Assembly: GCA_041576165.1 (NCBI GenBank)
Contig: JBFGLM010000001.1
Coordinates: forward strand, 151,176-215,175
Source of the DNA: Acidimicrobiia bacterium
Lineage (GTDB): Bacteria; Actinomycetota; Acidimicrobiia; Spongiisociales; Spongiisociaceae
Reading direction: 5' to 3'
Length of the DNA: 64,000 bases
Below the pieces are notes generated by a model. The model searched no databases. It saw nothing but the letters and a program-made list of their open reading frames with translations, and was not told the origin of the DNA. Positions 1-64,000 of this stretch are shown in pieces; the first letter of the stretch is position 1; every line of letters starts with the position of its first letter. The position numbers and the translations under genes are program-made.

Positions 1-648
1 TTCGAGTATCGCTACCCCTGGTATGACATCACCACCGCCAACGTGCTCGTGATCCCCACCGACACCGAGGTCTGCGCCAGAATGACCTCGGACGACGTGC
101 TCCACAATTTCTGGGTGCCCAAGCTGAACGGGAAGCGATATCTGGTACCCGGCCAGCAGACCGAGCTCCGGTTGCTGGCGGTCGAGCCGGGCGAGTATTG
201 GGGACACTGCGCCGAATTCTGCGGACTCAGCCACGCCAAGATGCGGGCACGAGTCGAAGCACTATCACAGTCTGAGTTTGAAGCCTGGGTCTCGAATCAG
301 CAGACGCCCGGCGCGATTCTCGAGGATGACAGCCTGGCGGCGGCCGGACAGCAAATATTCCTGAACGGCGCATGTACCGGCTGCCACAACATCGCCGGCG
401 TGAACGAGATCAATCCCGACGAGGTAGCCGTGTACGGTCCCGACCTCACCCACTTCGCTACCCGAAACGTGTTTGCCGGCGCCGTTCTGCCCGACGGACT
501 CAACCCGACGGAGGCCGAGTACGAAGAGGCGCTTCGGACGTGGCTGGCGAATCCACCGGCAGTCAAGCCCGGCTCCTTCATGGGGAATCAGAACCTCACG
601 GCCGAGGACATCGACGCGTTGATCGCGTACCTGAGGACGCTGGATTGA
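1..648 (+). CDS. ctaC: Cytochrome c oxidase subunit II with fused C-terminal cytochrome c (caa3 type), 5'-truncated by the window edge
   Basis: CuA motifs DVLHNFWVP and CAEFCGLSHAKM, then heme c motif CTGCH and KPGSFM. Confidence 0.95.
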   Translation, partial: FEYRYPWYDITTANVLVIPTDTEVCARMTSDDVLHNFWVPKLNGKRYLVPGQQTELRLLAVEPGEYWGHCAEFCGLSHAKMRARVEALSQSEFEAWVSNQQTPGAILEDDSLAAAGQQIFLNGACTGCHNIAGVNEINPDEVAVYGPDLTHFATRNVFAGAVLPDGLNPTEAEYEEALRTWLANPPAVKPGSFMGNQNLTAEDIDALIAYLRTLD

Positions 649-667
649 TGATCGAAGGGGAGGATTG

Positions 668-2707
668 ATGGCAACCACCACGGCACCATCCGCGAACGCC
701 ACCACGACCATCTTCCGGCGGCCGACGTCACCTTCCGGGATCTGGTCCTGGATCACCACAGCCGATCACAAGAAGATCGGGATCCTCTACGGGTACACCG
801 CGTTTGTGTTCTTCCTCCTCGGTGGTATCGAGGCGCTCCTGCTCCGCATCCAACTCGCCGGGCCCGACGGAGCTTTTCTGACCGCGGCCGAATACAACAG
901 CCTGTTTACCACCCACGCGCTCACGATGATCTTCCTCTTCGTGATGCCGGCATCTGCCGCGTTCTTCAACTATTTGCTTCCCTTGATGATCGGCGCACGT
1001 GATGTGGCGTACCCGCGGATGAACGCGGTCAGCTACTGGATCTTTTTGTTCGGCGGCATCTATCTGTATTCCAGCCTCATCTTCGGAACATCCCCCGCCC
1101 CGGTTGGTGGCAATCTGGTGGGTGGAGCGACCGACGCCAGCTTCCTCGGGGGGATTCCCAACGGCGGCTGGTTCATGTACGCCCCCAACAGCGGCCTCGA
1201 ATATTCTCCCGGCACCTCGCTCGATTACGCCGCAGTCGGTCTACAGATCCTGGGGGCGGCCTCGCTGATCTCGTCGGTGAACTTCATCGTCACTATCTTC
1301 AACATGCGGGCGCGGGGCATGCGCATGCTGCGGATGCCGGTGTTCGTGTGGATGACGCTGATCGTGGCGTTCCTGCTGCTCTTCTCGCTGCCCATAATCG
1401 CCATTGCGTTGTTCATGCTGACCTTCGACCGCCAGTTCGGCACCTTGTTCTTCGTGGCCGAGCAGGGTGGTGATCCGGTCCTCTGGCAGCACCTTTTCTG
1501 GCTGTTCGGCCACCCGGAGGTGTACATCCTGATCCTCCCGGCGATGGGCATCGTGTCGGAAGTGCTTCCCGTGTTCTCGCGCAAGCCCCTCTTTGGCTAT
1601 CCCGCCATCGTGTTCGCCGGCGCGGCCATCGCGTTCCTCGGCTTCGGCGTGTGGGCCCACCACATGTTCTCGTCGGGTATCCCGACGGTCGCCCAGGCCG
1701 CGTTCGGGCTCTCGACCATGACGATCGCCATCCCGACCGGAATCAAGATCTTCAACTGGTTGGGAACGATGTGGGGCGGGCGGATTCGGCTGACCACACC
1801 GATGCTGTTCGCCATCGGATTCGTCTCCCTGTTCGTCATAGGCGGCCTGTCCGGCGTGACGCACTCGATCGTTCCTTCGGACTGGCAGCAGACCGACACG
1901 TACTACATAGTTGCCCACTTCCATTACGTGTTGTTCGGGGGCTCCATATTCGGGTTGTTCAGCGGCATGTACTACTGGTTCCCCAAACTCACCGGGCGCA
2001 TGTACAACGAGGCGCTCGGCAAGATCCATTTCTGGCTCATGTTCATCGGCATGAACCTCACCTTCGGGCCGATGCACTGGCTGGGCCTGCAGGGAATGGT
2101 GCGGCGCACATGGGTATACAGCGCCGACGCCGGGCTCGGGATCTGGAACCTCGTCGTGACGATCGGGGCTTTTATCATCGCAGTCTCGATTTTCGTGTTC
2201 ATGGTCAACTGGTCGTACTCGCGCCGGCGAGGACAGACCGCTCCCCCCGATCCATGGGACGCGCGGACGCTCGAATGGTCGCTCCCCTCACCCACGCCTG
2301 CGTGGAACTTCGGCAAAGAACCCGTGGTGCACGCCCTCGATGATTTCTGGCATCTGAAATATGAGCCGGTTGAAGGCGGGCGGGTGAAGCGGCGGGAGAA
2401 CGCCGACGAGATGATCGCCGAACTCATGGACCTTCACGCCAACCCGGAGGAGGAGATCCATCTGCCGGCACCCTCCTACTTCCCGTTCTTCGTCGGGCTG
2501 GGGGTGCTCCTCATCGGATACGGCATCATCTACCACACCCGGCCCTGGGGGATCGCGCTCATCGTCCTCGGGGGACTCATCGCTGTGGGCTCGTTCATGG
2601 CGTGGGGTACAGAGCCGCTGGAAGAAATCCACGACGACCACCACGACGGGCACGAAGGCGACGAGGCGCACCTCGACGCAGCCGACCTAGCCGGGGTGGA
2701 CGACTGA
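668..2707 (+). CDS. ctaD: Cytochrome c oxidase subunit I (A1 type)
   Basis: DHKKIG, WLFGHPEVY, VWAHHM and AHFHY motifs; SD GGGGAGG before ATG 668. Confidence 0.97.
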   Translation: MATTTAPSANATTTIFRRPTSPSGIWSWITTADHKKIGILYGYTAFVFFLLGGIEALLLRIQLAGPDGAFLTAAEYNSLFTTHALTMIFLFVMPASAAFFNYLLPLMIGARDVAYPRMNAVSYWIFLFGGIYLYSSLIFGTSPAPVGGNLVGGATDASFLGGIPNGGWFMYAPNSGLEYSPGTSLDYAAVGLQILGAASLISSVNFIVTIFNMRARGMRMLRMPVFVWMTLIVAFLLLFSLPIIAIALFMLTFDRQFGTLFFVAEQGGDPVLWQHLFWLFGHPEVYILILPAMGIVSEVLPVFSRKPLFGYPAIVFAGAAIAFLGFGVWAHHMFSSGIPTVAQAAFGLSTMTIAIPTGIKIFNWLGTMWGGRIRLTTPMLFAIGFVSLFVIGGLSGVTHSIVPSDWQQTDTYYIVAHFHYVLFGGSIFGLFSGMYYWFPKLTGRMYNEALGKIHFWLMFIGMNLTFGPMHWLGLQGMVRRTWVYSADAGLGIWNLVVTIGAFIIAVSIFVFMVNWSYSRRRGQTAPPDPWDARTLEWSLPSPTPAWNFGKEPVVHALDDFWHLKYEPVEGGRVKRRENADEMIAELMDLHANPEEEIHLPAPSYFPFFVGLGVLLIGYGIIYHTRPWGIALIVLGGLIAVGSFMAWGTEPLEEIHDDHHDGHEGDEAHLDAADLAGVDD

Positions 2708-3354
2708 TGGCCGACGTCGTCCACGATCCGTACGCAGAGAACGCGCTGGAGATCATGTTCCCCCCATCCGAAGGGGGCCATGCGCACGAGAGCACCGGCA
2801 TCGACAACCGTAAGCTCGGAATGTGGGTGTTCCTGTCCTCGGAGTTCCTCTTCTTCGGTGCCCTGATCACCAACTACCTGCTTTTCAAAGGGCGTAACTT
2901 CGGCGCGAACACCCTGTACCCGGTCGAGCTGTACGACATTCCGTTCACGTCGATCAGCTCGTTCGTCCTGTTGATGAGCTCACTCACCATGGTTTTGGCT
3001 CACAGCGCCCTGGCCAGGGGCGACCAGCAGCAGACCCGCGTGTGGCTCATGGCAACCTCCCTGTTGGGTCTCGTCTTCATTTCGGGTCAGTTCTTCGAAT
3101 TCACCGAGTTCATCCTCGAGGGTCTCAAACTGAACGTGAATCCGGCTGCGTCGGCGTTCTACATGCTCACGGGATTCCACGGCGCCCATGTCGTGATCGG
3201 AGTGCTGATGCTCCTCACCCTGTGGGGATTCTCAATGCGTCGCGGCGGGCTGTCCGAAGCAGAGGGCCTGAACCTCGAACTGGTGGGCCTGTATTGGCAC
3301 TTTGTCGATATTGTGTGGATTGCCATCTTCGTGATCGTGTATCTGATTCAGTAA
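2707..3354 (+). CDS. ctaE: Cytochrome c oxidase subunit III
   Basis: GMWVFLSSEFLFF, TGFHGAHV and YWHFVDIVW; TGATG overlap with ctaD. Confidence 0.95.
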   Translation: MADVVHDPYAENALEIMFPPSEGGHAHESTGIDNRKLGMWVFLSSEFLFFGALITNYLLFKGRNFGANTLYPVELYDIPFTSISSFVLLMSSLTMVLAHSALARGDQQQTRVWLMATSLLGLVFISGQFFEFTEFILEGLKLNVNPAASAFYMLTGFHGAHVVIGVLMLLTLWGFSMRRGGLSEAEGLNLELVGLYWHFVDIVWIAIFVIVYLIQ

Positions 3355-3363
3355 GGACGAACG

Positions 3364-3699
3364 ATGAGCGCCGAGGCCTCAACCCATAGCGAGCACCACG
3401 TTCACCACCCGCAGCCGAGCGAATACATCAAGATTGCGGTGGTGCTGGCTGTCCTCACGGCGATGGAAGTTGCGCTGTTCTATCTCGAGGAGGGGGTGGA
3501 TGCCATCGGCCAGTCGATCACGGTGCCGCTGCTTTTGATACTCAGTGCGCTCAAGTTTGTGATCGTTGTCGGCTGGTACATGCACCTGCGGTTCGAGAAG
3601 AGCTTCCTGACCCGGTTCTTTTCGATCGGCGCGATTCTGGCGGTCGGCCTCTACTTCATCACGCTGGCTGCGCTCGGCGCAATCAGTATCTTCGGATAG
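3364..3699 (+). CDS. ctaF: Cytochrome c oxidase subunit IV family protein
   Basis: Three TM segments, KF..V..YMHLRFE motif, operon position. Confidence 0.85.
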   Translation: MSAEASTHSEHHVHHPQPSEYIKIAVVLAVLTAMEVALFYLEEGVDAIGQSITVPLLLILSALKFVIVVGWYMHLRFEKSFLTRFFSIGAILAVGLYFITLAALGAISIFG

Positions 3700-3705
3700 A
3701 CGGCG

Positions 3706-4596
3706 ATGGGCGTGTCCCCGGCCTCGCTCGCGGCGCCGGTGCCGACCCAAGCCCTCACCGGCCAGGCGTCATCGCTGGACGAGGCATTGACCTGGCATCC
3801 CCACGTGGACGTATGGCTGGTGCTATTCGTCTTGGGCTTCGGCTATTGGTTTGCCGTCACCCGTCTCGCCCCGCGCAACCTCCCGAATGGTGATACCGCA
3901 GTCACCGGCGGTCAGGTGGCGTCGTTCGTCGCCGGGCTGGTGATGCTCTGGGTTGTGTCCGACTGGCCCATCCACGATCTAGCGGAGGACTCTTTGTTCC
4001 TGTTCCATATGCTGGAGCACGTGGTGTTGGTGCTGGTCGTGCCACCGCTGCTGCTGCAGGGAACACCAAAATGGCTGGCCCGGATGGTACTCGGGGGCCG
4101 GCGGGTTCTTCCGGTCGTGCGCCAGCTGGCCCGGCCCGTGCCCGCCTTCTTCATCTTCAACGTCCTCATGGTCGGTATTCACTGGCCATACGTCGTAGAC
4201 CTCATGGTGCGTAATCCCCTCGCCCATTTCGGCATCCACGCCGCCCTGTTCATCGCTGCGATCAACATGTGGCTACCGGTGTTCTCCCCACTGCCGGAGA
4301 TACCCCGCATGTCCCCACCCCTGCGGATGTTGTACTTGTTCCTGTTGTCCCTCGGCCCGACCGTGCCGGCGTCCTTCCTGACGTTTGGTCGCGAGCCCAT
4401 CTACGCGTGGTATCGCACGACGCCGAAACCATGGGGACTCGACGCGATCACGGATCAGACACTGGCCGGCCTGCTCATGAAGCTCGGGGGTGGGCTCATC
4501 CTGTGGGCGATCATCGTCGTCCTATGGTTTCGCTGGTACGCCGACGAGCAACGTTGGGATGAGCTGGAAGCGGAGCTGCGCCGGACGCCGTCGTGA
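3706..4596 (+). CDS. ctaG: Cytochrome c oxidase assembly factor, caa3 CtaG family
   Basis: LFLFHMLEH, PPLLL and DQTLAGLLMK motifs; multi-TM. Confidence 0.88.
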   Translation: MGVSPASLAAPVPTQALTGQASSLDEALTWHPHVDVWLVLFVLGFGYWFAVTRLAPRNLPNGDTAVTGGQVASFVAGLVMLWVVSDWPIHDLAEDSLFLFHMLEHVVLVLVVPPLLLQGTPKWLARMVLGGRRVLPVVRQLARPVPAFFIFNVLMVGIHWPYVVDLMVRNPLAHFGIHAALFIAAINMWLPVFSPLPEIPRMSPPLRMLYLFLLSLGPTVPASFLTFGREPIYAWYRTTPKPWGLDAITDQTLAGLLMKLGGGLILWAIIVVLWFRWYADEQRWDELEAELRRTPS

Positions 4597-4898
4597 GACG
4601 CGCGGTAGTGGAGATATCGATCTTCGTTCTGGTGGCCGCGTGCGGCTCCGGCAACGTCGTACGCGGCGTGGTGATCGACGTCACCGGAGACCTCGAGGGT
4701 GTCACGTCGTTCACACTGCGGGCCGACGGGGGCGAAATCATCGAACTGGTGCCGGATCCAGACGGGGCGTTCGCGTTCCCACTGACTCATTTGCAGGAAC
4801 ACCGCCAGTCGCTGACACCGGTGGCCGTCACCTTCGAAGAGCGGGGTGGAGTCAAAGTCGCCGTTTCGATAGCCGACGCAGACGGTGACCAGCACTGA
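4593..4898 (+). CDS. Small hypothetical lipoprotein at the end of the cta operon
   Basis: GTGA overlap with ctaG; lipobox VAAC. Confidence 0.7.
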   Translation: MRRAVVEISIFVLVAACGSGNVVRGVVIDVTGDLEGVTSFTLRADGGEIIELVPDPDGAFAFPLTHLQEHRQSLTPVAVTFEERGGVKVAVSIADADGDQH

Positions 4899-4943
4899 GA
4901 CGGTGCGCAGCGCTGGAGCGGATAGGGTAGCGCCGGGGCGGAC

Positions 4944-6188
4944 TCAGCCGCCCGCTTGCTCACCCTCAGCCGGGGTTTCTCCTTCGGCGGGCGCTTCTCC
5001 TTCGGCGGGCGCTTCACCTTCGGCTGGCTGCTCTGCCACCGCCGGCTCGGTGTGCTCTTCCCCTTCTGCGTGGCCGTCGGCGCTCAACTGGGACGCTACG
5101 CCGGCGACGAGGATGAGCGCTACTCCCACGCCGGCGATGGCCAGGAGAAACTCGCCGCGAGAAATCCGCATGTTGGGCAGGCTCGCCATGAGGAAGGCAA
5201 ACGTGAGAATGAGCAGCGAAACCAGCATGGCAATCAGCGGCGCGAATTCGTGGAACGTGACGAGCAAAGAGCCAAGTGGGATGACAAACCCGGCGATGGC
5301 GATGGCGGCAACCATCGGTATCATCAGCCCGGTGCTGATGCGCTGGCGAACCTCTTCCTCGTCCTCCTCGTGGTGGGCCGCCGGGATGCCGAGCACCTGC
5401 GTCATGGCCCCGGTGATCGCACCTAGCAGCGCCCCACCGAGCAGGATGACCACGAGCCCGGACCGCACGCTCAACAAGACACCCCCCGTGACGGACTCCT
5501 CGCCGGTTGCCACGAGGACGCCGCCTGCGACGAAGCCCAGCACCAAGCCGGTGATCGCACCCACGATCACCGCGCTCCGGGTCGTGCCCCGCAGGGCATA
5601 GCTGCGACTGGTATAGCTGGGAACCGCCCGGGCGGCCACAGCGATGATGGCGCCGAATATCGCCGACACAACTCCGATCGTCACCGTGGCGGCAGTTGGC
5701 GTCACGGCCACGGCTGCTTCGGGAGCCTCGCCGACGACATCGGCCCGACCGATGATCAGTGGACTGGAGAGCACCATCCCGATCAGCCCGAACACGGCGC
5801 CCAGCACCGCCCCTACCGCAGCACCGAAGCGAAGTCGCTCTCTGAGCGGGGCGGGCTCGACCTCCTCCTCGTCTTCCTCCACGACCAGCACGGCCGCCGC
5901 GGCCGGTGCAGCAGTGGCGGCCGGCACCGATTCTTCTGCGACGGCGGGCGCCGGTTCCGCCTCGGCTGCCGGGGTCGGCTCGGCGGCTTCGGCTGGCTCA
6001 GGAGCAGGCGGCGCTTCCAATTCAGGCGACGTCGTACCGCCTCCGACCGCATCACCACCGGCCCATGCCGCCAGCACGTCGTCGACCGAGACGCCTTGCG
6101 CGCTGGCACGGGCCGCGGCTGATCGCATCACTAGTTCTTCGGGAGCGCCGGCCAGCTTTGCGGAGACGGCGGCAACCAAGTCAGACAT
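4944..6188 (-). CDS. Hypothetical multi-pass membrane protein with Pro/Ala/Glu linker and PAEGE repeats
   Basis: 414-aa ORF with about 7 hydrophobic segments. Confidence 0.75.
   Translation of the reverse strand: MSDLVAAVSAKLAGAPEELVMRSAAARASAQGVSVDDVLAAWAGGDAVGGGTTSPELEAPPAPEPAEAAEPTPAAEAEPAPAVAEESVPAATAAPAAAAVLVVEEDEEEVEPAPLRERLRFGAAVGAVLGAVFGLIGMVLSSPLIIGRADVVGEAPEAAVAVTPTAATVTIGVVSAIFGAIIAVAARAVPSYTSRSYALRGTTRSAVIVGAITGLVLGFVAGGVLVATGEESVTGGVLLSVRSGLVVILLGGALLGAITGAMTQVLGIPAAHHEEDEEEVRQRISTGLMIPMVAAIAIAGFVIPLGSLLVTFHEFAPLIAMLVSLLILTFAFLMASLPNMRISRGEFLLAIAGVGVALILVAGVASQLSADGHAEGEEHTEPAVAEQPAEGEAPAEGEAPAEGETPAEGEQAGG
4957..5028 (-). repeat. Four imperfect 18-bp tandem repeats encoding PAEGEx
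   Basis: PAEGEA-PAEGEA-PAEGET-PAEGEQ at the C-terminus. Confidence 0.85.
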
Positions 6189-6199
6189 CGGCGGCGATA

Positions 6200-6412
6200 T
6201 TAGTCCGAACCTGACCGGCGTCTGCCGTCACGGTCGCTATCCGCGTTATCCGGGTCGTCCGAGCCGGGCGGTGTGAGCTCCTGCTCATGCTCGGCCCGGC
6301 GGCGGGCGCGACGCTCTGCCCAACGAAGGGCCAGCACCGCCAGGCCGGCCGGCACGACGAACCACAAGATCTCGTCCCAACCGCCCTGATGCGCCAGCTG
6401 CCAATCAATCAT
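6200..6412 (-). CDS. Small membrane protein (70 aa)
   Basis: MIDWQLAHQGGWDEILWFVVP, single TM; GGAG and TACAAT upstream; 11 bp upstream of the next gene. Confidence 0.65.
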   Translation of the reverse strand: MIDWQLAHQGGWDEILWFVVPAGLAVLALRWAERRARRRAEHEQELTPPGSDDPDNADSDRDGRRRSGSD

Positions 6413-6683
6413 GTTCCATGCTCCGATCACGCCATTGTACGGAGGGCGACGCCGAGCAGTGCTCCCGGCGAAAGTCGGTGAACCGCGGGTCCCTTTGGTT
6501 CCGTAGAATGATCGAGATGACGGACTGTGTGGGCCGGCGGTCGAGCCCCGGACTGTCCGGTGCGGATAATCCCGACATTGACCGGCCGGCCTGAACGTTG
6601 CCGCGGTCGCAAACTGCAACGCGTGCCTCGACGCGTACCTCAAATAGCCACGTAACATTGGGCCCGAGACTGATTGAATTGAG

Positions 6684-7331
6684 ATGGAGACCCTTATCCG
6701 TAACCGAGCGGTGCTGCCAGTCCTCTCTCTCGCTTTCGTGCTGCTCGCCGCCGCGTGCGGTTCAGGGGACAAGGGCAACGTATATGAGGACCCCGATGAA
6801 CGTGTCTTGTTCGAGCTACCCGACGGATGGAACGTCTACGAGCAGGACGAGCTGATGGGGCTGAGCGACGTCCCGTTCGCAACTGATACCTCTGATCTGC
6901 CCGTCATCTCGAGTGTTGCATTTGACGGGGCACCCGGGCGCAGCGTCGACAACCTGGTGACGTCGATCGCCAGCGCCAACTACCCGATCGGCTCTCAGGT
7001 GATCCGGTCGGTGTCGTCCGACCAGCGTGACCTCCTATCCAGGTCGCTGCTCGAGGACACCGTCTTCTCGTACAACCGGCTGGAGTCTGCCCAAGAAATC
7101 GTCAACGAGGACTTCTCGTTCGGAAGCGATTATGACGGTATTCGGCGCTTTGTCGGCTTCGTCGACGGCACCACGTCGGAACAGGGAGCGATCTATTTCG
7201 TTTCGGTCACCGATCCGACCGATTCGACGATCTACACGATGGCCGCCGGATGCTCGGTGGCGTGCTTCCAGCAGTATCAGGCCGAGATCCAAGAGGTGGT
7301 TGACTCATGGCTGGTGAACACGAACCAGTAG
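6684..7331 (+). CDS. Lipoprotein, possibly PsbP/DcrB-like fold
   Basis: Lipobox LAAAC; FELPDGW motif; C-terminal CxxxC. Confidence 0.75.
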   Translation: METLIRNRAVLPVLSLAFVLLAAACGSGDKGNVYEDPDERVLFELPDGWNVYEQDELMGLSDVPFATDTSDLPVISSVAFDGAPGRSVDNLVTSIASANYPIGSQVIRSVSSDQRDLLSRSLLEDTVFSYNRLESAQEIVNEDFSFGSDYDGIRRFVGFVDGTTSEQGAIYFVSVTDPTDSTIYTMAAGCSVACFQQYQAEIQEVVDSWLVNTNQ

Positions 7332-9664
7332 AGCCCGAACCAGTAGAAGCCGAACCGGTAGAGGCCAAGACAATCCACAGGGGCACGGGCAACCAGGAGC
7401 CGCCGCCGCAACCACGCCGAAAGAGCCAGCCCTGGGATCGGTTGAAGATCCTCGTGCTGCTCGGCTTCTTCCTTGCGTTCATGCTCTCGGCGAAGATCAA
7501 CGCTCCGTTCACGAGCTTCGAGGAAGCGCTGGCAGAGCTCTGGTACGAAACTATCGGCCGTGCCCTCATGATCGGCTTCGGGCTCGAGCTGTTGCGCCAG
7601 CTGCACTATCTGATCGCGGAACGTTCGGCGCGGTACTGGAAGTTCTGGCAGGAGGGCCTGTTCGGCGGCGTCGAGCGACAGGCCCAAAAGCGGCTCAGTC
7701 CCTGGACCCGCTTCAGGCTTGGCCGGTACGTGCGGATCATCATCGTCCTGTTGATCTTCGGAGCCATCGTCGACTATTTCGTCGACGGCGTGAGCGGCCC
7801 GGTAGAGGCGCTGATCCAGTCACCGCGGATCATCGCCCGCAACCTGCAGCAGTTCATCTTCTTCCTGTTTGCCCCGCTGTACCTCATCATCCAGTTCGGT
7901 GCGCTCTTCTGGTTCCTCTCCCGGGGTGGCGTCGACACGGTGATGCCCGAGGAGATCAAGACGCGCTACGGCGACGTCTGGGGCCAGGACCACGTGCTGG
8001 AGCTGGTCCGCGAGAACGTCGGCTTCCTCGAGAAACCGGACGAGATCGAAGCCAAGGGGGGCTACATCCCTGGCGGAATTCTGCTCTGGGGGCCTCCCGG
8101 CACTGGCAAGACCCTGATCGCCGAGGCCACGGCCGGCGAGGTGGGGGTGCCGTTCGTGTTCGTCGATCCGGGGGCATTCATCAACATGTTCTTCGGGGTC
8201 GGCATCCTGAAGGTCAAAGGCCTGTTCCGAAAGCTCCGCAAGATCTCATTGCGCCACGGCGGGGTGGTCGTGTTCTTCGACGAGGCCGATTCGCTCGGAA
8301 GTCGCGGCAATCTAGCCCAAGGCCAGTTCGGCCAACCCATGGACGAATTCAACACCACTATCGACGCCTGCCATGGGTTCTCCTACCTGTCGTCGAACAG
8401 CCAGCAGCTGATCATGCGCGACTTCCTCAGCAGAGCGGTGCCGGACCCCCAAGACTCCGGCGCCGGCCAGCCGCGCCGGATCATCATGGGCGGCGGCGGG
8501 GGTGGCGGCGGCATGGGCACACTCCAAGCTCTCCTCACCGAGATCTCGGGCCTCACCAAACCCCGGGGCCTATCGAACCGTCTCCGCAAGAGCCTGGGCA
8601 TGAAGCCGAAGGCGCCGCCCAAGTACCGCATCTTCATCATGATGGCGTCGAACATGCCCCAGGCTCTAGACGAGGCGCTGCTGCGGCCGGGGCGGATCGA
8701 CCGGATCTACCGCGTCGGCTACCCCAGTCGGGAAGGACGCATCGCCACGCTCGAGGGCTATCTCGACAAGGTGGATCACGAGCTCACCCAGGAGCAAATC
8801 ATCGATTTGGCGGTCAAGACGCCCTACTACTCCGGAGCGAAGATCAAAGACCTCGTCAACGAAGCCTTGATCCTGGCTATGCGCGACGACCGCGAGGTCA
8901 TCACCTGGGAGGACATCTGGAAAGCCAAGCTCCTCAAGGAGTTGGGTCCGTCGGAACGCACCGAGTACATCGACCGGGAACGCCACGCCATTGCGGTCCA
9001 CGAGGCATGCCATGCAGTGATCGCCCACTTGATGCTGTCGGATCAGGAGATCGACATGGCCACCATCCAGCGGCATTCGAGCGCACTGGGCATGGTGAAA
9101 CCGATCCAGATGGAGGATCGGGTCACCCGCTGGAAGACCGAGTACGAAGGCGAGATCATGACCTCGATCGCCTCGCTGGTCGGTGAACGGCTCTTCTTCG
9201 ACGGCGACAACTCGTCGGGCGTGAGTTCGGACCTCCAGAACGCCACCCGGCTGGCGTCGTATATGCACGGCGTCTACGGCATGGGTGAGGCGGTGTCATC
9301 GCTCGCAGTGCTGGCGGCCGGACGGTACGGGACGCCGGACCCGAGCCCCGACATCCTGAAACGGCGAGGAAAAGGCGTGGAGGAAATCCTCCAGCAGCTC
9401 TATCAAGAGACCCACGACTTGCTGGTAGAGCACCGGGAGAAAGTCCTGGCGATTGCGGCTGCTCTTGAAGACCGCAAGACGCTGTCGGGTGCGGAGATCA
9501 CCGACATCATGGGCTCCGAGCCGGGCTCGCTGGCGCATGGTCGATCGGGTACCTGGCGCCGCATCGATCCCAACCGGGCGCTGCAAGCGGCCGGGCTGCT
9601 CGAGGAGCCGGCGGCGGCGGCGGCGCAGATGGTCGAGGCCAGTGACGATCCGCTCGACGAATAG
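7307..9664 (+). CDS. FtsH-like membrane AAA+ ATPase / M41 zinc metalloprotease (divergent paralog)
   Basis: Walker A GPPGTGKT, Walker B FFDEAD, SRH ALLRPGRIDR, HEACH zinc motif, N-terminal TMs. Confidence 0.9.
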   Translation: MAGEHEPVEPEPVEAEPVEAKTIHRGTGNQEPPPQPRRKSQPWDRLKILVLLGFFLAFMLSAKINAPFTSFEEALAELWYETIGRALMIGFGLELLRQLHYLIAERSARYWKFWQEGLFGGVERQAQKRLSPWTRFRLGRYVRIIIVLLIFGAIVDYFVDGVSGPVEALIQSPRIIARNLQQFIFFLFAPLYLIIQFGALFWFLSRGGVDTVMPEEIKTRYGDVWGQDHVLELVRENVGFLEKPDEIEAKGGYIPGGILLWGPPGTGKTLIAEATAGEVGVPFVFVDPGAFINMFFGVGILKVKGLFRKLRKISLRHGGVVVFFDEADSLGSRGNLAQGQFGQPMDEFNTTIDACHGFSYLSSNSQQLIMRDFLSRAVPDPQDSGAGQPRRIIMGGGGGGGGMGTLQALLTEISGLTKPRGLSNRLRKSLGMKPKAPPKYRIFIMMASNMPQALDEALLRPGRIDRIYRVGYPSREGRIATLEGYLDKVDHELTQEQIIDLAVKTPYYSGAKIKDLVNEALILAMRDDREVITWEDIWKAKLLKELGPSERTEYIDRERHAIAVHEACHAVIAHLMLSDQEIDMATIQRHSSALGMVKPIQMEDRVTRWKTEYEGEIMTSIASLVGERLFFDGDNSSGVSSDLQNATRLASYMHGVYGMGEAVSSLAVLAAGRYGTPDPSPDILKRRGKGVEEILQQLYQETHDLLVEHREKVLAIAAALEDRKTLSGAEITDIMGSEPGSLAHGRSGTWRRIDPNRALQAAGLLEEPAAAAAQMVEASDDPLDE
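7321..7365 (+). repeat. Three imperfect 15-bp tandem repeats (EPVE[P/A])
   Basis: cgaaccagtagagcc / cgaaccagtagaagc / cgaaccggtagaggc. Confidence 0.85.
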
Positions 9665-9684
9665 GCGCCAGCTTCAAACTACTT

Positions 9685-9714
9685 GCTGAGGGCCGGACGA
9701 GTCCGGCGCTCAGC
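9685..9714. terminator. Hairpin between convergent genes
   Basis: gctgag-g-gccggac ga gtccggc-g-ctcagc inverted repeat. Confidence 0.6.
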
Positions 9715-9723
9715 GCGTGCTGG

Positions 9724-11061
9724 TCAGGCTCCGAATCCGAAATCTCCCAGGCGGACGTCGCAGTTCTGCACAAGCGGCCTCCCTACGAGGTCACGCGCGG
9801 TGTCGATCAGCCGCAGCTCGTTCCCCACGATCGCCAGCAGATGCTGTCCGTCGCCTACGCCGAGGATGCGCGGCGGCGCCCCGTCGTTGGCACCCTGCGC
9901 GACGCCCACTTGCGAGGCGGTGCCGTCGGCCAAGGAGAACGTTGCGACTTGGAATCCGCCCTCGGCGGCGGCGGCGTAGAGAACCCGGCTGTCGTCGAAG
10001 AAGCCGGCGAGTACCACATTGTCGGGAATGAACCGCCGGTCCCGCTCGCCCCAGCCGCTCAGTTCTGACCCTTCGGTGTCCAGGAGAACGTGATACCGCT
10101 GTGCCGTCGTCTCGGTGTCCTGCGGGATCTCAGCGAGGGTGACGACGGCGAACTCGCCCGCGGGCGACCGGTAACCGACCTCCGCCAGCACCGGCAGCTC
10201 ATTCGGGGAAGTGCCGGGTGCCCACTCCCATACCACCTGTCGGGTGGCGACATCCACCGCGACTACTGCGATGTTCGTGACCGTGGTCAGGTTTTGGTCG
10301 GCCGAGACGACCGAGCTCATGAGGATCAGTCCGCCGATGGAGGCGAGGGGGCGTAGGAATCTCCAGTCGCTCGCTCGGATCTCGGTCACCTCGCCGGTTC
10401 CCAATGCGCGGATCGTGGGTGCGGATGCCGGCTCGTGCAGCATGTAGACCTCGTTGCCCATTGCGACGGTGGCGAAATCGGCGTCGACGTCGGCTGCGAA
10501 CAGCTGCCACTCCGTACCAAGCGGGTCGAGTAGATAGAGGTCTTCCTCGACGAACACATGACGCTGGGGGCCCGCAGCCTGCTCGACCAGAGGCAGCTGC
10601 GGCGGCTCGTACACGGAGTAGTCCGACGCCGGAACAATGCCCATGAGGCCCCGGTCGGGATCGTTGTCTGCGGCCTGCAACATCAGGTCTATCGACACCA
10701 GCTCGCCCCGGCGGTCCACCGTCACATCGACTGTGTCGCCCGGTGGCCGACCGGACATCACCGACAGAAGCGCCTCGGTCGAAGCCGTCCGCACGCCCTC
10801 CACCTCGACGATGAGGTCGCCGATTCGCAGGACGTCCTCGGCCGGGAAGCCATCGAGGACTTCAATGATCAGCGCGCCTTCCCCGGATGCGATCGTGCAT
10901 GTTCCATCATTGGGGAACAGCGCGTTGGGGTCGGGAGCGAACACCTGGGTGGGCTGGTAGTCCGGCAGCTCCGGCAGCGGCGCCCGGTCGGGAACCGCCT
11001 GCCCCGTACAGGCGGCAAGGGCGAACGCCAGCACCGCGATCCGCATCACCCAACCCTTCAT
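9724..11061 (-). CDS. PDZ-domain lipoprotein with beta-rich C-terminal region
   Basis: Lipobox LAAC; PDZ signature GALIIEV..PA..LRIGDLIVEVEG. Confidence 0.8.
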   Translation of the reverse strand: MKGWVMRIAVLAFALAACTGQAVPDRAPLPELPDYQPTQVFAPDPNALFPNDGTCTIASGEGALIIEVLDGFPAEDVLRIGDLIVEVEGVRTASTEALLSVMSGRPPGDTVDVTVDRRGELVSIDLMLQAADNDPDRGLMGIVPASDYSVYEPPQLPLVEQAAGPQRHVFVEEDLYLLDPLGTEWQLFAADVDADFATVAMGNEVYMLHEPASAPTIRALGTGEVTEIRASDWRFLRPLASIGGLILMSSVVSADQNLTTVTNIAVVAVDVATRQVVWEWAPGTSPNELPVLAEVGYRSPAGEFAVVTLAEIPQDTETTAQRYHVLLDTEGSELSGWGERDRRFIPDNVVLAGFFDDSRVLYAAAAEGGFQVATFSLADGTASQVGVAQGANDGAPPRILGVGDGQHLLAIVGNELRLIDTARDLVGRPLVQNCDVRLGDFGFGA

Positions 11062-11113
11062 GACCGACAGAGTATCGCCGGCCGCCGGCTGTGGAAGCGG
11101 CGAGTTTCCGGGA

Positions 11114-11596
11114 TCAGTGGATCGGGGCGGGCGCTACCAGGATTCCGTCGGCGTCCGCGTACAGCCATTCACCGGGGCGAAACGTCACGCCGGCGAACTG
11201 CGCCTCGACGTCGTCCTCTCCCCAGCCATTCTTGCGTGACCTGTTGGGCATTGCCGCCAGGGCTCGGATCCCGATTTCCAGGGTGTCGAGGACTGCGCTG
11301 TCGCGCACGCAACCGTAGATCACAATCCCGCTCCAGCCGTTCTCGATTCCCAGCCCGGCGAGCACGACGCCCACCAGTGCGCATCGCAGTGATCCGCCCC
11401 CGTCGACGACCAGCACACGCCCCTCCCCCGGAGTTTCCAGGCGGGCGCGTACCTTGACGTTGTCCTCATGCGCCCTCACGGTGGCGATCGGCCCGGCGAA
11501 GCGGTCCGGCGCGCCGAACGGCATGAACAGAGGTTCGGCGATCTGCACCAAACCCTCGTGACGGTCGGAAAGATCGGTGGTTGTGAATTCGATCAT
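11114..11596 (-). CDS. rraA: RraA / HMG aldolase family protein
   Basis: TTDLSD, EDN, GRVLVVDGGGSLRCAL, GCVRD and ADADG motifs. Confidence 0.93.
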   Translation of the reverse strand: MIEFTTTDLSDRHEGLVQIAEPLFMPFGAPDRFAGPIATVRAHEDNVKVRARLETPGEGRVLVVDGGGSLRCALVGVVLAGLGIENGWSGIVIYGCVRDSAVLDTLEIGIRALAAMPNRSRKNGWGEDDVEAQFAGVTFRPGEWLYADADGILVAPAPIH

Positions 11597-11633
11597 GGCA
11601 TCGGAGGGTACCGGCTCAGATCTGGCAAAAGCC

Positions 11634-11673
11634 AAAAAAAGAAGAGGGGCGGCCATGGCAGCCGCCCCTCTTC
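11634..11673 (-). terminator. Rho-independent terminator of the LVIVD gene
   Basis: 13-bp stem gaagaggggcggc/gccgcccctcttc followed by T7 on the minus strand. Confidence 0.9.
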
Positions 11674-11687
11674 ATCAAGGCCGATCG

Positions 11688-13760
11688 TCAGTCGTCGTCT
11701 CCTGCGTCCTCGTCGTCCTCGTCGTCCTCGTCGTCGTCGTCGTCCTCGTCGTCGTCGGCGTCCTCGTCGTCCTCGAGATCATCGGTTTCATCCTCGAAGA
11801 TATAGAGGCCGCCATTGCGGTCGGACGCGTAGATCTCGTCCTCGCCAGGCTCCTTGTAGACCCCCCAGAAGTCGTTGGGGAACCCGCCATTGGTCGACGC
11901 GTCGAGGAATCGGGCGATCTCGACCGGGTTGTAGGGATCGGTGATGTCAAGCACCACCATCCCGTCCCAGTACCACGAAATGTAGACCTTTTCGTCCTCC
12001 ACGATCACGTTGTGGACGGAATAGGTGCCCACGGGATCACATGCTCCGGACGGGGCCGTAGTCGCGCTGCATTCCGTGTAGAACGTCGATGCCAGCGCCG
12101 GATTGGCCGGATCCGAGTAGTCCCAGATGCGCACACCGCCCCACGGCGTGCTGGTGCTGACGTTGTTGGCGATGATGACTGCCGACGCGCCCAACGAGGC
12201 CGCAGTGGCCGCTTTGTCCTCGAAGAAGCACGCACCCCTTCGCACAACCGCGATGTCGCCCGGATCGAACTCCCCTGCATTCAATATTGGGTCCGACACG
12301 GGTGGACCGCATGCCTGTCCAATCCATACGAGCTCGCCCGTCACCGGGCCGGTGTCCGCAAAGGTCGGGGAACCTGCAGCCGTGCTGAGCTCAGCTGCAA
12401 AGTAGGTGTTGCCGGCCAGCGGCCCTGACGCCACCGTCACGGTTGACCCGTCGGTCGAGCCGACATTGCCGGTCTGGTTTGCCTCGAAGTCGTCGCCAGC
12501 AACGGTGGCGATCGCTGTGCCCGGGATGGTCGGGTCACCGGGCAAATCGGAGTCCATAGTCAGGTTCCCCGGCGGCGCGAAGGCCTCCCATGCATCGAAG
12601 TCTTCTTCTGTCTCGACGACTACCGTTCCGTCTTCGCTGGGCCAGGCGGCATGGCTGTTGAGCTCCTCATCTAGAGAGCCGTTCGCTAGATCGACGGCCT
12701 GCGAGACGAACTCGGGATTGGTCGGATCGCTGATGTCCAAGAGCACCAGTCCCGCGTCCCAGTTGCTCAGGTAGGACTTGGTCCCATCCTCTGAGACTGT
12801 GATGTCGTGGAGGAACCGGTTGCTGGAGCTGCCGGGGCCGTCCAGGAGCCATAACGCGGCAGCCAGCACCCTGTCGACCTGGGCAGGATCGGCCAGATCG
12901 GTCAGGTCGCCGACACCCGGGTCGAAGAGCTCTTCAGCACCCCAGGCCGAGGCCAGCACCGGATTGGTCGGATCGGTGATGTCGAAGATCATGTGATTGT
13001 CGAAAGCCGTCTCGGCCACGACCGCCACATAATCCCGTTCGGCGGCGGCGTCATCTCCGTGCTCGTCGCCGTCCTCGTCATCATCGGCACCCTCGTCGTC
13101 ATCCGAGTCGCCTTCGGCCTCATCGTCGTCTTGGGTGAACAGGAACAGGTTGTGGACTCCCACGTCGGCGATGCCCCCAAATAGGAAGTCCGAGATCGGG
13201 TTGAGTTCGTCGATTCGTACCGAGGCGAGGTGCACCGGATTCTCCGGATCATCAACGTTGTAGATCTCGAAGCCCCCCGGGCCACCGCCGCATGATTCAT
13301 TCGAGTGAACGAGGACGTCGCCCGAGTTCATCTCCGCGACCTTGACATCGTTAGAGCGGCTGCCAACAGGGGAAGGGATCACCCCCACGTTGACCGGCTC
13401 ATCGAGGTCGTCTACATCCCAAACCCAGATACCTGCGCCTGGTTCGCCGCCACAAGGGCTGTTGAAGGTGCCAGTGTACGCATAGTCATCGTGAGCCCAC
13501 ACGTCCGTGGTGGCGTCTTGTGCAATCCTCTCCCCTCTTCCTTCGAGCTGCAATCCATCACTGCTTGATCCGCTGCTGATCACCATGCCGGCTGCAGCGA
13601 ACTGGACCGTGGCAGTAGGCGCCTGGGCTTCGTCCCCGTCGAGCGGTTGCTCATTACGTTCGAGGAAGCCGTCGGGATCCGCATTGGCCACGGGGGCCAG
13701 TAGCGAGATAGACAGGAAGATGCTGAGTATCACGACCCAGCGGGTTGTTCTCGAAGACAC
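11688..13760 (-). CDS. Secreted LVIVD-repeat protein with inserted PA domain and Asp/Glu-rich tracts
   Basis: Signal peptide; repeats such as GLVLLDISDPTNP and GMVVLDITDPYNP; PA motif IAVVRRGACFFEDKA; SD AAGGAG before GTG. Confidence 0.88.
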   Translation of the reverse strand: MSSRTTRWVVILSIFLSISLLAPVANADPDGFLERNEQPLDGDEAQAPTATVQFAAAGMVISSGSSSDGLQLEGRGERIAQDATTDVWAHDDYAYTGTFNSPCGGEPGAGIWVWDVDDLDEPVNVGVIPSPVGSRSNDVKVAEMNSGDVLVHSNESCGGGPGGFEIYNVDDPENPVHLASVRIDELNPISDFLFGGIADVGVHNLFLFTQDDDEAEGDSDDDEGADDDEDGDEHGDDAAAERDYVAVVAETAFDNHMIFDITDPTNPVLASAWGAEELFDPGVGDLTDLADPAQVDRVLAAALWLLDGPGSSSNRFLHDITVSEDGTKSYLSNWDAGLVLLDISDPTNPEFVSQAVDLANGSLDEELNSHAAWPSEDGTVVVETEEDFDAWEAFAPPGNLTMDSDLPGDPTIPGTAIATVAGDDFEANQTGNVGSTDGSTVTVASGPLAGNTYFAAELSTAAGSPTFADTGPVTGELVWIGQACGPPVSDPILNAGEFDPGDIAVVRRGACFFEDKAATAASLGASAVIIANNVSTSTPWGGVRIWDYSDPANPALASTFYTECSATTAPSGACDPVGTYSVHNVIVEDEKVYISWYWDGMVVLDITDPYNPVEIARFLDASTNGGFPNDFWGVYKEPGEDEIYASDRNGGLYIFEDETDDLEDDEDADDDEDDDDDEDDEDDEDAGDDD

Positions 13761-13991
13761 GCAGTCTCCTTTCCACTCCCCAATACGAGAGACAGCTGTC
13801 GGTGTTCGAGGCACGGCTCGCGGCTCTACGGCTCGCGGGCAGAAGCCCTTCTCTCGAAACGCCTCACCCCCTCCGGGCTCCATCCAATCGGCTTCTGTGG
13901 CCTCCCAAGAAGATCGACCCTACCGACGTAGGCCCAAGCGTGGGACACGAGTTGGGGAACCGATCGAGCATTCCGGCCGGACGGAAGAAAG

Positions 13992-14210
13992 TCAGCTGCG
14001 AAAGAACCGTCCGACCAGGTTCAGGATCACACTCAGCGCAACGCTCGCGATCAGCATCGAGGTGATGGGGATGTAGACCGACGACCGCTCGCCCTCGAAC
14101 CGGAGGTCGCCGGGCAAGTTGCCGAACCACGACAGCAAACCAAATCTGGCCAACAGCCCCAGCACGATTGCGATGGCGCCGCCAACGATGAGATAGTCAC
14201 CCCCGCGCAT
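13992..14210 (-). CDS. DUF2905 family small membrane protein
   Basis: GNLPGDLRFE..VYIPITSML..S..LS motif. Confidence 0.88.
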   Translation of the reverse strand: MRGGDYLIVGGAIAIVLGLLARFGLLSWFGNLPGDLRFEGERSSVYIPITSMLIASVALSVILNLVGRFFRS

Positions 14211-14249
14211 TCACGGAGGGTACCGCCGGGCCGACCCACCAGACCCGGT

Positions 14250-15236
14250 TCACATCAACCCGAGCTCCCGCACCGCCTCCCGCTCCGCCACTAGCTCGGC
14301 CGCCGACGCATCGATCTTGGCTCGCGAATAGTCGTCGATGTCGAGTCCGCCGACGATCTCGTACGCACCCCCACCTGCGGTGCAGGGGAACGACGACATG
14401 AGTCCTTCGGGGATCCCGTAGGAACCATCGGAGCGCACCGACATGCTCACCCAATCATCTGGGGGTGTGCCCAGCACCCAGCCTCGCATGTGGTCGATCG
14501 CGGCGTTGGCCGCAGACGCCGCCGAGCTGGCCCCTCGAGCCCGGATGATGGCACCTCCCCGCCCGGCCACCGTGGGAATGAACTCCTCGTCAACCCACTG
14601 ATGGTCGTTCACCACCTCGTAGGCGTTGTCGCCCTTCACCTCACAGTGGAACAGGTCGGGATACATGGTGTTGGAGTGATTCCCCCAGATGGTCATTCTC
14701 TTGATGTCGCCAACCGGTGCGTCCACCTTGTTGGCGAGCTGGGAGATTGCGCGGTTGTGGTCGAGCCGGGTCATGGCGTTGAACTGGGTCGGGTCCAGGT
14801 CCGGAGCGTTGTTCATCGCAATCAGCGCATTGGTGTTGGCAGGGTTGCCGACGACCAGGACCCGCACATCCCGCGCCGCGGCGTCGCTCAGGGCCTTGCC
14901 TTGGGCGGTGAAGATGGCACCGTTGGCGCTCAAGAGGTCCGCCCGGTCCATGTCGGCGGTACGAGGCCGGGCGCCGACCAGCAGTGCATAATCGGCATCA
15001 CCGAAACCGGTCTCGGCGTCGTCGGTCCGCACCATTCCGGCGAGGAGCGGGAAGGCGCAGTCTTCGAGTTCCATCGCGACGCCTGCGAGCGCATCCATCG
15101 CAGGCGGAATCTCGATCATCTGGAGGATCACCGGCTGATCGGGCCCAAGCAACTGGCCCGAGGCGATCCGGAACAACAAGGCGTAGCCGATCTGGCCGGC
15201 AGCGCCGGTAACGGCGATACGTTTGGGTGAAGTCAT
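14250..15236 (-). CDS. mdh: Malate dehydrogenase
   Basis: [27 protein letters not shown] and IWGNHS motifs. Confidence 0.98.
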
Positions 15237-15262
15237 ACCAGCAGGCTAGTTCGGGCGACTGA

Positions 15263-16132
15263 TCAACCCCGGCCCCGGCTGACTCGGCGGGACGGCCGGC
15301 GCCGCATCGCTTCGGTGAGGGACAGCTCGGTCTTGCCCTCGAGCTTGCGGTACGCCCATTGCGCGGGTCCGATCAGCCGGTACCGCCGCGGCAGGAAGGG
15401 CCGGATGCGTTTGAGCAAGGCGAGATTCAGTTCCAGCCACCGCCGGCGCCCCCGACTCCACTTCACGTCGTACAGCTCCTGCAGCTCGCCGGGCAGGGTG
15501 CCGAACGCGGCGAAGGAGATGAAGCCCCACATCCATTTGACGCCGCGCGGCACCGGACCCGAGCGGATTATGTCAGCGACGTCGTCCGACACGTCGGTCC
15601 GGAGGAGGCGCCCGGAAGCGACCACGCGCTCGACGTAGGCCTCCAGCTCCTCGATCGTTGGCGGGACCTCGTCACGCGGCAGCCAGAGCAGCTCGGCAGA
15701 GAGCATGTTCTCCTCGTGGTACCGCTGCCGTTCATCCCGAGTCAGGCGCCGCACCGTTCGCTCGAAGAACCAGAGGGATGACACCTCGAGCGCGGCGTGC
15801 ACCCACAGGAGCAGCTCGTGATCGAGTGCATCGTACGGCTCCCCGGTCACCTCATCGATCCCGTTCACCTTCAAGTGCAGCTTGTTGATGCGATCGGCGG
15901 CCTCGTCGGCCTCCCTCACAGTTCCAAACGTCACAGTGTTCTGCAACACGAGGGTCCGGATGAGCCGGGCCCACGGGTCGCGGGTGTACATGGCGGTCTG
16001 GCGCGCTCCGGCTGCCACCAGAGGATGGGCTGCGTGCATCAGCAGGGCCCGCGCCCCGCCGAAGAGTACCGTCAGCTCCCGGTTGACCTCCCACGTGATG
16101 GAGGCCGGGCCGAAATAGCCGTGGTCGTCCAT
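15263..16132 (-). CDS. Oxygenase MpaB / DUF2236 family protein
   Basis: YFGPASITW, GARALLMHAAHP and LLLWVHA motifs. Confidence 0.9.
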   Translation of the reverse strand: MDDHGYFGPASITWEVNRELTVLFGGARALLMHAAHPLVAAGARQTAMYTRDPWARLIRTLVLQNTVTFGTVREADEAADRINKLHLKVNGIDEVTGEPYDALDHELLLWVHAALEVSSLWFFERTVRRLTRDERQRYHEENMLSAELLWLPRDEVPPTIEELEAYVERVVASGRLLRTDVSDDVADIIRSGPVPRGVKWMWGFISFAAFGTLPGELQELYDVKWSRGRRRWLELNLALLKRIRPFLPRRYRLIGPAQWAYRKLEGKTELSLTEAMRRRPSRRVSRGRG

Positions 16133-16205
16133 GAGGCCCAGTATCGAATGGAATCGCCGCAAGTGGGAAGAGGCCTCGCGTTTTCCCTCCCCGGACTGTG
16201 GCTCT

Positions 16206-16239
16206 CGCGGTTTCCTCCCCTAGCGGGGAGGAAAGCGCG
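16206..16239. terminator. Strong hairpin (terminator or REP-like)
   Basis: tttcctcccc tagc ggggaggaaa with an outer cgcg pair. Confidence 0.65.
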
Positions 16240-16265
16240 TGACGCGGGGAACGCGGCATCGCCGG

Positions 16266-16994
16266 TCAACTCCCGACTGTCCAGTCGAACCACCACTCCC
16301 TCGGTCCGGAGGTCAGGCCGTGGCCAACCCCGTCAGTGCAGTGGGAGACGATGCGCAGGGTATAGGGGCCCTGCGGGCCGGCGATCGCGACCGGATAGAT
16401 GGCCGGATCGTCGGCGGGCAGCTGTGGATCGTCTGGATCCCAGTTTGGGAATCGCTGCCACGGGTACGCGCCGCCCACTATCGGGAAATCAACCACCGTG
16501 CGGAAGGTGGCCCGCCCGCGCTTGTCGGTGAAGAATCCGTTCGGCTGTTCTGCATTCCCGTTGCCCGCGCCGGTCGACGCGAGCAGGTCGGGCAGCGTGT
16601 GAGTGGCCGCCAGCGGGGTGGCCTGCCCGCCAGTGACCGGATTCCCCCCAAATGGATTGCCGTTGGAGTCGGTGCCACCGAGGCGCAGCCAGACCGTGTA
16701 GTACGTGTCGGGGCGGGCGTCTCTCATCTTGATCACAATCCGGCTGTAGCCGTCGAACTGGTTGATCTTGAGCGTCGCCGAGGCGCCCGGCCACCCCTCC
16801 GGATCCACGGGTCCAGGCGCCTGGCAATCCGCCAGAACACTGTGGCCGCTGGGCGACAACTCGTCGGGACCTCGACGCTCGAACGTATCCGAGATGGTTG
16901 GGCCTCCGGCGGCGTTGACCGGCATGGCCAGCCCCGCCCATAGAGCGGCAATTGCGACCAGCACCGTGGCGCGGCGTTTGAAGAACGAGCTCAT
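16266..16994 (-). CDS. Secreted hypothetical protein
   Basis: Signal peptide ending PVNA; SD GGAGGGG; family not recognised. Confidence 0.8.
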   Translation of the reverse strand: MSSFFKRRATVLVAIAALWAGLAMPVNAAGGPTISDTFERRGPDELSPSGHSVLADCQAPGPVDPEGWPGASATLKINQFDGYSRIVIKMRDARPDTYYTVWLRLGGTDSNGNPFGGNPVTGGQATPLAATHTLPDLLASTGAGNGNAEQPNGFFTDKRGRATFRTVVDFPIVGGAYPWQRFPNWDPDDPQLPADDPAIYPVAIAGPQGPYTLRIVSHCTDGVGHGLTSGPREWWFDWTVGS

Positions 16995-17181
16995 GGGATC
17001 CCCCTCCCGTTGCGATGCTCATCCCACGGATGACTCCTGGAAGCCTATGGAAAGGATGGTTGGTTGGGTGTCGAAATCCAGCCTGCCCCGGCCTGGCACA
17101 GAGAAACGGCCGGCCGCCGGCTGGGCTCGCTCCGAGGGTGCGCGCACGCGCCCCGAGGCGCACCGGGTACGCTCCAACCTC

Positions 17182-17682
17182 ATGACCGACATGTATGACC
17201 GCATCCTCCGACTCAGGGCCATTCGGAACTACGCCGACCAACAGATCTCTGATGAAGACCTCGAACGCATCCTGCAAGCCGCCCGCTGGACGGGAAGTTC
17301 GAAGAACCGTCAGAGCTGGTCGTGGGTCGTCATCCAGGATCCCGAACAAAGAAGACAGCTGGCGGAGGCAGGGGACTTCACCGACCCGGTGCGCAATGCC
17401 CCGACCGTCATTGCCCTGATCCAAGAGCCGGATGGATACGAGATGGACACCGGCCGGCTCGCCCAGAACATCATGCTGGCCGCAGATGCAGTTGGCGTTG
17501 CGTCCTGTCCCATCACCCTTCACCGCGAGGATGTGGCAGCCAAGGTGCTCGGCCTGCCGGTCGGGAGCCGGTGCCGCTATGCGGTGGCCCTGGGATACCC
17601 GGGAAAGGCAGCGGGCCCAGCCAAGATGGGCGGGCGCAAGCCACTGGTCGAGTTGACCCACCGCGAGACCTACGGCGGCTGA
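17182..17682 (+). CDS. Nitroreductase family protein
   Basis: RAIRNY, AARWTGSSKNRQSW, GRLAQNIMLAA and ALGYP motifs. Confidence 0.93.
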   Translation: MTDMYDRILRLRAIRNYADQQISDEDLERILQAARWTGSSKNRQSWSWVVIQDPEQRRQLAEAGDFTDPVRNAPTVIALIQEPDGYEMDTGRLAQNIMLAADAVGVASCPITLHREDVAAKVLGLPVGSRCRYAVALGYPGKAAGPAKMGGRKPLVELTHRETYGG

Positions 17683-17779
17683 CAGGGCGATCCGTCGGCC
17701 AGCGGAGCAACAGGCCCGGTTATGCGGCCGCCCGGACGCTCACGGGTTGCGGCGGGAATAGGCTGGCGTTGCAAGAGGA

Positions 17780-18291
17780 ATGGACGTACAACAGCTCACG
17801 AGTTTTCGCCGGCAAAAGGATGAGTTCTTTGGTGCCGGCGACCGCTCCCCGATCCCACTCCAGGACCGGGCGCAGTGGGAAGGTTTGAGCTACTACGAAC
17901 CGAAGGGAGACCTCGCGTTCACTCTGGAAGTCCAGCCGGGCGACAACAGCGAGATCACGGTTCAGACCTCCGACGGGCACACGCAGGTATCGTAGGCTCG
18001 GCATCGTCAGCTTCGAGGTGGGCGGCGCACAAGCCCAACTCACACTGTTCCGCACCGGTCATGATCATCAGATCTTTGTTCCGTTTCGCGACGCTACCCG
18101 CGGCAAAGAGACGTACGGCGCCGGCCGCTATCTGGACCTAGGAGCCAAACGGCGACGGGACGGTCACCATCGATTTCAACTACGCCTACCCGTACTGCGC
18201 GTACAACGAGGCCTACTCGTATCCGCTTCCTCCGCATGAGAACTGGCTTCGAGTCCCAATCCCGGCAGGCGAGCTCGGCTACAACCCATGA
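17780..18291 (+). pseudogene. DUF1684 family gene disrupted by two frameshifts
   Basis: FRRQKDEFF..SP, PFRDAT.GKETYGAGRYLD and DFNYAY.PYCAYN..PLPP.EN motifs are split by frame changes near 17988 and 18141. Confidence 0.85.
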
Positions 18292-18355
18292 TTGCTTCAG
18301 CCGAACTACGCAAGATGTGGCCGCTAACGTTCGTGCTGCACGAGGAGAACCAACC

Positions 18356-18772
18356 ATGAGCGCAGATTCCACAGCCATCCTGCGACAGTCACCGTTGCTC
18401 GCAAAGCTCACGGACGAGGAACTCGCCTCCTTGCTGGCTTTGACCAACGAACGCTTCTTCGACGACGGCGAACTCCTCACCAGGGCCGGCAGCAACGCCT
18501 CCCTGGGTATGTGGATCATCATCGAGGGCACTGTAAATGTGAGTCGCGACGGCAACTTGCTCACCACGCTCGGTCCGGGTGATCACGTTGGGGAGATGGC
18601 CATCATGTCCAACATGCCGCGCTCGGCCGACGTGATCGCGGTTGGCCCGGTGCGTACTCTGCAGCTGGCACGCTGGGACCTACGCGGGCTGGTCGCCGAC
18701 CATCCTGATATCGCTCTGTCCATCATGGACGCCATGGCCGCCCGGCTGGCGGCTCAGAACACTGCGTCGTAG
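18356..18772 (+). CDS. Stand-alone cyclic nucleotide-binding domain protein
   Basis: LGPGDHVGEMA..PRSADV phosphate-binding cassette; SD GAGGAG. Confidence 0.9.
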   Translation: MSADSTAILRQSPLLAKLTDEELASLLALTNERFFDDGELLTRAGSNASLGMWIIIEGTVNVSRDGNLLTTLGPGDHVGEMAIMSNMPRSADVIAVGPVRTLQLARWDLRGLVADHPDIALSIMDAMAARLAAQNTAS

Positions 18773-18778
18773 CGCCCT

Positions 18779-19189
18779 TCAGACGGTGCCGTATACGTGC
18801 TCCGGCATGAAGCCGATCACTGCCCGCCGGTCATCCAACATGGCCCGGTGAAACTCGTCCCAGTCGGGGTGTTCCCCGGCTACACCCCGGTAGACATCCT
18901 CCAGTTCCATGCTGGTTGTGTCCCGTAGCGACGCCACCGGCGCGCTGACGGTCGCCACACCTTCCGCCACGACATACCGCCCGAACGATCCGTCGGTCAC
19001 GTGTAGTGACACCCTCGGATCGCGACGGGCGTTACGAGTTTTCGCCCGCCCATCGGTCACCGAGATCCGGACTGAGCGGCCGTCGAAGAAGTATGCAATG
19101 TTCGACAACTGTGGACGGCCGTTGCGTCTCAGGGTCACAAACACACCTCGCCGCTCCGATCTCAAGAAGTCGTCCTGTTCAGGCGTCAT
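18779..19189 (-). CDS. PPOX-class F420-dependent oxidoreductase
   Basis: TLRRNGRPQLS and RAKTRNARRDPRVSL motifs. Confidence 0.92.
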   Translation of the reverse strand: MTPEQDDFLRSERRGVFVTLRRNGRPQLSNIAYFFDGRSVRISVTDGRAKTRNARRDPRVSLHVTDGSFGRYVVAEGVATVSAPVASLRDTTSMELEDVYRGVAGEHPDWDEFHRAMLDDRRAVIGFMPEHVYGTV

Positions 19190-20111
19190 CAGCCACTCCT
19201 ACTCGGATGAACGAATCAATCGCCGCTGCTATCTCGCCAGCGTGCGTCAACGGTGCCTCATGGCGCGCACCCTCTAGCTCCAAGACCGTGACGTCCGCCA
19301 GCCGTAGAGCAAGATCGTACTGGTGCGTGGCGGGAATCAGCTGGTCGGACGTCGTGATGATGGCCAGCGTCGGTGCTTCGATCTCGCCGACCCACTCCCG
19401 GGAATCGAATCGCAGCGAAACGAACCCGGTCTGCCAGTACAGCTCCGGATCTCGGGACATCTGCTCGTTCCACAGCCACTTGGCGTGGGATGGCGGGAAC
19501 ACACCACGCTTGAGTAGATATCGGTACCGAGCGGCGGACAGCTCGGTGCGGCTCAACCGATCAAGGGCCCGGCTGAGCAGAAACAGCCCCCGAGATGCCC
19601 AGCGTTGCAGACCCGACATGGCGCCCGCCGACGTTCCTCCGAGGATCAGGAATCCGACCTTAGAGGGGTATCGGTGCGCCAGGCTCTGGGCCACCATCCC
19701 GCCCATGGAGTAGCCAACGACATCGACCTTCCCTAGTCCCAGTTCGTCGATCACGCCGGCCACATCGTCGGCGGCGTCCGAGATTTCGTACCTCCCCCGC
19801 CTCCGAGCTGATCGGCCGTGGTTGCGCTGGTCGATCATCACCACATCGCGCGATTGCGCAAGCAGTGGTGCGATTCGCTGCCAAACGATCGCACTGTGGT
19901 CTCCCCACCCGTGTATCAGCACGATAGGAGGACTCTCGGGCGTGCCGACTCGCCGGATGAAGAACTCGTGCTCGTCCACAAACAGGCTACGGCCGGGCAC
20001 CGGCCACGGGTGCACCTGTGGGGCCGGCGGACGCGGCCGCGGCTCGGGGCCGAATAACCGCCAGACCAGGCAGGCCCCCGCGACCGGCATCGCCCAGTCG
20101 CGCAACCTCAC
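19179..20111 (-). CDS. Alpha/beta fold hydrolase
   Basis: LIHGWG, DQRNHGRS, GYSMGG nucleophile, GARH; GTGA overlap with the selD stop. Confidence 0.92.
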   Translation of the reverse strand: MRLRDWAMPVAGACLVWRLFGPEPRPRPPAPQVHPWPVPGRSLFVDEHEFFIRRVGTPESPPIVLIHGWGDHSAIVWQRIAPLLAQSRDVVMIDQRNHGRSARRRGRYEISDAADDVAGVIDELGLGKVDVVGYSMGGMVAQSLAHRYPSKVGFLILGGTSAGAMSGLQRWASRGLFLLSRALDRLSRTELSAARYRYLLKRGVFPPSHAKWLWNEQMSRDPELYWQTGFVSLRFDSREWVGEIEAPTLAIITTSDQLIPATHQYDLALRLADVTVLELEGARHEAPLTHAGEIAAAIDSFIRVGVADDA

Positions 20112-21151
20112 CCGTGGACCTCGATCCGCCCGGCCTCGCCCTCTGCCACCTCTCCGATGATCGCAGCCGTCACATTGCGCGCGGCCATCTGTTCCAGCAG
20201 AGCTTCCGCTGCGTCGGGGGAAATCGAGAGCAGCAGGCCCCCGCTGGTTTGCGCGTCGGCCAGGATCTTGATCATGACGTCGTCCACGCCGTCGACTTTC
20301 AGATGGGGGGTCACAGACTCCAGATTGCGACCGCTGCCACCGGGATACACGCCGGCCTCAGCAAGAGCAAGCACGCCATCGAGCAGCGGGACGGCCCCGG
20401 CGAAGACCGACGCTCGCAAGCCGGACCCGACCAAGATCTCACGGAGATGGCCGAGCAGTCCGAACCCCGTCACGTCGGTGCCCGCGCTGACCCCTACAGT
20501 CCGTGCTGCGTCCGCCGCGCGATCGTTCAGCTCTACCATCGTCTCGATCGCGGCCGCGATCACCCCCGGCTCGGCCTTCCCTTCCTTGATGGCCGTGGCG
20601 ATGATTCCCGTGCCCAGCGGCTTGGTCAGCACCAGCACATCGCCGGGTCGGGCCCCGTCGTTGGTGATGAGGTGCTCGGTCTGCACCGTGCCGGTGACGG
20701 CGAACCCGTACTTGGGCTCGGCGTCGTCGATCGAGTGGCCGCCGACAATGGTGCAGGCGGCCGCCGCCATCACATCGGCGCCACCCTCCAGCACCCGGCC
20801 CAGCACCTCGAAAGGTATCGCGTCCCGGGGCCAGCCGATCAACTGCAGTGCAGTGGCCGGAACTCCACCCATCGCATATACATCCGAGAGGGCGTTGGCC
20901 GCGGCGATGCGACCCCAGTCGTACGGGTCGTCGACGACCGGGGTGAAGAAATCGACCGTCTGTACGATCGTTTCACCGCCGGGCAGACGAAAGACGCCTG
21001 CGTCGTCCGAGGTCGTGAAACCGACCAGCAGGTCAGGGTGGGTCGTCGAGGGATGGGATGTCAGAGGGCGCAGGACCTGCGCCAGCTCGCCGGGACCGAG
21101 CTTGCAGGCTCAACCCGCCCCGTGAGAGAACGACGTCAGTCGCACGTCCAT
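20108..21151 (-). CDS. selD: Selenophosphate synthetase SelD, selenocysteine-containing (TGA 21112-21110 = U14)
   Basis: MDVRLTSFSHGAG-TGA-ACKLGP continues in frame to DDAGV, TVDFFTP, NALSDVYAMGG, GGHS, DVTGFGL and DAQTSGGLL. Confidence 0.96.
21067..21109 (-). promoter_or_regulatory. Candidate bacterial SECIS of selD
   Basis: After UGA: hairpin AGCUCG/CGAGCU (+8..+26) and perfect GGCGCAG-GUC-CUGCGCC (+27..+43). Confidence 0.65.
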
Positions 21152-21319
21152 GTTCACCGCCTTTCGCACCCGAGTTTGGCAGACCACGCCGGTATGAGCG
21201 GCGCCGCCCGTTCGAGCACCGGCCCGCAGCTTGCCTTCCGAGTCGTGGCCCATCGCTGGGGGCCTCACAGGCGGTCACAGGGTTCCCGAGTATTCCGAGT
21301 GCGCCTATCCTGGCCCGTC

Positions 21320-21796
21320 ATGACCAGCGAGACCACCTGGCTCACGCCCACCGCTCATCGGAAGTTGGTGGAGGAGCTGGAAAACCTCACAACTGAAGGA
21401 CGGCGAACGATCGAGGAGCGGATCGCCGAGGCGCGCTCCCACGGGGACCTCCGCGAAAACGCCGATTACGACGCGGCCAAGAACGAACAGGGCATGATGG
21501 AGGCCCGGATACGGCAGATCAGACATCTGCTCGACACCGCCGAGGTGCGGGAGGTGGCCGACAGCGACGTGGTGACGGTCGGCAGCGTCGTGACCGTACG
21601 CGATGACGATGGAGACGAACTCGATTACTTCGTTGCGATGCCCGAGAACAAGGTCGACGGCTATCTGCTGGCGTCCCCATCGGGACCGCTGGGGGAGGCA
21701 CTGCTCGGAGCAGCCGAAGGTGACGACGTCACGTACCAGGCGCCGGGCGGCAGCTTCACAATCAAAGTCGTGGGCATCCGACCCTTCGACGGCTGA
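21320..21796 (+). CDS. greA: Transcription elongation factor GreA
   Basis: ARSHGDLRENADYDAAK and SPSGPLGEALLG motifs. Confidence 0.96.
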   Translation: MTSETTWLTPTAHRKLVEELENLTTEGRRTIEERIAEARSHGDLRENADYDAAKNEQGMMEARIRQIRHLLDTAEVREVADSDVVTVGSVVTVRDDDGDELDYFVAMPENKVDGYLLASPSGPLGEALLGAAEGDDVTYQAPGGSFTIKVVGIRPFDG

Positions 21797-21879
21797 TCAG
21801 CGCCTCGAGGGCGGAACCAGGACTTCCCACAAAACCGGTACTCTGGCGCTGCTTGTGACCAGCACCAGGAAGGCGTCCC

Positions 21880-23253
21880 GTGCGTTTTCGCCTCCAACAC
21901 CCGCGCCAGTTTGCCCAGCGTCTGCGCCAAGAGGCGCGGAAAAGCCCGCGCGACGTCGAGGACTACCTCGACGCCAATGCGGCTCAATGGGAGGCGCTGG
22001 TAGAGGCCGATCCGCATGACGCTGCCGACATTCTCGAGGAGCTGGGTCCCGACGCCGCCTCCGACCTGATCGAGACTCTGGACCCTGACCAGGCGGGTCC
22101 CGTCATCGAAGAGATGGGGACGGAACTGGCCGCCGAGCTGTTCGATGAGCTCGAGTCCCGTGACCAAGTGCTGTTGCTGAGCAGTGTCGACACCGACACT
22201 GCGGCCGACATTCTGGGCGTCCTCGACGACGACGATCGCCTGGAGCTGTTGGCCCTGCTCCCGAGCCGGACGGCGGCCGAGGTGCGAAGGCTGCTGCTAT
22301 ATCCGCCCGATTCAGCCGGCGGTTTGATGACCACCGAAGTTGCGTCACTCCCGGTCGGCCTGACGGCCGGCGAGGCGATTGAGCGACTGCGGCGTATGAA
22401 TCAGGAGCTCGACGACCTGTCATACGTGTATGTCGTCGACGATGACTATGTGCTGGTGGGAGTCGTTTCGTTTCGGGACCTCGTTTTCGCCCGTCCCGGC
22501 ACCGGGCTCGACGAGACCATGATCCCCGAGCCAATGTCAGTCACCCCCGACGCCGACCGCGAGGCCGTATCGGACCTGACCCAGCGCTACAACCTGTTCG
22601 GTTTGCCGGTCGTGGACGCCGCGGGGCGCCTGATTGGGATGGTGCGTAATGAAGCTGTGATCGAAGCGATCCGGCGCGAAGCATCCGAGGATTTCGCGGC
22701 GGCAGTCGGTGCCGGTGTTGAGGAGTCGGTGTTCAGTCCGATCCACCAGTCGGTACGGATGCGTTTGCCGTGGCTCATCATGAACCTGGTGATGGCGTTG
22801 CTCGTCGCACTGGTCATCGAACGCCAGAGCGGGATCATCGAACAGCATGGGGTGCTGGCGGCGTTGATGCCGGTAGTGGCTTTGCTCGGGGGCAACTCCG
22901 GAGCCCAATCGCTCGCAGTAGTGATCCGGGGACTCGCTTCCGATCAACTGCCCTCGAGCCGGGTTTCGTCAATCCTGGGACGGCAGGCCACGGTCGGAGC
23001 GCTCAACAGCATCCCGATTGGTTTGCTGGCGGCTGCGATCGGAGCGACTTTCGGCGGAATCGACTTCGCGATCATCATGGCGGTGGCCATCATGGCCAAC
23101 CTGACGATTGCGTCGTTCGCCGGAGCTGCTATCCCACTCGCGCTCCGGGCGCTGGGGCTGGACCCGGCGCTGGCCTCGAACATCTTCCTGACGCTTCTCA
23201 CCGACATCATCGGGTTCGGCGGTTTCCTGGCGGTGGCGTCGATCCTGTTGTGA
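21880..23253 (+). CDS. mgtE: Magnesium transporter MgtE
   Basis: YPPDSAGGLMT, CBS pair, RLPWL, GGNSGAQ, DPALAS and TDIIG motifs. Confidence 0.95.
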   Translation: MRFRLQHPRQFAQRLRQEARKSPRDVEDYLDANAAQWEALVEADPHDAADILEELGPDAASDLIETLDPDQAGPVIEEMGTELAAELFDELESRDQVLLLSSVDTDTAADILGVLDDDDRLELLALLPSRTAAEVRRLLLYPPDSAGGLMTTEVASLPVGLTAGEAIERLRRMNQELDDLSYVYVVDDDYVLVGVVSFRDLVFARPGTGLDETMIPEPMSVTPDADREAVSDLTQRYNLFGLPVVDAAGRLIGMVRNEAVIEAIRREASEDFAAAVGAGVEESVFSPIHQSVRMRLPWLIMNLVMALLVALVIERQSGIIEQHGVLAALMPVVALLGGNSGAQSLAVVIRGLASDQLPSSRVSSILGRQATVGALNSIPIGLLAAAIGATFGGIDFAIIMAVAIMANLTIASFAGAAIPLALRALGLDPALASNIFLTLLTDIIGFGGFLAVASILL

Positions 23254-23260
23254 GGCGGTT

Positions 23261-24847
23261 TCAGCCGGCTCGGGCGATGGGCATCTCCACGACTGTCCCT
23301 TCACGCCGCAGCATACGGGCGAACTCATGCACCACCTCGGCGTCGAAAAGGCTTCCGGCGTTGGCCTCGAGTTCACCCAGTGCCGCCGGGCCCGACAGTG
23401 GCGCCCGGTAGGGACGGGCCGACGTCATGGCATCGAACGCATCGCAGACCAGGACGATGCGGGCCAGATCCGGGATATCAGCGGCCCCGAGGCCGTCGGG
23501 ATACCCGGTGCCGTCAAGGTGCTCGTGGTGCCAGAGGACGGTTTGAGCTACCTCAGGCGCCACCGATCGCTCCAGCATCTGGTACGCCGCTCGGGGATGC
23601 AGCCGGATCAACTTCCACTCTGCCTCGCCCAATGGCCCGGCCGCGGCAAGCACGGAATCCGGCAGCGAAAGACGGCCGACGTCATGCAACAACGCGGCAG
23701 CCCGGAGATGCTCGAGCCGGCTGCCCTCGACCCCGAGTCGGGCGCCTAGCGCCACGACCAGTTCGCCGACGCGCTCCGAGTGCTCAGCGAGCGATGCGGA
23801 TCGCACCCGGAGCGCCTCCAGCAATGCTCCGGTTGCGGCCCCAGGCCCACCCGCAGGTGACCGGCGGGGAGTCATGTTGGCCGAATCCACCGCTTCCACG
23901 CGGTTCTTGCCGCTTGCTTTGGCGCGGCGCAGCGCGGCATTCGCCAGGTCAACCAGCTCATCTCGATCAGCTGCGTGGTCCGGGTAGACCGCCACGCCGA
24001 TGCTGACCGTCACCGGACCGACACCCGGAATGGCAGCCTCGGCGGTCGCGCGCCGGAGCCGTTCACCGGCCTGCAGCCCACCGTGTACGTCGGTCTCTGG
24101 CATCACCACGCCAAACTCTTCGCCCCCAAGCCGGCAGGCGACATCGACTTCGCGCGTCTCGCGCCGGAAGACTTCCCCGACCGCTCGTAACACCGAGTCG
24201 CCGGTGGCGTGGCCGTGCGTGTCGTTGATCATCCGGAAGCCGTCGAGATCCGCGACGACAATCGCGAGCGACCGTTCATAGCGGCGGGAGCGTTCGAGTT
24301 CTTCGGCGAAGCGATCAAAGAAGTAGCCGTGGTTCTTCAGCCCGGTCAGCCAGTCCGTCACAGACAGAGTCTGCAGTTGTGCCACGGTGCGCTCCAGTTC
24401 GATGTTGCGGGCGCGCTCCCGCTGATAGAGGTTCTGCACTTCCTCCAGCACGGGGCGGCTGGCCTCCGCCGAGAGCAGCCCGGTGCCGGACCGCACCGCC
24501 CGGATGGCACCGACCAGCTCGGCCGGTTTGCCCTTGACCACGTACGCGGCGGCGCCGGCCGCCACCATCTCACCCAGCCGGCCGGCCTGGCTGAAGCTGG
24601 CGAGAGCCACGATCTCGACCCGATGATCAACGACCTGGCGGATACGGTGGGCCAGCGCGGGCGCGCCCGAACCTGGTATGTCCATGTCGAGGACGACGAC
24701 ATCCGGCCTCATCGCCGCTGCGGCCTCGACGGCCGCCAGCTCCGTACCCACCCGGGCAACTACGTTGAATCCAGCAGTGGCGAGAATGCTCGACGACGCG
24801 GCCAGCGCCGTCGGATCAGGATCTACCAGCATTACACAAATGTCCAC
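23261..24847 (-). CDS. Response regulator with REC, GGDEF and HD-GYP domains
   Basis: PDVVVLDMDIP; DWLTGL, NDTHGH, RLGGEEF; LHDVG, HHEHLDGTGYP. Confidence 0.92.
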   Translation of the reverse strand: MDICVMLVDPDPTALAASSSILATAGFNVVARVGTELAAVEAAAAMRPDVVVLDMDIPGSGAPALAHRIRQVVDHRVEIVALASFSQAGRLGEMVAAGAAAYVVKGKPAELVGAIRAVRSGTGLLSAEASRPVLEEVQNLYQRERARNIELERTVAQLQTLSVTDWLTGLKNHGYFFDRFAEELERSRRYERSLAIVVADLDGFRMINDTHGHATGDSVLRAVGEVFRRETREVDVACRLGGEEFGVVMPETDVHGGLQAGERLRRATAEAAIPGVGPVTVSIGVAVYPDHAADRDELVDLANAALRRAKASGKNRVEAVDSANMTPRRSPAGGPGAATGALLEALRVRSASLAEHSERVGELVVALGARLGVEGSRLEHLRAAALLHDVGRLSLPDSVLAAAGPLGEAEWKLIRLHPRAAYQMLERSVAPEVAQTVLWHHEHLDGTGYPDGLGAADIPDLARIVLVCDAFDAMTSARPYRAPLSGPAALGELEANAGSLFDAEVVHEFARMLRREGTVVEMPIARAG

Positions 24848-24933
24848 GAATCACCTCCCCAGCCTCCCAGGAGTATCGGCCGATGGGCGCGGGACTTGAA
24901 CGCGAACAGTGGTTAGATCACGGAGTGTGGTGG

Positions 24934-25470
24934 TCAGGACCCGATCACGATGCCGGTGAGATCCGAGTACGGACCGCGGAAGGTGACATCCACCCCGTCC
25001 ACCAGCTCCAGAAAGGTGTGTTGCTCGAGCAGCGCTTCCTGCTCCGGCGTGAGCTCGTCGGCCAGCGCCAACGCAACCACCTCCGGGTCGTCCACTACGG
25101 TGGCGGTGAGCGGCCGGAACCGGTCGACGATATCGAACACGAGGTTCTCGAGCTCGACATTGGTATAGGTTCCCGGCTCGACCAATACGACGAGCTCTTC
25201 TCCGTCGGTCGATTCGACGCGCTCGACCACCTCATACGAGGGCATGCCTGCGACCAGGTTGGGAGCGTCTCCCGTCTCCTCTGCTGCCGTGGTTGTCGTC
25301 GTTGGGGCGGTGCTGGCGGGAGTGGTATCGGGCGCGGCGACCGTGCTTGGAGCCGACGTCGGTTCAGGGGCCGAGGTTGTGCCGGGCGTGTCCTCGCCCC
25401 GGTCACAGGCAGCAGCCAGTAAGACCATCGCCGTCATGGCGCCGACCACGAGTGTCCTGCGCATGTCCAT
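24934..25470 (-). CDS. Hypothetical lipoprotein
   Basis: Lipobox LAAAC, Thr/Pro linker; exact start uncertain. Confidence 0.75.
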   Translation of the reverse strand: MDMRRTLVVGAMTAMVLLAAACDRGEDTPGTTSAPEPTSAPSTVAAPDTTPASTAPTTTTTAAEETGDAPNLVAGMPSYEVVERVESTDGEELVVLVEPGTYTNVELENLVFDIVDRFRPLTATVVDDPEVVALALADELTPEQEALLEQHTFLELVDGVDVTFRGPYSDLTGIVIGS

Positions 25471-25774
25471 CACACTCCCTTCGGCCAACTAACGCCGACG
25501 GTCGGCGGCGCAGTTCCCCTCCGAACGATAGGAGCACTTGACCAGGCCGGCCGCAAGCGTCATGGTACCGGTTCCAGGGGCGCACCAACACGGGCGGTGC
25601 ACACTTGGTCACCATTTGTGTTATCGGCGGTCAACCGCCATTGCCCGACACGTGCGGATTGTCCTAAATGTGATCTATTCTGTCGATGCGCTCAAATAGT
25701 TTTCGGATTCCAGCTCATTGGCCCGCCACGCGGGCCAAACATGTGCGTAGGATGACAAGGAGGATGGGGGTCAG

Positions 25775-27190
25775 GTGAGAGTAAAGCTGGGGTTCGCCAT
25801 TCTCGGCGTCCTGCTGCTTGTGCCCGCCGTCGCGCGAGGCCACAACCAGCCTGGACGTACTGGCTGCCAGCCCACGACCCTCGAGACGTTGTTCCCCCCG
25901 ACGACGACCAAAACGCCAGATGCCCCGAGCGTGTCGGTCGAGAACGGTCCTTCACTCAAGCAGCGCAAGCGTTCGCTGACCCAGTGCGCGTTCGTGTATT
26001 CGATGGTCTACCCGGTCGCGGTCGAATCGCCGCGGATCTCATCTTTCGGCGCCGACCGTGACGGCGGCACGCGCAAACACAAGGGCACCGACATCGCGGC
26101 ACCAAAGATGACCCCGGTGGTCGCGGTTGCCGACGGCGAGGTGCATTGGATCCGTGACACAATGGGCGGCGATTGCTGCGCGATGGGCGTGCGCCACGAC
26201 GACGGCTGGCGGTCGTACTACATCCATCTCAACAACGACACGTACCGGAGCGACGACGGTCAAGGATTCGGGATTGCTCCGGGAATCGAGCTGGGTAGCC
26301 GGGTGGAGGCCGGGCAAGTGATCGGCTTTGTTGGCGACTCGGGCAACGCAGAGACGACCCCACCCCACCTCCATTTCGAGCTGCGGACCCCTGGCAACGT
26401 CGCGATCGATGCAGCACCGAGCCTGACTGCTGCCGCCCGGGCAATGAACATCGCAGCCCACAACGCCAACGGTGAGGTCGCCGTTTCCCAGCCACCCGAC
26501 GGCGCACTGGCCGCCGACCTCGACGTGATCGGGAGCGAGGCGACCAAGGGCAAACAGGGCGCAGCCAGCGACATCCAAGGCACATCGTCGATTCCCCTCG
26601 GCACGTTGCGGACACCATTCCGCGGTGCGTACACCGACGACGACCTCTCGCGCCACGCAACCGCCATCGACCTGCTTGCGTCGGTGGGCGTGCTCACGGG
26701 ATGCGAAACCGGTCTCGAGTTCTGCCCGACTCGGCCGGCCACGGGCGAGACCGTGACGAACTGGCTCGAGCGATCGCTGAACATAACGGTCGACCCGGCC
26801 CGCATCCTCACCTACGGATCCTCGGGCATCGATCTCGAGCAGGCCCTCATGGAACAGCTGACGGCCGGAATGACGACGGAGGCGATCCGGGGATGCAGCG
26901 ACCGCCGCTATTGCAGCGACGAGCCGCTCACTCGGGGCGAGTTCGCGGCGCTGGTCGTGGGAGCGCTAGACCTGGGCGGCAGCGCCCGTGATTTCTTCGT
27001 CGATGACGATGGACATCGATTCGAGCCTCATATCGACCTGCTGGTCCGGGAGGGCATCTTCGATACATGCGCCGAGCCCGGATCACCCGAGTTCTTGCCC
27101 GACCAGCCCATCAGCCGGGGCGAGGTCGCGACCTACATCTCCCGGGTGGTCGGCCTCACTAGAAGCCTCTCTTGCGCCGGCATCGACTAA
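25775..27190 (+). CDS. Secreted M23 peptidase with C-terminal SLH-like repeats
   Basis: HKGTD, YIHL, GDSGNA and PHLHFE; LTRGEFA and ISRGEVA SLH motifs. Confidence 0.9.
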   Translation: MRVKLGFAILGVLLLVPAVARGHNQPGRTGCQPTTLETLFPPTTTKTPDAPSVSVENGPSLKQRKRSLTQCAFVYSMVYPVAVESPRISSFGADRDGGTRKHKGTDIAAPKMTPVVAVADGEVHWIRDTMGGDCCAMGVRHDDGWRSYYIHLNNDTYRSDDGQGFGIAPGIELGSRVEAGQVIGFVGDSGNAETTPPHLHFELRTPGNVAIDAAPSLTAAARAMNIAAHNANGEVAVSQPPDGALAADLDVIGSEATKGKQGAASDIQGTSSIPLGTLRTPFRGAYTDDDLSRHATAIDLLASVGVLTGCETGLEFCPTRPATGETVTNWLERSLNITVDPARILTYGSSGIDLEQALMEQLTAGMTTEAIRGCSDRRYCSDEPLTRGEFAALVVGALDLGGSARDFFVDDDGHRFEPHIDLLVREGIFDTCAEPGSPEFLPDQPISRGEVATYISRVVGLTRSLSCAGID

Positions 27191-27209
27191 TCAACCGCGC
27201 ACGAGGGGA

Positions 27210-28019
27210 TCAGTTGGCCCCGAGTTCCTGCTCGACCAGCACCCGCAGATCGTCGGCCAACCGAGTGGTGACCGGTCCGCAGTCGAAGCTCCCGTGGTCC
27301 ACAGCTGAGACCGGGGTCACCTCCCGCACCGTTGACCACACCATCACCTCAGCAGCCTCGAAGAGCCGTTCAATGCCCCATTCTCCTTCTCGCGCCGGGA
27401 TGCCGGCGCCGGCGCAAAGCTCGAGCGCCACCCGGCGGGTGATCGAGTCCAGGATGCCCAGCCGTAGCGCAGGAGTTTCGACGATGTCGTTGTGCACCCA
27501 TGCGATCGAGCTGGTGGGCAGCTCCAGCACCTGACCGTCGCGACCGATCAGCAACGCATCGTCGTATCCGTCCTGTTCTGCCACACGGGTTGCCGCCATG
27601 TTGGGCGCATACGACAGCGTCTTGACGCCCGCCAGTTCCCACGCCGCCCCGGCCGGGTGCCACGGCGCCGGTACCGATCGCAGCCGGAGTGATTCCGCCC
27701 GCTCCGGCACCGCCAGCGGCAGTACCACCACGGTGCTCCCGGCACCATCGGGACCGCCGGAGGCGAGTACGCGCACGGCGCAGTCCCCTGCATCGGCCGC
27801 CACCCGCTCCGACCACGCCTCGAGGTCGGCCCGGGCCGGCAAGGCGATGTCCAACGCTGCCGCGCTGCGAGCCAGCCGATCCAAGTGGTCCCCCAACCGG
27901 AAAAGGCGCCCGCCATACGACCGGATCGACTCGAAGCAGCCGTCGCCGCGCGTCACCATCGGATCGAAGACCGAGATCGAGGCATCGGCACTGGCCGCAC
28001 CGTTGACCAGAACCGTCAT
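27210..28019 (-). CDS. Aminotransferase class IV (PabC/IlvE-like)
   Basis: RGDGCFES, HLDRL, KTLSY and GILDSITR motifs. Confidence 0.92.
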   Translation of the reverse strand: MTVLVNGAASADASISVFDPMVTRGDGCFESIRSYGGRLFRLGDHLDRLARSAAALDIALPARADLEAWSERVAADAGDCAVRVLASGGPDGAGSTVVVLPLAVPERAESLRLRSVPAPWHPAGAAWELAGVKTLSYAPNMAATRVAEQDGYDDALLIGRDGQVLELPTSSIAWVHNDIVETPALRLGILDSITRRVALELCAGAGIPAREGEWGIERLFEAAEVMVWSTVREVTPVSAVDHGSFDCGPVTTRLADDLRVLVEQELGAN

Positions 28020-29725
28020 CCGCCCCGCCAGCCGTTGGTGATGGGCAGCCGCCGATCACGCCCGAAGGCCTTGGTCGTGATCTTGACGCCCGGGGCGGCT
28101 TGCCGGCGCTTGTATTCGTTGAGGTCGACCATCCGCGCCACGCGCCGCACGGTGTCCGGGTCGAACCCGTCGGCGATGATCTGGTCTATCGAAGCATCCT
28201 GTTCGATGTAGCGAGAGAGGATTCCATCGAGGATCTCGTATTCGGGCAGGCTGTCCGAATCCTTCTGATCGGGTCGCAACTCGGCCGATGGCGGCTTGGT
28301 GATTATGGAGGTTGGAATGACTTCGCCCTTGGTGTTTCGCCACACGGCCAGCTGGTAGACCAGGGTCTTGAACACGTCTTTGAGCACGGCATAACCACCG
28401 GCCATATCGCCATAGAGCGTCGCGTATCCCACCGCCATCTCCGATTTGTTGCCGGTAGCCACAACCATCTCGCCGTGCTTGTTCGATATCGCCATGAGCA
28501 GCGCCCCCCGAATGCGCGCCTGGATGTTCTCTTCTGCCACCCCGAAAGGGCTTCCTGCGAACACGGGCCGCAACGCCTGCAGATACGCGGCGAAGATGTC
28601 GTCCATGGGGATCTCGTCGAACCGGATGCCCAACCGAGCCGCCAGGTCCTTCGAATCCAGAACCGACCCCTCAGAACTGAAACGGGACGGCATCGTAACG
28701 CCGCGCACCGAGCCCGGACCGAGCGCATCTGCCGCAATCGCGGCAGTGAGCGCCGAGTCGATGCCACCCGAGAGGCCCACAACCACCTTGGAGAAGCCAT
28801 TCTTGCGCACGTAGTCGCGCAGTCCTACCACCAACGCCTGGTACACCTCTGCGAGTGGCTCGAGCAGCTCGGTGGAGGCAGGGCTCGCCAGCTCAGCTGG
28901 AGCTTGGATCGGCTCCGACCGGACTGTGACAGTCTGGTTGGAGGTGGGCGCCGCAGGCACCTCTACGTCGACGATGAAGTTCATCTCGGCAAACGACGGC
29001 GCCCGGAACGCCACGCGGCCCGAATGGTCGAACACGATGCTCCCGCCATCGAAGACCAGCTCGTCCTGGCCGCCCACCCGATTGAGATAGACCACCGGAA
29101 CCGAGGAGACAACCGCCTGGCGGCGAACGAGCTCGATCCGTTCGCTGCCTTTGCCGTAGTGGAACGGTGAGCCGTTGATGTTGAGAAGGATTTGGGCGCC
29201 TGCTCGCGCCTGCCGGGCCGGTGGGCCGTCCGCTACCCAGATGTCTTCGCAGATGGAAACGCCCACCCTGACGCCGCCCACGTTCCACACCGCGTCGGCG
29301 TCGCCGCCCGGGGTGAAGTAGCGGTCTTCGTCGAACACGCCGTAGTTCGGCAGCAGCACCTTGTGGTAGATACCCCGGATCTCACCATCGTGCAGCAGCG
29401 CGCACGCGTTGGCCACAAACCGGTTGATCGCATCGTCGGGGGCCAGGTGATTGGCAACCGCACGATCGACGAACCCGACAACCGACGTGACGCGCTGGGC
29501 CCGTTCGGCCAGCCGGCGAACGGCGGCCAGATTGGCGTCGACAAACGCTTGGCGGATGACGAGGTCCTCCGGTGGGTAGCCGGTCACGGTCAGTTCCGGG
29601 AATACGAGTACATCCACCCGGTGCGACTCGGCCCATTCCATCAAATCGGCAACGCGCGCTTCGTTGGCGCTGATATCCCCCACCTGCAGGTCGATCTGGG
29701 CACCCGCGACCCTGATGGTTTGCAC
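28016..29725 (-). CDS. nadE: Glutamine-dependent NAD+ synthetase
   Basis: Nitrilase domain FPEL..GYPPED, ICEDIW; SGGIDS, ENIQAR, TGNKSE and PPSAEL motifs. Confidence 0.97.
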   Translation of the reverse strand: MQTIRVAGAQIDLQVGDISANEARVADLMEWAESHRVDVLVFPELTVTGYPPEDLVIRQAFVDANLAAVRRLAERAQRVTSVVGFVDRAVANHLAPDDAINRFVANACALLHDGEIRGIYHKVLLPNYGVFDEDRYFTPGGDADAVWNVGGVRVGVSICEDIWVADGPPARQARAGAQILLNINGSPFHYGKGSERIELVRRQAVVSSVPVVYLNRVGGQDELVFDGGSIVFDHSGRVAFRAPSFAEMNFIVDVEVPAAPTSNQTVTVRSEPIQAPAELASPASTELLEPLAEVYQALVVGLRDYVRKNGFSKVVVGLSGGIDSALTAAIAADALGPGSVRGVTMPSRFSSEGSVLDSKDLAARLGIRFDEIPMDDIFAAYLQALRPVFAGSPFGVAEENIQARIRGALLMAISNKHGEMVVATGNKSEMAVGYATLYGDMAGGYAVLKDVFKTLVYQLAVWRNTKGEVIPTSIITKPPSAELRPDQKDSDSLPEYEILDGILSRYIEQDASIDQIIADGFDPDTVRRVARMVDLNEYKRRQAAPGVKITTKAFGRDRRLPITNGWRGG

Positions 29726-29816
29726 GGGCCCACCTTAGATGGGTGGCCAACGCCAAATCCCTCAGGTGAATCGGCGTTCGATGCGACGATATGATGACCG
29801 CCCCGACGAAAGCCAC

Positions 29817-30986
29817 ATGTCCGACCTTCTTGCCCAAATCCGCCGTCTGGCGGGCCAAACCGCCGACGAGATGGTGGAGCTGCGGCGCGAGATTCACCGC
29901 CACCCCGAACTGGGCCACGAAGAGTTCGAGACCACCAAACGGGTAGCTCACGCGCTCAACGCGGCGGGCATCCAGACTCGCAGCCGTATCACGGCTACCG
30001 GGCTCATCGCAGACGTCGGGTGTGAACGCCCGATCGTTGGCTTTCGGGCAGATCTGGATGCTCTGCCGATCGAGGAGCGCACCAACGTTCCCTACCGCTC
30101 CCAGGTCCCGGGCGCCATGCACGCCTGTGGCCACGACGCCCACACGGCCATCGGTGTCGGCATTGCCCGGGTGCTCAACCAACTTGACCTTCCGGGGACC
30201 GTGCGGTTCGTGTTCCAGCCGGCAGAGGAGGTTTTCCCAGGAGGGGCGTATGACCTGGTGCGCGAGGGCGTAACCGACGGCATGTCGTCGATCATGGCTT
30301 TTCACGTCGACCCTTCCATGAAGGCAGGCAAGGTGGGTTTGCGGGCCGGGGCGATCACCAGCTCATCGGACCGCTTCTCGATCGAGGTTGAAGGCCCGGG
30401 CGGGCACACAGCCCGCCCGCATGAGACGGTCGATGCGATTCACGCCGCCGCCAAGGTGGTCACCGACCTGCCGGCGTTGCTCGATCGGCTGGTCGACGCC
30501 CGGCAGCCTTTCGCGGTGGTCTTCGGCCAGATCCACGGCGGCCACGTCGACAACGTCATACCGTCGCTGGTGACATTGTCGGGAACCTGCCGGGCGCTCG
30601 ACCGTGAGCTGTGGGATTCGTTGCCCCTACTGGTGGAGCGGCTGGCGCACGAAATCGTGGCGCCGTACGGCGCCAAAGCGGTAGTCCGGTACCAGCGGGG
30701 TATACCCCCCGTGGTCAACGACCCGCACGTCACGACCACCCTCGAGCGGGCGCTCACGGTCGCCCTCGGCGACCAGGCCGTCGGGCTGACGATGGCCAGC
30801 TTGGGAGCCGAAGATTTCTCGCGCTACCTGGAGGTCGTTCCCGGCTCCCTGGTCCGCCTGGGGGTGGGATTCGGGGAGGCTGCGCGCGATCTCCATTCAG
30901 CGTCGTTCGATCTGGATGAAGCCGCCATCGAGGTCGGGATCATCGGCGGGGCCTACGGACTGATCGAATTGCTCGCCGCCGGCTGA
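29817..30986 (+). CDS. M20D family amidohydrolase
   Basis: HPEL, RADLDALP, HACGHD, FQPAEE, GGH and AEDF motifs. Confidence 0.94.
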   Translation: MSDLLAQIRRLAGQTADEMVELRREIHRHPELGHEEFETTKRVAHALNAAGIQTRSRITATGLIADVGCERPIVGFRADLDALPIEERTNVPYRSQVPGAMHACGHDAHTAIGVGIARVLNQLDLPGTVRFVFQPAEEVFPGGAYDLVREGVTDGMSSIMAFHVDPSMKAGKVGLRAGAITSSSDRFSIEVEGPGGHTARPHETVDAIHAAAKVVTDLPALLDRLVDARQPFAVVFGQIHGGHVDNVIPSLVTLSGTCRALDRELWDSLPLLVERLAHEIVAPYGAKAVVRYQRGIPPVVNDPHVTTTLERALTVALGDQAVGLTMASLGAEDFSRYLEVVPGSLVRLGVGFGEAARDLHSASFDLDEAAIEVGIIGGAYGLIELLAAG

Positions 30987-30999
30987 CAGGCGGATTCGG

Positions 31000-32019
31000 T
31001 TATTCGACCTCAAAGCCTTCCGCAGCCAGCGCGTCCCGCAGCGGCTCGCCTTCACCCGGCCGTACAGACAGGGTGAGCACACCACCGCCGCCGTGCGGAG
31101 CATGGCGCAACTGCAGGTCCCGCACATCGGCCGACGAGGTCTCGAGGGCGCGGCCCACGGCGGCAATCTCGCCCGGTTTGTCCTGGAGCACGACTCGGAT
31201 GCGCACGAGCGACGGAGCCAGGTTCAACCGCCGGTCGCGGGCCAGCGCCAGCCGCTGGTGGAGGCCGTCGAGGTCGCCGCTGGCCGCCACGTCCCGGAGC
31301 AATTCCAGCTCGGCGATGACCTGATCAATCGCCTTTCCCAGCTGATCGGCGTTGGCCACGAGCACCGCCGGCCACCAGCCTGTATCGGACGCAGCCACCC
31401 GGGTCAAATCCCGGAAGCTGCCGGCAGCGAGCACGGCAGAGGTGTCGTCCTCCGCGACTCCGGTCAGCAGGGCCGCAGCCAGCAAGTGCGGGACGTGAGA
31501 AATCTGAGCAACCGATCGATCGTGCTCGGCTGCAGTCATCTGGCGCGGGTTGGCGCCCATCGAGGCCACGACGGCGCTCACCGCTTCGACGTCGCCCGGA
31601 ACTGCGCCGTCGGTCGTTATCACCCACGCCGCTCCCCTGAACAGCGAGCCGCTCGCCGCCCTGGGACCGGCATGCTCTCGACCCGCCATCGGGTGACCAC
31701 CGACGAACCGGATCGCTCGTGGCGCGGCATCGACCACCGGTTGTTTGACGCCCGCCACATCGGTGACCAGCGCGTCGGTGTCGATCCGACCCAGGGACGA
31801 GAGGATCCCGTAGAGGGGGCCAGCCAGGAACACGATCTCTGCGGTAGCAACCGCCGACTGCTCGGATTCCGCCGGCTCGCTGATTGCTCCCATCTCCGTG
31901 GCGATCACGAGCGACTCCGGGTCGGTGTCCCAGCCGACTGTCCGCCACCCCAGCCGCGACAGCTCGAGCCCGATGGACGCACCAATCAGGCCGGTACCGA
32001 GAATCGCTGCAGTCCGCAT
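31000..32019 (-). CDS. tyrA: Prephenate/arogenate dehydrogenase with ACT domain
   Basis: GTGLIGAS, GGHPMAGRE, EHD, SHVPH, FRDLTRVA; DKPG ACT motif. Confidence 0.92.
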   Translation of the reverse strand: MRTAAILGTGLIGASIGLELSRLGWRTVGWDTDPESLVIATEMGAISEPAESEQSAVATAEIVFLAGPLYGILSSLGRIDTDALVTDVAGVKQPVVDAAPRAIRFVGGHPMAGREHAGPRAASGSLFRGAAWVITTDGAVPGDVEAVSAVVASMGANPRQMTAAEHDRSVAQISHVPHLLAAALLTGVAEDDTSAVLAAGSFRDLTRVAASDTGWWPAVLVANADQLGKAIDQVIAELELLRDVAASGDLDGLHQRLALARDRRLNLAPSLVRIRVVLQDKPGEIAAVGRALETSSADVRDLQLRHAPHGGGGVLTLSVRPGEGEPLRDALAAEGFEVE

Positions 32020-32033
32020 TGCCACTGCCCGAG

Positions 32034-32258
32034 CTACTCCAGGATCGTGAACCGGCGCGCTTCCCACCCCGACTTGCTCAGCCCCGTGTGCACCGCGGGT
32101 GCCATGGCATCCGGCCACACCGAAACGACCATCGCCGTGTCGCCATCCACTGCTGGGATGACCACCTGGCACTGGGGGTCTTCCATCATCTCATCGGCCA
32201 GCTCGACCAGGGCAGCGAGGTGGGAACGGTCTTCCGCGGTGATGACGATCAGTTGCAC
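32034..32258 (-). CDS. Small hypothetical protein upstream of tyrA
   Basis: 74 aa; TACGAT 6 nt before the GTG supports this start. Confidence 0.6.
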   Translation of the reverse strand: MQLIVITAEDRSHLAALVELADEMMEDPQCQVVIPAVDGDTAMVVSVWPDAMAPAVHTGLSKSGWEARRFTILE

Positions 32259-32337
32259 TGTCCCATCGTATCCAGCCACCGCATGGGGGCATCACATGCA
32301 GGCGTATATAGGCCTACCCAGCTGGTTCGTCCGGTCT

Positions 32338-32367
32338 GCTTGCAATTGTTAGCGATTTGCGTATAAT
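32338..32367 (+). promoter_or_regulatory. SigA-type promoter with overlapping imperfect 16-bp palindrome
   Basis: TTGCAA-16 nt-TATAAT, 7 nt before GTG 32375; palindrome GCTTGCAATTGTTAGC. Confidence 0.7.
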
Positions 32368-32374
32368 GGCAAGC

Positions 32375-32764
32375 GTGAACGAGCCAGGTGCATCGAGGTC
32401 CGACGAACCGTCTGACGGCTTGGATTTGGGCGCCTTCATACGCCAGCAACGGCAACGCTCGGCCATCTCGCTTCGCAAGCTGGCTGATCTCGCGGGCATT
32501 TCGAACCCGTACCTCAGCCAGATCGAACGGGGGCTGCGCAAGCCGTCTGCCGAAATCCTGAGATCAATCGCCCGAGGATTGTCGATCTCGGCCGAGACCA
32601 TGTATTCGCGAGCCGGCCTGCTCGAGGAGCGACGGCCGCGGCCGACCGTGGTGGAGGCAGTTGAGGCCGACCCCGATCTCGACGCACGACAGCGACAAGT
32701 GCTCCTGGATGTGTACCGGACCTTCGTCCGGGAATCCCAGGACCGCACAGAGGAGACGACATGA
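32375..32764 (+). CDS. XRE-family HTH regulator (Rv0474/MLDSR-like)
   Basis: SLRKLADLAGISNPYLSQIERGLRKPSAEIL. Confidence 0.92.
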   Translation: MNEPGASRSDEPSDGLDLGAFIRQQRQRSAISLRKLADLAGISNPYLSQIERGLRKPSAEILRSIARGLSISAETMYSRAGLLEERRPRPTVVEAVEADPDLDARQRQVLLDVYRTFVRESQDRTEETT

Positions 32765-33240
32765 TCGAAACGACCAAGAAAGCGTTTTACGCAGCGGTAG
32801 GCGCGCCGGTAGTGGTGACGAAGCGCGCCGGCGAGGTGTTGGAAGAGTGGACCAAGAAGGCCAAGGACCTCCGTTCGAGCGTCAGCGAGGACGTTCGGAA
32901 AGAATTCGCCTCGTGGACGGCCGAGGGCGAGCGGGTCGTGACCCGGGTTTCAGAGCAACCCGTGGTGGAAGACATCGCCTCTCGCCTTGATATCGACGGC
33001 CAAGTGGGCAAGCTGCGCGAACAGCTCGATGACATCCTCGAATCATGGCGCAAGAACTTCCGGCCGCCTGCTGAGAAGATCGAGGTGACCTCGGCGCCCA
33101 AGCATCCTGCAGCCGAGACGGCACCCGCCGCCACGCAGGCCGCAGCCAAGAAGCCGGCCGCCAAGAAGCCGGCCGCCAAGAGCACAGCCGCAAAGAAGGC
33201 AACGACCGCCGGTAAGTCGACGACCAAGACGTCCGCCTGA
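32761..33240 (+). CDS. HBHA/TadA(MLDS)- or phasin-like protein with Lys/Ala/Pro tail
   Basis: FYAAVGA N-terminus, amphipathic helices, AAKKPAAKKPAAK tail, ATGA overlap with the XRE gene. Confidence 0.75.
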   Translation: MIETTKKAFYAAVGAPVVVTKRAGEVLEEWTKKAKDLRSSVSEDVRKEFASWTAEGERVVTRVSEQPVVEDIASRLDIDGQVGKLREQLDDILESWRKNFRPPAEKIEVTSAPKHPAAETAPAATQAAAKKPAAKKPAAKSTAAKKATTAGKSTTKTSA

Positions 33241-33253
33241 CCGAGACGATCGC

Positions 33254-33291
33254 GAAAGAGGGCGGGAGCCGATTGGCCCCCGCCCTCTTTC
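33254..33291. terminator. Bidirectional terminator hairpin
   Basis: gaaagagggcggg..cccgccctctttc between convergent genes. Confidence 0.85.
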
Positions 33292-33299
33292 TACTCCGC

Positions 33300-33704
33300 T
33301 CAGTACTTGACCACCGGATCCAGCGCCTGCGCGCGATCGATCCAGCCGGCGACCATTGACTCTGTCGGGAGACGGCGCACCAGCCGCTTGGAGTCATTGA
33401 CCACGAGCATCTTGGCTGTGAGCGATTTGGCGCTCCTCCGACGCAGTTCTTTGACCGTGTCGACGCCCGATGCTTCCAGCAGATCTGAGTATTCGGAACC
33501 AACGCCTTTCACTCGCATGAGATCGGCCCGGTTGACCCACTCCAGAATCTGACGCTCGGTGAGGCCGGTTGCCGATGCGATGTCCTTGCGACCACTTCGA
33601 GTTGCCCCCCGCCTCAGCAACGCCTCGGTCGTGCGGATGTTGGACTTCCGCAGCTTCGTTGCGTTCTTCGGCCCAATGCCCTCGATATAGTCGATCGACG
33701 CCAT
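33300..33704 (-). CDS. DUF4332 (helix-hairpin-helix) protein
   Basis: IEGIGP, WVNRADLMRVKGVG..YSDLLE..GVDTV.EL motifs. Confidence 0.92.
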   Translation of the reverse strand: MASIDYIEGIGPKNATKLRKSNIRTTEALLRRGATRSGRKDIASATGLTERQILEWVNRADLMRVKGVGSEYSDLLEASGVDTVKELRRRSAKSLTAKMLVVNDSKRLVRRLPTESMVAGWIDRAQALDPVVKY

Positions 33705-33839
33705 CCGCCGTCCTTTCGTCCTCGTCCCTCCGCCTGCCCGCCCGCGCTTGAGCTGGTTGGAGTGCTTGAGCGGCGACAGCCTAAAGCAAGCGGCCGCTTG
33801 GTTTCCACTCCGCCCGACAGCCACCGGCGCGTCAGCAGC

Positions 33840-34433
33840 TCAGCGCGGTCGCAGCTCCTCGAGGTCGGCCACCGTGTCCACATCGCGCGGCGGTAGCTGC
33901 TCGAACCAGACTTCATGGACCCAATCGGGGTGTGCCTGCAGCAGGTGGCGGGCTCCGGAATCTCCCTCGAGGCTCATTATCCGGGGCCAGAGCGTTCGGG
34001 AGATCACGACCGGGTTTCCCCACGTGTACCGGTATTTGGGTACCGCCGCCAGCGCTCGGCTCTGGCTGTGTTCACCGAGCAGAGTTTCGACCGTGGTTTG
34101 TTCGACACGCGGCTGGTCGCCCAAGGCAATCACTACCCGATCGATGGCGACCTCCTGCATGAGCGCGTCGAGTCCCACCCGCAGGGAGGCGGCCATCCCC
34201 TCCTCCCAGTCGGGGTTGATGACGACCGTAGTGCCGCCGAAATCGACGGCATCGAGCACCCGCTCCGCATCACAGCCGAGCACAACGAAGACTTCGTCGA
34301 CCGGCCACCGCTGGACCATCTTGACGACATGCTCCAGGAGCGGCACTCCGCCCCAGTCGGCCAGCTGTTTGGACGAACCCATGCGACGGGAGCCACCCGC
34401 TGCGAGAATCAGCGCCGCCGTCTTCACGGCCAC
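33840..34433 (-). CDS. mocA: Molybdenum cofactor cytidylyltransferase (MocA-like)
   Basis: LAAGGSRRMG..KQL, NPDWEEGM..SL, LGDQP, GD.GAR and DVDT motifs. Confidence 0.88.
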   Translation of the reverse strand: MAVKTAALILAAGGSRRMGSSKQLADWGGVPLLEHVVKMVQRWPVDEVFVVLGCDAERVLDAVDFGGTTVVINPDWEEGMAASLRVGLDALMQEVAIDRVVIALGDQPRVEQTTVETLLGEHSQSRALAAVPKYRYTWGNPVVISRTLWPRIMSLEGDSGARHLLQAHPDWVHEVWFEQLPPRDVDTVADLEELRPR

Positions 34434-34454
34434 CGGTGACTACTTCCCAGCACC

Positions 34455-35246
34455 TCAGACATCACCTTCGTCTTCAGTCCGCTGCAGGTGTACCCGACCC
34501 TGGCGTCCCTTCAGGGACTCACCCGACCCTGATCCGTATCGAACCTGGATCATTTCGGCCAGAATCGACACGGCAACCTCCGCCGGCTGCTCGGCGCCGA
34601 TGTCCAGGCCGACCGGGCCATAGATCCGGGCGATCTGCTCGTCCGAATAGCCGGCGGCTGCCAGGCGTTCCCGGCGCATGTTGTGGGTACGCCGCGAGCC
34701 CATGGCGCCGATGTACCGGACCGGGCTGTCGAGCACCGCCGGCAAGACCGGCTCTTCGAACCTGGCGTCGTGGCTCAAGATCACCACATAGGTGCGGCGA
34801 TCCATCACGAGCTGATCCATCACCTCATCTGGCCACCCAATGATCACCGAGTCGGCTTCGGGGAACCGCTCCCGGGTCGTGAAGGCGGGCCGGGCGTCGT
34901 TGACGGTCACGCGGAAGCCGAGTTCTTTGGCCATACTGGACAGCGGCTGCGCAATGTGCACCGCGCCGAAGATGAGCAAGTGCGGCTGGGGGGCGATCGT
35001 CTCGATGTACACCTCGCGCTCACCGTAGGCCAGTGTGCGACTCTGCTCCGTGGCCATGAGGGTCATGGCGTCGGCCAGGACGTCGTCCGCGATGTCGTCG
35101 GGCAGTGAGCCGGAGACGTAGCCGGCGTCGATGTCGATCACTGCCGCTTGCCCCGTGTCGGCGCCGCCGATAACCACGGCCCTGGCACCCAGCTGCTCTT
35201 TCTCGATGAGCTGGCGTACGGCCGAGAGATCCTGTTCGGTCACCAT
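34455..35246 (-). CDS. XdhC/CoxI family protein, C-terminal Rossmann part
   Basis: [27 protein letters not shown] and EVAVSILAE motifs. Confidence 0.92.
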
Positions 35247-35548
35247 TTCTCGATGTACACCTGGATCGTGCCGCCGCAGGCAAGGCCTACCTCAAACGCG
35301 TCCTCATCGGCGATGCCGTATGTGACGAGCCGGGGGGTGCCGGACTCGAGCACCTGCTCGGCATGCAGAAAGACGTCGTTCTCGACGCAGCCTCCGCTCA
35401 CAGAGCCCTCCATGTCCCCGGCAGACGATACGAGGAACTTGGCCCCTTCGGGGCGAGGAGCCGATCCCTGGACCCGGACGACCGTTGCGACAGCCACGTC
35501 CTTGCCCTCGGCCGCCCATGCGTCCCGTATGTGCATGGCATCGATCAT
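35240..35548 (-). CDS. XdhC/CoxF family protein, N-terminal part
   Basis: [20 protein letters not shown] and GLACGG motifs. Confidence 0.92.
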
Positions 35549-35555
35549 GCGAACC

Positions 35556-36680
35556 TCACCTCTTGCTTGGTACGGACTCTAGAAGCCGCACGACCTCACT
35601 GAGGTCGGACAGGCTGGCGGACGGCAGGAAATCGTCGATGTAGGGCAGCGCGATACGCATCCCCCGCGTCTCCGGCGCGTAGCCCTCCCGGCCGGCCAGA
35701 GGGTTCAACCAGACGACCCGATGCACGCTCCGGTGGAAGCGGGCCATTTGATCCTTCAGCAGGACCGGGTCTCCGCGGTCCCAGCCGTCGCTGATGATGA
35801 CCCCGACCGGCCCGCCCCGCGTCACCCTCCGGCTCCAGCGCCGATTGAAGGTCTCCAGGGTTTCGCCGATTCGGGTGCCACCAGACCAGTCGTGCACCGA
35901 TTCGGCCACCAACCGCAGGGCCGCCGCCGGGTCGCGTCGGCGCAGTTCGTGGGTCACCCGCGTCAGCCTGGTGGAGAAGACGAACGTCTCGACACGTCCC
36001 ATCCGGGCGGGAGCGGCGTGAGCGAAGTAGAGGATCATCTCGGCGTACTTCTCCATCGAGCCGCTCACGTCCGCGAGGATCACGAGCGGCCGCTTCCGCG
36101 GCTTGCGAGCCGAGAACTCCATCGGAAGGAGATCCGATTCAGGTCCGACGATGTTGCGGAGTGTGCGGCGCATGTCAGGACGCCGTCCTCGTACGTCGGC
36201 CACCCAGCGTCGACTGAGCGCGTCGGCCGGGTGCCAGATCATGCGGGCGATCAGCCTGCGCACCTCTGCGATCTCCTCGGGCGTCAGCTCGCTGAAGTCA
36301 CGTTTCGCCAGTCGCTCGGCATGCGAAGCACCAAGCTGTTCGGTGGTTTCGCGGATGTCATCTTCCGGCAGGTCCGGGGCGTCCGAGCCGAGGGTGGGGA
36401 CCTGCACCGTGACGCGCTCGGGTGGGGTGATGAGCCTGGGTCGAGGCTGGCGCCACCCATGCCCGAAGAAGACGGCGAACGCGTCATCGAACACCGGGAG
36501 GTCCTCGCGCCGGGTGACGGTCATCGCCCGGAACGCGTGATACGCGTCGTCGCGGTTGGACAGGCCCAGCAGCTCGATGGCGTTCGCCAGCTCGGCCCCG
36601 GTGCCCGGGACCGTCTCGATGCCCCGGGCTCGCAGATAGCGAACGAAGTGGACCAGGTTGTCGGTGAAGACGGTGTTCAC
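35556..36680 (-). CDS. coxE: CoxE-like VWA domain protein
   Basis: [26 protein letters not shown] and WLNPL motifs. Confidence 0.92.
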
Positions 36681-36741
36681 GCCCTGGAGAGTAGAGCGGT
36701 GCTGGAACCACGGCGATCGCCGTCCGCTCGGCCGGTCCCGG

Positions 36742-37923
36742 TCAGCTGCCGGCTAGCTCCGCCAGGGGTGGCCCGCCGGCGTCGCGGTTCCACTCGAAGT
36801 GGCCGCCATCGGTGAATGTCCAGCCGCCGCCCCAGGCGAAACCGTGCGAGCGGAATATCTCGACGATTTCCGGATGCATGTCGACCGCGCCGCCGTACGG
36901 ATTCGAACTGGGATTGAAGTCGACGGCAACGCCCCACGCGTGGCGGGAGATGGCGCCTCCCTTGTCCCCGCCACGGATCACCCGCGGCACCCAGCAGCCT
37001 CCAGCGAGCTGGAAATCTGCGTAGGAGAGTTCGCCCGACAGCCCGGCTTCGATGACATCCTGGATGGCGGACCGTACGAGCGGGGCAATCGCCCGGTGGC
37101 AACGGAAGGGGCCAACTAGCGGCAGCTCGACCTCCACAATATTGGTCTCCCGCCAGCCCGGCTCAATCTGAATCAGATCACCCCGGCCGGTCTTCCGGTA
37201 GGCAAACTCACCGAAACGTTGCTTGATGAGCACCGTCGGCACCACAGAGTCCGGGTTCCAGGGATCGTCACTGCTATCGACCCGCAGGCGCCGATCCGGG
37301 AGCGCTCGCCACAGCTCGATGATTGCCTGATCCCTCGGTTCGAAGTCCCACATGACGAGCGCGGAAGGCCGCCAGAAACCGAATCGCGCCGCATCGTCGA
37401 GGTCGAATGCCAGCTCCGCCCAGTTCACCAGCCGGTCCGGAACCACCAAGCCGATCCGGCGCGCGTGCACCTGGTTGTCCCAGCCGAGGAACTCGATCAC
37501 GTCGCCGGGACGGGCGCCCCGCAGTGCAGCCGAGGTCTCCCCCATCACCGCCAGGCCCCTGGCCAGGGCGTTGGCAACTTGGCGACTGGTTATAGGGGCT
37601 GCACGACCGGCCGCGAGCGCAATCGCCGACATGGGTATTTGGAACCCCGGGGGCGGAGCCTGGACGGTTTGGTCTTTGCGAGTGACCGAGAGCAGATTGA
37701 TCGTTCCGGCGTGGATCTCAGCGGCCGAGATACCGTTGCGGGCGGCAGCGGACATGGCGGCGTCCACAACGACCGCCTCGAGGCCTCCCGGCTGGTACAG
37801 CGTCACGGTGGCTGTGTCGACGTCGTCGAAGGCGACCGCCGGGGCGGCGGGAACCAGCCACATCGGCAGCAGCCACAGGCCGCCGGCTGCCAGCCAGCGT
37901 TTGCGATTGGGGGTGAGCCTCAT
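36742..37923 (-). CDS. Exported M15-family (VanY/D,D-peptidase-like) metallopeptidase
   Basis: Signal peptide; SRHAWGVAVDFN and GFAWGG.W..DGGHFE motifs. Confidence 0.85.
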   Translation of the reverse strand: MRLTPNRKRWLAAGGLWLLPMWLVPAAPAVAFDDVDTATVTLYQPGGLEAVVVDAAMSAAARNGISAAEIHAGTINLLSVTRKDQTVQAPPPGFQIPMSAIALAAGRAAPITSRQVANALARGLAVMGETSAALRGARPGDVIEFLGWDNQVHARRIGLVVPDRLVNWAELAFDLDDAARFGFWRPSALVMWDFEPRDQAIIELWRALPDRRLRVDSSDDPWNPDSVVPTVLIKQRFGEFAYRKTGRGDLIQIEPGWRETNIVEVELPLVGPFRCHRAIAPLVRSAIQDVIEAGLSGELSYADFQLAGGCWVPRVIRGGDKGGAISRHAWGVAVDFNPSSNPYGGAVDMHPEIVEIFRSHGFAWGGGWTFTDGGHFEWNRDAGGPPLAELAGS

Positions 37924-37967
37924 GTCGGTCGCGCCATTCCAGCAGAACGGGGACGAACCGGGACTTA

Positions 37968-38852
37968 TCAGCCCGCGGCGAGCAGTTTCTCGACGCCCAG
38001 CGACCGGACGCGCTCGATGTCCTCTTGGTACTTCAGCACGACCCCCAGCGTGTCCTCCGCGACCTGCGGTTCCAGCCGGGTGCTGCCCAGCGCCTGCAGG
38101 GCCGACGCCCAGTCGAGAGTTTCGGCTACCCCCGGCGGCTTGAACAGGTCCAGCTCACGGAGCTTCTCCATCGCCGACGCCAGCTGCACCGCCAGCTGCT
38201 CGTCGACATCAGGCACCTTGCGCCGGACGATCGCCGCTTCTCGCTCGAAGGTCGGGTAGTCGATCCAGTGGTAGATGCAGCGCCGTTTGAGTGCATCATG
38301 GATCTCACGCGTGCGGTTGGACGTGATCACAACGACGGGCGGCCGCTCGGCGCGGATGGTGCCGATCTCGGGGATCGTGATCTGGAAGTCGGACAGAAGC
38401 TCAAGCAAGTAAGCCTCGAACTCCTCGTCCGCCCGGTCGAGTTCGTCGATGAGGAGCACCGGCCGGACGCCATCCCGGGAGCGCTCGATCGCCTCGAGCA
38501 GCGGCCGGGCTACGAGGTACTCACGGCTCATGACGTCCGAGACCGTGGCGGATGACGCATCGTGTGACGCCTCCAACAGCCGGATGGCCATCATCTGGCG
38601 CGCATAGTCCCATTCGTACAGGGCGTGGCCCGCGTCCAGACCTTCGTAACACTGCAAACGTATGAGCGGTTGCCCGGCGATCGCCGCCAGCACCTTGGCC
38701 ACTTCGGTTTTGCCAACGCCCGCCTCGCCTTCCAGGAACAGCGGTCTCCCGAGTTTCAGCGCAAGGAAGATCGCGACGGCCAGCGCGCGATCAGCCACGT
38801 ATTTCTCGGAAGCCAAAGCATCGACCACGTCATCGACTGATTTGATACTCAC
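37968..38852 (-). CDS. coxD: CoxD-like MoxR AAA+ ATPase
   Basis: GEAGVGKT, RLQCYEG, LIDELDRADEEFEA and HDALKRRC motifs. Confidence 0.94.
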   Translation of the reverse strand: MSIKSVDDVVDALASEKYVADRALAVAIFLALKLGRPLFLEGEAGVGKTEVAKVLAAIAGQPLIRLQCYEGLDAGHALYEWDYARQMMAIRLLEASHDASSATVSDVMSREYLVARPLLEAIERSRDGVRPVLLIDELDRADEEFEAYLLELLSDFQITIPEIGTIRAERPPVVVITSNRTREIHDALKRRCIYHWIDYPTFEREAAIVRRKVPDVDEQLAVQLASAMEKLRELDLFKPPGVAETLDWASALQALGSTRLEPQVAEDTLGVVLKYQEDIERVRSLGVEKLLAAG

Positions 38853-38922
38853 GGCGGAGAGCTTAGAGCGTCGGGGCGGTTTGGCCGATCCGGGACGGCA
38901 GCAGCTTCATTAGCGTTACGCC

Positions 38923-39249
38923 ATGGAAGTGCCTGCGGCGATACCCCAGGTCACGGCTCAGGAGGCCCACGAGCGGCTGGCGGCGGGAGCGCTGCTCATC
39001 GACGTGCGTGAGCCGAAGGAATGGGCTCGGGTTCGGATCCCGGGCGCGATGTCCCGGCCGATGTCGGAGATAAACGACTGGTGGCTGGAGCTACCGGATG
39101 ACCGCGAACTCATCTTCCAGTGCCGGTCCGGCGCCCGATCGGGCCGGGTAGTCGAAGCGCTCATCAGCCAGGCCGGCTTCACGAACGTCACGAATCTGGC
39201 CGGCGGTCTCGTCTCCTGGGCCGAGGCGGGTTACGAGCTGGAGCGCTGA
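38923..39249 (+). CDS. Single-domain rhodanese (sulfurtransferase)
   Basis: IDVREP.EW, CRSGARS active loop, LAGG..W. Confidence 0.92.
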   Translation: MEVPAAIPQVTAQEAHERLAAGALLIDVREPKEWARVRIPGAMSRPMSEINDWWLELPDDRELIFQCRSGARSGRVVEALISQAGFTNVTNLAGGLVSWAEAGYELER

Positions 39250-39529
39250 ACGCATGACCGCTCCCTTGAACCTGCTCGACACGATGGGTGCGACTCCCCG
39301 CCCGCAATGTCCGACGACCCCAACGTGACTTCGGGCCGGAACGCAGGACTGGCCGCAACGGGGGAGGCCGGAATGTACGACGGGCCCCACATCAAGTGGG
39401 ACCCGTCAGCAGCCTCCATCATCCCGAAGCAGGTGGTAGGGAACCTGCATCGAGCTGGACGACACAACTGTACCACAGGCGCGCCCGGATCGTGAGACCC
39501 GACGGCGTTCTGCTAGACGTCGCTCGAAA

Positions 39530-40396
39530 TCACCCGGCCGCAGCCAGCGCTTGCTCGACCGCACGGCGGGTGAAGACTTTGGCCAGGTGCGCCTTGTACT
39601 CCTCTGAGCCGTATAGGTCCTCGATCACGGTGAGGCCTTCTGTCGCGCGCTCGGCTGCGGCGGCGATCGCCCCCGCCGACCCGTCTGTCCCCGTCAGCGC
39701 CTCCATGGCGCCCTCGAGGAGTACGGGCTTGGTCCCGACGCCGGTCACGGCGATACGGGCATCGGTCACGGACCCGTCGGCTCTCGTCACGCGGGCGGCC
39801 ACGCCGGCTACCGCGTAGTCTGTGTGACCTCCTCGACGTCCTAGCTTGTCGTACGCAGACCCGGAACCGGCCGCAGGTTTGGGGATCCTGACCTCTGTGA
39901 GGATTTCCGTCGGCTCCAGCGCTGAAGTGAGGGCGTCGACGAAGAAGCCATCCGACGGGATCTCGCGCGACCCGTCCGCCGAAACGGCCACCATGGTCGC
40001 CCCGAGCGCGAGCGCCGCCGCCGGTTGATCTGCCGCCACGTCGGCATGCGCCAGCGCTCCGCAGGTCGTTCCCCGGTTACGCACCTGCCGATCACCCGTC
40101 CAAGCCGCCGCCGAGGCGAGGGCGGGCAGCTCGCTCTGAATCAGAGGACTGGCGGCAACGTCCGCATGCCGGACCAGAGCGCCGATTACGATGTGGTCGC
40201 CCCGGTCCTCGATCTGATCGAGCCCCGGGATCCGCCCGATGTCCACGACGAGCTCGGGCGAGAACAATCGGAGCTTCATCAACGGAATGAGGCTCATTCC
40301 ACCGCTCATCACCTTGGCCATATCGTTCGACGCCAGCAGGCTGAGCGCCTCATCGAGTGAGGAGGGCGCGGCGTAGTCGAACTCCCTCGGGTACAT
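39530..40396 (-). CDS. Molybdenum hydroxylase FAD subunit (CoxM/CutM-like), copy 2
   Basis: SGGMSLIPLMKLRL and DRQVRNRGT.CG motifs. Confidence 0.93.
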   Translation of the reverse strand: MYPREFDYAAPSSLDEALSLLASNDMAKVMSGGMSLIPLMKLRLFSPELVVDIGRIPGLDQIEDRGDHIVIGALVRHADVAASPLIQSELPALASAAAWTGDRQVRNRGTTCGALAHADVAADQPAAALALGATMVAVSADGSREIPSDGFFVDALTSALEPTEILTEVRIPKPAAGSGSAYDKLGRRGGHTDYAVAGVAARVTRADGSVTDARIAVTGVGTKPVLLEGAMEALTGTDGSAGAIAAAAERATEGLTVIEDLYGSEEYKAHLAKVFTRRAVEQALAAAG

Positions 40397-40522
40397 ACGC
40401 TATTTCCTCATTTCCGTCTCGGCTTGCTTCCTCTCAGCTCGATGGCTGCGGCCACGTGCGCCGGGCTCCCGGGAACCCGTGGGTCCCGGGAGCCAAGCGA
40501 TGATCCCTCCTCCGGCGTGATC

Positions 40523-41386
40523 TCAGCCGGCGCGCGCGGCTGCCGAGTTGATTGCTCGTGCCACGAACGCCGGCAACACCTGCCGTCGGTAGTCGGCGGA
40601 GGCGTGGATGTCACCCATCACATCGTCACCGACGTCGTCCACCGCAGCTCGTCCAGCCGCCGCCGCGGACTCCGCGTCGACCGCCTTGCCCACCATTGCC
40701 GCCCCGGCCGACTCCGCAACCCGGGCGGTCGGGGTGAGGCCGCCCACCGCAACCGTGCACGATGTGCAAGCGCCGTCACCATCCAGCGACAAGCTGGCAC
40801 AGGCACCCACCACCGCATACCGGGAGGCCGGGTTGAACAGCTTGGCGTAGGCCGACCCACTGCCCGCGCCTTCGGCACCGACCTCGACTGCCGTCAACAG
40901 TTCATCGTCGGCCAACGCAGTTTCGAACAGTCCGGTGAAGAAATCGGCCGCCGCCATGGTCCGCGTGCCGCCGGAGCCGGTGGCATGGAACGTGGCACCG
41001 AGCGCCGCGAAAACGGTCGGCAGATCCGACGCAGGATCGGCGTGCGCCACGTTGCCACCCACCGTGCCGCGATTGCGGACCTGGGGGTCTCCGATCATCG
41101 CCGCAGCCTCCGACAGTGCAGCCGGGAAGCCGTCGGCTCCTTCGGCCGCAACCATGGAGTGGGTCGTCAACGCGCCGATCTTGAAGGCGTCACCGCTCCG
41201 TTCGATCCCACGGAGGCCGTCAATGCGTCCGATGTCGACCAGAACGCCCGGGTCCGCCAGCCGCATCTTCATGACCGGGAGCAGGCTGTGCCCTCCGGCA
41301 AGCAGCTTGCCACCTCGCTGGGTCACCAGGCTGATCGCCTCCTCGACGCTGCCGGCACGGGCATATTCAAAGACAGGCGGATACAT
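40523..41386 (-). CDS. Molybdenum hydroxylase FAD subunit (CoxM/CutM-like), copy 1
   Basis: AGGHSLLPVMKMRL and GDPQVRNRGTVGGN motifs. Confidence 0.93.
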   Translation of the reverse strand: MYPPVFEYARAGSVEEAISLVTQRGGKLLAGGHSLLPVMKMRLADPGVLVDIGRIDGLRGIERSGDAFKIGALTTHSMVAAEGADGFPAALSEAAAMIGDPQVRNRGTVGGNVAHADPASDLPTVFAALGATFHATGSGGTRTMAAADFFTGLFETALADDELLTAVEVGAEGAGSGSAYAKLFNPASRYAVVGACASLSLDGDGACTSCTVAVGGLTPTARVAESAGAAMVGKAVDAESAAAAGRAAVDDVGDDVMGDIHASADYRRQVLPAFVARAINSAAARAG

Positions 41387-43749
41387 CACGCACCTCCACC
41401 GTTGGCGGCCGCTATTGCGTTGTGGATCTTCTCCGCAGTCAGCGGCATGTCCAGGTATCTGATCCCGAGCGGAGCAAGTGCATCGAGCACGGCGTTGGAG
41501 ATCGTGGCGGTGGCCGCGATGGTCCCCATCTCTCCAGCCCCTTTCACACCCAGTGGGTTGTGCGGCGATGGCGTCTCGATGCGGTCAACGCTGATCGAAG
41601 GGAACCCGTCTGCCCGTGGCATGGCGTAATCCATCATCGAGCCCGTCAGCAACTGACCGTTCTCGTCGTACACCCCGTGTTCCCACAGCGCCTGACCCAC
41701 CCCCTGGGCGATCCCGCCGACGATCTGGCCTTCGACGATCAGCGGGTTGATCACGTTGCCGACGTCGTCCACTGCGGCGTACGACTTGACAGACACCTCC
41801 CCGGTGTCGCGGTCCACCTCGACCATGGCCACGTGGGCACTGCACGGGAAGGTGAAGTTGGCCGGATCGTAGAACGACGTGGCTTCCAGCCCGGGTTCCA
41901 TGCCGTCGGGCATGTTGTCGGCCGTGGTGACGGCGAAGGCCAGTTCGCCGAACGCCTTGGCGCTCTCCGGCGATCCTTTGACGTGGACCGTGCCCGAAGA
42001 CCGGTCGTACACCATGTCGTCGACGGAAGCCTCCAGCAAGTGCGCAGCCAAGGCCTTGAGCTTCTCACGGATCTTCTCTGCGCTCTTGACCAGCGCGCTG
42101 CCCCCAATTGCGGCGCTGCGGCTCCCGTACGTCCCCACCCCGTACGGAGTCCGGTCGGTGTCACCGTGCACCACCTCGACGTCCTCCATGGGAACGCCCA
42201 GCTCGTCCGCCACGATCTGCGCAAATGTCGTCTCGTGACCCTGACCGTGGGAGTGCGAGCCCGTGAGCACCACCACCTTGCCGGTGGGGTGCACCCGGAT
42301 GGCTCCGCTCTCGAACAGTCCTATCGCAGCCCCCAGGCCGACCGCCACGGCAGATGGCGCCGGACCGCTCGCCTCGATGCAACCGCTGAAGCCGACCCCG
42401 ACCAGCCGCCCGTCCTTGCGAGCGTCTTTCTGTTCTTTACGCATGTTCTTGTAATCCGCCAGCTCTTCGACCTTGTCGAACAGCGCCGGATAGTTGCCGC
42501 TGTCGTACTCGAGGGCGACCGGGGTCTGATACGGGAACTCGTCCGGTTGGATCAAGTTCCTGCGCCGGAGCTCGATTGGATCCATGTCGAGCTCGCGGGC
42601 GGCCAGATCAACCAAGGTTTCCAACATGTAGCTGGCCTCGGGCCGGCCGGCCCCGCGATACGCGTCCACGGGCACGGTGTTGGTCATGGTGCCGTAGCTC
42701 TGCCCGAAGATCGCCGGGATCCTGTAAAGCCCCGAGAACAAGGTTATGTAGAGCGCCGTCGGGATCAAGGGGGCGAAGGTCGACAGGTACGCCCCCATGT
42801 TCGCCCACGTTGTGACATGCAGACCAGTGATGGTGCCGTCTTTGTTGACGCCCAGTTTGGCCTGGGTCACGTGGTCCCGACCGTGCGCATCGGTCACGAA
42901 CGACTCCGTACGGCTTGCCACCCACTTGGCGGGCCGGTCAACGGCCCGTGCCACCCAGGGGACGATCACCTCTTCGGGGTAGTGGAAGATCTTGCTGCCG
43001 AAGCCCCCGCCGACATCCGGCGAGATCACCCGCAGCTTGTGCTCGGGGATCCCCAGCGTGAAAGCACCCAATAGCAACCGAATCGTGTGCGGATTCTGGC
43101 TGGTGGTCCACACCGTCATCGACTCTGTGAACCCGTCCCACTGGGCGGTGCACGCCCGTGGCTCCATGGCGTTGGGAATCAGCCGCTGGTTGACGAACTC
43201 CAGCTCGATCACATGGTCGGCATCGGCTAGCGCCTGGTTGGTGGCGTCTTCGTCCCCCAGCGGCCAGTGGAAGCTCAGATTCTGCTCCACGTCATCATGC
43301 ACTTGCGGAGCGCCTTCATCCGTCGCGCCCCGGGCGTCGACCACAGCCGGCAGCGGGTCGTAGCGAACGTCGATCAGATCGAGGGCGTCCTCCGCCACGT
43401 ACGGGTTCTCTGCGACGACGACCGCAACGCCGTCACCCACATGGCGGACCTTGTCCACCGCCAGGGGATGGTGCGGTGGCGTCTTGATATCGGGAGGGGT
43501 GAAGCCGCACGGCAGGGAGCCGGCGCCCCCATCCAGCAGGTCCTGCCCGGTGAACACGGCCACCACGCCATCCATGGCCGCCGCAGCCGACGTGTCGATG
43601 CTCTGGATCGTGGCATGGGCGAACGGGCTGCGTTTCACTGCGACGTGGACCATGCCCGGAAGCGCGAGGTTGGCCACGTATTTGCCCTTGCCCTGGATGA
43701 AACGAGGGTCCTCGACTCGCTTGATGGATTTGCCCATGTAGGTGGTCAT
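41386..43749 (-). CDS. Molybdopterin large subunit, form II CoxL/CutL-like (xanthine dehydrogenase family)
   Basis: DVGGGFG.K, AYRGAGR (42643-42663), HGQGHET and KGAGE motifs. Confidence 0.95.
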
Positions 43750-44216
43750 CCGGCACCTCCCATCGCCGCTGCCCCCGCCTTGACTGCTTTGACGATGTTC
43801 TCGTATCCGGTGCAGCGGCACATGTTGCCTTCGAGGCCGTGGCGAACCTCGTCGTCGGAGATGTTCGGATTCGCGTCGGCCAATTTGACGGCCGCCATGA
43901 TCATCCCCGGCGTGCAGAAGCCACACTGGAGACCGTGGCTGTCCCAGAAAGCCTGCTGCATGGGATGAAGCTGCCCGTTGGCTGCCAGGCCCTCGATGGT
44001 CGTCACCGTCGAGCCGTCGGCCTGGGCCGCGAGCACCGTGCATGACTTCACTGCCTGGCCGTCCAAATGAACCGTACAGGCGCCGCATTGGCTGGTGTCG
44101 CACCCGACATTGGTGCCGGTCAAGCCCAGTTCGTCTCTGATGTAGTCCACCAGCAGCATGCGCGGCTCGACATCGCGTTCGGACGCGGCGCCGTTGACCG
44201 TCATCGACACTCTCAT
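43746..44216 (-). CDS. 2x[2Fe-2S] small subunit (CoxS-like), copy 1
   Basis: [22 protein letters not shown] and CRCTGY motifs. Confidence 0.95.
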
Positions 44217-44286
44217 GAGTAGTGCCTCCCTTTCTCATCGACGACCAAACCGCTGATGTCCTGCCGCCGCCGTTCTTCTCGCATTG

Positions 44287-44949
44287 TCACTCTCCAGCTC
44301 GTCCTCGGGCGCCTCGTAGCAAGCGGAAGATCGCATAGAGCAGGACCAGCACCCCTGCCGTCAACGCTCCCCGGCGCGCCTGCCTGCGGCGGGCCGGGTC
44401 TTCCATCACATCTTTGGCATAGTTGCGGACGACTCCCATCGCGAACTCGGTCTGAGACGGGGCTTCCGGAGCGGCTGCTTCGACCGGAGTTCCCTCCTCG
44501 CCGTCTCCGGTCCGAGCCCGGACCTGCGCATCGAGACCCTCCAGCCCCGATTGGATGATCGCCTTCGCGGAGCTATCGAGGAGGCGCTGGCCGACTGCGG
44601 CCAGTCGCCCGCCGATTTGGGCGTCTCCGGCGTAGCGCAGGGTCGAGGTCGCGCCCGCCTCGTCCAGCCAGAAGCGGCCGGTGCCGCTGACGAATCCCGC
44701 AGGGCCTTGCCCGGTCACTGCGACGCTGGCGCTTTCCGGTTCCTGGATGTCCGACAGGGTGATGGCTCCGTCGAAGCTGCCCTGTACCGGCCCGATCTTG
44801 ATGTTGAGTGCGCCCTCGTATCGGTTGTCGCCGACGTGGTCCAGGCGTTCGCATCCGGGCAGAACTCGGGCGAGCACCTCCGGATCCTGCAACATTGGCC
44901 AGACGACGTCGCGCGGGGCAGCGAAATCGTATGAGCCCTCGACTTTCAT
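44287..44949 (-). CDS. coxG: CoxG / SRPBCC family protein with C-terminal TM anchor
   Basis: VW..LQDP..L...LPGC and GGRLAAVGQRL motifs; hydrophobic tail. Confidence 0.9.
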   Translation of the reverse strand: MKVEGSYDFAAPRDVVWPMLQDPEVLARVLPGCERLDHVGDNRYEGALNIKIGPVQGSFDGAITLSDIQEPESASVAVTGQGPAGFVSGTGRFWLDEAGATSTLRYAGDAQIGGRLAAVGQRLLDSSAKAIIQSGLEGLDAQVRARTGDGEEGTPVEAAAPEAPSQTEFAMGVVRNYAKDVMEDPARRRQARRGALTAGVLVLLYAIFRLLRGARGRAGE

Positions 44950-45027
44950 GCGCCCCGCCTCCTCATGCGCCGGCCGGGATGGCGCCTTCAAACCATGGGA
45001 GGGTGATGACCCGGGCAGTGACGCGCC

Positions 45028-45537
45028 TCACGCCGACTCCGCCTCCCGCTCCCACTCGGCAGGCGCCGGGGTCTCGCCACGTATCCTGGCCGAGGCGTAT
45101 TCGATCGCCCGCACGATGTTGTGGTATCCGGTGCACCGGCACAGGTTGCCTTCGATCCCGTGGCGTATCTCGTCTTCAGTCGGGTTGTCGTTTTCTTCCA
45201 GCAATGACACTGCCGACATGATCATCCCGGGGGTGCAGAACCCGCACTGCAAGCCATGGCGCTCCCAGAAACCTTCCTGAACGGGATGCAGCTGTCCGTC
45301 TTCAGCGAGGCCTTCGATCGTTCGGATCTCGGCGCCCTGGGCCTGGACCGCCAGCATCGTGCATGACTTGGTGGATCTCCCGTTGACGATGACGGTGCAT
45401 GCGCCGCAATACGAGGTCTCGCAGCCGACGTGGGTCCCGGTCAGGCCGAGATCTTCACGGATGAAGTGAACCAGCAAAGTGCGGGGCTCTACATCTCCCG
45501 ACGCCTCCACCCCGTTCACCGTCATCGATACGTGCAA
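45028..45537 (-). CDS. 2x[2Fe-2S] small subunit (CoxS-like), copy 2
   Basis: [25 protein letters not shown]; SD AAGGAG before TTG. Confidence 0.93.
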
Positions 45538-45736
45538 TCCGGCTCCTTCCCGAAAGATCAGCGGCTCGGCCGCACCCGAAGCTATCAGGCGTAACTCGCC
45601 TTTGCGCTGGAGATCGGACACAATCTCTAGGGCCACAGCGACGGTATCTTCTTGCGGGCATGACATGCTGGGCCATCGCCAGGCATTGACTGACTAGCGG
45701 CCGGTCACGGCCGTCTTTGCGGAGAATGGGTTTGGA

Positions 45737-46339
45737 TTGAACAGGACAGACGCGGAACTGCTCTCGGCCGCAGCAGCCGGGGATGGCGACGCGTACGCCA
45801 TTTTGTTCCGCCGTCACGTGCGCCCGATAACGGCGTACGCCGTGCGCCGGTGCGCCAATAGCGAGGAAGTCAGCGACTTGGTGGCCGAAACGTTCATGAC
45901 TGCGCTCGCCGCGGCGAGCCGGTACCGTCCCGAAACACCCACCGCGCTGCCCTGGCTGTTCGGGATTGCTAGGCGCGTGCTCTACCGACACCGGCGTAAG
46001 GCTGCCGGGTTGACCCGGCTCCAGGTCAAGGCCTCTTACGCGTATCCGCGCTACCAAGGATCCGAAGAAGACGCTATCGCGAACGCAATTGATGCGGCCC
46101 GCCGACAACCCGCCATTGAAGAGGCACTCGCCGCATTGCCCAAGGGCGAACGAGAGGTGCTGGAGCTGGTCGCATACGACGGCCTGACGCCTTCAGAAGC
46201 CGCCGCTGCGTTGAACGTGACGGCCAATGCGGCCCGGCTGCGCTTGAGCCGGGCTCGGAGGCGGATGCGCGAGGCCCTGGGCGCACCCGACCAGGTGGCT
46301 TCGGTCACGCCACTGCGGGAGGCCCGCCATGCCTCCTGA
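45737..46339 (+). CDS. ECF sigma-70 factor
   Basis: DLVAETF, WLFGIAR and region 4 LP..EREVL..EAA..L..RLRLSRAR. Confidence 0.93.
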   Translation: MNRTDAELLSAAAAGDGDAYAILFRRHVRPITAYAVRRCANSEEVSDLVAETFMTALAAASRYRPETPTALPWLFGIARRVLYRHRRKAAGLTRLQVKASYAYPRYQGSEEDAIANAIDAARRQPAIEEALAALPKGEREVLELVAYDGLTPSEAAAALNVTANAARLRLSRARRRMREALGAPDQVASVTPLREARHAS

Positions 46340-46937
46340 ATTTCACGTTTCCGATATCCCCGAGACCCCTCGTTATTGGGCGGAGCTGGAGCGGCGCCTG
46401 CGCAACGCGACCGGCGTTTGCCTCGGGAGGACGGAAGCGCCCGCCACACCCGAGTTCGAAGGCCGGCTGCTGGAGCACCTCGCCCCCGGCTCATACCGGG
46501 AGCCCCGGTTTCCCGCCGTAGCTGCGGCGGCCATGATCGCGATTGCGATGTGCACTGCAGTCCTCCTGCAGTGGCTGCCCGGCCGTACGGCACCGGCGGA
46601 GGTGGCAGCGCCCGGAGTCACGCGCCCACCGGTGGTGATGAGCAGCTTCGAGCCGACCCCCATCGAGATCATCCCGTTCGAGAGCCCATCGGATCGGTCG
46701 CTGCAGCCGGGTGTTCAGGCGCTGAGCGAGGTCGATCGCTTGACGGCCAATCTCCGGGATCGCGGGCACGAGGTTCAGATCACATACAGGCTGGTGACCG
46801 ATCCCTCACTGGACGGGGAGATCCTCGAGGTGCGGCATGCCTTCGAGACCGGCATCAGCGTCCTGCTCAAGCACGAAGCCAAGACTCCCGTGATCGTCAC
46901 CGTGGCGGAGGCTCTGCCCAACACCCGCATCTTCTGA
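46329..46937 (+). CDS. Single-TM protein, putative anti-sigma factor
   Basis: Overlaps the sigma gene; central TM segment. Confidence 0.6.
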   Translation: MPPEFHVSDIPETPRYWAELERRLRNATGVCLGRTEAPATPEFEGRLLEHLAPGSYREPRFPAVAAAAMIAIAMCTAVLLQWLPGRTAPAEVAAPGVTRPPVVMSSFEPTPIEIIPFESPSDRSLQPGVQALSEVDRLTANLRDRGHEVQITYRLVTDPSLDGEILEVRHAFETGISVLLKHEAKTPVIVTVAEALPNTRIF

Positions 46938-46979
46938 CAACGAGCCGCCCACCCTTCGGTAAAGCTCCGGCGGGCGCTG

Positions 46980-48236
46980 CTATGCCAGCATCTCAGCCGA
47001 TCCGCCGTCGCTCGCAAGTGCGAATTTCGCCACCAGCTCCACGTGGAAGGTCTGCGGAAACTGGTCGACCGGCGCTACCCAATCGAGGGAGTATCCGCGA
47101 CCGGCCAGGAGCCGAGCATCCCGAGCGAAGCTCGCCGGATCACAGCTCACATAGGCGATCACCCGAGGCCGCGACCCCGTGACGGCAGCCACGCCCGGCT
47201 CACCCAGCCCGGTCCGTGGCGGGTCGCAGATCACCAGGTCCCAGTCATCCACGGGATCCGCCAGCACATCCTCCACACGTCCCTCGATGACTTCGGCTGC
47301 GTCCACCGAATTTGAACGCAAGTTGTGGCGCAGGTCGGCCACCGCATCGTCGCCGGTCTCTACCGCCAGGACCCTCCCCGCGTGGCGCCCTACCGTGGCC
47401 GTGAACAAACCTCCGCCGGCGTAGGCATCGAGAAGAACATCATCCGGTCGGGGCTGGAGCGCTTCGGCGACCAGTGCCACCAACTCGTCAGCCGCCCAGG
47501 TGTTCACCTGGAAGAACGCGGCACCGGTGATGCGGAATCGAACGCCGGCCACGATTTCGTGAATGTGGTCGGGGCCGATGATCGGTTCGGCAGTTCCACG
47601 GCGCTTCCGGACGACCGAGGCGCCCCACTCGGCTGCCTGATCCGGGATCTGGCCATCCACGACCACCAGCGACTGGCCCGTCCGCATCCCGTGGCGAATC
47701 ACGATTCTCGTGGCGTTCGGGACGGCACCCAGCCGCCCGTAGAGCTCCGCCAGTTCCGGCAGCAACAGCATGCACGAGTCAAGCGGGACGAGCGTGCGAG
47801 ACCCCGCGGCGTACTGGCCCGTCTGTCCGTGCTCGACCTGGAAGTTCATCTTGTTGCGGTAGCGGAACGGAGGCCCGGGTGCCACCGTCGGGCGAACGTT
47901 GATTCCGGCCAGGTTGCCCAGGTGCGCCAGCTGACCGGCCACGATCGACCGCTTGTAATCAAGCTGGGCTTGATATGCGGCGTGCTGCCACTGGCATCCG
48001 CCACAGCGGCCGAAATAGGGACAGGGAGGATCGACGCGGGCAGGGCTGGGCTCGATTACGGACACCAGTGCGGCACGACCCCACGAGCCACGGTCGACGA
48101 GATCGGTGACGGTGAGCTGCTCCCCGGGCAGCCCGCCGGCCACGAACACCGTCTTGCCGTCGGGAAGGCTTCCGACGGCTTCGCCTCCGTGTGCCATGTC
48201 ACGCGTGCTCACCGGCCAGGTTTGAGCTGCCGTCAC
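46980..48236 (-). CDS. TRAM-domain RNA m5U methyltransferase (RlmD/TrmA family)
   Basis: CPYFGRCGGCQWQ, YRNK, FFQVN, DPPRTG, YVSCDP and QFPQTFHVE motifs. Confidence 0.93.
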   Translation of the reverse strand: MTAAQTWPVSTRDMAHGGEAVGSLPDGKTVFVAGGLPGEQLTVTDLVDRGSWGRAALVSVIEPSPARVDPPCPYFGRCGGCQWQHAAYQAQLDYKRSIVAGQLAHLGNLAGINVRPTVAPGPPFRYRNKMNFQVEHGQTGQYAAGSRTLVPLDSCMLLLPELAELYGRLGAVPNATRIVIRHGMRTGQSLVVVDGQIPDQAAEWGASVVRKRRGTAEPIIGPDHIHEIVAGVRFRITGAAFFQVNTWAADELVALVAEALQPRPDDVLLDAYAGGGLFTATVGRHAGRVLAVETGDDAVADLRHNLRSNSVDAAEVIEGRVEDVLADPVDDWDLVICDPPRTGLGEPGVAAVTGSRPRVIAYVSCDPASFARDARLLAGRGYSLDWVAPVDQFPQTFHVELVAKFALASDGGSAEMLA

Positions 48237-48718
48237 AGGCCCTCCAACAGGGCTTCGGTCAGCGCCCCCTGCAGCCAGGAGAGATAATGGAGCAGCGCCA
48301 TGGCCGGCTCCGGCGAGTCTTCCTCGCCCCATCCCTCGGTCTCGATCCCCAGCCGCGCGGCGAGCGTCAGCCGGGCTTCGCCCAATACCAACAACCACGA
48401 CTCGGCCTGTTCGGGGGACAGCACGGCGGAGCCCGTGACTGCCGCGTCGAGGACCTCGACAAAAGCCGACCGGTCGGCGCTGCGTCCCTCGGCCATTTCC
48501 GAGGACGTCAGCCGGCGAAACTCCTCCGTTGCCTGCGGATCGTCCGGGTACACACCAATGTCCAGCCGCTCTGCTGCCGAATCGCCCGGAGCCTCCCCCA
48601 CCGACTCCAGCAACTGCGGGATCACACGCAGCGCCTCGACCTCGTCGGGTGAGAGGCGCAGACGAATTCCTTTCCGGTGCCGGGTGAAGGGTCTCAATCT
48701 CGTTCCAGGGTCGCCCAC
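48233..48718 (-). CDS. DUF2017 family protein
   Basis: Follows clpS; EFRRLT, W...L..ARL.LA.RL and YLSWLQ motifs; start uncertain. Confidence 0.85.
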
Positions 48719-48987
48719 AGTCCATAGCGATGCAGACGGAAGCAGTCGAGCTCGGCCCTTTCGCGAGGCCCCGACGACACAATCGCCCGCCCCTCATGGT
48801 GGACCTGCAGCATCAGTTTGGTGGCTTTGTCCTCGGAGTAGCCGAACAGCTTGCGGAGGACGTACACCACATATGTCATCAGGTTGACCGGATCATTCCA
48901 CACCACGACATTCCATGCGCGATCCAGATCAACGTCCTCGTCGATCTGCGGATCTTCCACCTCTTGTGGTGCGATCTGTGCCTGCAC
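48694..48987 (-). CDS. clpS: ATP-dependent Clp protease adaptor ClpS
   Basis: [25 protein letters not shown] and GLWAT motifs. Confidence 0.95.
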
Positions 48988-49227
48988 ACCATGAGGTTAG
49001 GTGCGAAGAGGCGGTAGCTCAGCCGTCGCACCGGGGTCTGGGCGGGCTCCTCCGAGAGCGGGGTTGTTGGCCCGGGTGCGGACCGCTTTCTCGCCGCGGA
49101 GTCGGCCTCGCCATCGCTTCCAGCCGGCGGCGCCGAATCCGACCCACCACACGAGGGAGTGTTTCGATCATCTGCCGTCACCCCAGCGGCACACCCATGA
49201 GGGTCGTTCCCGACGATCCGGACCCGG

Positions 49228-50040
49228 TCAGCGGACGACGGCCGGGTAGGTCCCGAGTATCCGGAGATCAGCCATCGTCGCGGGCGGGGGGGCAAGGATT
49301 GAGGCCAGACCTTCGCGTCCCGGTGCGTGCACCATGTCGATGAAGAACCGGTATTGCCACGCGGTCTCGTAGGGGCGAGACTCAATTCGCGTCAAGTTCG
49401 CCCCCCGCAAGCCCAGCTCGGTGAGGGCCAGTGCGAGTGCTCCGGGGGTGTGGGCGGTGGCGAATACCACGCTCGTCTTGTTGGCTTCCGGAGGAATGTC
49501 CACCGTCCCGAGTTGGAGAACGACAAAACGGGTTGTGTTGTGATCCCGGTCAACGAAATTCGATTCGAGCACCTCGAGGCCGTGCCGCTCGGCCGCCTCC
49601 GCCGATCCCAGCGCGGCCTCCGTCGGGTCGCCGTGCTCGGCCACCTGTCGTACCGCCCCGGCCGTGTCGTGGGTCAGCACCGGGGTCCAGCCGCGACGGT
49701 CGATGCGGTCCTGAGCTTGGGAGAGTGCTTCGGGATGGGACCGAACAGTACGGATCTCCTCCAGCGTTGCTCCCGGCACCGCCATCAGTGCGTGCTGAAC
49801 CTCGATGGTGTGCTCGCCCACGATCGAAGCATCGGTCTGCGCAAGCCGGTCAAGGACGGGGAGCACGGAACCCGTCGTTGTGTTCTCGATCGGCAGGACC
49901 AGCCGGTCAACGTCCTTGTCGTTCAGCCCGTGGAACGCGGCCGCGAAGCTCGGAAAGCCGATGCGCTCTTCTCCGGGGAACACCTCGCCGGCGGCACGGT
50001 GCGAGTACGAGCGGGGCTCCCCTTGATATCCGATCTGCAT
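49228..50040 (-). CDS. pheA: Prephenate dehydratase with ACT domain
   Basis: YQGEP.SYS, PIENTT.GSV, SHPEAL.Q, NTTRF and LTRIESRP motifs. Confidence 0.94.
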   Translation of the reverse strand: MQIGYQGEPRSYSHRAAGEVFPGEERIGFPSFAAAFHGLNDKDVDRLVLPIENTTTGSVLPVLDRLAQTDASIVGEHTIEVQHALMAVPGATLEEIRTVRSHPEALSQAQDRIDRRGWTPVLTHDTAGAVRQVAEHGDPTEAALGSAEAAERHGLEVLESNFVDRDHNTTRFVVLQLGTVDIPPEANKTSVVFATAHTPGALALALTELGLRGANLTRIESRPYETAWQYRFFIDMVHAPGREGLASILAPPPATMADLRILGTYPAVVR

Positions 50041-50241
50041 TCGCGCAGCGTAGCCGTGCTGTCGGGCAGTTCCGCCGGATATCGGTTGCGGCCGTCGGGG
50101 GCCGGGAGGGCATCGCAAGCAACTGTGCGGCGACCGACTGCGACTACCTTCTTCGTCGCCGGGTCGTGCCGCCGCCGAGACTCGCTCACGAGCGACAACG
50201 AGACCGCCGATAGGCAACTATCAGCCACCGAAAGACAGGGT

Positions 50242-51693
50242 ATGCCGACACCAGCAGACCAACCGCCCGCTTGGGTCGCCGACGCCGTCTTCTATCAGAT
50301 CTTTCCCGACCGGTTCTCTCGCTCGCATCGCATCCTCCAACCGAAAAACCTGGAGGCCTGGGACACGCCGCCAACCGTGCACGGGTACAAGGGTGGGGAC
50401 CTGCTGGGCATCGTCGACCGGCTGGACTGGCTGGCCGATCTGGGCGTCAACGCCATCTACCTGAACCCGATCTTTCGATCAGCCTCCAACCATCGGTATC
50501 ACACTCATGATTACTACCGGGTCGATCCCCTCCTCGGCGGAAACGTCGCATTCGAGGAGTTCGTCCGCGCCTGTCGCTCGCGCGACATGCGAATCGTGCT
50601 CGACGGCGTGTTCAATCATGCCAGCCGGGGCTTTCTCCAGTTCAACGACATCCTCGAATCTGGATCACTGAGTCCGTGGCGGGATTGGTTCACCATCCAC
50701 TCCTACCCCCTGAACGCATACGACGAGCGCCATCCTCCCAACTACGACGCCTGGTGGGGTCTGCACGCATTGCCCAAGTTCAACACTGCCAACCCACAGG
50801 TGCGCGAATACTTGATGCGGGTCGGAGAACACTGGATCGAGCAAGGGATCGACGGGTGGCGCCTGGACGTGCCGTTGGAGATCCACACCGAAGGCTTCTG
50901 GGAGGAGTTCCGGCGACGCGTCCGCGACCAGAACCCCGACGCCTACATCGTGGGCGAGATCTGGCATGAGGCCGCCGACTGGATCAGCCGGGGTGACCGC
51001 TTCGACGGCGTGATGAACTATCTCCTTACCGGAGCTGTGGTCTCGTTCGCCGGAGTCAAGCGGATCAACTGGCCGGTTGCCGATGGCCTTGACTACAGCG
51101 TCCGCGACATCGACGCTGCCGGCTACGCCGCCGCAGTAGCTCACCTCCTCGAGATGTACCCGGAATCGGCGACGAAGGCCAACCTCAATCTGCTCGGATC
51201 CCACGACACAGCCCGCCTGCTCACGATCCTGGGAGATGACACCGACGGAGTCATCCTGGCGATGCTGATGATCATGACTTTTCCTGGAGCGCCCTGCATC
51301 TACTACGGCGACGAAATCGGGCTGACCGGCGGGCATGATCCGGAATGCCGGGCGGCCTTCCCCTGGGAGCACGAGTCCGAGTGGAACTCCCGTATTCTGG
51401 ATGCGGTCCGTTCGCTCATTGCGCTGCGTCAATCCGAGCCGGCCCTGCGTCACGGGAGCTATGAAACCCTGCACGCGACCAAGGGCAGCCTCTTGCATGT
51501 CTTCACGCGCATCGATGAGCGGCAGCTGCTGGTCGCGGTCAATGCGGGCGACAGAGTGGCCACCCAGCACATCCCGCTCCTCGCTGGAGAACGTTGGACC
51601 CGGTTGTGGGGCGATGGGGCGCTGGCAGCCGCGGCCGACGGCGTGAACATCTCTGTCGCCGCTCGCAGCGGAGCTGTCTGGCGAAAGTCCTGA
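50242..51693 (+). CDS. GH13 neopullulanase/cyclomaltodextrinase-like glycosidase
   Basis: FYQIFPDRF, DGVFNH, DGWRLDV, GEIW, GSHD and IYYGDE motifs. Confidence 0.95.
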   Translation: MPTPADQPPAWVADAVFYQIFPDRFSRSHRILQPKNLEAWDTPPTVHGYKGGDLLGIVDRLDWLADLGVNAIYLNPIFRSASNHRYHTHDYYRVDPLLGGNVAFEEFVRACRSRDMRIVLDGVFNHASRGFLQFNDILESGSLSPWRDWFTIHSYPLNAYDERHPPNYDAWWGLHALPKFNTANPQVREYLMRVGEHWIEQGIDGWRLDVPLEIHTEGFWEEFRRRVRDQNPDAYIVGEIWHEAADWISRGDRFDGVMNYLLTGAVVSFAGVKRINWPVADGLDYSVRDIDAAGYAAAVAHLLEMYPESATKANLNLLGSHDTARLLTILGDDTDGVILAMLMIMTFPGAPCIYYGDEIGLTGGHDPECRAAFPWEHESEWNSRILDAVRSLIALRQSEPALRHGSYETLHATKGSLLHVFTRIDERQLLVAVNAGDRVATQHIPLLAGERWTRLWGDGALAAAADGVNISVAARSGAVWRKS

Positions 51694-51708
51694 CCCGGAC
51701 CCGCTCAG

Positions 51709-51969
51709 CTATTTCACGCCCGATTCCTCGGTTTCCGTTACGTCGTAGAGCCCGGCCGCCGCGGCCTGACCGATCTCGAATATCGTCAATCTGCGGCCCG
51801 CACCGAAGAATCGTGACGCCGCCCGGGCGGTCGGCTTCGCCGGTCGAGGCTCGCGCAGATCGAGGACGACCTCGCTGCAGTACTTGCAGCTAGTGCGAAT
51901 CAAACCCGCCCCTATTTCCGTTGGTGCGCCGAAGGCATGTCTGCCTTCGCGGCATGCGCCCCGCTGCAA
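51709..51969 (-). CDS. Small hypothetical protein with Cx4H..CxxC
   Basis: GGAGG upstream of TTG; CREGRH..CKYC. Confidence 0.6.
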   Translation of the reverse strand: MQRGACREGRHAFGAPTEIGAGLIRTSCKYCSEVVLDLREPRPAKPTARAASRFFGAGRRLTIFEIGQAAAAGLYDVTETEESGVK

Positions 51970-52070
51970 ATCGAACCCCTGACCTCCAAGTCGGCAAGTG
52001 TAGGACCACGGAGAGTGAGCTCGACAGGGGGAATCTGGTGCACCCGATTGTACTAGTCAGCCCGATTGCG

Positions 52071-54227
52071 TTAGGTGGGTGGCTCCAGCACCGCCTCAGC
52101 CAAGAGCAGCGAGATCTCTTTGACCTGCATCTGCTCGTCGCGGCCGATTTCCTTCACACCATCGTCAAGCATCACGAAGCAGAACGGACAGGCGACCGCG
52201 ACGGCGTCGGCCCCGGTTCCGGCTGCCTCTTGCGCCCGCTCGATGTTTACCTTCTTCCCGGTGTGCTCCTCCATCCAGAATTGGGCACCGCCGGCCCCAC
52301 AGCAGAGACCTTTGTTGCCCGAGCGGGACATCTCGACCACCTCGACCCCACCGATCGAGGCAATGACCGCCCGCGGAGCCATGTACACGTTGTTGTGCCG
52401 CCCCAGATAACAAGAGTCGTGATATGTGACCGTCTTCGCCTCCCCCGCCCGAGGAGTCAGGTGGCCGTGTTTGACCAGGTCGGTGAGCAGTTGACTGTGG
52501 TGGATGACGTCATAGTCCCCGCCGAACTGTGGATATTCGTTTCTCAAGGTGTTGAAGCAGTGAGGGCACTGGGTTATCACCTTCTCCACCCCGAGGTCGT
52601 TGAGCGTTTCGATGTTCTGCAGCGCGAGCTGCTGGAAGACATATTCGTTTCCCGACCGGCGCGCCGGATCACCAGTGCACAGCTCCTGCGGACCCAGGAT
52701 TGCGAAGTCCACGCCGGCTTCGTGCAGCAGGCGCGCCGTGGCGACAGTGACCTTTTGGTTGCGCTCATCGAACGAACCGGCACAACCGACCCAATACAGG
52801 TACTCGGCGTGTTCTACGCCGTCCTGGCCGAGGACCTTCACCTCGAAATCGACCTGAGAGATCCAGTCGCCCCGCTGGGACTGGGCCATCCCGTACGGGT
52901 TCGAGGAGTTCTCCATCGAGACGTACGCCTTGCCCAACTGCGAGGGGAAGTTGGCCTCCATCAGCGACAAGTACCGGCGCATGTCCAGGATCTTGTCGAG
53001 GATTTCGATGTTCACCGGACAGATCTCATCGCAGGCCCGACACGATGTGCACGCCCACAACTCCTCGGGGGCGATCCGTTGAAAGACGCTGTCCGCATCG
53101 ATCGTGATGGCTGGATCGACCGCAACCGGCGTGGACACGACCGGGTCTCCGCTCGCCGCCATGACCTCGCCGACTTTCAAGACGATCTCGCGCGGGTCGA
53201 GCGGCTTTCCAGTGAGGTTGGCGGGACACACGGAGGTACAGCGCCCACAGACGGTGCAGGCGTCGGTGTCCAACAACTGTTTCCACGTGAACTCGCCGAT
53301 CAAGTTGGCGCCGATCGACTCGATATCGGCCGCCTCCATCAGGTTCGGCATCTCCCGCATCGCCCCGGCCGGACGCTCACGGGGCGACAAGAACATGTTG
53401 ACCGGCGAGGTCACCATATGCCGGAGCTTGGTCGTGGGCAGCACAACGAGGAACGCCAGAAAGCTGAGTGCGTGGAGGATCCACAGCACCTGGTGAGTGC
53501 CGCCGGCGACCGAGGTCGGCACGAGGAATGACAGCGGGTAACCGACGAAGGAGGCCACCTCGAAATCAGGCCGCCCGTCGACCGTGATCCTGGCCGCCTC
53601 GGTGGCCAGCCCGGTCAGACCGATCAGGGTGAGGGTGGTCAGAATCCAGAAGTCCTCGGGCTTGGTCTTCGATCGGATGCGCCAGGGTCGCTGTGCGTAG
53701 CGGCGGACGAAGGCCCAGGCCAGACCACCCAGGTACACCACCGCGGCTGCATCCAAGATCGCCGAGTAGGCCTGATACACGCCGCCGACCAGGAACTTGT
53801 TGGCCGCCGGAAGCAGATGGTCTATCTCGAGCGTCACGGTTCCCAGGAACAGCACGAAGAAGCCGTAATAGACCATCGCGTGCATCAAACCGGCCGTCCG
53901 GTCTCGCATGAGCGTGCGCATGGTCAAACCGCGCCGCAGTTCATGCATGCGTTCGCCCCAGCTCCCGACCCGGCGTTCGTCAGCGCCTCGCTGCCAGTTC
54001 GCGGCCCTCAAAGCAAACAGGTAGAACGTGAGGAAGAGGAAGGTCGACACCGACACGTAGAAGACGGCCTGTAACGCGCCCGGGATATTGCCGAACACGG
54101 TGCGATGCACGCCGGCCTCCGGCTCGCCGGGGAACGTGCCGAGCCACCACAGCCCCAAGGTGCCGAACGCCGACAGCACCCCGAGCACGATCAGTACCCG
54201 GGTGGCGGTGACCTTGCGTACCTCCAT
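52071..54227 (-). CDS. Membrane-bound Fe-S oxidoreductase (FadF/HdrD-like, CCG domains)
   Basis: N-terminal TMs, CTVCGRCTSVCP, CTSCRACDEICP, YHDSC and CCGAGG motifs. Confidence 0.92.
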   Translation of the reverse strand: MEVRKVTATRVLIVLGVLSAFGTLGLWWLGTFPGEPEAGVHRTVFGNIPGALQAVFYVSVSTFLFLTFYLFALRAANWQRGADERRVGSWGERMHELRRGLTMRTLMRDRTAGLMHAMVYYGFFVLFLGTVTLEIDHLLPAANKFLVGGVYQAYSAILDAAAVVYLGGLAWAFVRRYAQRPWRIRSKTKPEDFWILTTLTLIGLTGLATEAARITVDGRPDFEVASFVGYPLSFLVPTSVAGGTHQVLWILHALSFLAFLVVLPTTKLRHMVTSPVNMFLSPRERPAGAMREMPNLMEAADIESIGANLIGEFTWKQLLDTDACTVCGRCTSVCPANLTGKPLDPREIVLKVGEVMAASGDPVVSTPVAVDPAITIDADSVFQRIAPEELWACTSCRACDEICPVNIEILDKILDMRRYLSLMEANFPSQLGKAYVSMENSSNPYGMAQSQRGDWISQVDFEVKVLGQDGVEHAEYLYWVGCAGSFDERNQKVTVATARLLHEAGVDFAILGPQELCTGDPARRSGNEYVFQQLALQNIETLNDLGVEKVITQCPHCFNTLRNEYPQFGGDYDVIHHSQLLTDLVKHGHLTPRAGEAKTVTYHDSCYLGRHNNVYMAPRAVIASIGGVEVVEMSRSGNKGLCCGAGGAQFWMEEHTGKKVNIERAQEAAGTGADAVAVACPFCFVMLDDGVKEIGRDEQMQVKEISLLLAEAVLEPPT

Positions 54228-54324
54228 GTGGCTCTCCCTCCAGTCGGCCGAGAGTGTAGAACGTGGTGTGCTGGCGCCACCGGCCATCGCCGCCAAGCGC
54301 TGCAGCATTCACCACGACAGGGGC

Positions 54325-54361
54325 CCAACAAAGGAGCGGACCCCCGTGAGGTCCGCTCCTT
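54325..54361 (-). terminator. Terminator downstream of pspA
   Basis: 12-bp stem aaggagcggacc/ggtccgctcctt with a T-rich tail on the minus strand. Confidence 0.8.
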
Positions 54362-54412
54362 CTCGCCACGGTGCCAGCGCTTTAGAGGCCCCGTGAGAAT
54401 GTGCCGGCCGCG

Positions 54413-55126
54413 TCAGGCAAGACCGAGTTCGGCTTTGAGCTCCTCCAGCTTGGAGTCGGCGGACGCCATGTTGATCGCTTCCCGGAGCTCGGCCTCGGCA
54501 CCCTCCGGTGTCGTCTCCCGCAGCTCGGCGTTGGCTTCGGCCTTGGCGAGGCGCTGCTCGATCTTCTCCTCGACCCGATTTAGCGATGGGGCGTCCACGT
54601 CGAGGGTCGCCGACATCGACTCGACCGCTGTGTTGACGGCCTCTTGCATCTTTGCCTGCTCCAGGCGCCCAAGCAGCTCCATCCGCTTGGCAGTGAGTTC
54701 CTGCAACCGCATAGCGTTCTGCTCCACTGCGCTCTTGGCATCGTCCGATTGTGTGACCGCGATCTCGTATTGGCTCTTGAGCCCATTCAGGTTGTTCTCA
54801 GCGGCCTGGAGTTTGAGCGCAAGGCTCTGCGCGGCGCGGGTCCATTTGTCGACAGCTTCGGCATCGCCCGCGTTTTTGGCATCCTCGGCTTTGAGCAGTG
54901 CCTTCTTGGCCATCTCGCGAGCTTCGCCGACCTCGTCCGCGGTGCGTTCGAGTTTGCGTTCGAGCTGCGCGCGGTGGGCGATGACCTTGGCGGCCTGGTT
55001 ACGGAGCGCCTGGTCCTGGCGGCGAGCCTCCTGAATGGCCTGCTCGATTTCGATCTCGGGGTTCATCGCCCTCTCGGCGGTGGATCGGAACAACGCCTTG
55101 ATGTAGCCCCAGATTCTTCTGAACAT
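54413..55126 (-). CDS. pspA: PspA/IM30 (Vipp1) family protein
   Basis: Amphipathic N-terminus MFRRIWGYIKALF, NPEIEIEQAI, long coiled coil, LEELKAELG. Confidence 0.92.
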   Translation of the reverse strand: MFRRIWGYIKALFRSTAERAMNPEIEIEQAIQEARRQDQALRNQAAKVIAHRAQLERKLERTADEVGEAREMAKKALLKAEDAKNAGDAEAVDKWTRAAQSLALKLQAAENNLNGLKSQYEIAVTQSDDAKSAVEQNAMRLQELTAKRMELLGRLEQAKMQEAVNTAVESMSATLDVDAPSLNRVEEKIEQRLAKAEANAELRETTPEGAEAELREAINMASADSKLEELKAELGLA

Positions 55127-55198
55127 TTCTGCGGGTCCCTTCGTTCGGACGTAGCCGTATCTTATATGGCCGGTGCGGCCGACGGCCCGGGCGGCGTT

Positions 55199-56464
55199 TC
55201 AGCGCCGTCGCCGACCCCGTCCCTTGGGACGGGACGGGCGGGAGCCTGATCGAGCTGAACCCCGAGGGCTGCGCCGGCGCGGGGCACCTCCCGAGGTTCT
55301 CCGACCGGTCGTGGGGAATTGGGGGACTTGTACACGGGAGCCGGAGCGGCCCACCCGGATCCGGGGAGCCCGGGGCCGGGAACGACTCGCCCGTTGCATC
55401 TCGCGCATGATCACCGCTATGGCGCCCAACCCGCCCAACGATCCCAGCCCGCCTCCCCCCCGGCCGGACGGTACCGGCCGTTGACGTTCGCGCCGCATGT
55501 CCAGCTCGGGCGGAAGATCGGCCCGGCGGCCCGGCGGTGTTGGTGCTTCGGGAAACGGCTCAGGCACCGGCTCGGGGGGCACGTCGCGGCCTTCGATGAT
55601 CGCTTCGGCCGATGCCAGCTGCCACAGTATGCGGTCGACCTGATTGCCGAGCTCGTGGATTTCCTCGGGCGTGGTCGCCGAGTCGAGCGCTTCCTGGAAG
55701 TCGGCGTATCCCTGAGCCCCGGCGGCGTACAGCTCCGACGCCCGGTCGTTGTCAGCGACCCGGACCCGGTCCTCCAGCTCGAGAATCTCGTTGGCCGCGG
55801 TGCCCAGCTCTTTGCGTACCTCGTCCTTCAGCGCTTCGAGTCGGGCTGAATCGAGCTCGGCACGGCGCTGCTTGGACCGGCGCGATCTCCAAACAAAGAA
55901 GACGACGGCGGCGGCAACGATCACGATCAGCCACAGGAGTGCCCCGCCGCCACCGCCCGACGACGCTGGCGGGCTCGGCTGGGAAACGACCGTGGGCGTG
56001 GTCAACGCTCCACCGGCGCTGGTCGTCGCAACGGCGGGGACACCGGCCAGCTCTCCGGCAAAGGCCCGAAAACCGTCGGCGTAACTGCGATCGAACAACC
56101 CGATGGCCGCATCCGCCGCCGCGTCGAGGGCTGCATCGTCGTGGTCGTCAGACACGAAACCGAGCTCCCCCGTTGACACGACGATCACGGTTCGGGCCGA
56201 AGAGGCCCGGCGCACCTCTTCGGCGAACAGGTCTGCCCCACCGGGGGGATCCTGGTCCAGAGCCACGAATCCAAAGCCCTGTCCGGCGAATTCGTCAACC
56301 AGCTGCTCCATCATGCCGAAGTCGACCGGGGCGCCATCTTCGACGTAGTAGCCCCGGAAATCCACGCTCTCTGCCGCCTCTGCGGGCTCAGCGGCGGCCA
56401 GCGCCGGAGAAGCACCCGCCAGCATGATGACGCCGCACAGAATCAGCTGTGTCAGGTATCGCAT
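55199..56464 (-). CDS. Exported/membrane protein, TPM-like domain, TM and coiled coil, Gly/Arg-rich tail
   Basis: Signal peptide, single TM, helical region; upstream of pspA. Confidence 0.7.
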   Translation of the reverse strand: MRYLTQLILCGVIMLAGASPALAAAEPAEAAESVDFRGYYVEDGAPVDFGMMEQLVDEFAGQGFGFVALDQDPPGGADLFAEEVRRASSARTVIVVSTGELGFVSDDHDDAALDAAADAAIGLFDRSYADGFRAFAGELAGVPAVATTSAGGALTTPTVVSQPSPPASSGGGGGALLWLIVIVAAAVVFFVWRSRRSKQRRAELDSARLEALKDEVRKELGTAANEILELEDRVRVADNDRASELYAAGAQGYADFQEALDSATTPEEIHELGNQVDRILWQLASAEAIIEGRDVPPEPVPEPFPEAPTPPGRRADLPPELDMRRERQRPVPSGRGGGGLGSLGGLGAIAVIMREMQRASRSRPRAPRIRVGRSGSRVQVPQFPTTGRRTSGGAPRRRSPRGSARSGSRPSRPKGRGRRRR

Positions 56465-56530
56465 GCCCGAGAGGTTAGAGCGAGCCGGCGCCCCGGGCTC
56501 AGCCGGCAAGCGGAGCGGCCCTGCTACGGC

Positions 56531-57349
56531 TCAGTCGGCCGCAGCAGCCTCGCCCAGCTCGCGGGAGCGGTCGGCGGCAGCGTTGACTGCATCGGCGACG
56601 AGTTCACGGAACCCGCCTTGCTCAAACACCGCCAGGGCGGCGGCGGTCGTTCCGCCCGGCGACGTCACCTGCTCGCGCAGTTGAGCCGGGGAACGATCAC
56701 TCTGCGCCAGCAGAGCCCCAGCTCCCTTGAGAAGTTGACGGACCAAACCATCCGCAGTCTCGACACCAAGTCCAAGATCTCGGGCGGCAGCCAACAGCGC
56801 TTCGGCCAGTAGGAATACATACGCCGGACCGGAGCCGGATATCGCAGTCACGGCGTCGATCGCCGCCTCCTCCACCTGCTCCACGCGGCCGACCGCCTCC
56901 AACACCGATCGCGCTGCCGCGACGTGGTGGGGCGAGGCGTGGCCCCCGGGCGCCAAAGCCGTCACACCCTCACGGATGAGCGCCGGAGTGTTCGGCATCG
57001 TGCGAATGATCGGAACCTCACCGAGGGCGGCCTCATACACCGACAGCGGGACGCCGGCGACGAGCGCAACCACCACCTGGGAGGGGGCAACCCTACCCGC
57101 CAGCGCCGCCAGTGCCTCGTGGATGCCCTGGGGCTTCACGGCGACAACAATCACATCCTGGTCGGAGATCGCGTCCGCCACATCGGTCGCACCCGCACAC
57201 CCGATCTCGCCCATCAGTTCGGCCAGCCGGTCGGGGCGCTGCTCCACGAGCGTGATGTCGGCCGCCGTCCAACCGGCATCCAGCAGCCCGCGTACCAGCG
57301 CCCCGCCCATCGCACCGACGCCGATCACCGCTACGGTTGGTCGTCGCAC
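56531..57349 (-). CDS. proC: Pyrroline-5-carboxylate reductase
   Basis: IGVGAMG, AVKPQ, RTMPNTP, SGSGPAY and VTSPGGTT motifs. Confidence 0.96.
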   Translation of the reverse strand: MRRPTVAVIGVGAMGGALVRGLLDAGWTAADITLVEQRPDRLAELMGEIGCAGATDVADAISDQDVIVVAVKPQGIHEALAALAGRVAPSQVVVALVAGVPLSVYEAALGEVPIIRTMPNTPALIREGVTALAPGGHASPHHVAAARSVLEAVGRVEQVEEAAIDAVTAISGSGPAYVFLLAEALLAAARDLGLGVETADGLVRQLLKGAGALLAQSDRSPAQLREQVTSPGGTTAAALAVFEQGGFRELVADAVNAAADRSRELGEAAAAD

Positions 57350-57410
57350 AAATGTCAGTATATGGACCAACCCGGGAACCCTCCCGGGCGGCGCAGGGTT
57401 GTTCGCCAGA

Positions 57411-58436
57411 ATGAACCGAATGTTGCTCGCCGGGCTGCTCATTCTCGTCCTCGGCGCGACCGCGCTCTCGTTAGGTCGCAACAGCCGCCCCGATGAAACA
57501 GCGGAACCCGTGCCCAATGTGGCGGTGACGACAGGAGCGGTCCTGTACGACCCCGTCAAGGCCCGTGAACCGCTACCGGACGGGTTTCGCCAACTCATCC
57601 CGCGCGACGGTATTCCGCCTGTCTACGAACCCGCATATGTCCTCGCGGCGGCCGCTCCATGGCCGGACGAGACACTGGTTGTGGGCGTGGCACTCGGGGA
57701 CGAGGCTCGGGCGTATCCGGTCAGCTACCTGAACCGTCGCGAGATGGTCATCGATTCGCTGGCCGGAATCCCGGTCCTGGTCACTTGGTGACCGCTGTGC
57801 GCCACGGCGATGGTCCATCGCCGCGAGATCGACGGAGAAGCGGTCGTCTTCGGTAACCAGGGTGCGTTGTGGGGCAACGCGATGACCTGGTTCGACCACG
57901 CGACCGGCTCGGTGTGGAGCCAGCCGCTGGGGGAGGCCATCGCCGGGCCGCTCAAGGGCACCCGGCTCGAAACCCTCCCGGTCACCCTCACCGAGTGGGC
58001 CAGCTGGCGGGAGTCACACCCGGACACGCTGGCGCTCGACGTCGCCGCCCGGCGGCCCAGCGGCTTCCAGCTGGCCGACATGTCGATTGTCGTGGAGTTG
58101 GTCGACGATGTGGCTGCCTTCCCGGTGGAGGATCTATGGAGGGTCGGCGTGGCCAACGAAGAAGTCGGGGGCGTGCCGCTCGCCGTGGCCGTCGACCCAG
58201 CAGACGATCAGCGCTGGGCCGTCTATTCCCGCACCCTGGACGATGTAGTCGTCACGCTCGAGGTCGAAGGGGATAGCTTCGTTGACGTCGGGACGGGCAG
58301 CCATTTCGACCCACGGGTCGGCCGGGCCATTGATGGACCGCTCGAGGGACAGATTCTCGACGTCCTGCCCGGGTTTACTTCGTTTCTCGACGACTACTTC
58401 ACCTTCTGGCCGGACGGTCGCGTCTGGCAGCCCTGA
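57411..58436 (+). CDS. Exported DUF3179 selenoprotein (TGA 57789-57791 = Sec in a UxxC motif)
   Basis: ORFs ending 57791 and starting 57810 are one frame: PRDGIP, RAYP, EMVID, VTW-TGA-PLCAT, G.LW, D..TGS.WSQ..G.A..GPL.G, W..W...HPDT; start 57411 or 57420. Confidence 0.92.
57805..57823 (+). promoter_or_regulatory. Candidate bacterial SECIS of the DUF3179 gene
   Basis: Perfect CGGCGAUG-GUC-CAUCGCCG hairpin at +14..+32 after UGA. Confidence 0.75.
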
Positions 58437-58952
58437 TCACAGCGGAGCAGAACGCAGGCTCGGTAGTGCCTGCAGCGCCAGCCGGAGCCACGGGGCGAAG
58501 CCGGCCTCCCCGGCCTGAATGCGAGCCCACAGCTCCGCGGGTTCGATGCGCCGCCAGTCGTCGGCCTCAGCCGGGTCCAGTCGAGGCTCCGCGTCGGACA
58601 CACCAACGAGAGCGTGATCGAACTCGTGCTCGATCAGCCCGCTGGCCGGGTCCAGCGCCCGGTAGGAAAACGTTCCGACCTCCCGCAATGCCACACACAA
58701 GCCCATCTCCTCGTGCAGACGGCGGTGCCCGGCTGCAACCACTCCTTCACCGGGCGCGGGATGTGAGCACATCGTGTTCCCCCACAACCCGGCGAAGTGA
58801 TACTTGCCTGCTGCCCGCTGCTGGAGCAGCAGGCGCCCCCGACGGTCGTAGACGAACGCAGAAATCGCACGATGGAGCAAACCCGGCGCCCGATGGGCTG
58901 CGAGCTTCTCCTCGATGCCTATCTGCCGGCCGGTGTCGTCGACCAATACCAC
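58437..58952 (-). CDS. idi: Isopentenyl-diphosphate delta-isomerase type 1
   Basis: LHRAIS, LLQQRA..KY, W.NT.CSHP, RRL.EEMG and EHEFDH motifs. Confidence 0.94.
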   Translation of the reverse strand: MVLVDDTGRQIGIEEKLAAHRAPGLLHRAISAFVYDRRGRLLLQQRAAGKYHFAGLWGNTMCSHPAPGEGVVAAGHRRLHEEMGLCVALREVGTFSYRALDPASGLIEHEFDHALVGVSDAEPRLDPAEADDWRRIEPAELWARIQAGEAGFAPWLRLALQALPSLRSAPL

Positions 58953-58954
58953 CG

Positions 58955-59635
58955 TTACGCGCGACGTACGACCTCCCGGATCATTGAGATCACCGTGCCG
59001 ACTGCTCCCAGGTTGTATCCCTCGGGAATGATGATGTCGGCGTAGCGCTTGGACGGCTCCACAAACTGGAGGTGCATCGGCCGCACCGTGGTCTCGTACT
59101 GGCGGAGGACCGATTCCAGCGTGCGGCCACGCTCCTGCACGTCTCTCTCCAGGCGGCGCATCAAACGGAGGTCGGCGTCCGTGTCAACGTATATCTTCAG
59201 ATCCATGAGCTCGGTCAGTGCCGCCTCGACCAGGATCAGAATCCCCTCCAGGAGCACAACCGGCCTGGGCAGAACCGTCACCGTTTGGTGGGACCGCAGG
59301 TGCTCGGAGAAGTCATACACGGGAATCTCGATCGGATTGCCCGCCAGTAGCTCCTTGACCTGGCGCGCCATCAGTTCGGTCTCAAGCGATTCCGGGTGGT
59401 CGTAGTTGACCTTGGTACGTTGTTCGAACGTGAGCTCCGGGCGGTGCCGGTAGTAGGCGTCGTGAGGGATGTACGCGACGCGGTCGGGCCCGATCTGTTC
59501 GACCACCGACTCGGCAATCGTCGTCTTGCCTGATCCCGAACCGCCCGCCATTCCCAGGACGAATGGCCGGTCGCCCTCGCCTCGCGGCCAACCAGCGCGG
59601 ATCGCTTCCAGCTGGGCTTCGAGGTCGAGGGTCAT
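58955..59635 (-). CDS. udk: Uridine kinase
   Basis: GGSGSGKTT, NYDHP, LEGIL, RRLERD and FVEPSKRYAD motifs. Confidence 0.96.
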   Translation of the reverse strand: MTLDLEAQLEAIRAGWPRGEGDRPFVLGMAGGSGSGKTTIAESVVEQIGPDRVAYIPHDAYYRHRPELTFEQRTKVNYDHPESLETELMARQVKELLAGNPIEIPVYDFSEHLRSHQTVTVLPRPVVLLEGILILVEAALTELMDLKIYVDTDADLRLMRRLERDVQERGRTLESVLRQYETTVRPMHLQFVEPSKRYADIIIPEGYNLGAVGTVISMIREVVRRA

Positions 59636-59701
59636 CGCCGCCAAGGTACCAGCAGCGGCTGCCACGACGCCCGAGCCGGGCCAGTAGTTCGCACCGCCGG
59701 T

Positions 59702-60265
59702 TCACGCCTTCTTCTTGGCTGCCTCTTTCATCCGCTTCTTCTCTGCTCGCAACTCGGCCACGCGCTCCCAGGCGTCGACGTCGGCAATCGAAGGCCAATC
59801 GGCGGCCACCGTCTCCCAGCCTGCCGGGCCCTCTCCCAGGCGCTTGCCGACCACGCCGACGAAGATGCGAGCTTTGGCATCCCCGAAGCCGGGCAAATCG
59901 CGCAGGCGAGAATAGAGCTCGTCGGCGTCAGACGCGGTTCGCCACAACGCAGCCGCATCACCGCCATAGTCCTCTGCAATCACCGCGCACAGCGCCTGGG
60001 TACGTTTTGCCATCGAGCCCGGGAAACGGTGCAACGCCGGAGGCCCCCTGAAGATCGTCTCAAAAGCCTCCGGGTCGTGATCGGCGATCGATGCGGCGTC
60101 CAGGTCGCCGTCGACCCGCTGGGAGAGCAGATAGGGCGAATGGAAGGCCCGCTCCATCGGGAACTGCTGGTCGAGCAGCATGCCGATCAGCAGAGCCAGC
60201 GGATTCCGGGCAAGGAACCGGTTGGCGTCTTCCTCTTGGGTCCAGGGCAGGCTCTCGAGCTTCAC
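59702..60265 (-). CDS. HhH-GPD-type base excision repair protein (actinobacterial family)
   Basis: LLIGMLLDQQFPMERAF, HRFPGSMAKR and LPGFG..KA motifs; SD GGAGG. Confidence 0.9.
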   Translation of the reverse strand: MKLESLPWTQEEDANRFLARNPLALLIGMLLDQQFPMERAFHSPYLLSQRVDGDLDAASIADHDPEAFETIFRGPPALHRFPGSMAKRTQALCAVIAEDYGGDAAALWRTASDADELYSRLRDLPGFGDAKARIFVGVVGKRLGEGPAGWETVAADWPSIADVDAWERVAELRAEKKRMKEAAKKKA

Positions 60266-60424
60266 GTTGTCCACCTCCGGTGATTCACGGTAGTCCGGGA
60301 GCCGGTTAGCATCCTCCCCCGGCACGACCCTCCAGCCAGGGATTCGTCATCAACCCGGCGGGCACGCATGGTCCCGCACCGGGTCGCGGAGATAGCACTG
60401 AATCATGAGGCGGGCACAGCCGAC

Positions 60425-61117
60425 ATGAAAAACATGGAACGCAACTTCGGGGACTTCACGGCCCCACTAGGCAGAATGCGCAATCCGGTCCGGGGGTTCA
60501 TGGACGGCACGGCCGCGGTAGCTTCCCTGATCGGGCTGGTCGCCCTGGCGTGGCTGACCCTGGACAACACTCTCCGCCTGGTGGCGGTGGGCACCTTCGG
60601 TCTGAGCCTCCTGGCTCTGTACACCACCTCCATGCTGTATCACACTGTCCCCTGGTCGGCCCGATGGCGCGACCGGATGCAGCGGCTCGATCACTCGATG
60701 ATCTTCGTGCTCGTCGCCGGGTCATGGACGCCGCTGGCCGCCGTGGTGCTCGACGGCACGTGGCGCATCGCCGTTTTGAGCGTCGTGTGGGGAGTCGCTC
60801 TGATCGGCATTGCGCAGAAGGTGATTCGGCCGCGGGTGCATCTGGCGTTCTCCGTCACCCTGCAGACGACGTTGGGTTATTTCGCACTGGTGCCCCTGCT
60901 GGAGCTCGTCCGGCGGCTGTCCGGCGGGGCGATCATGCTGATGTTCGCCAGCGGGGCGCTGTACACGGTGGGTCTCGTGCTGTTCTCAATACGCCGTCCC
61001 CGGCTCTTCCCCCGGATCTTCTCGTATCACGAGGTCTTTCACATCTTCGTGATCGCGGCATCTGCCCTGCATTTCCTGCTGGTGGTCAAGTACGTGGTTC
61101 CGTATCCTCCCGGCTGA
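60425..61117 (+). CDS. Hemolysin III / PAQR family membrane protein
   Basis: S.LYH, RLDHSMIF..AGSWTP and YHEVFHIFV motifs; start uncertain. Confidence 0.92.
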   Translation: MKNMERNFGDFTAPLGRMRNPVRGFMDGTAAVASLIGLVALAWLTLDNTLRLVAVGTFGLSLLALYTTSMLYHTVPWSARWRDRMQRLDHSMIFVLVAGSWTPLAAVVLDGTWRIAVLSVVWGVALIGIAQKVIRPRVHLAFSVTLQTTLGYFALVPLLELVRRLSGGAIMLMFASGALYTVGLVLFSIRRPRLFPRIFSYHEVFHIFVIAASALHFLLVVKYVVPYPPG

Positions 61118-61209
61118 CGAAAGACTGTCGGCCGAGCGACACTGTGCCCGGCTCCGCACTCGCGGGAAGCTTCGATACTCGACGGCATCCGAGGCTAGGG
61201 CGAGACTCC

Positions 61210-62328
61210 ATGACATCAACGACAGCGCTGGCGCCCTGGCGCAGGTATGCCATCTGGGGGCTTCCGATCGGCGTCTGCGCGGTGTGGCTGGCAGCTGTTG
61301 TCACCGGCGGCCACTGGTGGCGGGTGGTGGCACATTGGGAGTCGACGCTTACCATGATCTTCGGCAGCTTTGTGGCCGGCTCGACGCCGCAGGGCGGCGG
61401 CGCCGTCGCCTTCCCGGTTTTCACCAAAGTGCTCGAGGTCCCCACCCCAGTCGCCCGGACCTTCTCGCTCAGTGTGCAGGCCATCGGGATGACCACCGCC
61501 TCGGCGATCATCCTGCTGGCCCGGCGGCCAGTCGACCGGCGGGCGATCCTTGGCGCCGGCGGAGGCGGTGTTGCGGGGTTCCTGTTCGGTCTCTTCGCGC
61601 TGTCCGAACCCCAGTCGGCGTTCTGGACGGCCAACATGAGCGGGGCATACGTGAAGGTCACCTTCACGATCATGCTGGCCGCAATGTCGTACATCGTCAT
61701 GCTGTCGCTCCGGGTGGTCCACAAGAGCACCGATGTGATCAACCACTGGAACGCCCGGGTATGGGGAGGCTTCCTGCTGGCCGGATTCGCCGGCGGGCTG
61801 GCGTCGGCATTCACCGGCAGCGGGGTGGATGTCTTCCTCTTTCTCTTCGCGGTCGTGATGTGCGGCCTGCACCCCCGGGTCGGGGTACCTTCGAGCATCA
61901 TCGCCATGGCGATGACGTCGTTTCTCGGTTTTCTCATCTTGGGTCTGATCGATGGGCAACTAGATGTGACGCTGGACACGGCCGGGGCGGTGGTTGCGGT
62001 GGGGGGCACTGCGGTCGAGGCGCTGCCGGCCCGACAATATGACGTGTTCGGGCTCTGGCTGGCCGCAGTCCCGGTGATCGTCTGGGGCGCACCGTTGGGC
62101 GCCTGGGTGGCCCATGTGATGACGGAGCGCCGCCTCATCGCCTTTGTCGCCGGGATGGCGGCACTGGAAGTGGTTTCGACCGCGATCTTCCTCGACAGCC
62201 TGCGCAACGACACGACACTCGTGCTGTACGCCACCCTGGGACTGATCGGGGCGATCGCCGCCATCACTTACATGTCGCGGCGGCGCCACGAGCTCCTTGG
62301 CATACCCCGCGCACAGGCGCGAGTTTGA
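61210..62328 (+). CDS. Sulfite exporter TauE/SafE family protein
   Basis: GSFVAGSTPQGGGAVAFP and GG..SAFTGSGVD motifs; multi-TM. Confidence 0.85.
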   Translation: MTSTTALAPWRRYAIWGLPIGVCAVWLAAVVTGGHWWRVVAHWESTLTMIFGSFVAGSTPQGGGAVAFPVFTKVLEVPTPVARTFSLSVQAIGMTTASAIILLARRPVDRRAILGAGGGGVAGFLFGLFALSEPQSAFWTANMSGAYVKVTFTIMLAAMSYIVMLSLRVVHKSTDVINHWNARVWGGFLLAGFAGGLASAFTGSGVDVFLFLFAVVMCGLHPRVGVPSSIIAMAMTSFLGFLILGLIDGQLDVTLDTAGAVVAVGGTAVEALPARQYDVFGLWLAAVPVIVWGAPLGAWVAHVMTERRLIAFVAGMAALEVVSTAIFLDSLRNDTTLVLYATLGLIGAIAAITYMSRRRHELLGIPRAQARV

Positions 62329-62551
62329 GAGACCGTAGATAGACGCGCAATCCGGGCGTACGCGAGTTCGGTCCTGACGATCGAGGTGGCTAGAGTTTCC
62401 GCGCTCACGGACCTCAACCTGTGCATCAACGCGTCCGACGACGCCGCCTTTTACAAGGAAGCCGAGCACGGCGGGGTCCGTCGATACCGCCGCGCCTGAC
62501 GGCGGACACTATCGATCAGAGCTCTGCTCTGAATCTTGAGGAGGAAGAAAC

Positions 62552-63952
62552 GTGAAAAGGAAGTTGATACTTCTTCTGGCGGTCATGGCGCTGATCGCCG
62601 CCGCCTGCGGGAGCGACGACGGCGCCACCGGCGATGAAGACGCCGGGACCACGGCAGCCACCGAGGCCGCAGAGGAGACTACGGTCGCCACCGAAGCGCC
62701 GGAGGAAACCACGGCTGAAACCGAGCCGATGGTCGAAGAGGAAATGACTGATGTGGCGCTGCGCTGGATGACCCGTCCGGATAACCCCGAAGAGGCGGCC
62801 GTCTACGCCACGATCTCCGACCAGCTGACCGGCACACTCGACGGGGTGGAGCTCACCTATGAACCGGGCTCAAATGAGGGCGCCGGATATCAGCAGACGT
62901 TGCTGACCAACCTGTCAGCGGGCACGGCGCCCGATGTGTTCTGGATTCCCGGAACCGATATCGCCGATTTCGCCTCCCGCGATGTCATTCTCGACCTTCG
63001 CGAATTCGCGGATGCCACCGGGCACAACGATGCCGACTTCTATCCAGGTCCCATGGGCCATCTCACGACCGAGGTCGACACCGGGCAGCCCGGTAATGCC
63101 CTGTGGGGCCTCCCCCGGGACGTGTCCACCTTCGCTCTCTACATCAACAACGATCTCATTGCCGAAGCGGGCGCCGCTGACCCTCGTGAGCTCGAGGCCA
63201 ACGGCGAGTGGGACTGGGATGCCTTCAATGAAGTGGCCGACGCCGTCGCTGCGCTCGGAGACGAGATCAAGGGTTACGGCCAGTCCGCCTGGTGGGGCCC
63301 GTACGGTGCCTGGATGAACGCTGCCGGCGGCGGGTTCTTCACCGATGACCGCACCGCCTGCGCGCTCGATTCGGCTGAGTCGATTGCGGGGCTCACCGCC
63401 CTGCGCGACCTTTACGCCACCGATGCCGTCGTTCCCTACGGGGAGGACCCCGAGCCGGTATTCCGGGCCGGCAACCTCGGCATGTTCCAGAACGGCCGCT
63501 GGGCCACGCCCGGAATTCGCACCGTCGAGTTCGACTGGGACGTCGTCGGCCTGCCGACCGGTCCGGCCGGACCGGGCAACTGGCTGTTCTGGGGCGCGTA
63601 CGTCGTGAACGCCAACACCGAGAACCCGGAAGCTGCCTGGCAGCTCGTCCAGGCTCTCACCCAGGCTGATGTGCAGGCGCAGATCTCAGAACTTGGCGCC
63701 AACATCCCCAGCCGGGTCAGTGAGGATGCACTCGACGCGTTCCTTGACTTCACCCCACCCGAAAACAACCAGGCTTTCATCGACGGGCTGCAGAACAACC
63801 CGGCCACTGAAGGCCCGCTGTGGGTGGGAAGCTGGCCGGAGTTTGTCACCAACATGGATTCCGAGATCCAAGCCGTCGTGACCGGCGCCCGGGACATCTC
63901 CGACTTCCAGGCCAACATCTGCGCAGAGACCGCCTCGGCGTTCAGCGCCTGA
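62552..63952 (+). CDS. Carbohydrate ABC transporter substrate-binding lipoprotein
   Basis: Lipobox AAAC, AGTAPDV, GLPRD.ST..LY.N and WDWD.F motifs; SD GAGGAGG. Confidence 0.92.
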   Translation: MKRKLILLLAVMALIAAACGSDDGATGDEDAGTTAATEAAEETTVATEAPEETTAETEPMVEEEMTDVALRWMTRPDNPEEAAVYATISDQLTGTLDGVELTYEPGSNEGAGYQQTLLTNLSAGTAPDVFWIPGTDIADFASRDVILDLREFADATGHNDADFYPGPMGHLTTEVDTGQPGNALWGLPRDVSTFALYINNDLIAEAGAADPRELEANGEWDWDAFNEVADAVAALGDEIKGYGQSAWWGPYGAWMNAAGGGFFTDDRTACALDSAESIAGLTALRDLYATDAVVPYGEDPEPVFRAGNLGMFQNGRWATPGIRTVEFDWDVVGLPTGPAGPGNWLFWGAYVVNANTENPEAAWQLVQALTQADVQAQISELGANIPSRVSEDALDAFLDFTPPENNQAFIDGLQNNPATEGPLWVGSWPEFVTNMDSEIQAVVTGARDISDFQANICAETASAFSA

Positions 63953-64000
63953 CGGACGTAGAGCTGTGGGGGGGGGCGGGCCCCCCCCCCCCCCCCCCCC

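Follow-up and report, generated by a model that had tools for sequence, protein, structure and literature searches.

The stretch at 57411-58436 on the forward strand of the window (the whole 64,000-nucleotide piece of DNA that was analysed) is a genuine gene for a membrane-anchored selenoprotein of the DUF3179 family, which gene callers split at its selenocysteine (Sec) codon. The explanation of the locus as a whole, in which a UGA is decoded as Sec through a SECIS element within the coding sequence of an anchored, two-domain Rieske-like DUF3179 protein, is very probably right.

Gene structure and family membership

The frame 57411-58433 comprises 341 codons and is followed by a terminal TGA stop at 58434-58436. 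Its sole internal TGA is found at 57789-57791, in the codon context GTC ACT TGG TGA CCG CTG TGC, that is, V-T-W-U-P-L-C. Read with translation table 11, the frame falls into two ORFs, the first ending at 57791 and the second encoding 208 amino acids from an ATG at 57810; as the sequence-only reading had held, these share one frame and are separated by nothing other than the TGA. The read-through product matches the Pfam family DUF3179 (PF11376) with an E-value of 6.7e-56 and 190.3 bits, above the gathering cut-off of 27, and its best-matching stretch (residues 65-212, profile positions 1-150) crosses the internal TGA uninterrupted. The pieces on either side of the TGA also match PF11376 singly (E 5e-13 and 8.7e-30), in agreement with the earlier recognition of DUF3179 motifs on both sides. 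No NCBIfam model matches the gene product, and a search of the PDB by sequence with the family profile returned nothing at E <= 1.

Conservation of the selenocysteine codon

Among the close matches found in 41 genomes (this genome and 40 relatives), 13 of 14 have exactly one TGA, in each case within W-U-P-[L/I]-C, and the remaining one has W-C-P-L-C. Further related loci carry TGA in 30 of 31 cases and TGC in the remaining one. Altogether, TGA is present in 43 of the 45 distinct subfamily sequences, the two TGC forms being L039 and L069, and the internal TGA of the orthologs occurs once per gene and always at the Cys column. In a motif survey of 175 proteins of the wider family, the pattern [W/Y/F]-C-P-L-C retains its first Cys in 172 and its second in 170, and a few members read S-x-x-C or C-x-x-S/A/V. 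The TGA of the window gene falls in the first of these columns, so that the alignment proposed as a check places the predicted residue U127 on the leading Cys of the C-P-L-C motif. Residues Y102, E111, D115, R138, D162, T165 and W169 are invariant. The Cys-form homologs are numerous in the database and are single chains.

The sequence-only reading had pointed to TGC or TGT in the raw reads as an observation that would count against Sec. Contigs from four runs of four different studies (X1, X5, X6 and X7), all of them with depth in the bin that covers the codon, have only the letters TGA at 57789-57791. The gene occurs in marine, mangrove and sediment samples, and no RNA runs are listed among the runs that contain it. 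Selenium is predicted from sequence to be inserted at this UGA. In a quick tree, built without the partial gene L041 and with 45 database proteins labelled Cys on the basis of full-length gene calls, Sec and Cys forms interleave and at least 11-12 changes are needed, of which the well-supported branches force only 1-2.

A candidate SECIS element within the coding sequence

A putative bacterial SECIS (bSECIS) hairpin, CGGCGAUG-GUC-CAUCGCCG, occupies 57805-57823 of the forward strand, within the codons of T-A-M-V-H-R-R. It has a perfect 8-bp stem closed by a GUC loop, and 13 nt separate it from the TGA, the stem beginning at the 14th nucleotide, exactly as it had been described from the sequence. 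The published bSECIS consensus consists of a loop of 3-9 nt, a stem of 4-16 bp, G in the first two loop positions, a spacing of 16-37 nt and a minimum free energy of -7.5 kcal/mol or lower (PMC13188914). With a 3-nt loop that opens with GU, an 8-bp stem, 21 nt from the UGA to the loop and -11.7 kcal/mol, the hairpin fits all four criteria given in the legend to Figure 2 of that paper.

Folded alone, the hairpin is more stable than most of its shuffles (z -3.94, with 1 of 200 as good), but the 42- and 81-nt stretches around it fold no better than theirs (z -0.6 and -0.47, respectively), and folding energy by itself is therefore insufficient to set it above chance. It is its conservation that does so, since all 43 Sec forms have the hairpin and the reversed-pattern control gave none. 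Across these 43 forms the stem codons are practically frozen (ACG, GCG and CAT in all 43; CGC in 41 and CGT in two, the latter retaining a G.U pair), whereas the Pro, Leu, Cys and Arg codons that flank the stem vary freely at synonymous sites. The Val codon of the loop is also free to vary (GTC in 31, GTT in 11 and GTG in one). In the Cys form L039, the synonymous changes ACC, GCA and CAC disrupt the stem. There is no compensatory covariation, because the stem is invariant, and the freeze at synonymous sites is the sole signal at the RNA level. An Rfam scan of 57700-57900 reported nothing on the hairpin, its only hit being SECIS_4 at E 9 on 57865-57879, off the hairpin.

The element resembles the fdhF-type SECIS of E. 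coli in being a coding-sequence hairpin just past the UGA with a small apical loop that opens with G and U. It differs in its unrelated stem sequence and in its build, a plain 8-bp stem with a triloop that is a Val codon. A bulged base is a feature of the fdhF SECIS. According to the mechanism proposed here, the GUC-looped hairpin would serve as the bSECIS and recruit SelB carrying Sec-tRNA(Sec) to the UGA at 57789-57791; the second TGA at 58434, which has no matching hairpin 3' of it in the sequence read, would lead to termination of translation.

When the genome was searched for a TGA joined to the shared hairpin pattern, four sites were obtained against none in the control, and three of the four are in-frame Sec TGAs. 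The fourth, on contig C33, does not lie in a Sec frame and matches by chance. Separately, a read-through scan of the whole window produced 154 raw candidates, mostly high-GC noise.

Selenocysteine machinery and lineage

Two copies each of selA and selB, all above the curated cut-offs, were detected in the genome search, together with two tRNA-Sec genes with a TCA anticodon (ARAGORN), one of which is on the window's own contig. The search for selA, selB and selC that had been suggested as a check thus found all three, and selD in addition. The latter, encoding selenophosphate synthetase, is located in the window itself at 20108-21151 on the reverse strand and is a Sec gene too, with the motif S-H-G-A-G-U-A-C-K and its TGA at 21112-21110. 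It matches TIGR00476 at 397 bits with one TGA, and the Pfam domains AIRS and AIRS_C. The hairpin that follows its TGA, GGCGCAG-GUC-CUGCGCC, is a near-identical GUC-looped form of the one in the DUF3179 gene. SelD would be the source of the selenium donor for Sec synthesis. The assembly is composed of 161 contigs with 7.5% contamination and, since selA, selB and tRNA-Sec are each duplicated, it may be a mixture of two organisms; despite this contamination, one tRNA-Sec and selD sit on the window's contig.

The signature of TGA plus hairpin is found in 21 of 401 genomes of the class, all of them in the order of this genome, and the control gave none; Sec-form genomes often have two or three copies of the gene. 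The assignment of the gene to an actinobacterial lineage in the sequence-only reading is supported by the related loci, 29 of 31 of which come from records labelled Acidimicrobiia, Acidimicrobiales, Acidimicrobiaceae, Actinomycetota, Actinobacteria or Actinomycetes.

Alternative readings of the TGA codon

Three other accounts of the TGA can be set against decoding as Sec. The codon could be a true stop between two genes, one for a 126-aa anchored N-terminal protein and the other, which would begin at ATG 57810, for a protein of 208 aa, as might be suggested by the 208-aa piece that gene callers output and by the position of this ATG only 18 nt past the TGA. This is very improbable, given that the ATG encodes the conserved Met of T-A-M-V-H-R-R and falls within the hairpin, that the Pfam match and the beta sheet of the model both span the break, that Cys-form homologs are unbroken, and that the genome possesses the Sec machinery. 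A nonsense mutation or an assembly error, which would make the locus a pseudogene, would account for a frame broken under table 11 in a fragmented and somewhat contaminated assembly. It can be given almost no weight, as 43 of the 45 distinct orthologs and paralogs, drawn from many assemblies, have TGA at this very codon, the protein sequence is conserved on either side of it, the hairpin that comes next is conserved too, and the contigs of four runs show no alternative letter at the codon.

An alternative genetic code in which TGA is generally sense has nothing in its favour beyond the in-frame TGA itself, and its probability is practically nil. Eleven of 13 complete subfamily genes, namely the window gene and 10 of the 12 others, terminate in TGA (the remaining two end in TAA and TAG, and a 14th gene runs to a contig end), so TGA is an ordinary stop in this lineage. 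Moreover, a neighbouring frame on contig C33 stops at a TGA and is littered with TGAs thereafter, and each ortholog has a single internal TGA, confined to the Cys column.

Protein architecture and localisation

The N-terminus (residues 1-23, 57411-57479) is a hydrophobic segment that would act as a signal anchor, modelled by AF2 as a helix at residues 2-23 and followed by a low-confidence linker at 24-36. A comparable hydrophobic segment is present in 38 of 44 orthologs, and a lipobox-like signal in five. The sequence-only reading had described the protein as exported: its hydrophobic N-terminus agrees with the modelled helix, but membrane-anchored is the better term, and the DUF3179 domain would face the outside of the membrane.

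Beyond the linker, two Rieske-like beta domains devoid of cluster ligands follow one another in the model of the membrane-anchored protein. The first domain (residues 96-199, 57696-58007; pLDDT 97 in the model of the N-terminal half) bears the U-P-L-C motif (57789-57800), the presumed active site, in a tight turn that joins two beta strands (120-127 and 132-137, with the loop at 128-131). The best structural neighbours of this domain, at Z 7.7 and an rmsd of 2.8-2.9 over 91-95 residues, are Rieske ferredoxins. The second domain (residues 229-326, 58095-58388) is an internal duplicate without the CxxC, the halves being 31% identical (E 6e-10), and its best neighbour is 1vm9_A (Z 8.8, rmsd 2.9, 91 residues aligned). 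Neighbours 1-45 of the 50 listed are by title nearly all Rieske proteins, although a Z of about 8 may reflect a common arrangement. A Foldseek search against the PDB gave nothing at E <= 0.001, with a best E of 0.011, and the features of a natural Cys ortholog had no usable match beyond the DUF3179 family in the ESM Atlas.

From the perspective of Rieske [2Fe-2S] domains (PF00355), nearly the entire ferredoxin can be superposed on each half (Z 7.7-8.8; 91-95 of some 105 residues at an rmsd of 2.7-3.1), and both families have a strand-turn motif of the F-D-x-x-T-G style. In contrast, the C-x-H ... C-x-x-H ligands, invariant in 18 Rieske domains, have no equivalent Cys/His pairs in DUF3179. The alignment of the two profiles by hhalign is weak (probability 5%, E 0.0075); together with the internal repeat, it would place U-P-L-C off the ligand positions, in the hairpin that precedes the first cluster loop. 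With the thioredoxin-fold UxxC/CxxU selenoproteins (DsbA-, Prx- and SelW-like) the protein shares a Sec and a Cys separated by two residues and preceded by an aromatic one (W-U-P-L-C versus W-C-x-x-C), as well as the association of some DUF3179 relatives with TlpA-like redoxins. However, the DUF3179 model is beta-rich, its CxxC lies in a beta-hairpin turn and its neighbours are Rieske domains. No thioredoxin fold appeared among the 50 structural neighbours listed in the search with either half, and the DUF3179 protein has no thioredoxin-type Pfam match.

Proposed redox function and a possible metal site

There is an even chance that U127 and C130 work together outside the membrane as a redox-active selenol/thiol pair. 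Such a pair would cycle through a selenenylsulfide, which could be re-reduced by a TlpA-like redoxin, itself fed by a CcdA-type transporter. Among distant relatives, DUF3179 is fused in 4 of 16 long family representatives to an N-terminal AhpC-TSA/Redoxin domain with W-C-P-x-C, and on contig C2 of this genome a Cys paralog of DUF3179 adjoins a TlpA-like redoxin, with a CcdA-like gene within 2 kb. The association with redoxins is slender, however: one tblastn query found no redoxin homolog in the 1.5-3 kb flanks of any of the 44 Sec-subfamily loci, and among 62 DUF3179 loci a redoxin is nearby only at the C2 locus (represented twice) and at one locus of an unpublished genome. No neighbour genes are conserved across the 44 loci, the largest non-overlapping cluster being a second DUF3179 paralog at 10 loci. 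DUF3179 is listed as UxxC/T in two review tables, and the UxxT form retains the Sec alone (PMC9312934, PMC13188914).

A soft-metal site formed by U-x-x-C (for Cu(I), Hg(II) or Zn, for example) is a possible but rather unlikely alternative. The gene would still be a real Sec gene, its product a factor outside the membrane that binds or handles metal and whose ligands are kept reduced by redoxins. The modelled motif sits in a tight beta-hairpin turn of a fold that resembles a metal-cluster protein, and metal-binding knuckles classically have just this form, with C-P-x-C at the turn of a beta hairpin. TlpA-type redoxins also reduce the cysteines of copper chaperones, so the DUF3179-redoxin fusions are compatible with metal binding too. 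Predicted UxxC Sec forms of MerT, cation ATPase and CobW-like proteins are additionally included in a review table. On the other hand, only two ligand-type residues are conserved, with no conserved His or extra Cys in the 175 proteins, and the Rieske cluster ligands are missing; the UxxT, S-x-x-C and C-x-x-S/A/V forms are more readily reconciled with a catalytic residue than with a metal site of two ligands.

Extending the redox-pair reading to the whole family, which counts 8,268 representative clusters at E <= 0.001, is tentative and rather doubtful. DUF3179 would then be a large unrecognised class of extra-membrane redox enzymes built of two cluster-less, Rieske-derived domains, with a C/U-x-x-C centre in the hairpin turn and electrons drawn from TlpA-like redoxins and CcdA. 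If so, the Sec forms of Acidimicrobiales, with as many as three copies in a genome and a nearly invariant SECIS within the coding sequence, would mark the catalytic residue, the reactivity of which would be under strong selection. Sec flags the chemically critical residue of this very large family, and a first biochemical test could start from the strongly conserved SECIS, the redoxin fusions and the tandem of Rieske-like folds.

Relation to known selenoproteins and to current annotation

The selenoprotein reading is correct but not new, Sec forms of the family having been in the literature since 2007. DUF3179 appears as a UxxC/T selenoprotein family in two review tables (PMC9312934, PMC13188914), both of which trace it to Zhang & Gladyshev 2007 (PMC1976440). 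That first description concerned a deltaproteobacterial worm symbiont, and the paper does not appear to use the DUF name (PMC1976440). NCBI applies the name "DUF3179 domain-containing (seleno)protein" to proteins of Acidimicrobiia, Ilumatobacteraceae and Actinomycetota MAGs that are 51-58% identical. These names and the tables of the two reviews agree with the earlier statement that Sec forms of DUF3179 were already recognised. The window gene shares with the forms in the reviews the Pfam family and a Sec in the first position of the CxxC, and it differs from the form described in 2007 in that its subfamily signature is confined to the order of this genome (401 class genomes searched). No published SECIS, fold or partners of its subfamily were found in the literature on DUF3179/PF11376 or on Acidimicrobiia selenoproteins. 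The additions made here are the order-restricted signature, the Rieske-like tandem model and the redoxin fusions in distant relatives.

The expectation that standard gene callers would split the gene is confirmed by the protein collection searched, in which the window's product exists only as its 208-aa C-terminal piece; the gene call of this assembly is in error. Since gene calls split such genes, censuses of DUF3179 or of Acidimicrobiia selenoproteomes that rely on standard calls are biased; among the best 120 database matches, 65 are similar C-terminal pieces of 198-234 aa.

A selenoprotein gene divided by gene calling

The DUF3179 gene at window positions 57411-58436 (forward strand) is a real selenoprotein gene that has been mis-split by gene calling. 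Positions 57411-58433 form one frame of 341 codons with a sole internal TGA at 57789-57791 (GTC ACT TGG TGA CCG CTG TGC) and a terminal stop TGA at 58434-58436, which confirms that the two same-frame ORFs described in the sequence-only reading are parted by this codon alone. Under translation table 11, one ORF ends at 57791 and a 208-aa ORF starts at the ATG at 57810. When the TGA is translated as selenocysteine (Sec), the read-through product matches the Pfam DUF3179 profile (PF11376) with an E-value of 6.7e-56, residues 65-212 covering profile positions 1-150 and spanning the TGA; the N-terminal and C-terminal pieces also match the profile separately. The predicted splitting by standard gene callers is apparent in the protein collection, where the entry for this product is the 208-aa C-terminal piece only. 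Similar C-terminal pieces (198-234 aa) account for 65 of the 120 best database matches, and many DUF3179 representative clusters start exactly at query residue 134.

An assembly error at the TGA was considered by aligning to the gene the contigs of four sequencing runs from four studies (labelled marine, marine, mangrove and sediment). All four show depth across the bin that holds the TGA, no alternative letter is listed at 57789-57791, and neither TGC nor TGT was seen in these contigs. One contig of run X1, which is possibly the source sample of the window's own assembly, is identical to 57411-57823. Summed contig depth peaks over 57761-57830, which fits a nucleotide-conserved stretch common to many relatives, although contig depth cannot rank the parts of the gene.

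The same TGA recurs in relatives. When 41 genomes (the window's genome, G000, plus 40 relatives from its family and order) were searched for the read-through protein, 14 matches of at least 51% identity were obtained, 13 of which (one of them, L033, from the unpublished genome G028) carry exactly one TGA and all translate to W-U-P-[L/I]-C, while the remaining locus, L039, has TGC and reads W-C-P-L-C. GTDB species genomes, scanned independently, added 31 loci, with TGA in 30 and TGC in one (L069). Counting the window's gene, TGA is found in 43 of 45 sequences, and these 43 Sec forms all differ from one another across the 72 nt compared. In an alignment of 52 family sequences, and across 175 family proteins surveyed, the TGA column is that of the first Cys of the [W/Y/F]-C-P-L-C motif, the residue to which the TGA had been assigned from the sequence; Cys occupies the first motif position in 172 and the second in 170 of the 175 proteins. 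Elsewhere in the lineage TGA is an ordinary stop: the 13 complete subfamily genes end in TGA (11), TAA (1) or TAG (1), the 14th being truncated by a contig end and outside this count.

The candidate bSECIS element

A perfect 8-bp hairpin, CGGCGAUG-GUC-CAUCGCCG, lies at 57805-57823 (forward strand) behind a 13-nt spacer, and thus begins at the 14th nucleotide after the TGA, where it was originally noticed. Its folding energy in isolation is -11.7 kcal/mol (z -3.94); longer stretches around it are no more stable than shuffles, as expected because the DNA is so GC-rich. It agrees with all four constraints of the bacterial Sec insertion hairpin (bSECIS) as these appear in the Fig 2 legend of a 2026 review (PMC13188914), with a loop of 3 nt that starts with G then U, a stem of 8 bp, a UGA-loop distance of 21 nt and a minimum free energy of -11.7 kcal/mol. 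An Rfam search returned no family for it.

The hairpin sits within the codons of T-A-M-V-H-R-R. Across the 43 Sec forms its stem codons show next to no synonymous change: Thr ACG, Ala GCG and His CAT occur in all 43 and Arg CGC in 41, the other two having CGT, which preserves a G.U pair. The third base of the loop Val codon varies (GTC 31, GTT 11, GTG 1), and the flanking Pro, Leu, Cys, Gly/Ala and second Arg residues use two to six codons apiece. No compensatory covariation was found in the stem among these 43 forms because the stem is invariant. The Cys form L039 has this peptide too, with ACC, GCA and CAC codons that break the stem; the Cys form L069 retains the stem.

Selenocysteine machinery in the genome

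The G000 assembly (161 contigs, 96.5% complete, 7.5% contaminated) contains selA, selB and selC, the genes that the sequence-only reading had proposed to search for. Two selA genes with adjacent selB genes, on contigs C24 and C100, all exceed curated cut-offs, and two tRNA-Sec genes with anticodon TCA are found at C1:33376-33466 and C145:1292-1382, one of them on the window's contig. That selA, selB and tRNA-Sec are each duplicated in an assembly with this contamination means either that one organism has two Sec systems or that the bin mixes two organisms.

The single selD of G000 lies inside the window (20108-21151, minus strand) and is itself a Sec gene, with an in-frame TGA at 21112-21110 (minus strand; S-H-G-A-G-U-A-C-K) and a hairpin, GGCGCAG-GUC-CUGCGCC, that starts 26 nt past it. 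The GUC triloop and the GGCG/CGCC stem ends are common to the selD and DUF3179 hairpins, a likeness in sequence that suggests a lineage-specific bSECIS consensus. A joint pattern of TGA and hairpin consensus finds four sites in G000 and none in the reversed control: selD, the DUF3179 gene, its paralog on C49 and a match on C33. The last (locus L114, G000:C33:43000-44800, minus strand) was rejected as a Sec gene and taken as a chance match, the preceding TGA being outside a plausible Sec frame; it lies just downstream of a NuoA-like gene.

Distribution and history of the Sec form

The actinobacterial setting first proposed holds for the related loci, whose MAGs are labelled Acidimicrobiia, Acidimicrobiales, Acidimicrobiaceae, Actinomycetota, Actinobacteria or Actinomycetes, save for one Spirochaetia and one 'uncultured bacterium'. 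A 38-nt signature running from TGG TGA through the hairpin (at most one mismatch) was searched in 401 genomes, G000 and 400 sampled from its class. It was present in 21, all of the window genome's order, and was not found in the other sampled orders; the control gave 0. Several genomes have two or three copies. G000 has three Sec copies (contigs C1, C49 and C110), which need not be a contamination artefact, since genome G332 carries three on one contig, and it also has four Cys-type paralogs. Genome G268 has an apparent tandem Sec/Cys paralog pair on contig C19: a Sec copy with TGA and a Cys copy with TGC, some 1.1 kb from each other (81753-81790 and 82905-82942), share the CGT variant of the hairpin.

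In a quick tree of 95 rows, Sec and Cys forms interleave and at least 11-12 changes are needed, of which the well-supported branches force only one or two. Because all Sec forms have the same hairpin, we infer a single Sec origin followed by repeated Sec-to-Cys replacements.

Previous descriptions of the family

The gene is a further member of an already known kind of selenoprotein. Five relatives with 51-58% identity, from MAGs of Ilumatobacteraceae, Acidimicrobiia and Actinomycetota, bear the NCBI name 'MAG: DUF3179 domain-containing (seleno)protein'. This name denotes a family and does not prove an annotated Sec, since P0024, among the five, is the TGC form L039. Sections of a 2007 paper (PMC1976440) name the new families OS_HP1 and OS_HP2, which are not matched there to DUF3179. 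A 2026 preprint describes Sec machinery and a Sec-form selD in Actinomarinales, and the term DUF3179 was not found in its text. The literature found under 'DUF3179' or 'PF11376' describes no function. Features that may be worth following are the SECIS, invariant in sequence and restricted to the lineage, the Rieske-like fold in tandem and the fusions to redoxins.

Predicted structure and possible function

The AlphaFold2 model (52-sequence alignment; mean pLDDT 93.5, pTM 0.86; the query carried one surplus C-terminal residue from the terminal TGA) comprises a helix at 2-23, a low-confidence linker at 24-36 and a beta-rich body, in which U127 closes strand 120-127 and P-L-C-A forms the turn into strand 132-137. 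The helix corresponds to the hydrophobic N-terminus seen in the sequence, and a similar segment is found in 38 of 44 orthologs; of the other six, two are cut by contig or match ends, three have shorter lipobox-type signals and one has a longer linker. We infer that the domain faces outward.

The two halves of the protein are homologous (31% identity, E 6e-10), with CxxC in the first only. Foldseek gave no match at E <= 0.001, its best rows being Rieske ferredoxins at about 0.011. In a VIA-align comparison of the whole model with 48,161 chains, Rieske-type proteins fill almost all of rows 1-45 of the best 50, and the N-terminal half modelled separately (pLDDT 97) likewise finds them. The best rows, 1vm9_A for the whole model (Z 8.8, rmsd 2.9, 91 aligned, residues 232-326) and 3gce_A and 3dqy_A for the half (Z 7.7, rmsd 2.8-2.9, 91-95 aligned, nearly the whole ferredoxin), lie in the range where VIA-align cautions about common arrangements; the resemblance is credible because the match list is uniform and the full domain is covered. 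Rieske domains have C-x-H and C-x-x-H ligands, whereas the DUF3179 family lacks both, and profile-profile comparison with 18 Rieske domains of relatives gives a weak match (probability 5%, E 0.0075), so the modelled protein appears to be Rieske-like in fold only. From the internal repeat and the profile alignment, U-P-L-C would map approximately to the hairpin ahead of the first Rieske cluster loop.

For the U-x-x-C protein, a selenol/thiol redox function has roughly an even chance, binding of a soft metal is a distinctly less probable reading, and some other function takes up the remainder. A catalytic first residue is made more likely by the UxxT forms that reviews list and by the rare variants reading S-x-x-C. 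The invariant polar residues Y102, E111, D115, R138, D162, T165 and W169 look like an active or binding site. A structure search of the Atlas with the Cys ortholog P0024 led to a DUF3179 cluster fused to thioredoxin-like domains, and among 16 long representatives of the family four begin with a signal or lipobox followed by an AhpC-TSA/Redoxin domain that contains W-C-P-P/F-C; the other 12 have VWA (3), NHL repeats (1), fn3 repeats (1) or DUF3179 only (7). Domains of the fn3, redoxin, VWA and NHL beta-propeller types are typical extracytoplasmic modules. Two proteins, P0122 (1587 aa) and P0132 (1004 aa), contain multiple DUF3179 units each, combined with fn3 repeats or a redoxin domain.

A Cys-type paralog on contig C2 (locus L083, G000:C2:12500-19000) divergently adjoins a TlpA-like redoxin gene (L083:3025-4116, minus strand). 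Just past the redoxin come genes for a Crp-family regulator and for a CcdA-like membrane protein (DsbD_TM), the latter less than 2 kb from the paralog, and the group is possibly an electron-supply module. Together with the fusions, this neighbourhood points to thiol/selenol redox chemistry. The redoxin link is counted against, because tblastn with the C2 redoxin over 62 DUF3179 loci found a nearby homolog at just one other, L045 (unpublished genome G039), and none in the 1.5-3 kb flanks of the 44 Sec-subfamily loci.

The neighbours of the Sec gene, proC (divergent) and a NUDIX gene and uridine kinase (convergent), are unrelated, and no neighbour gene is conserved across the 44 loci. At 55199-56509 (minus strand) lies a 436-aa ORF with a very Arg/Gly/Ser-rich tail and a weak match, at 25.7 bits under the cut-off of 26, to the Rv1476 family of membrane proteins.
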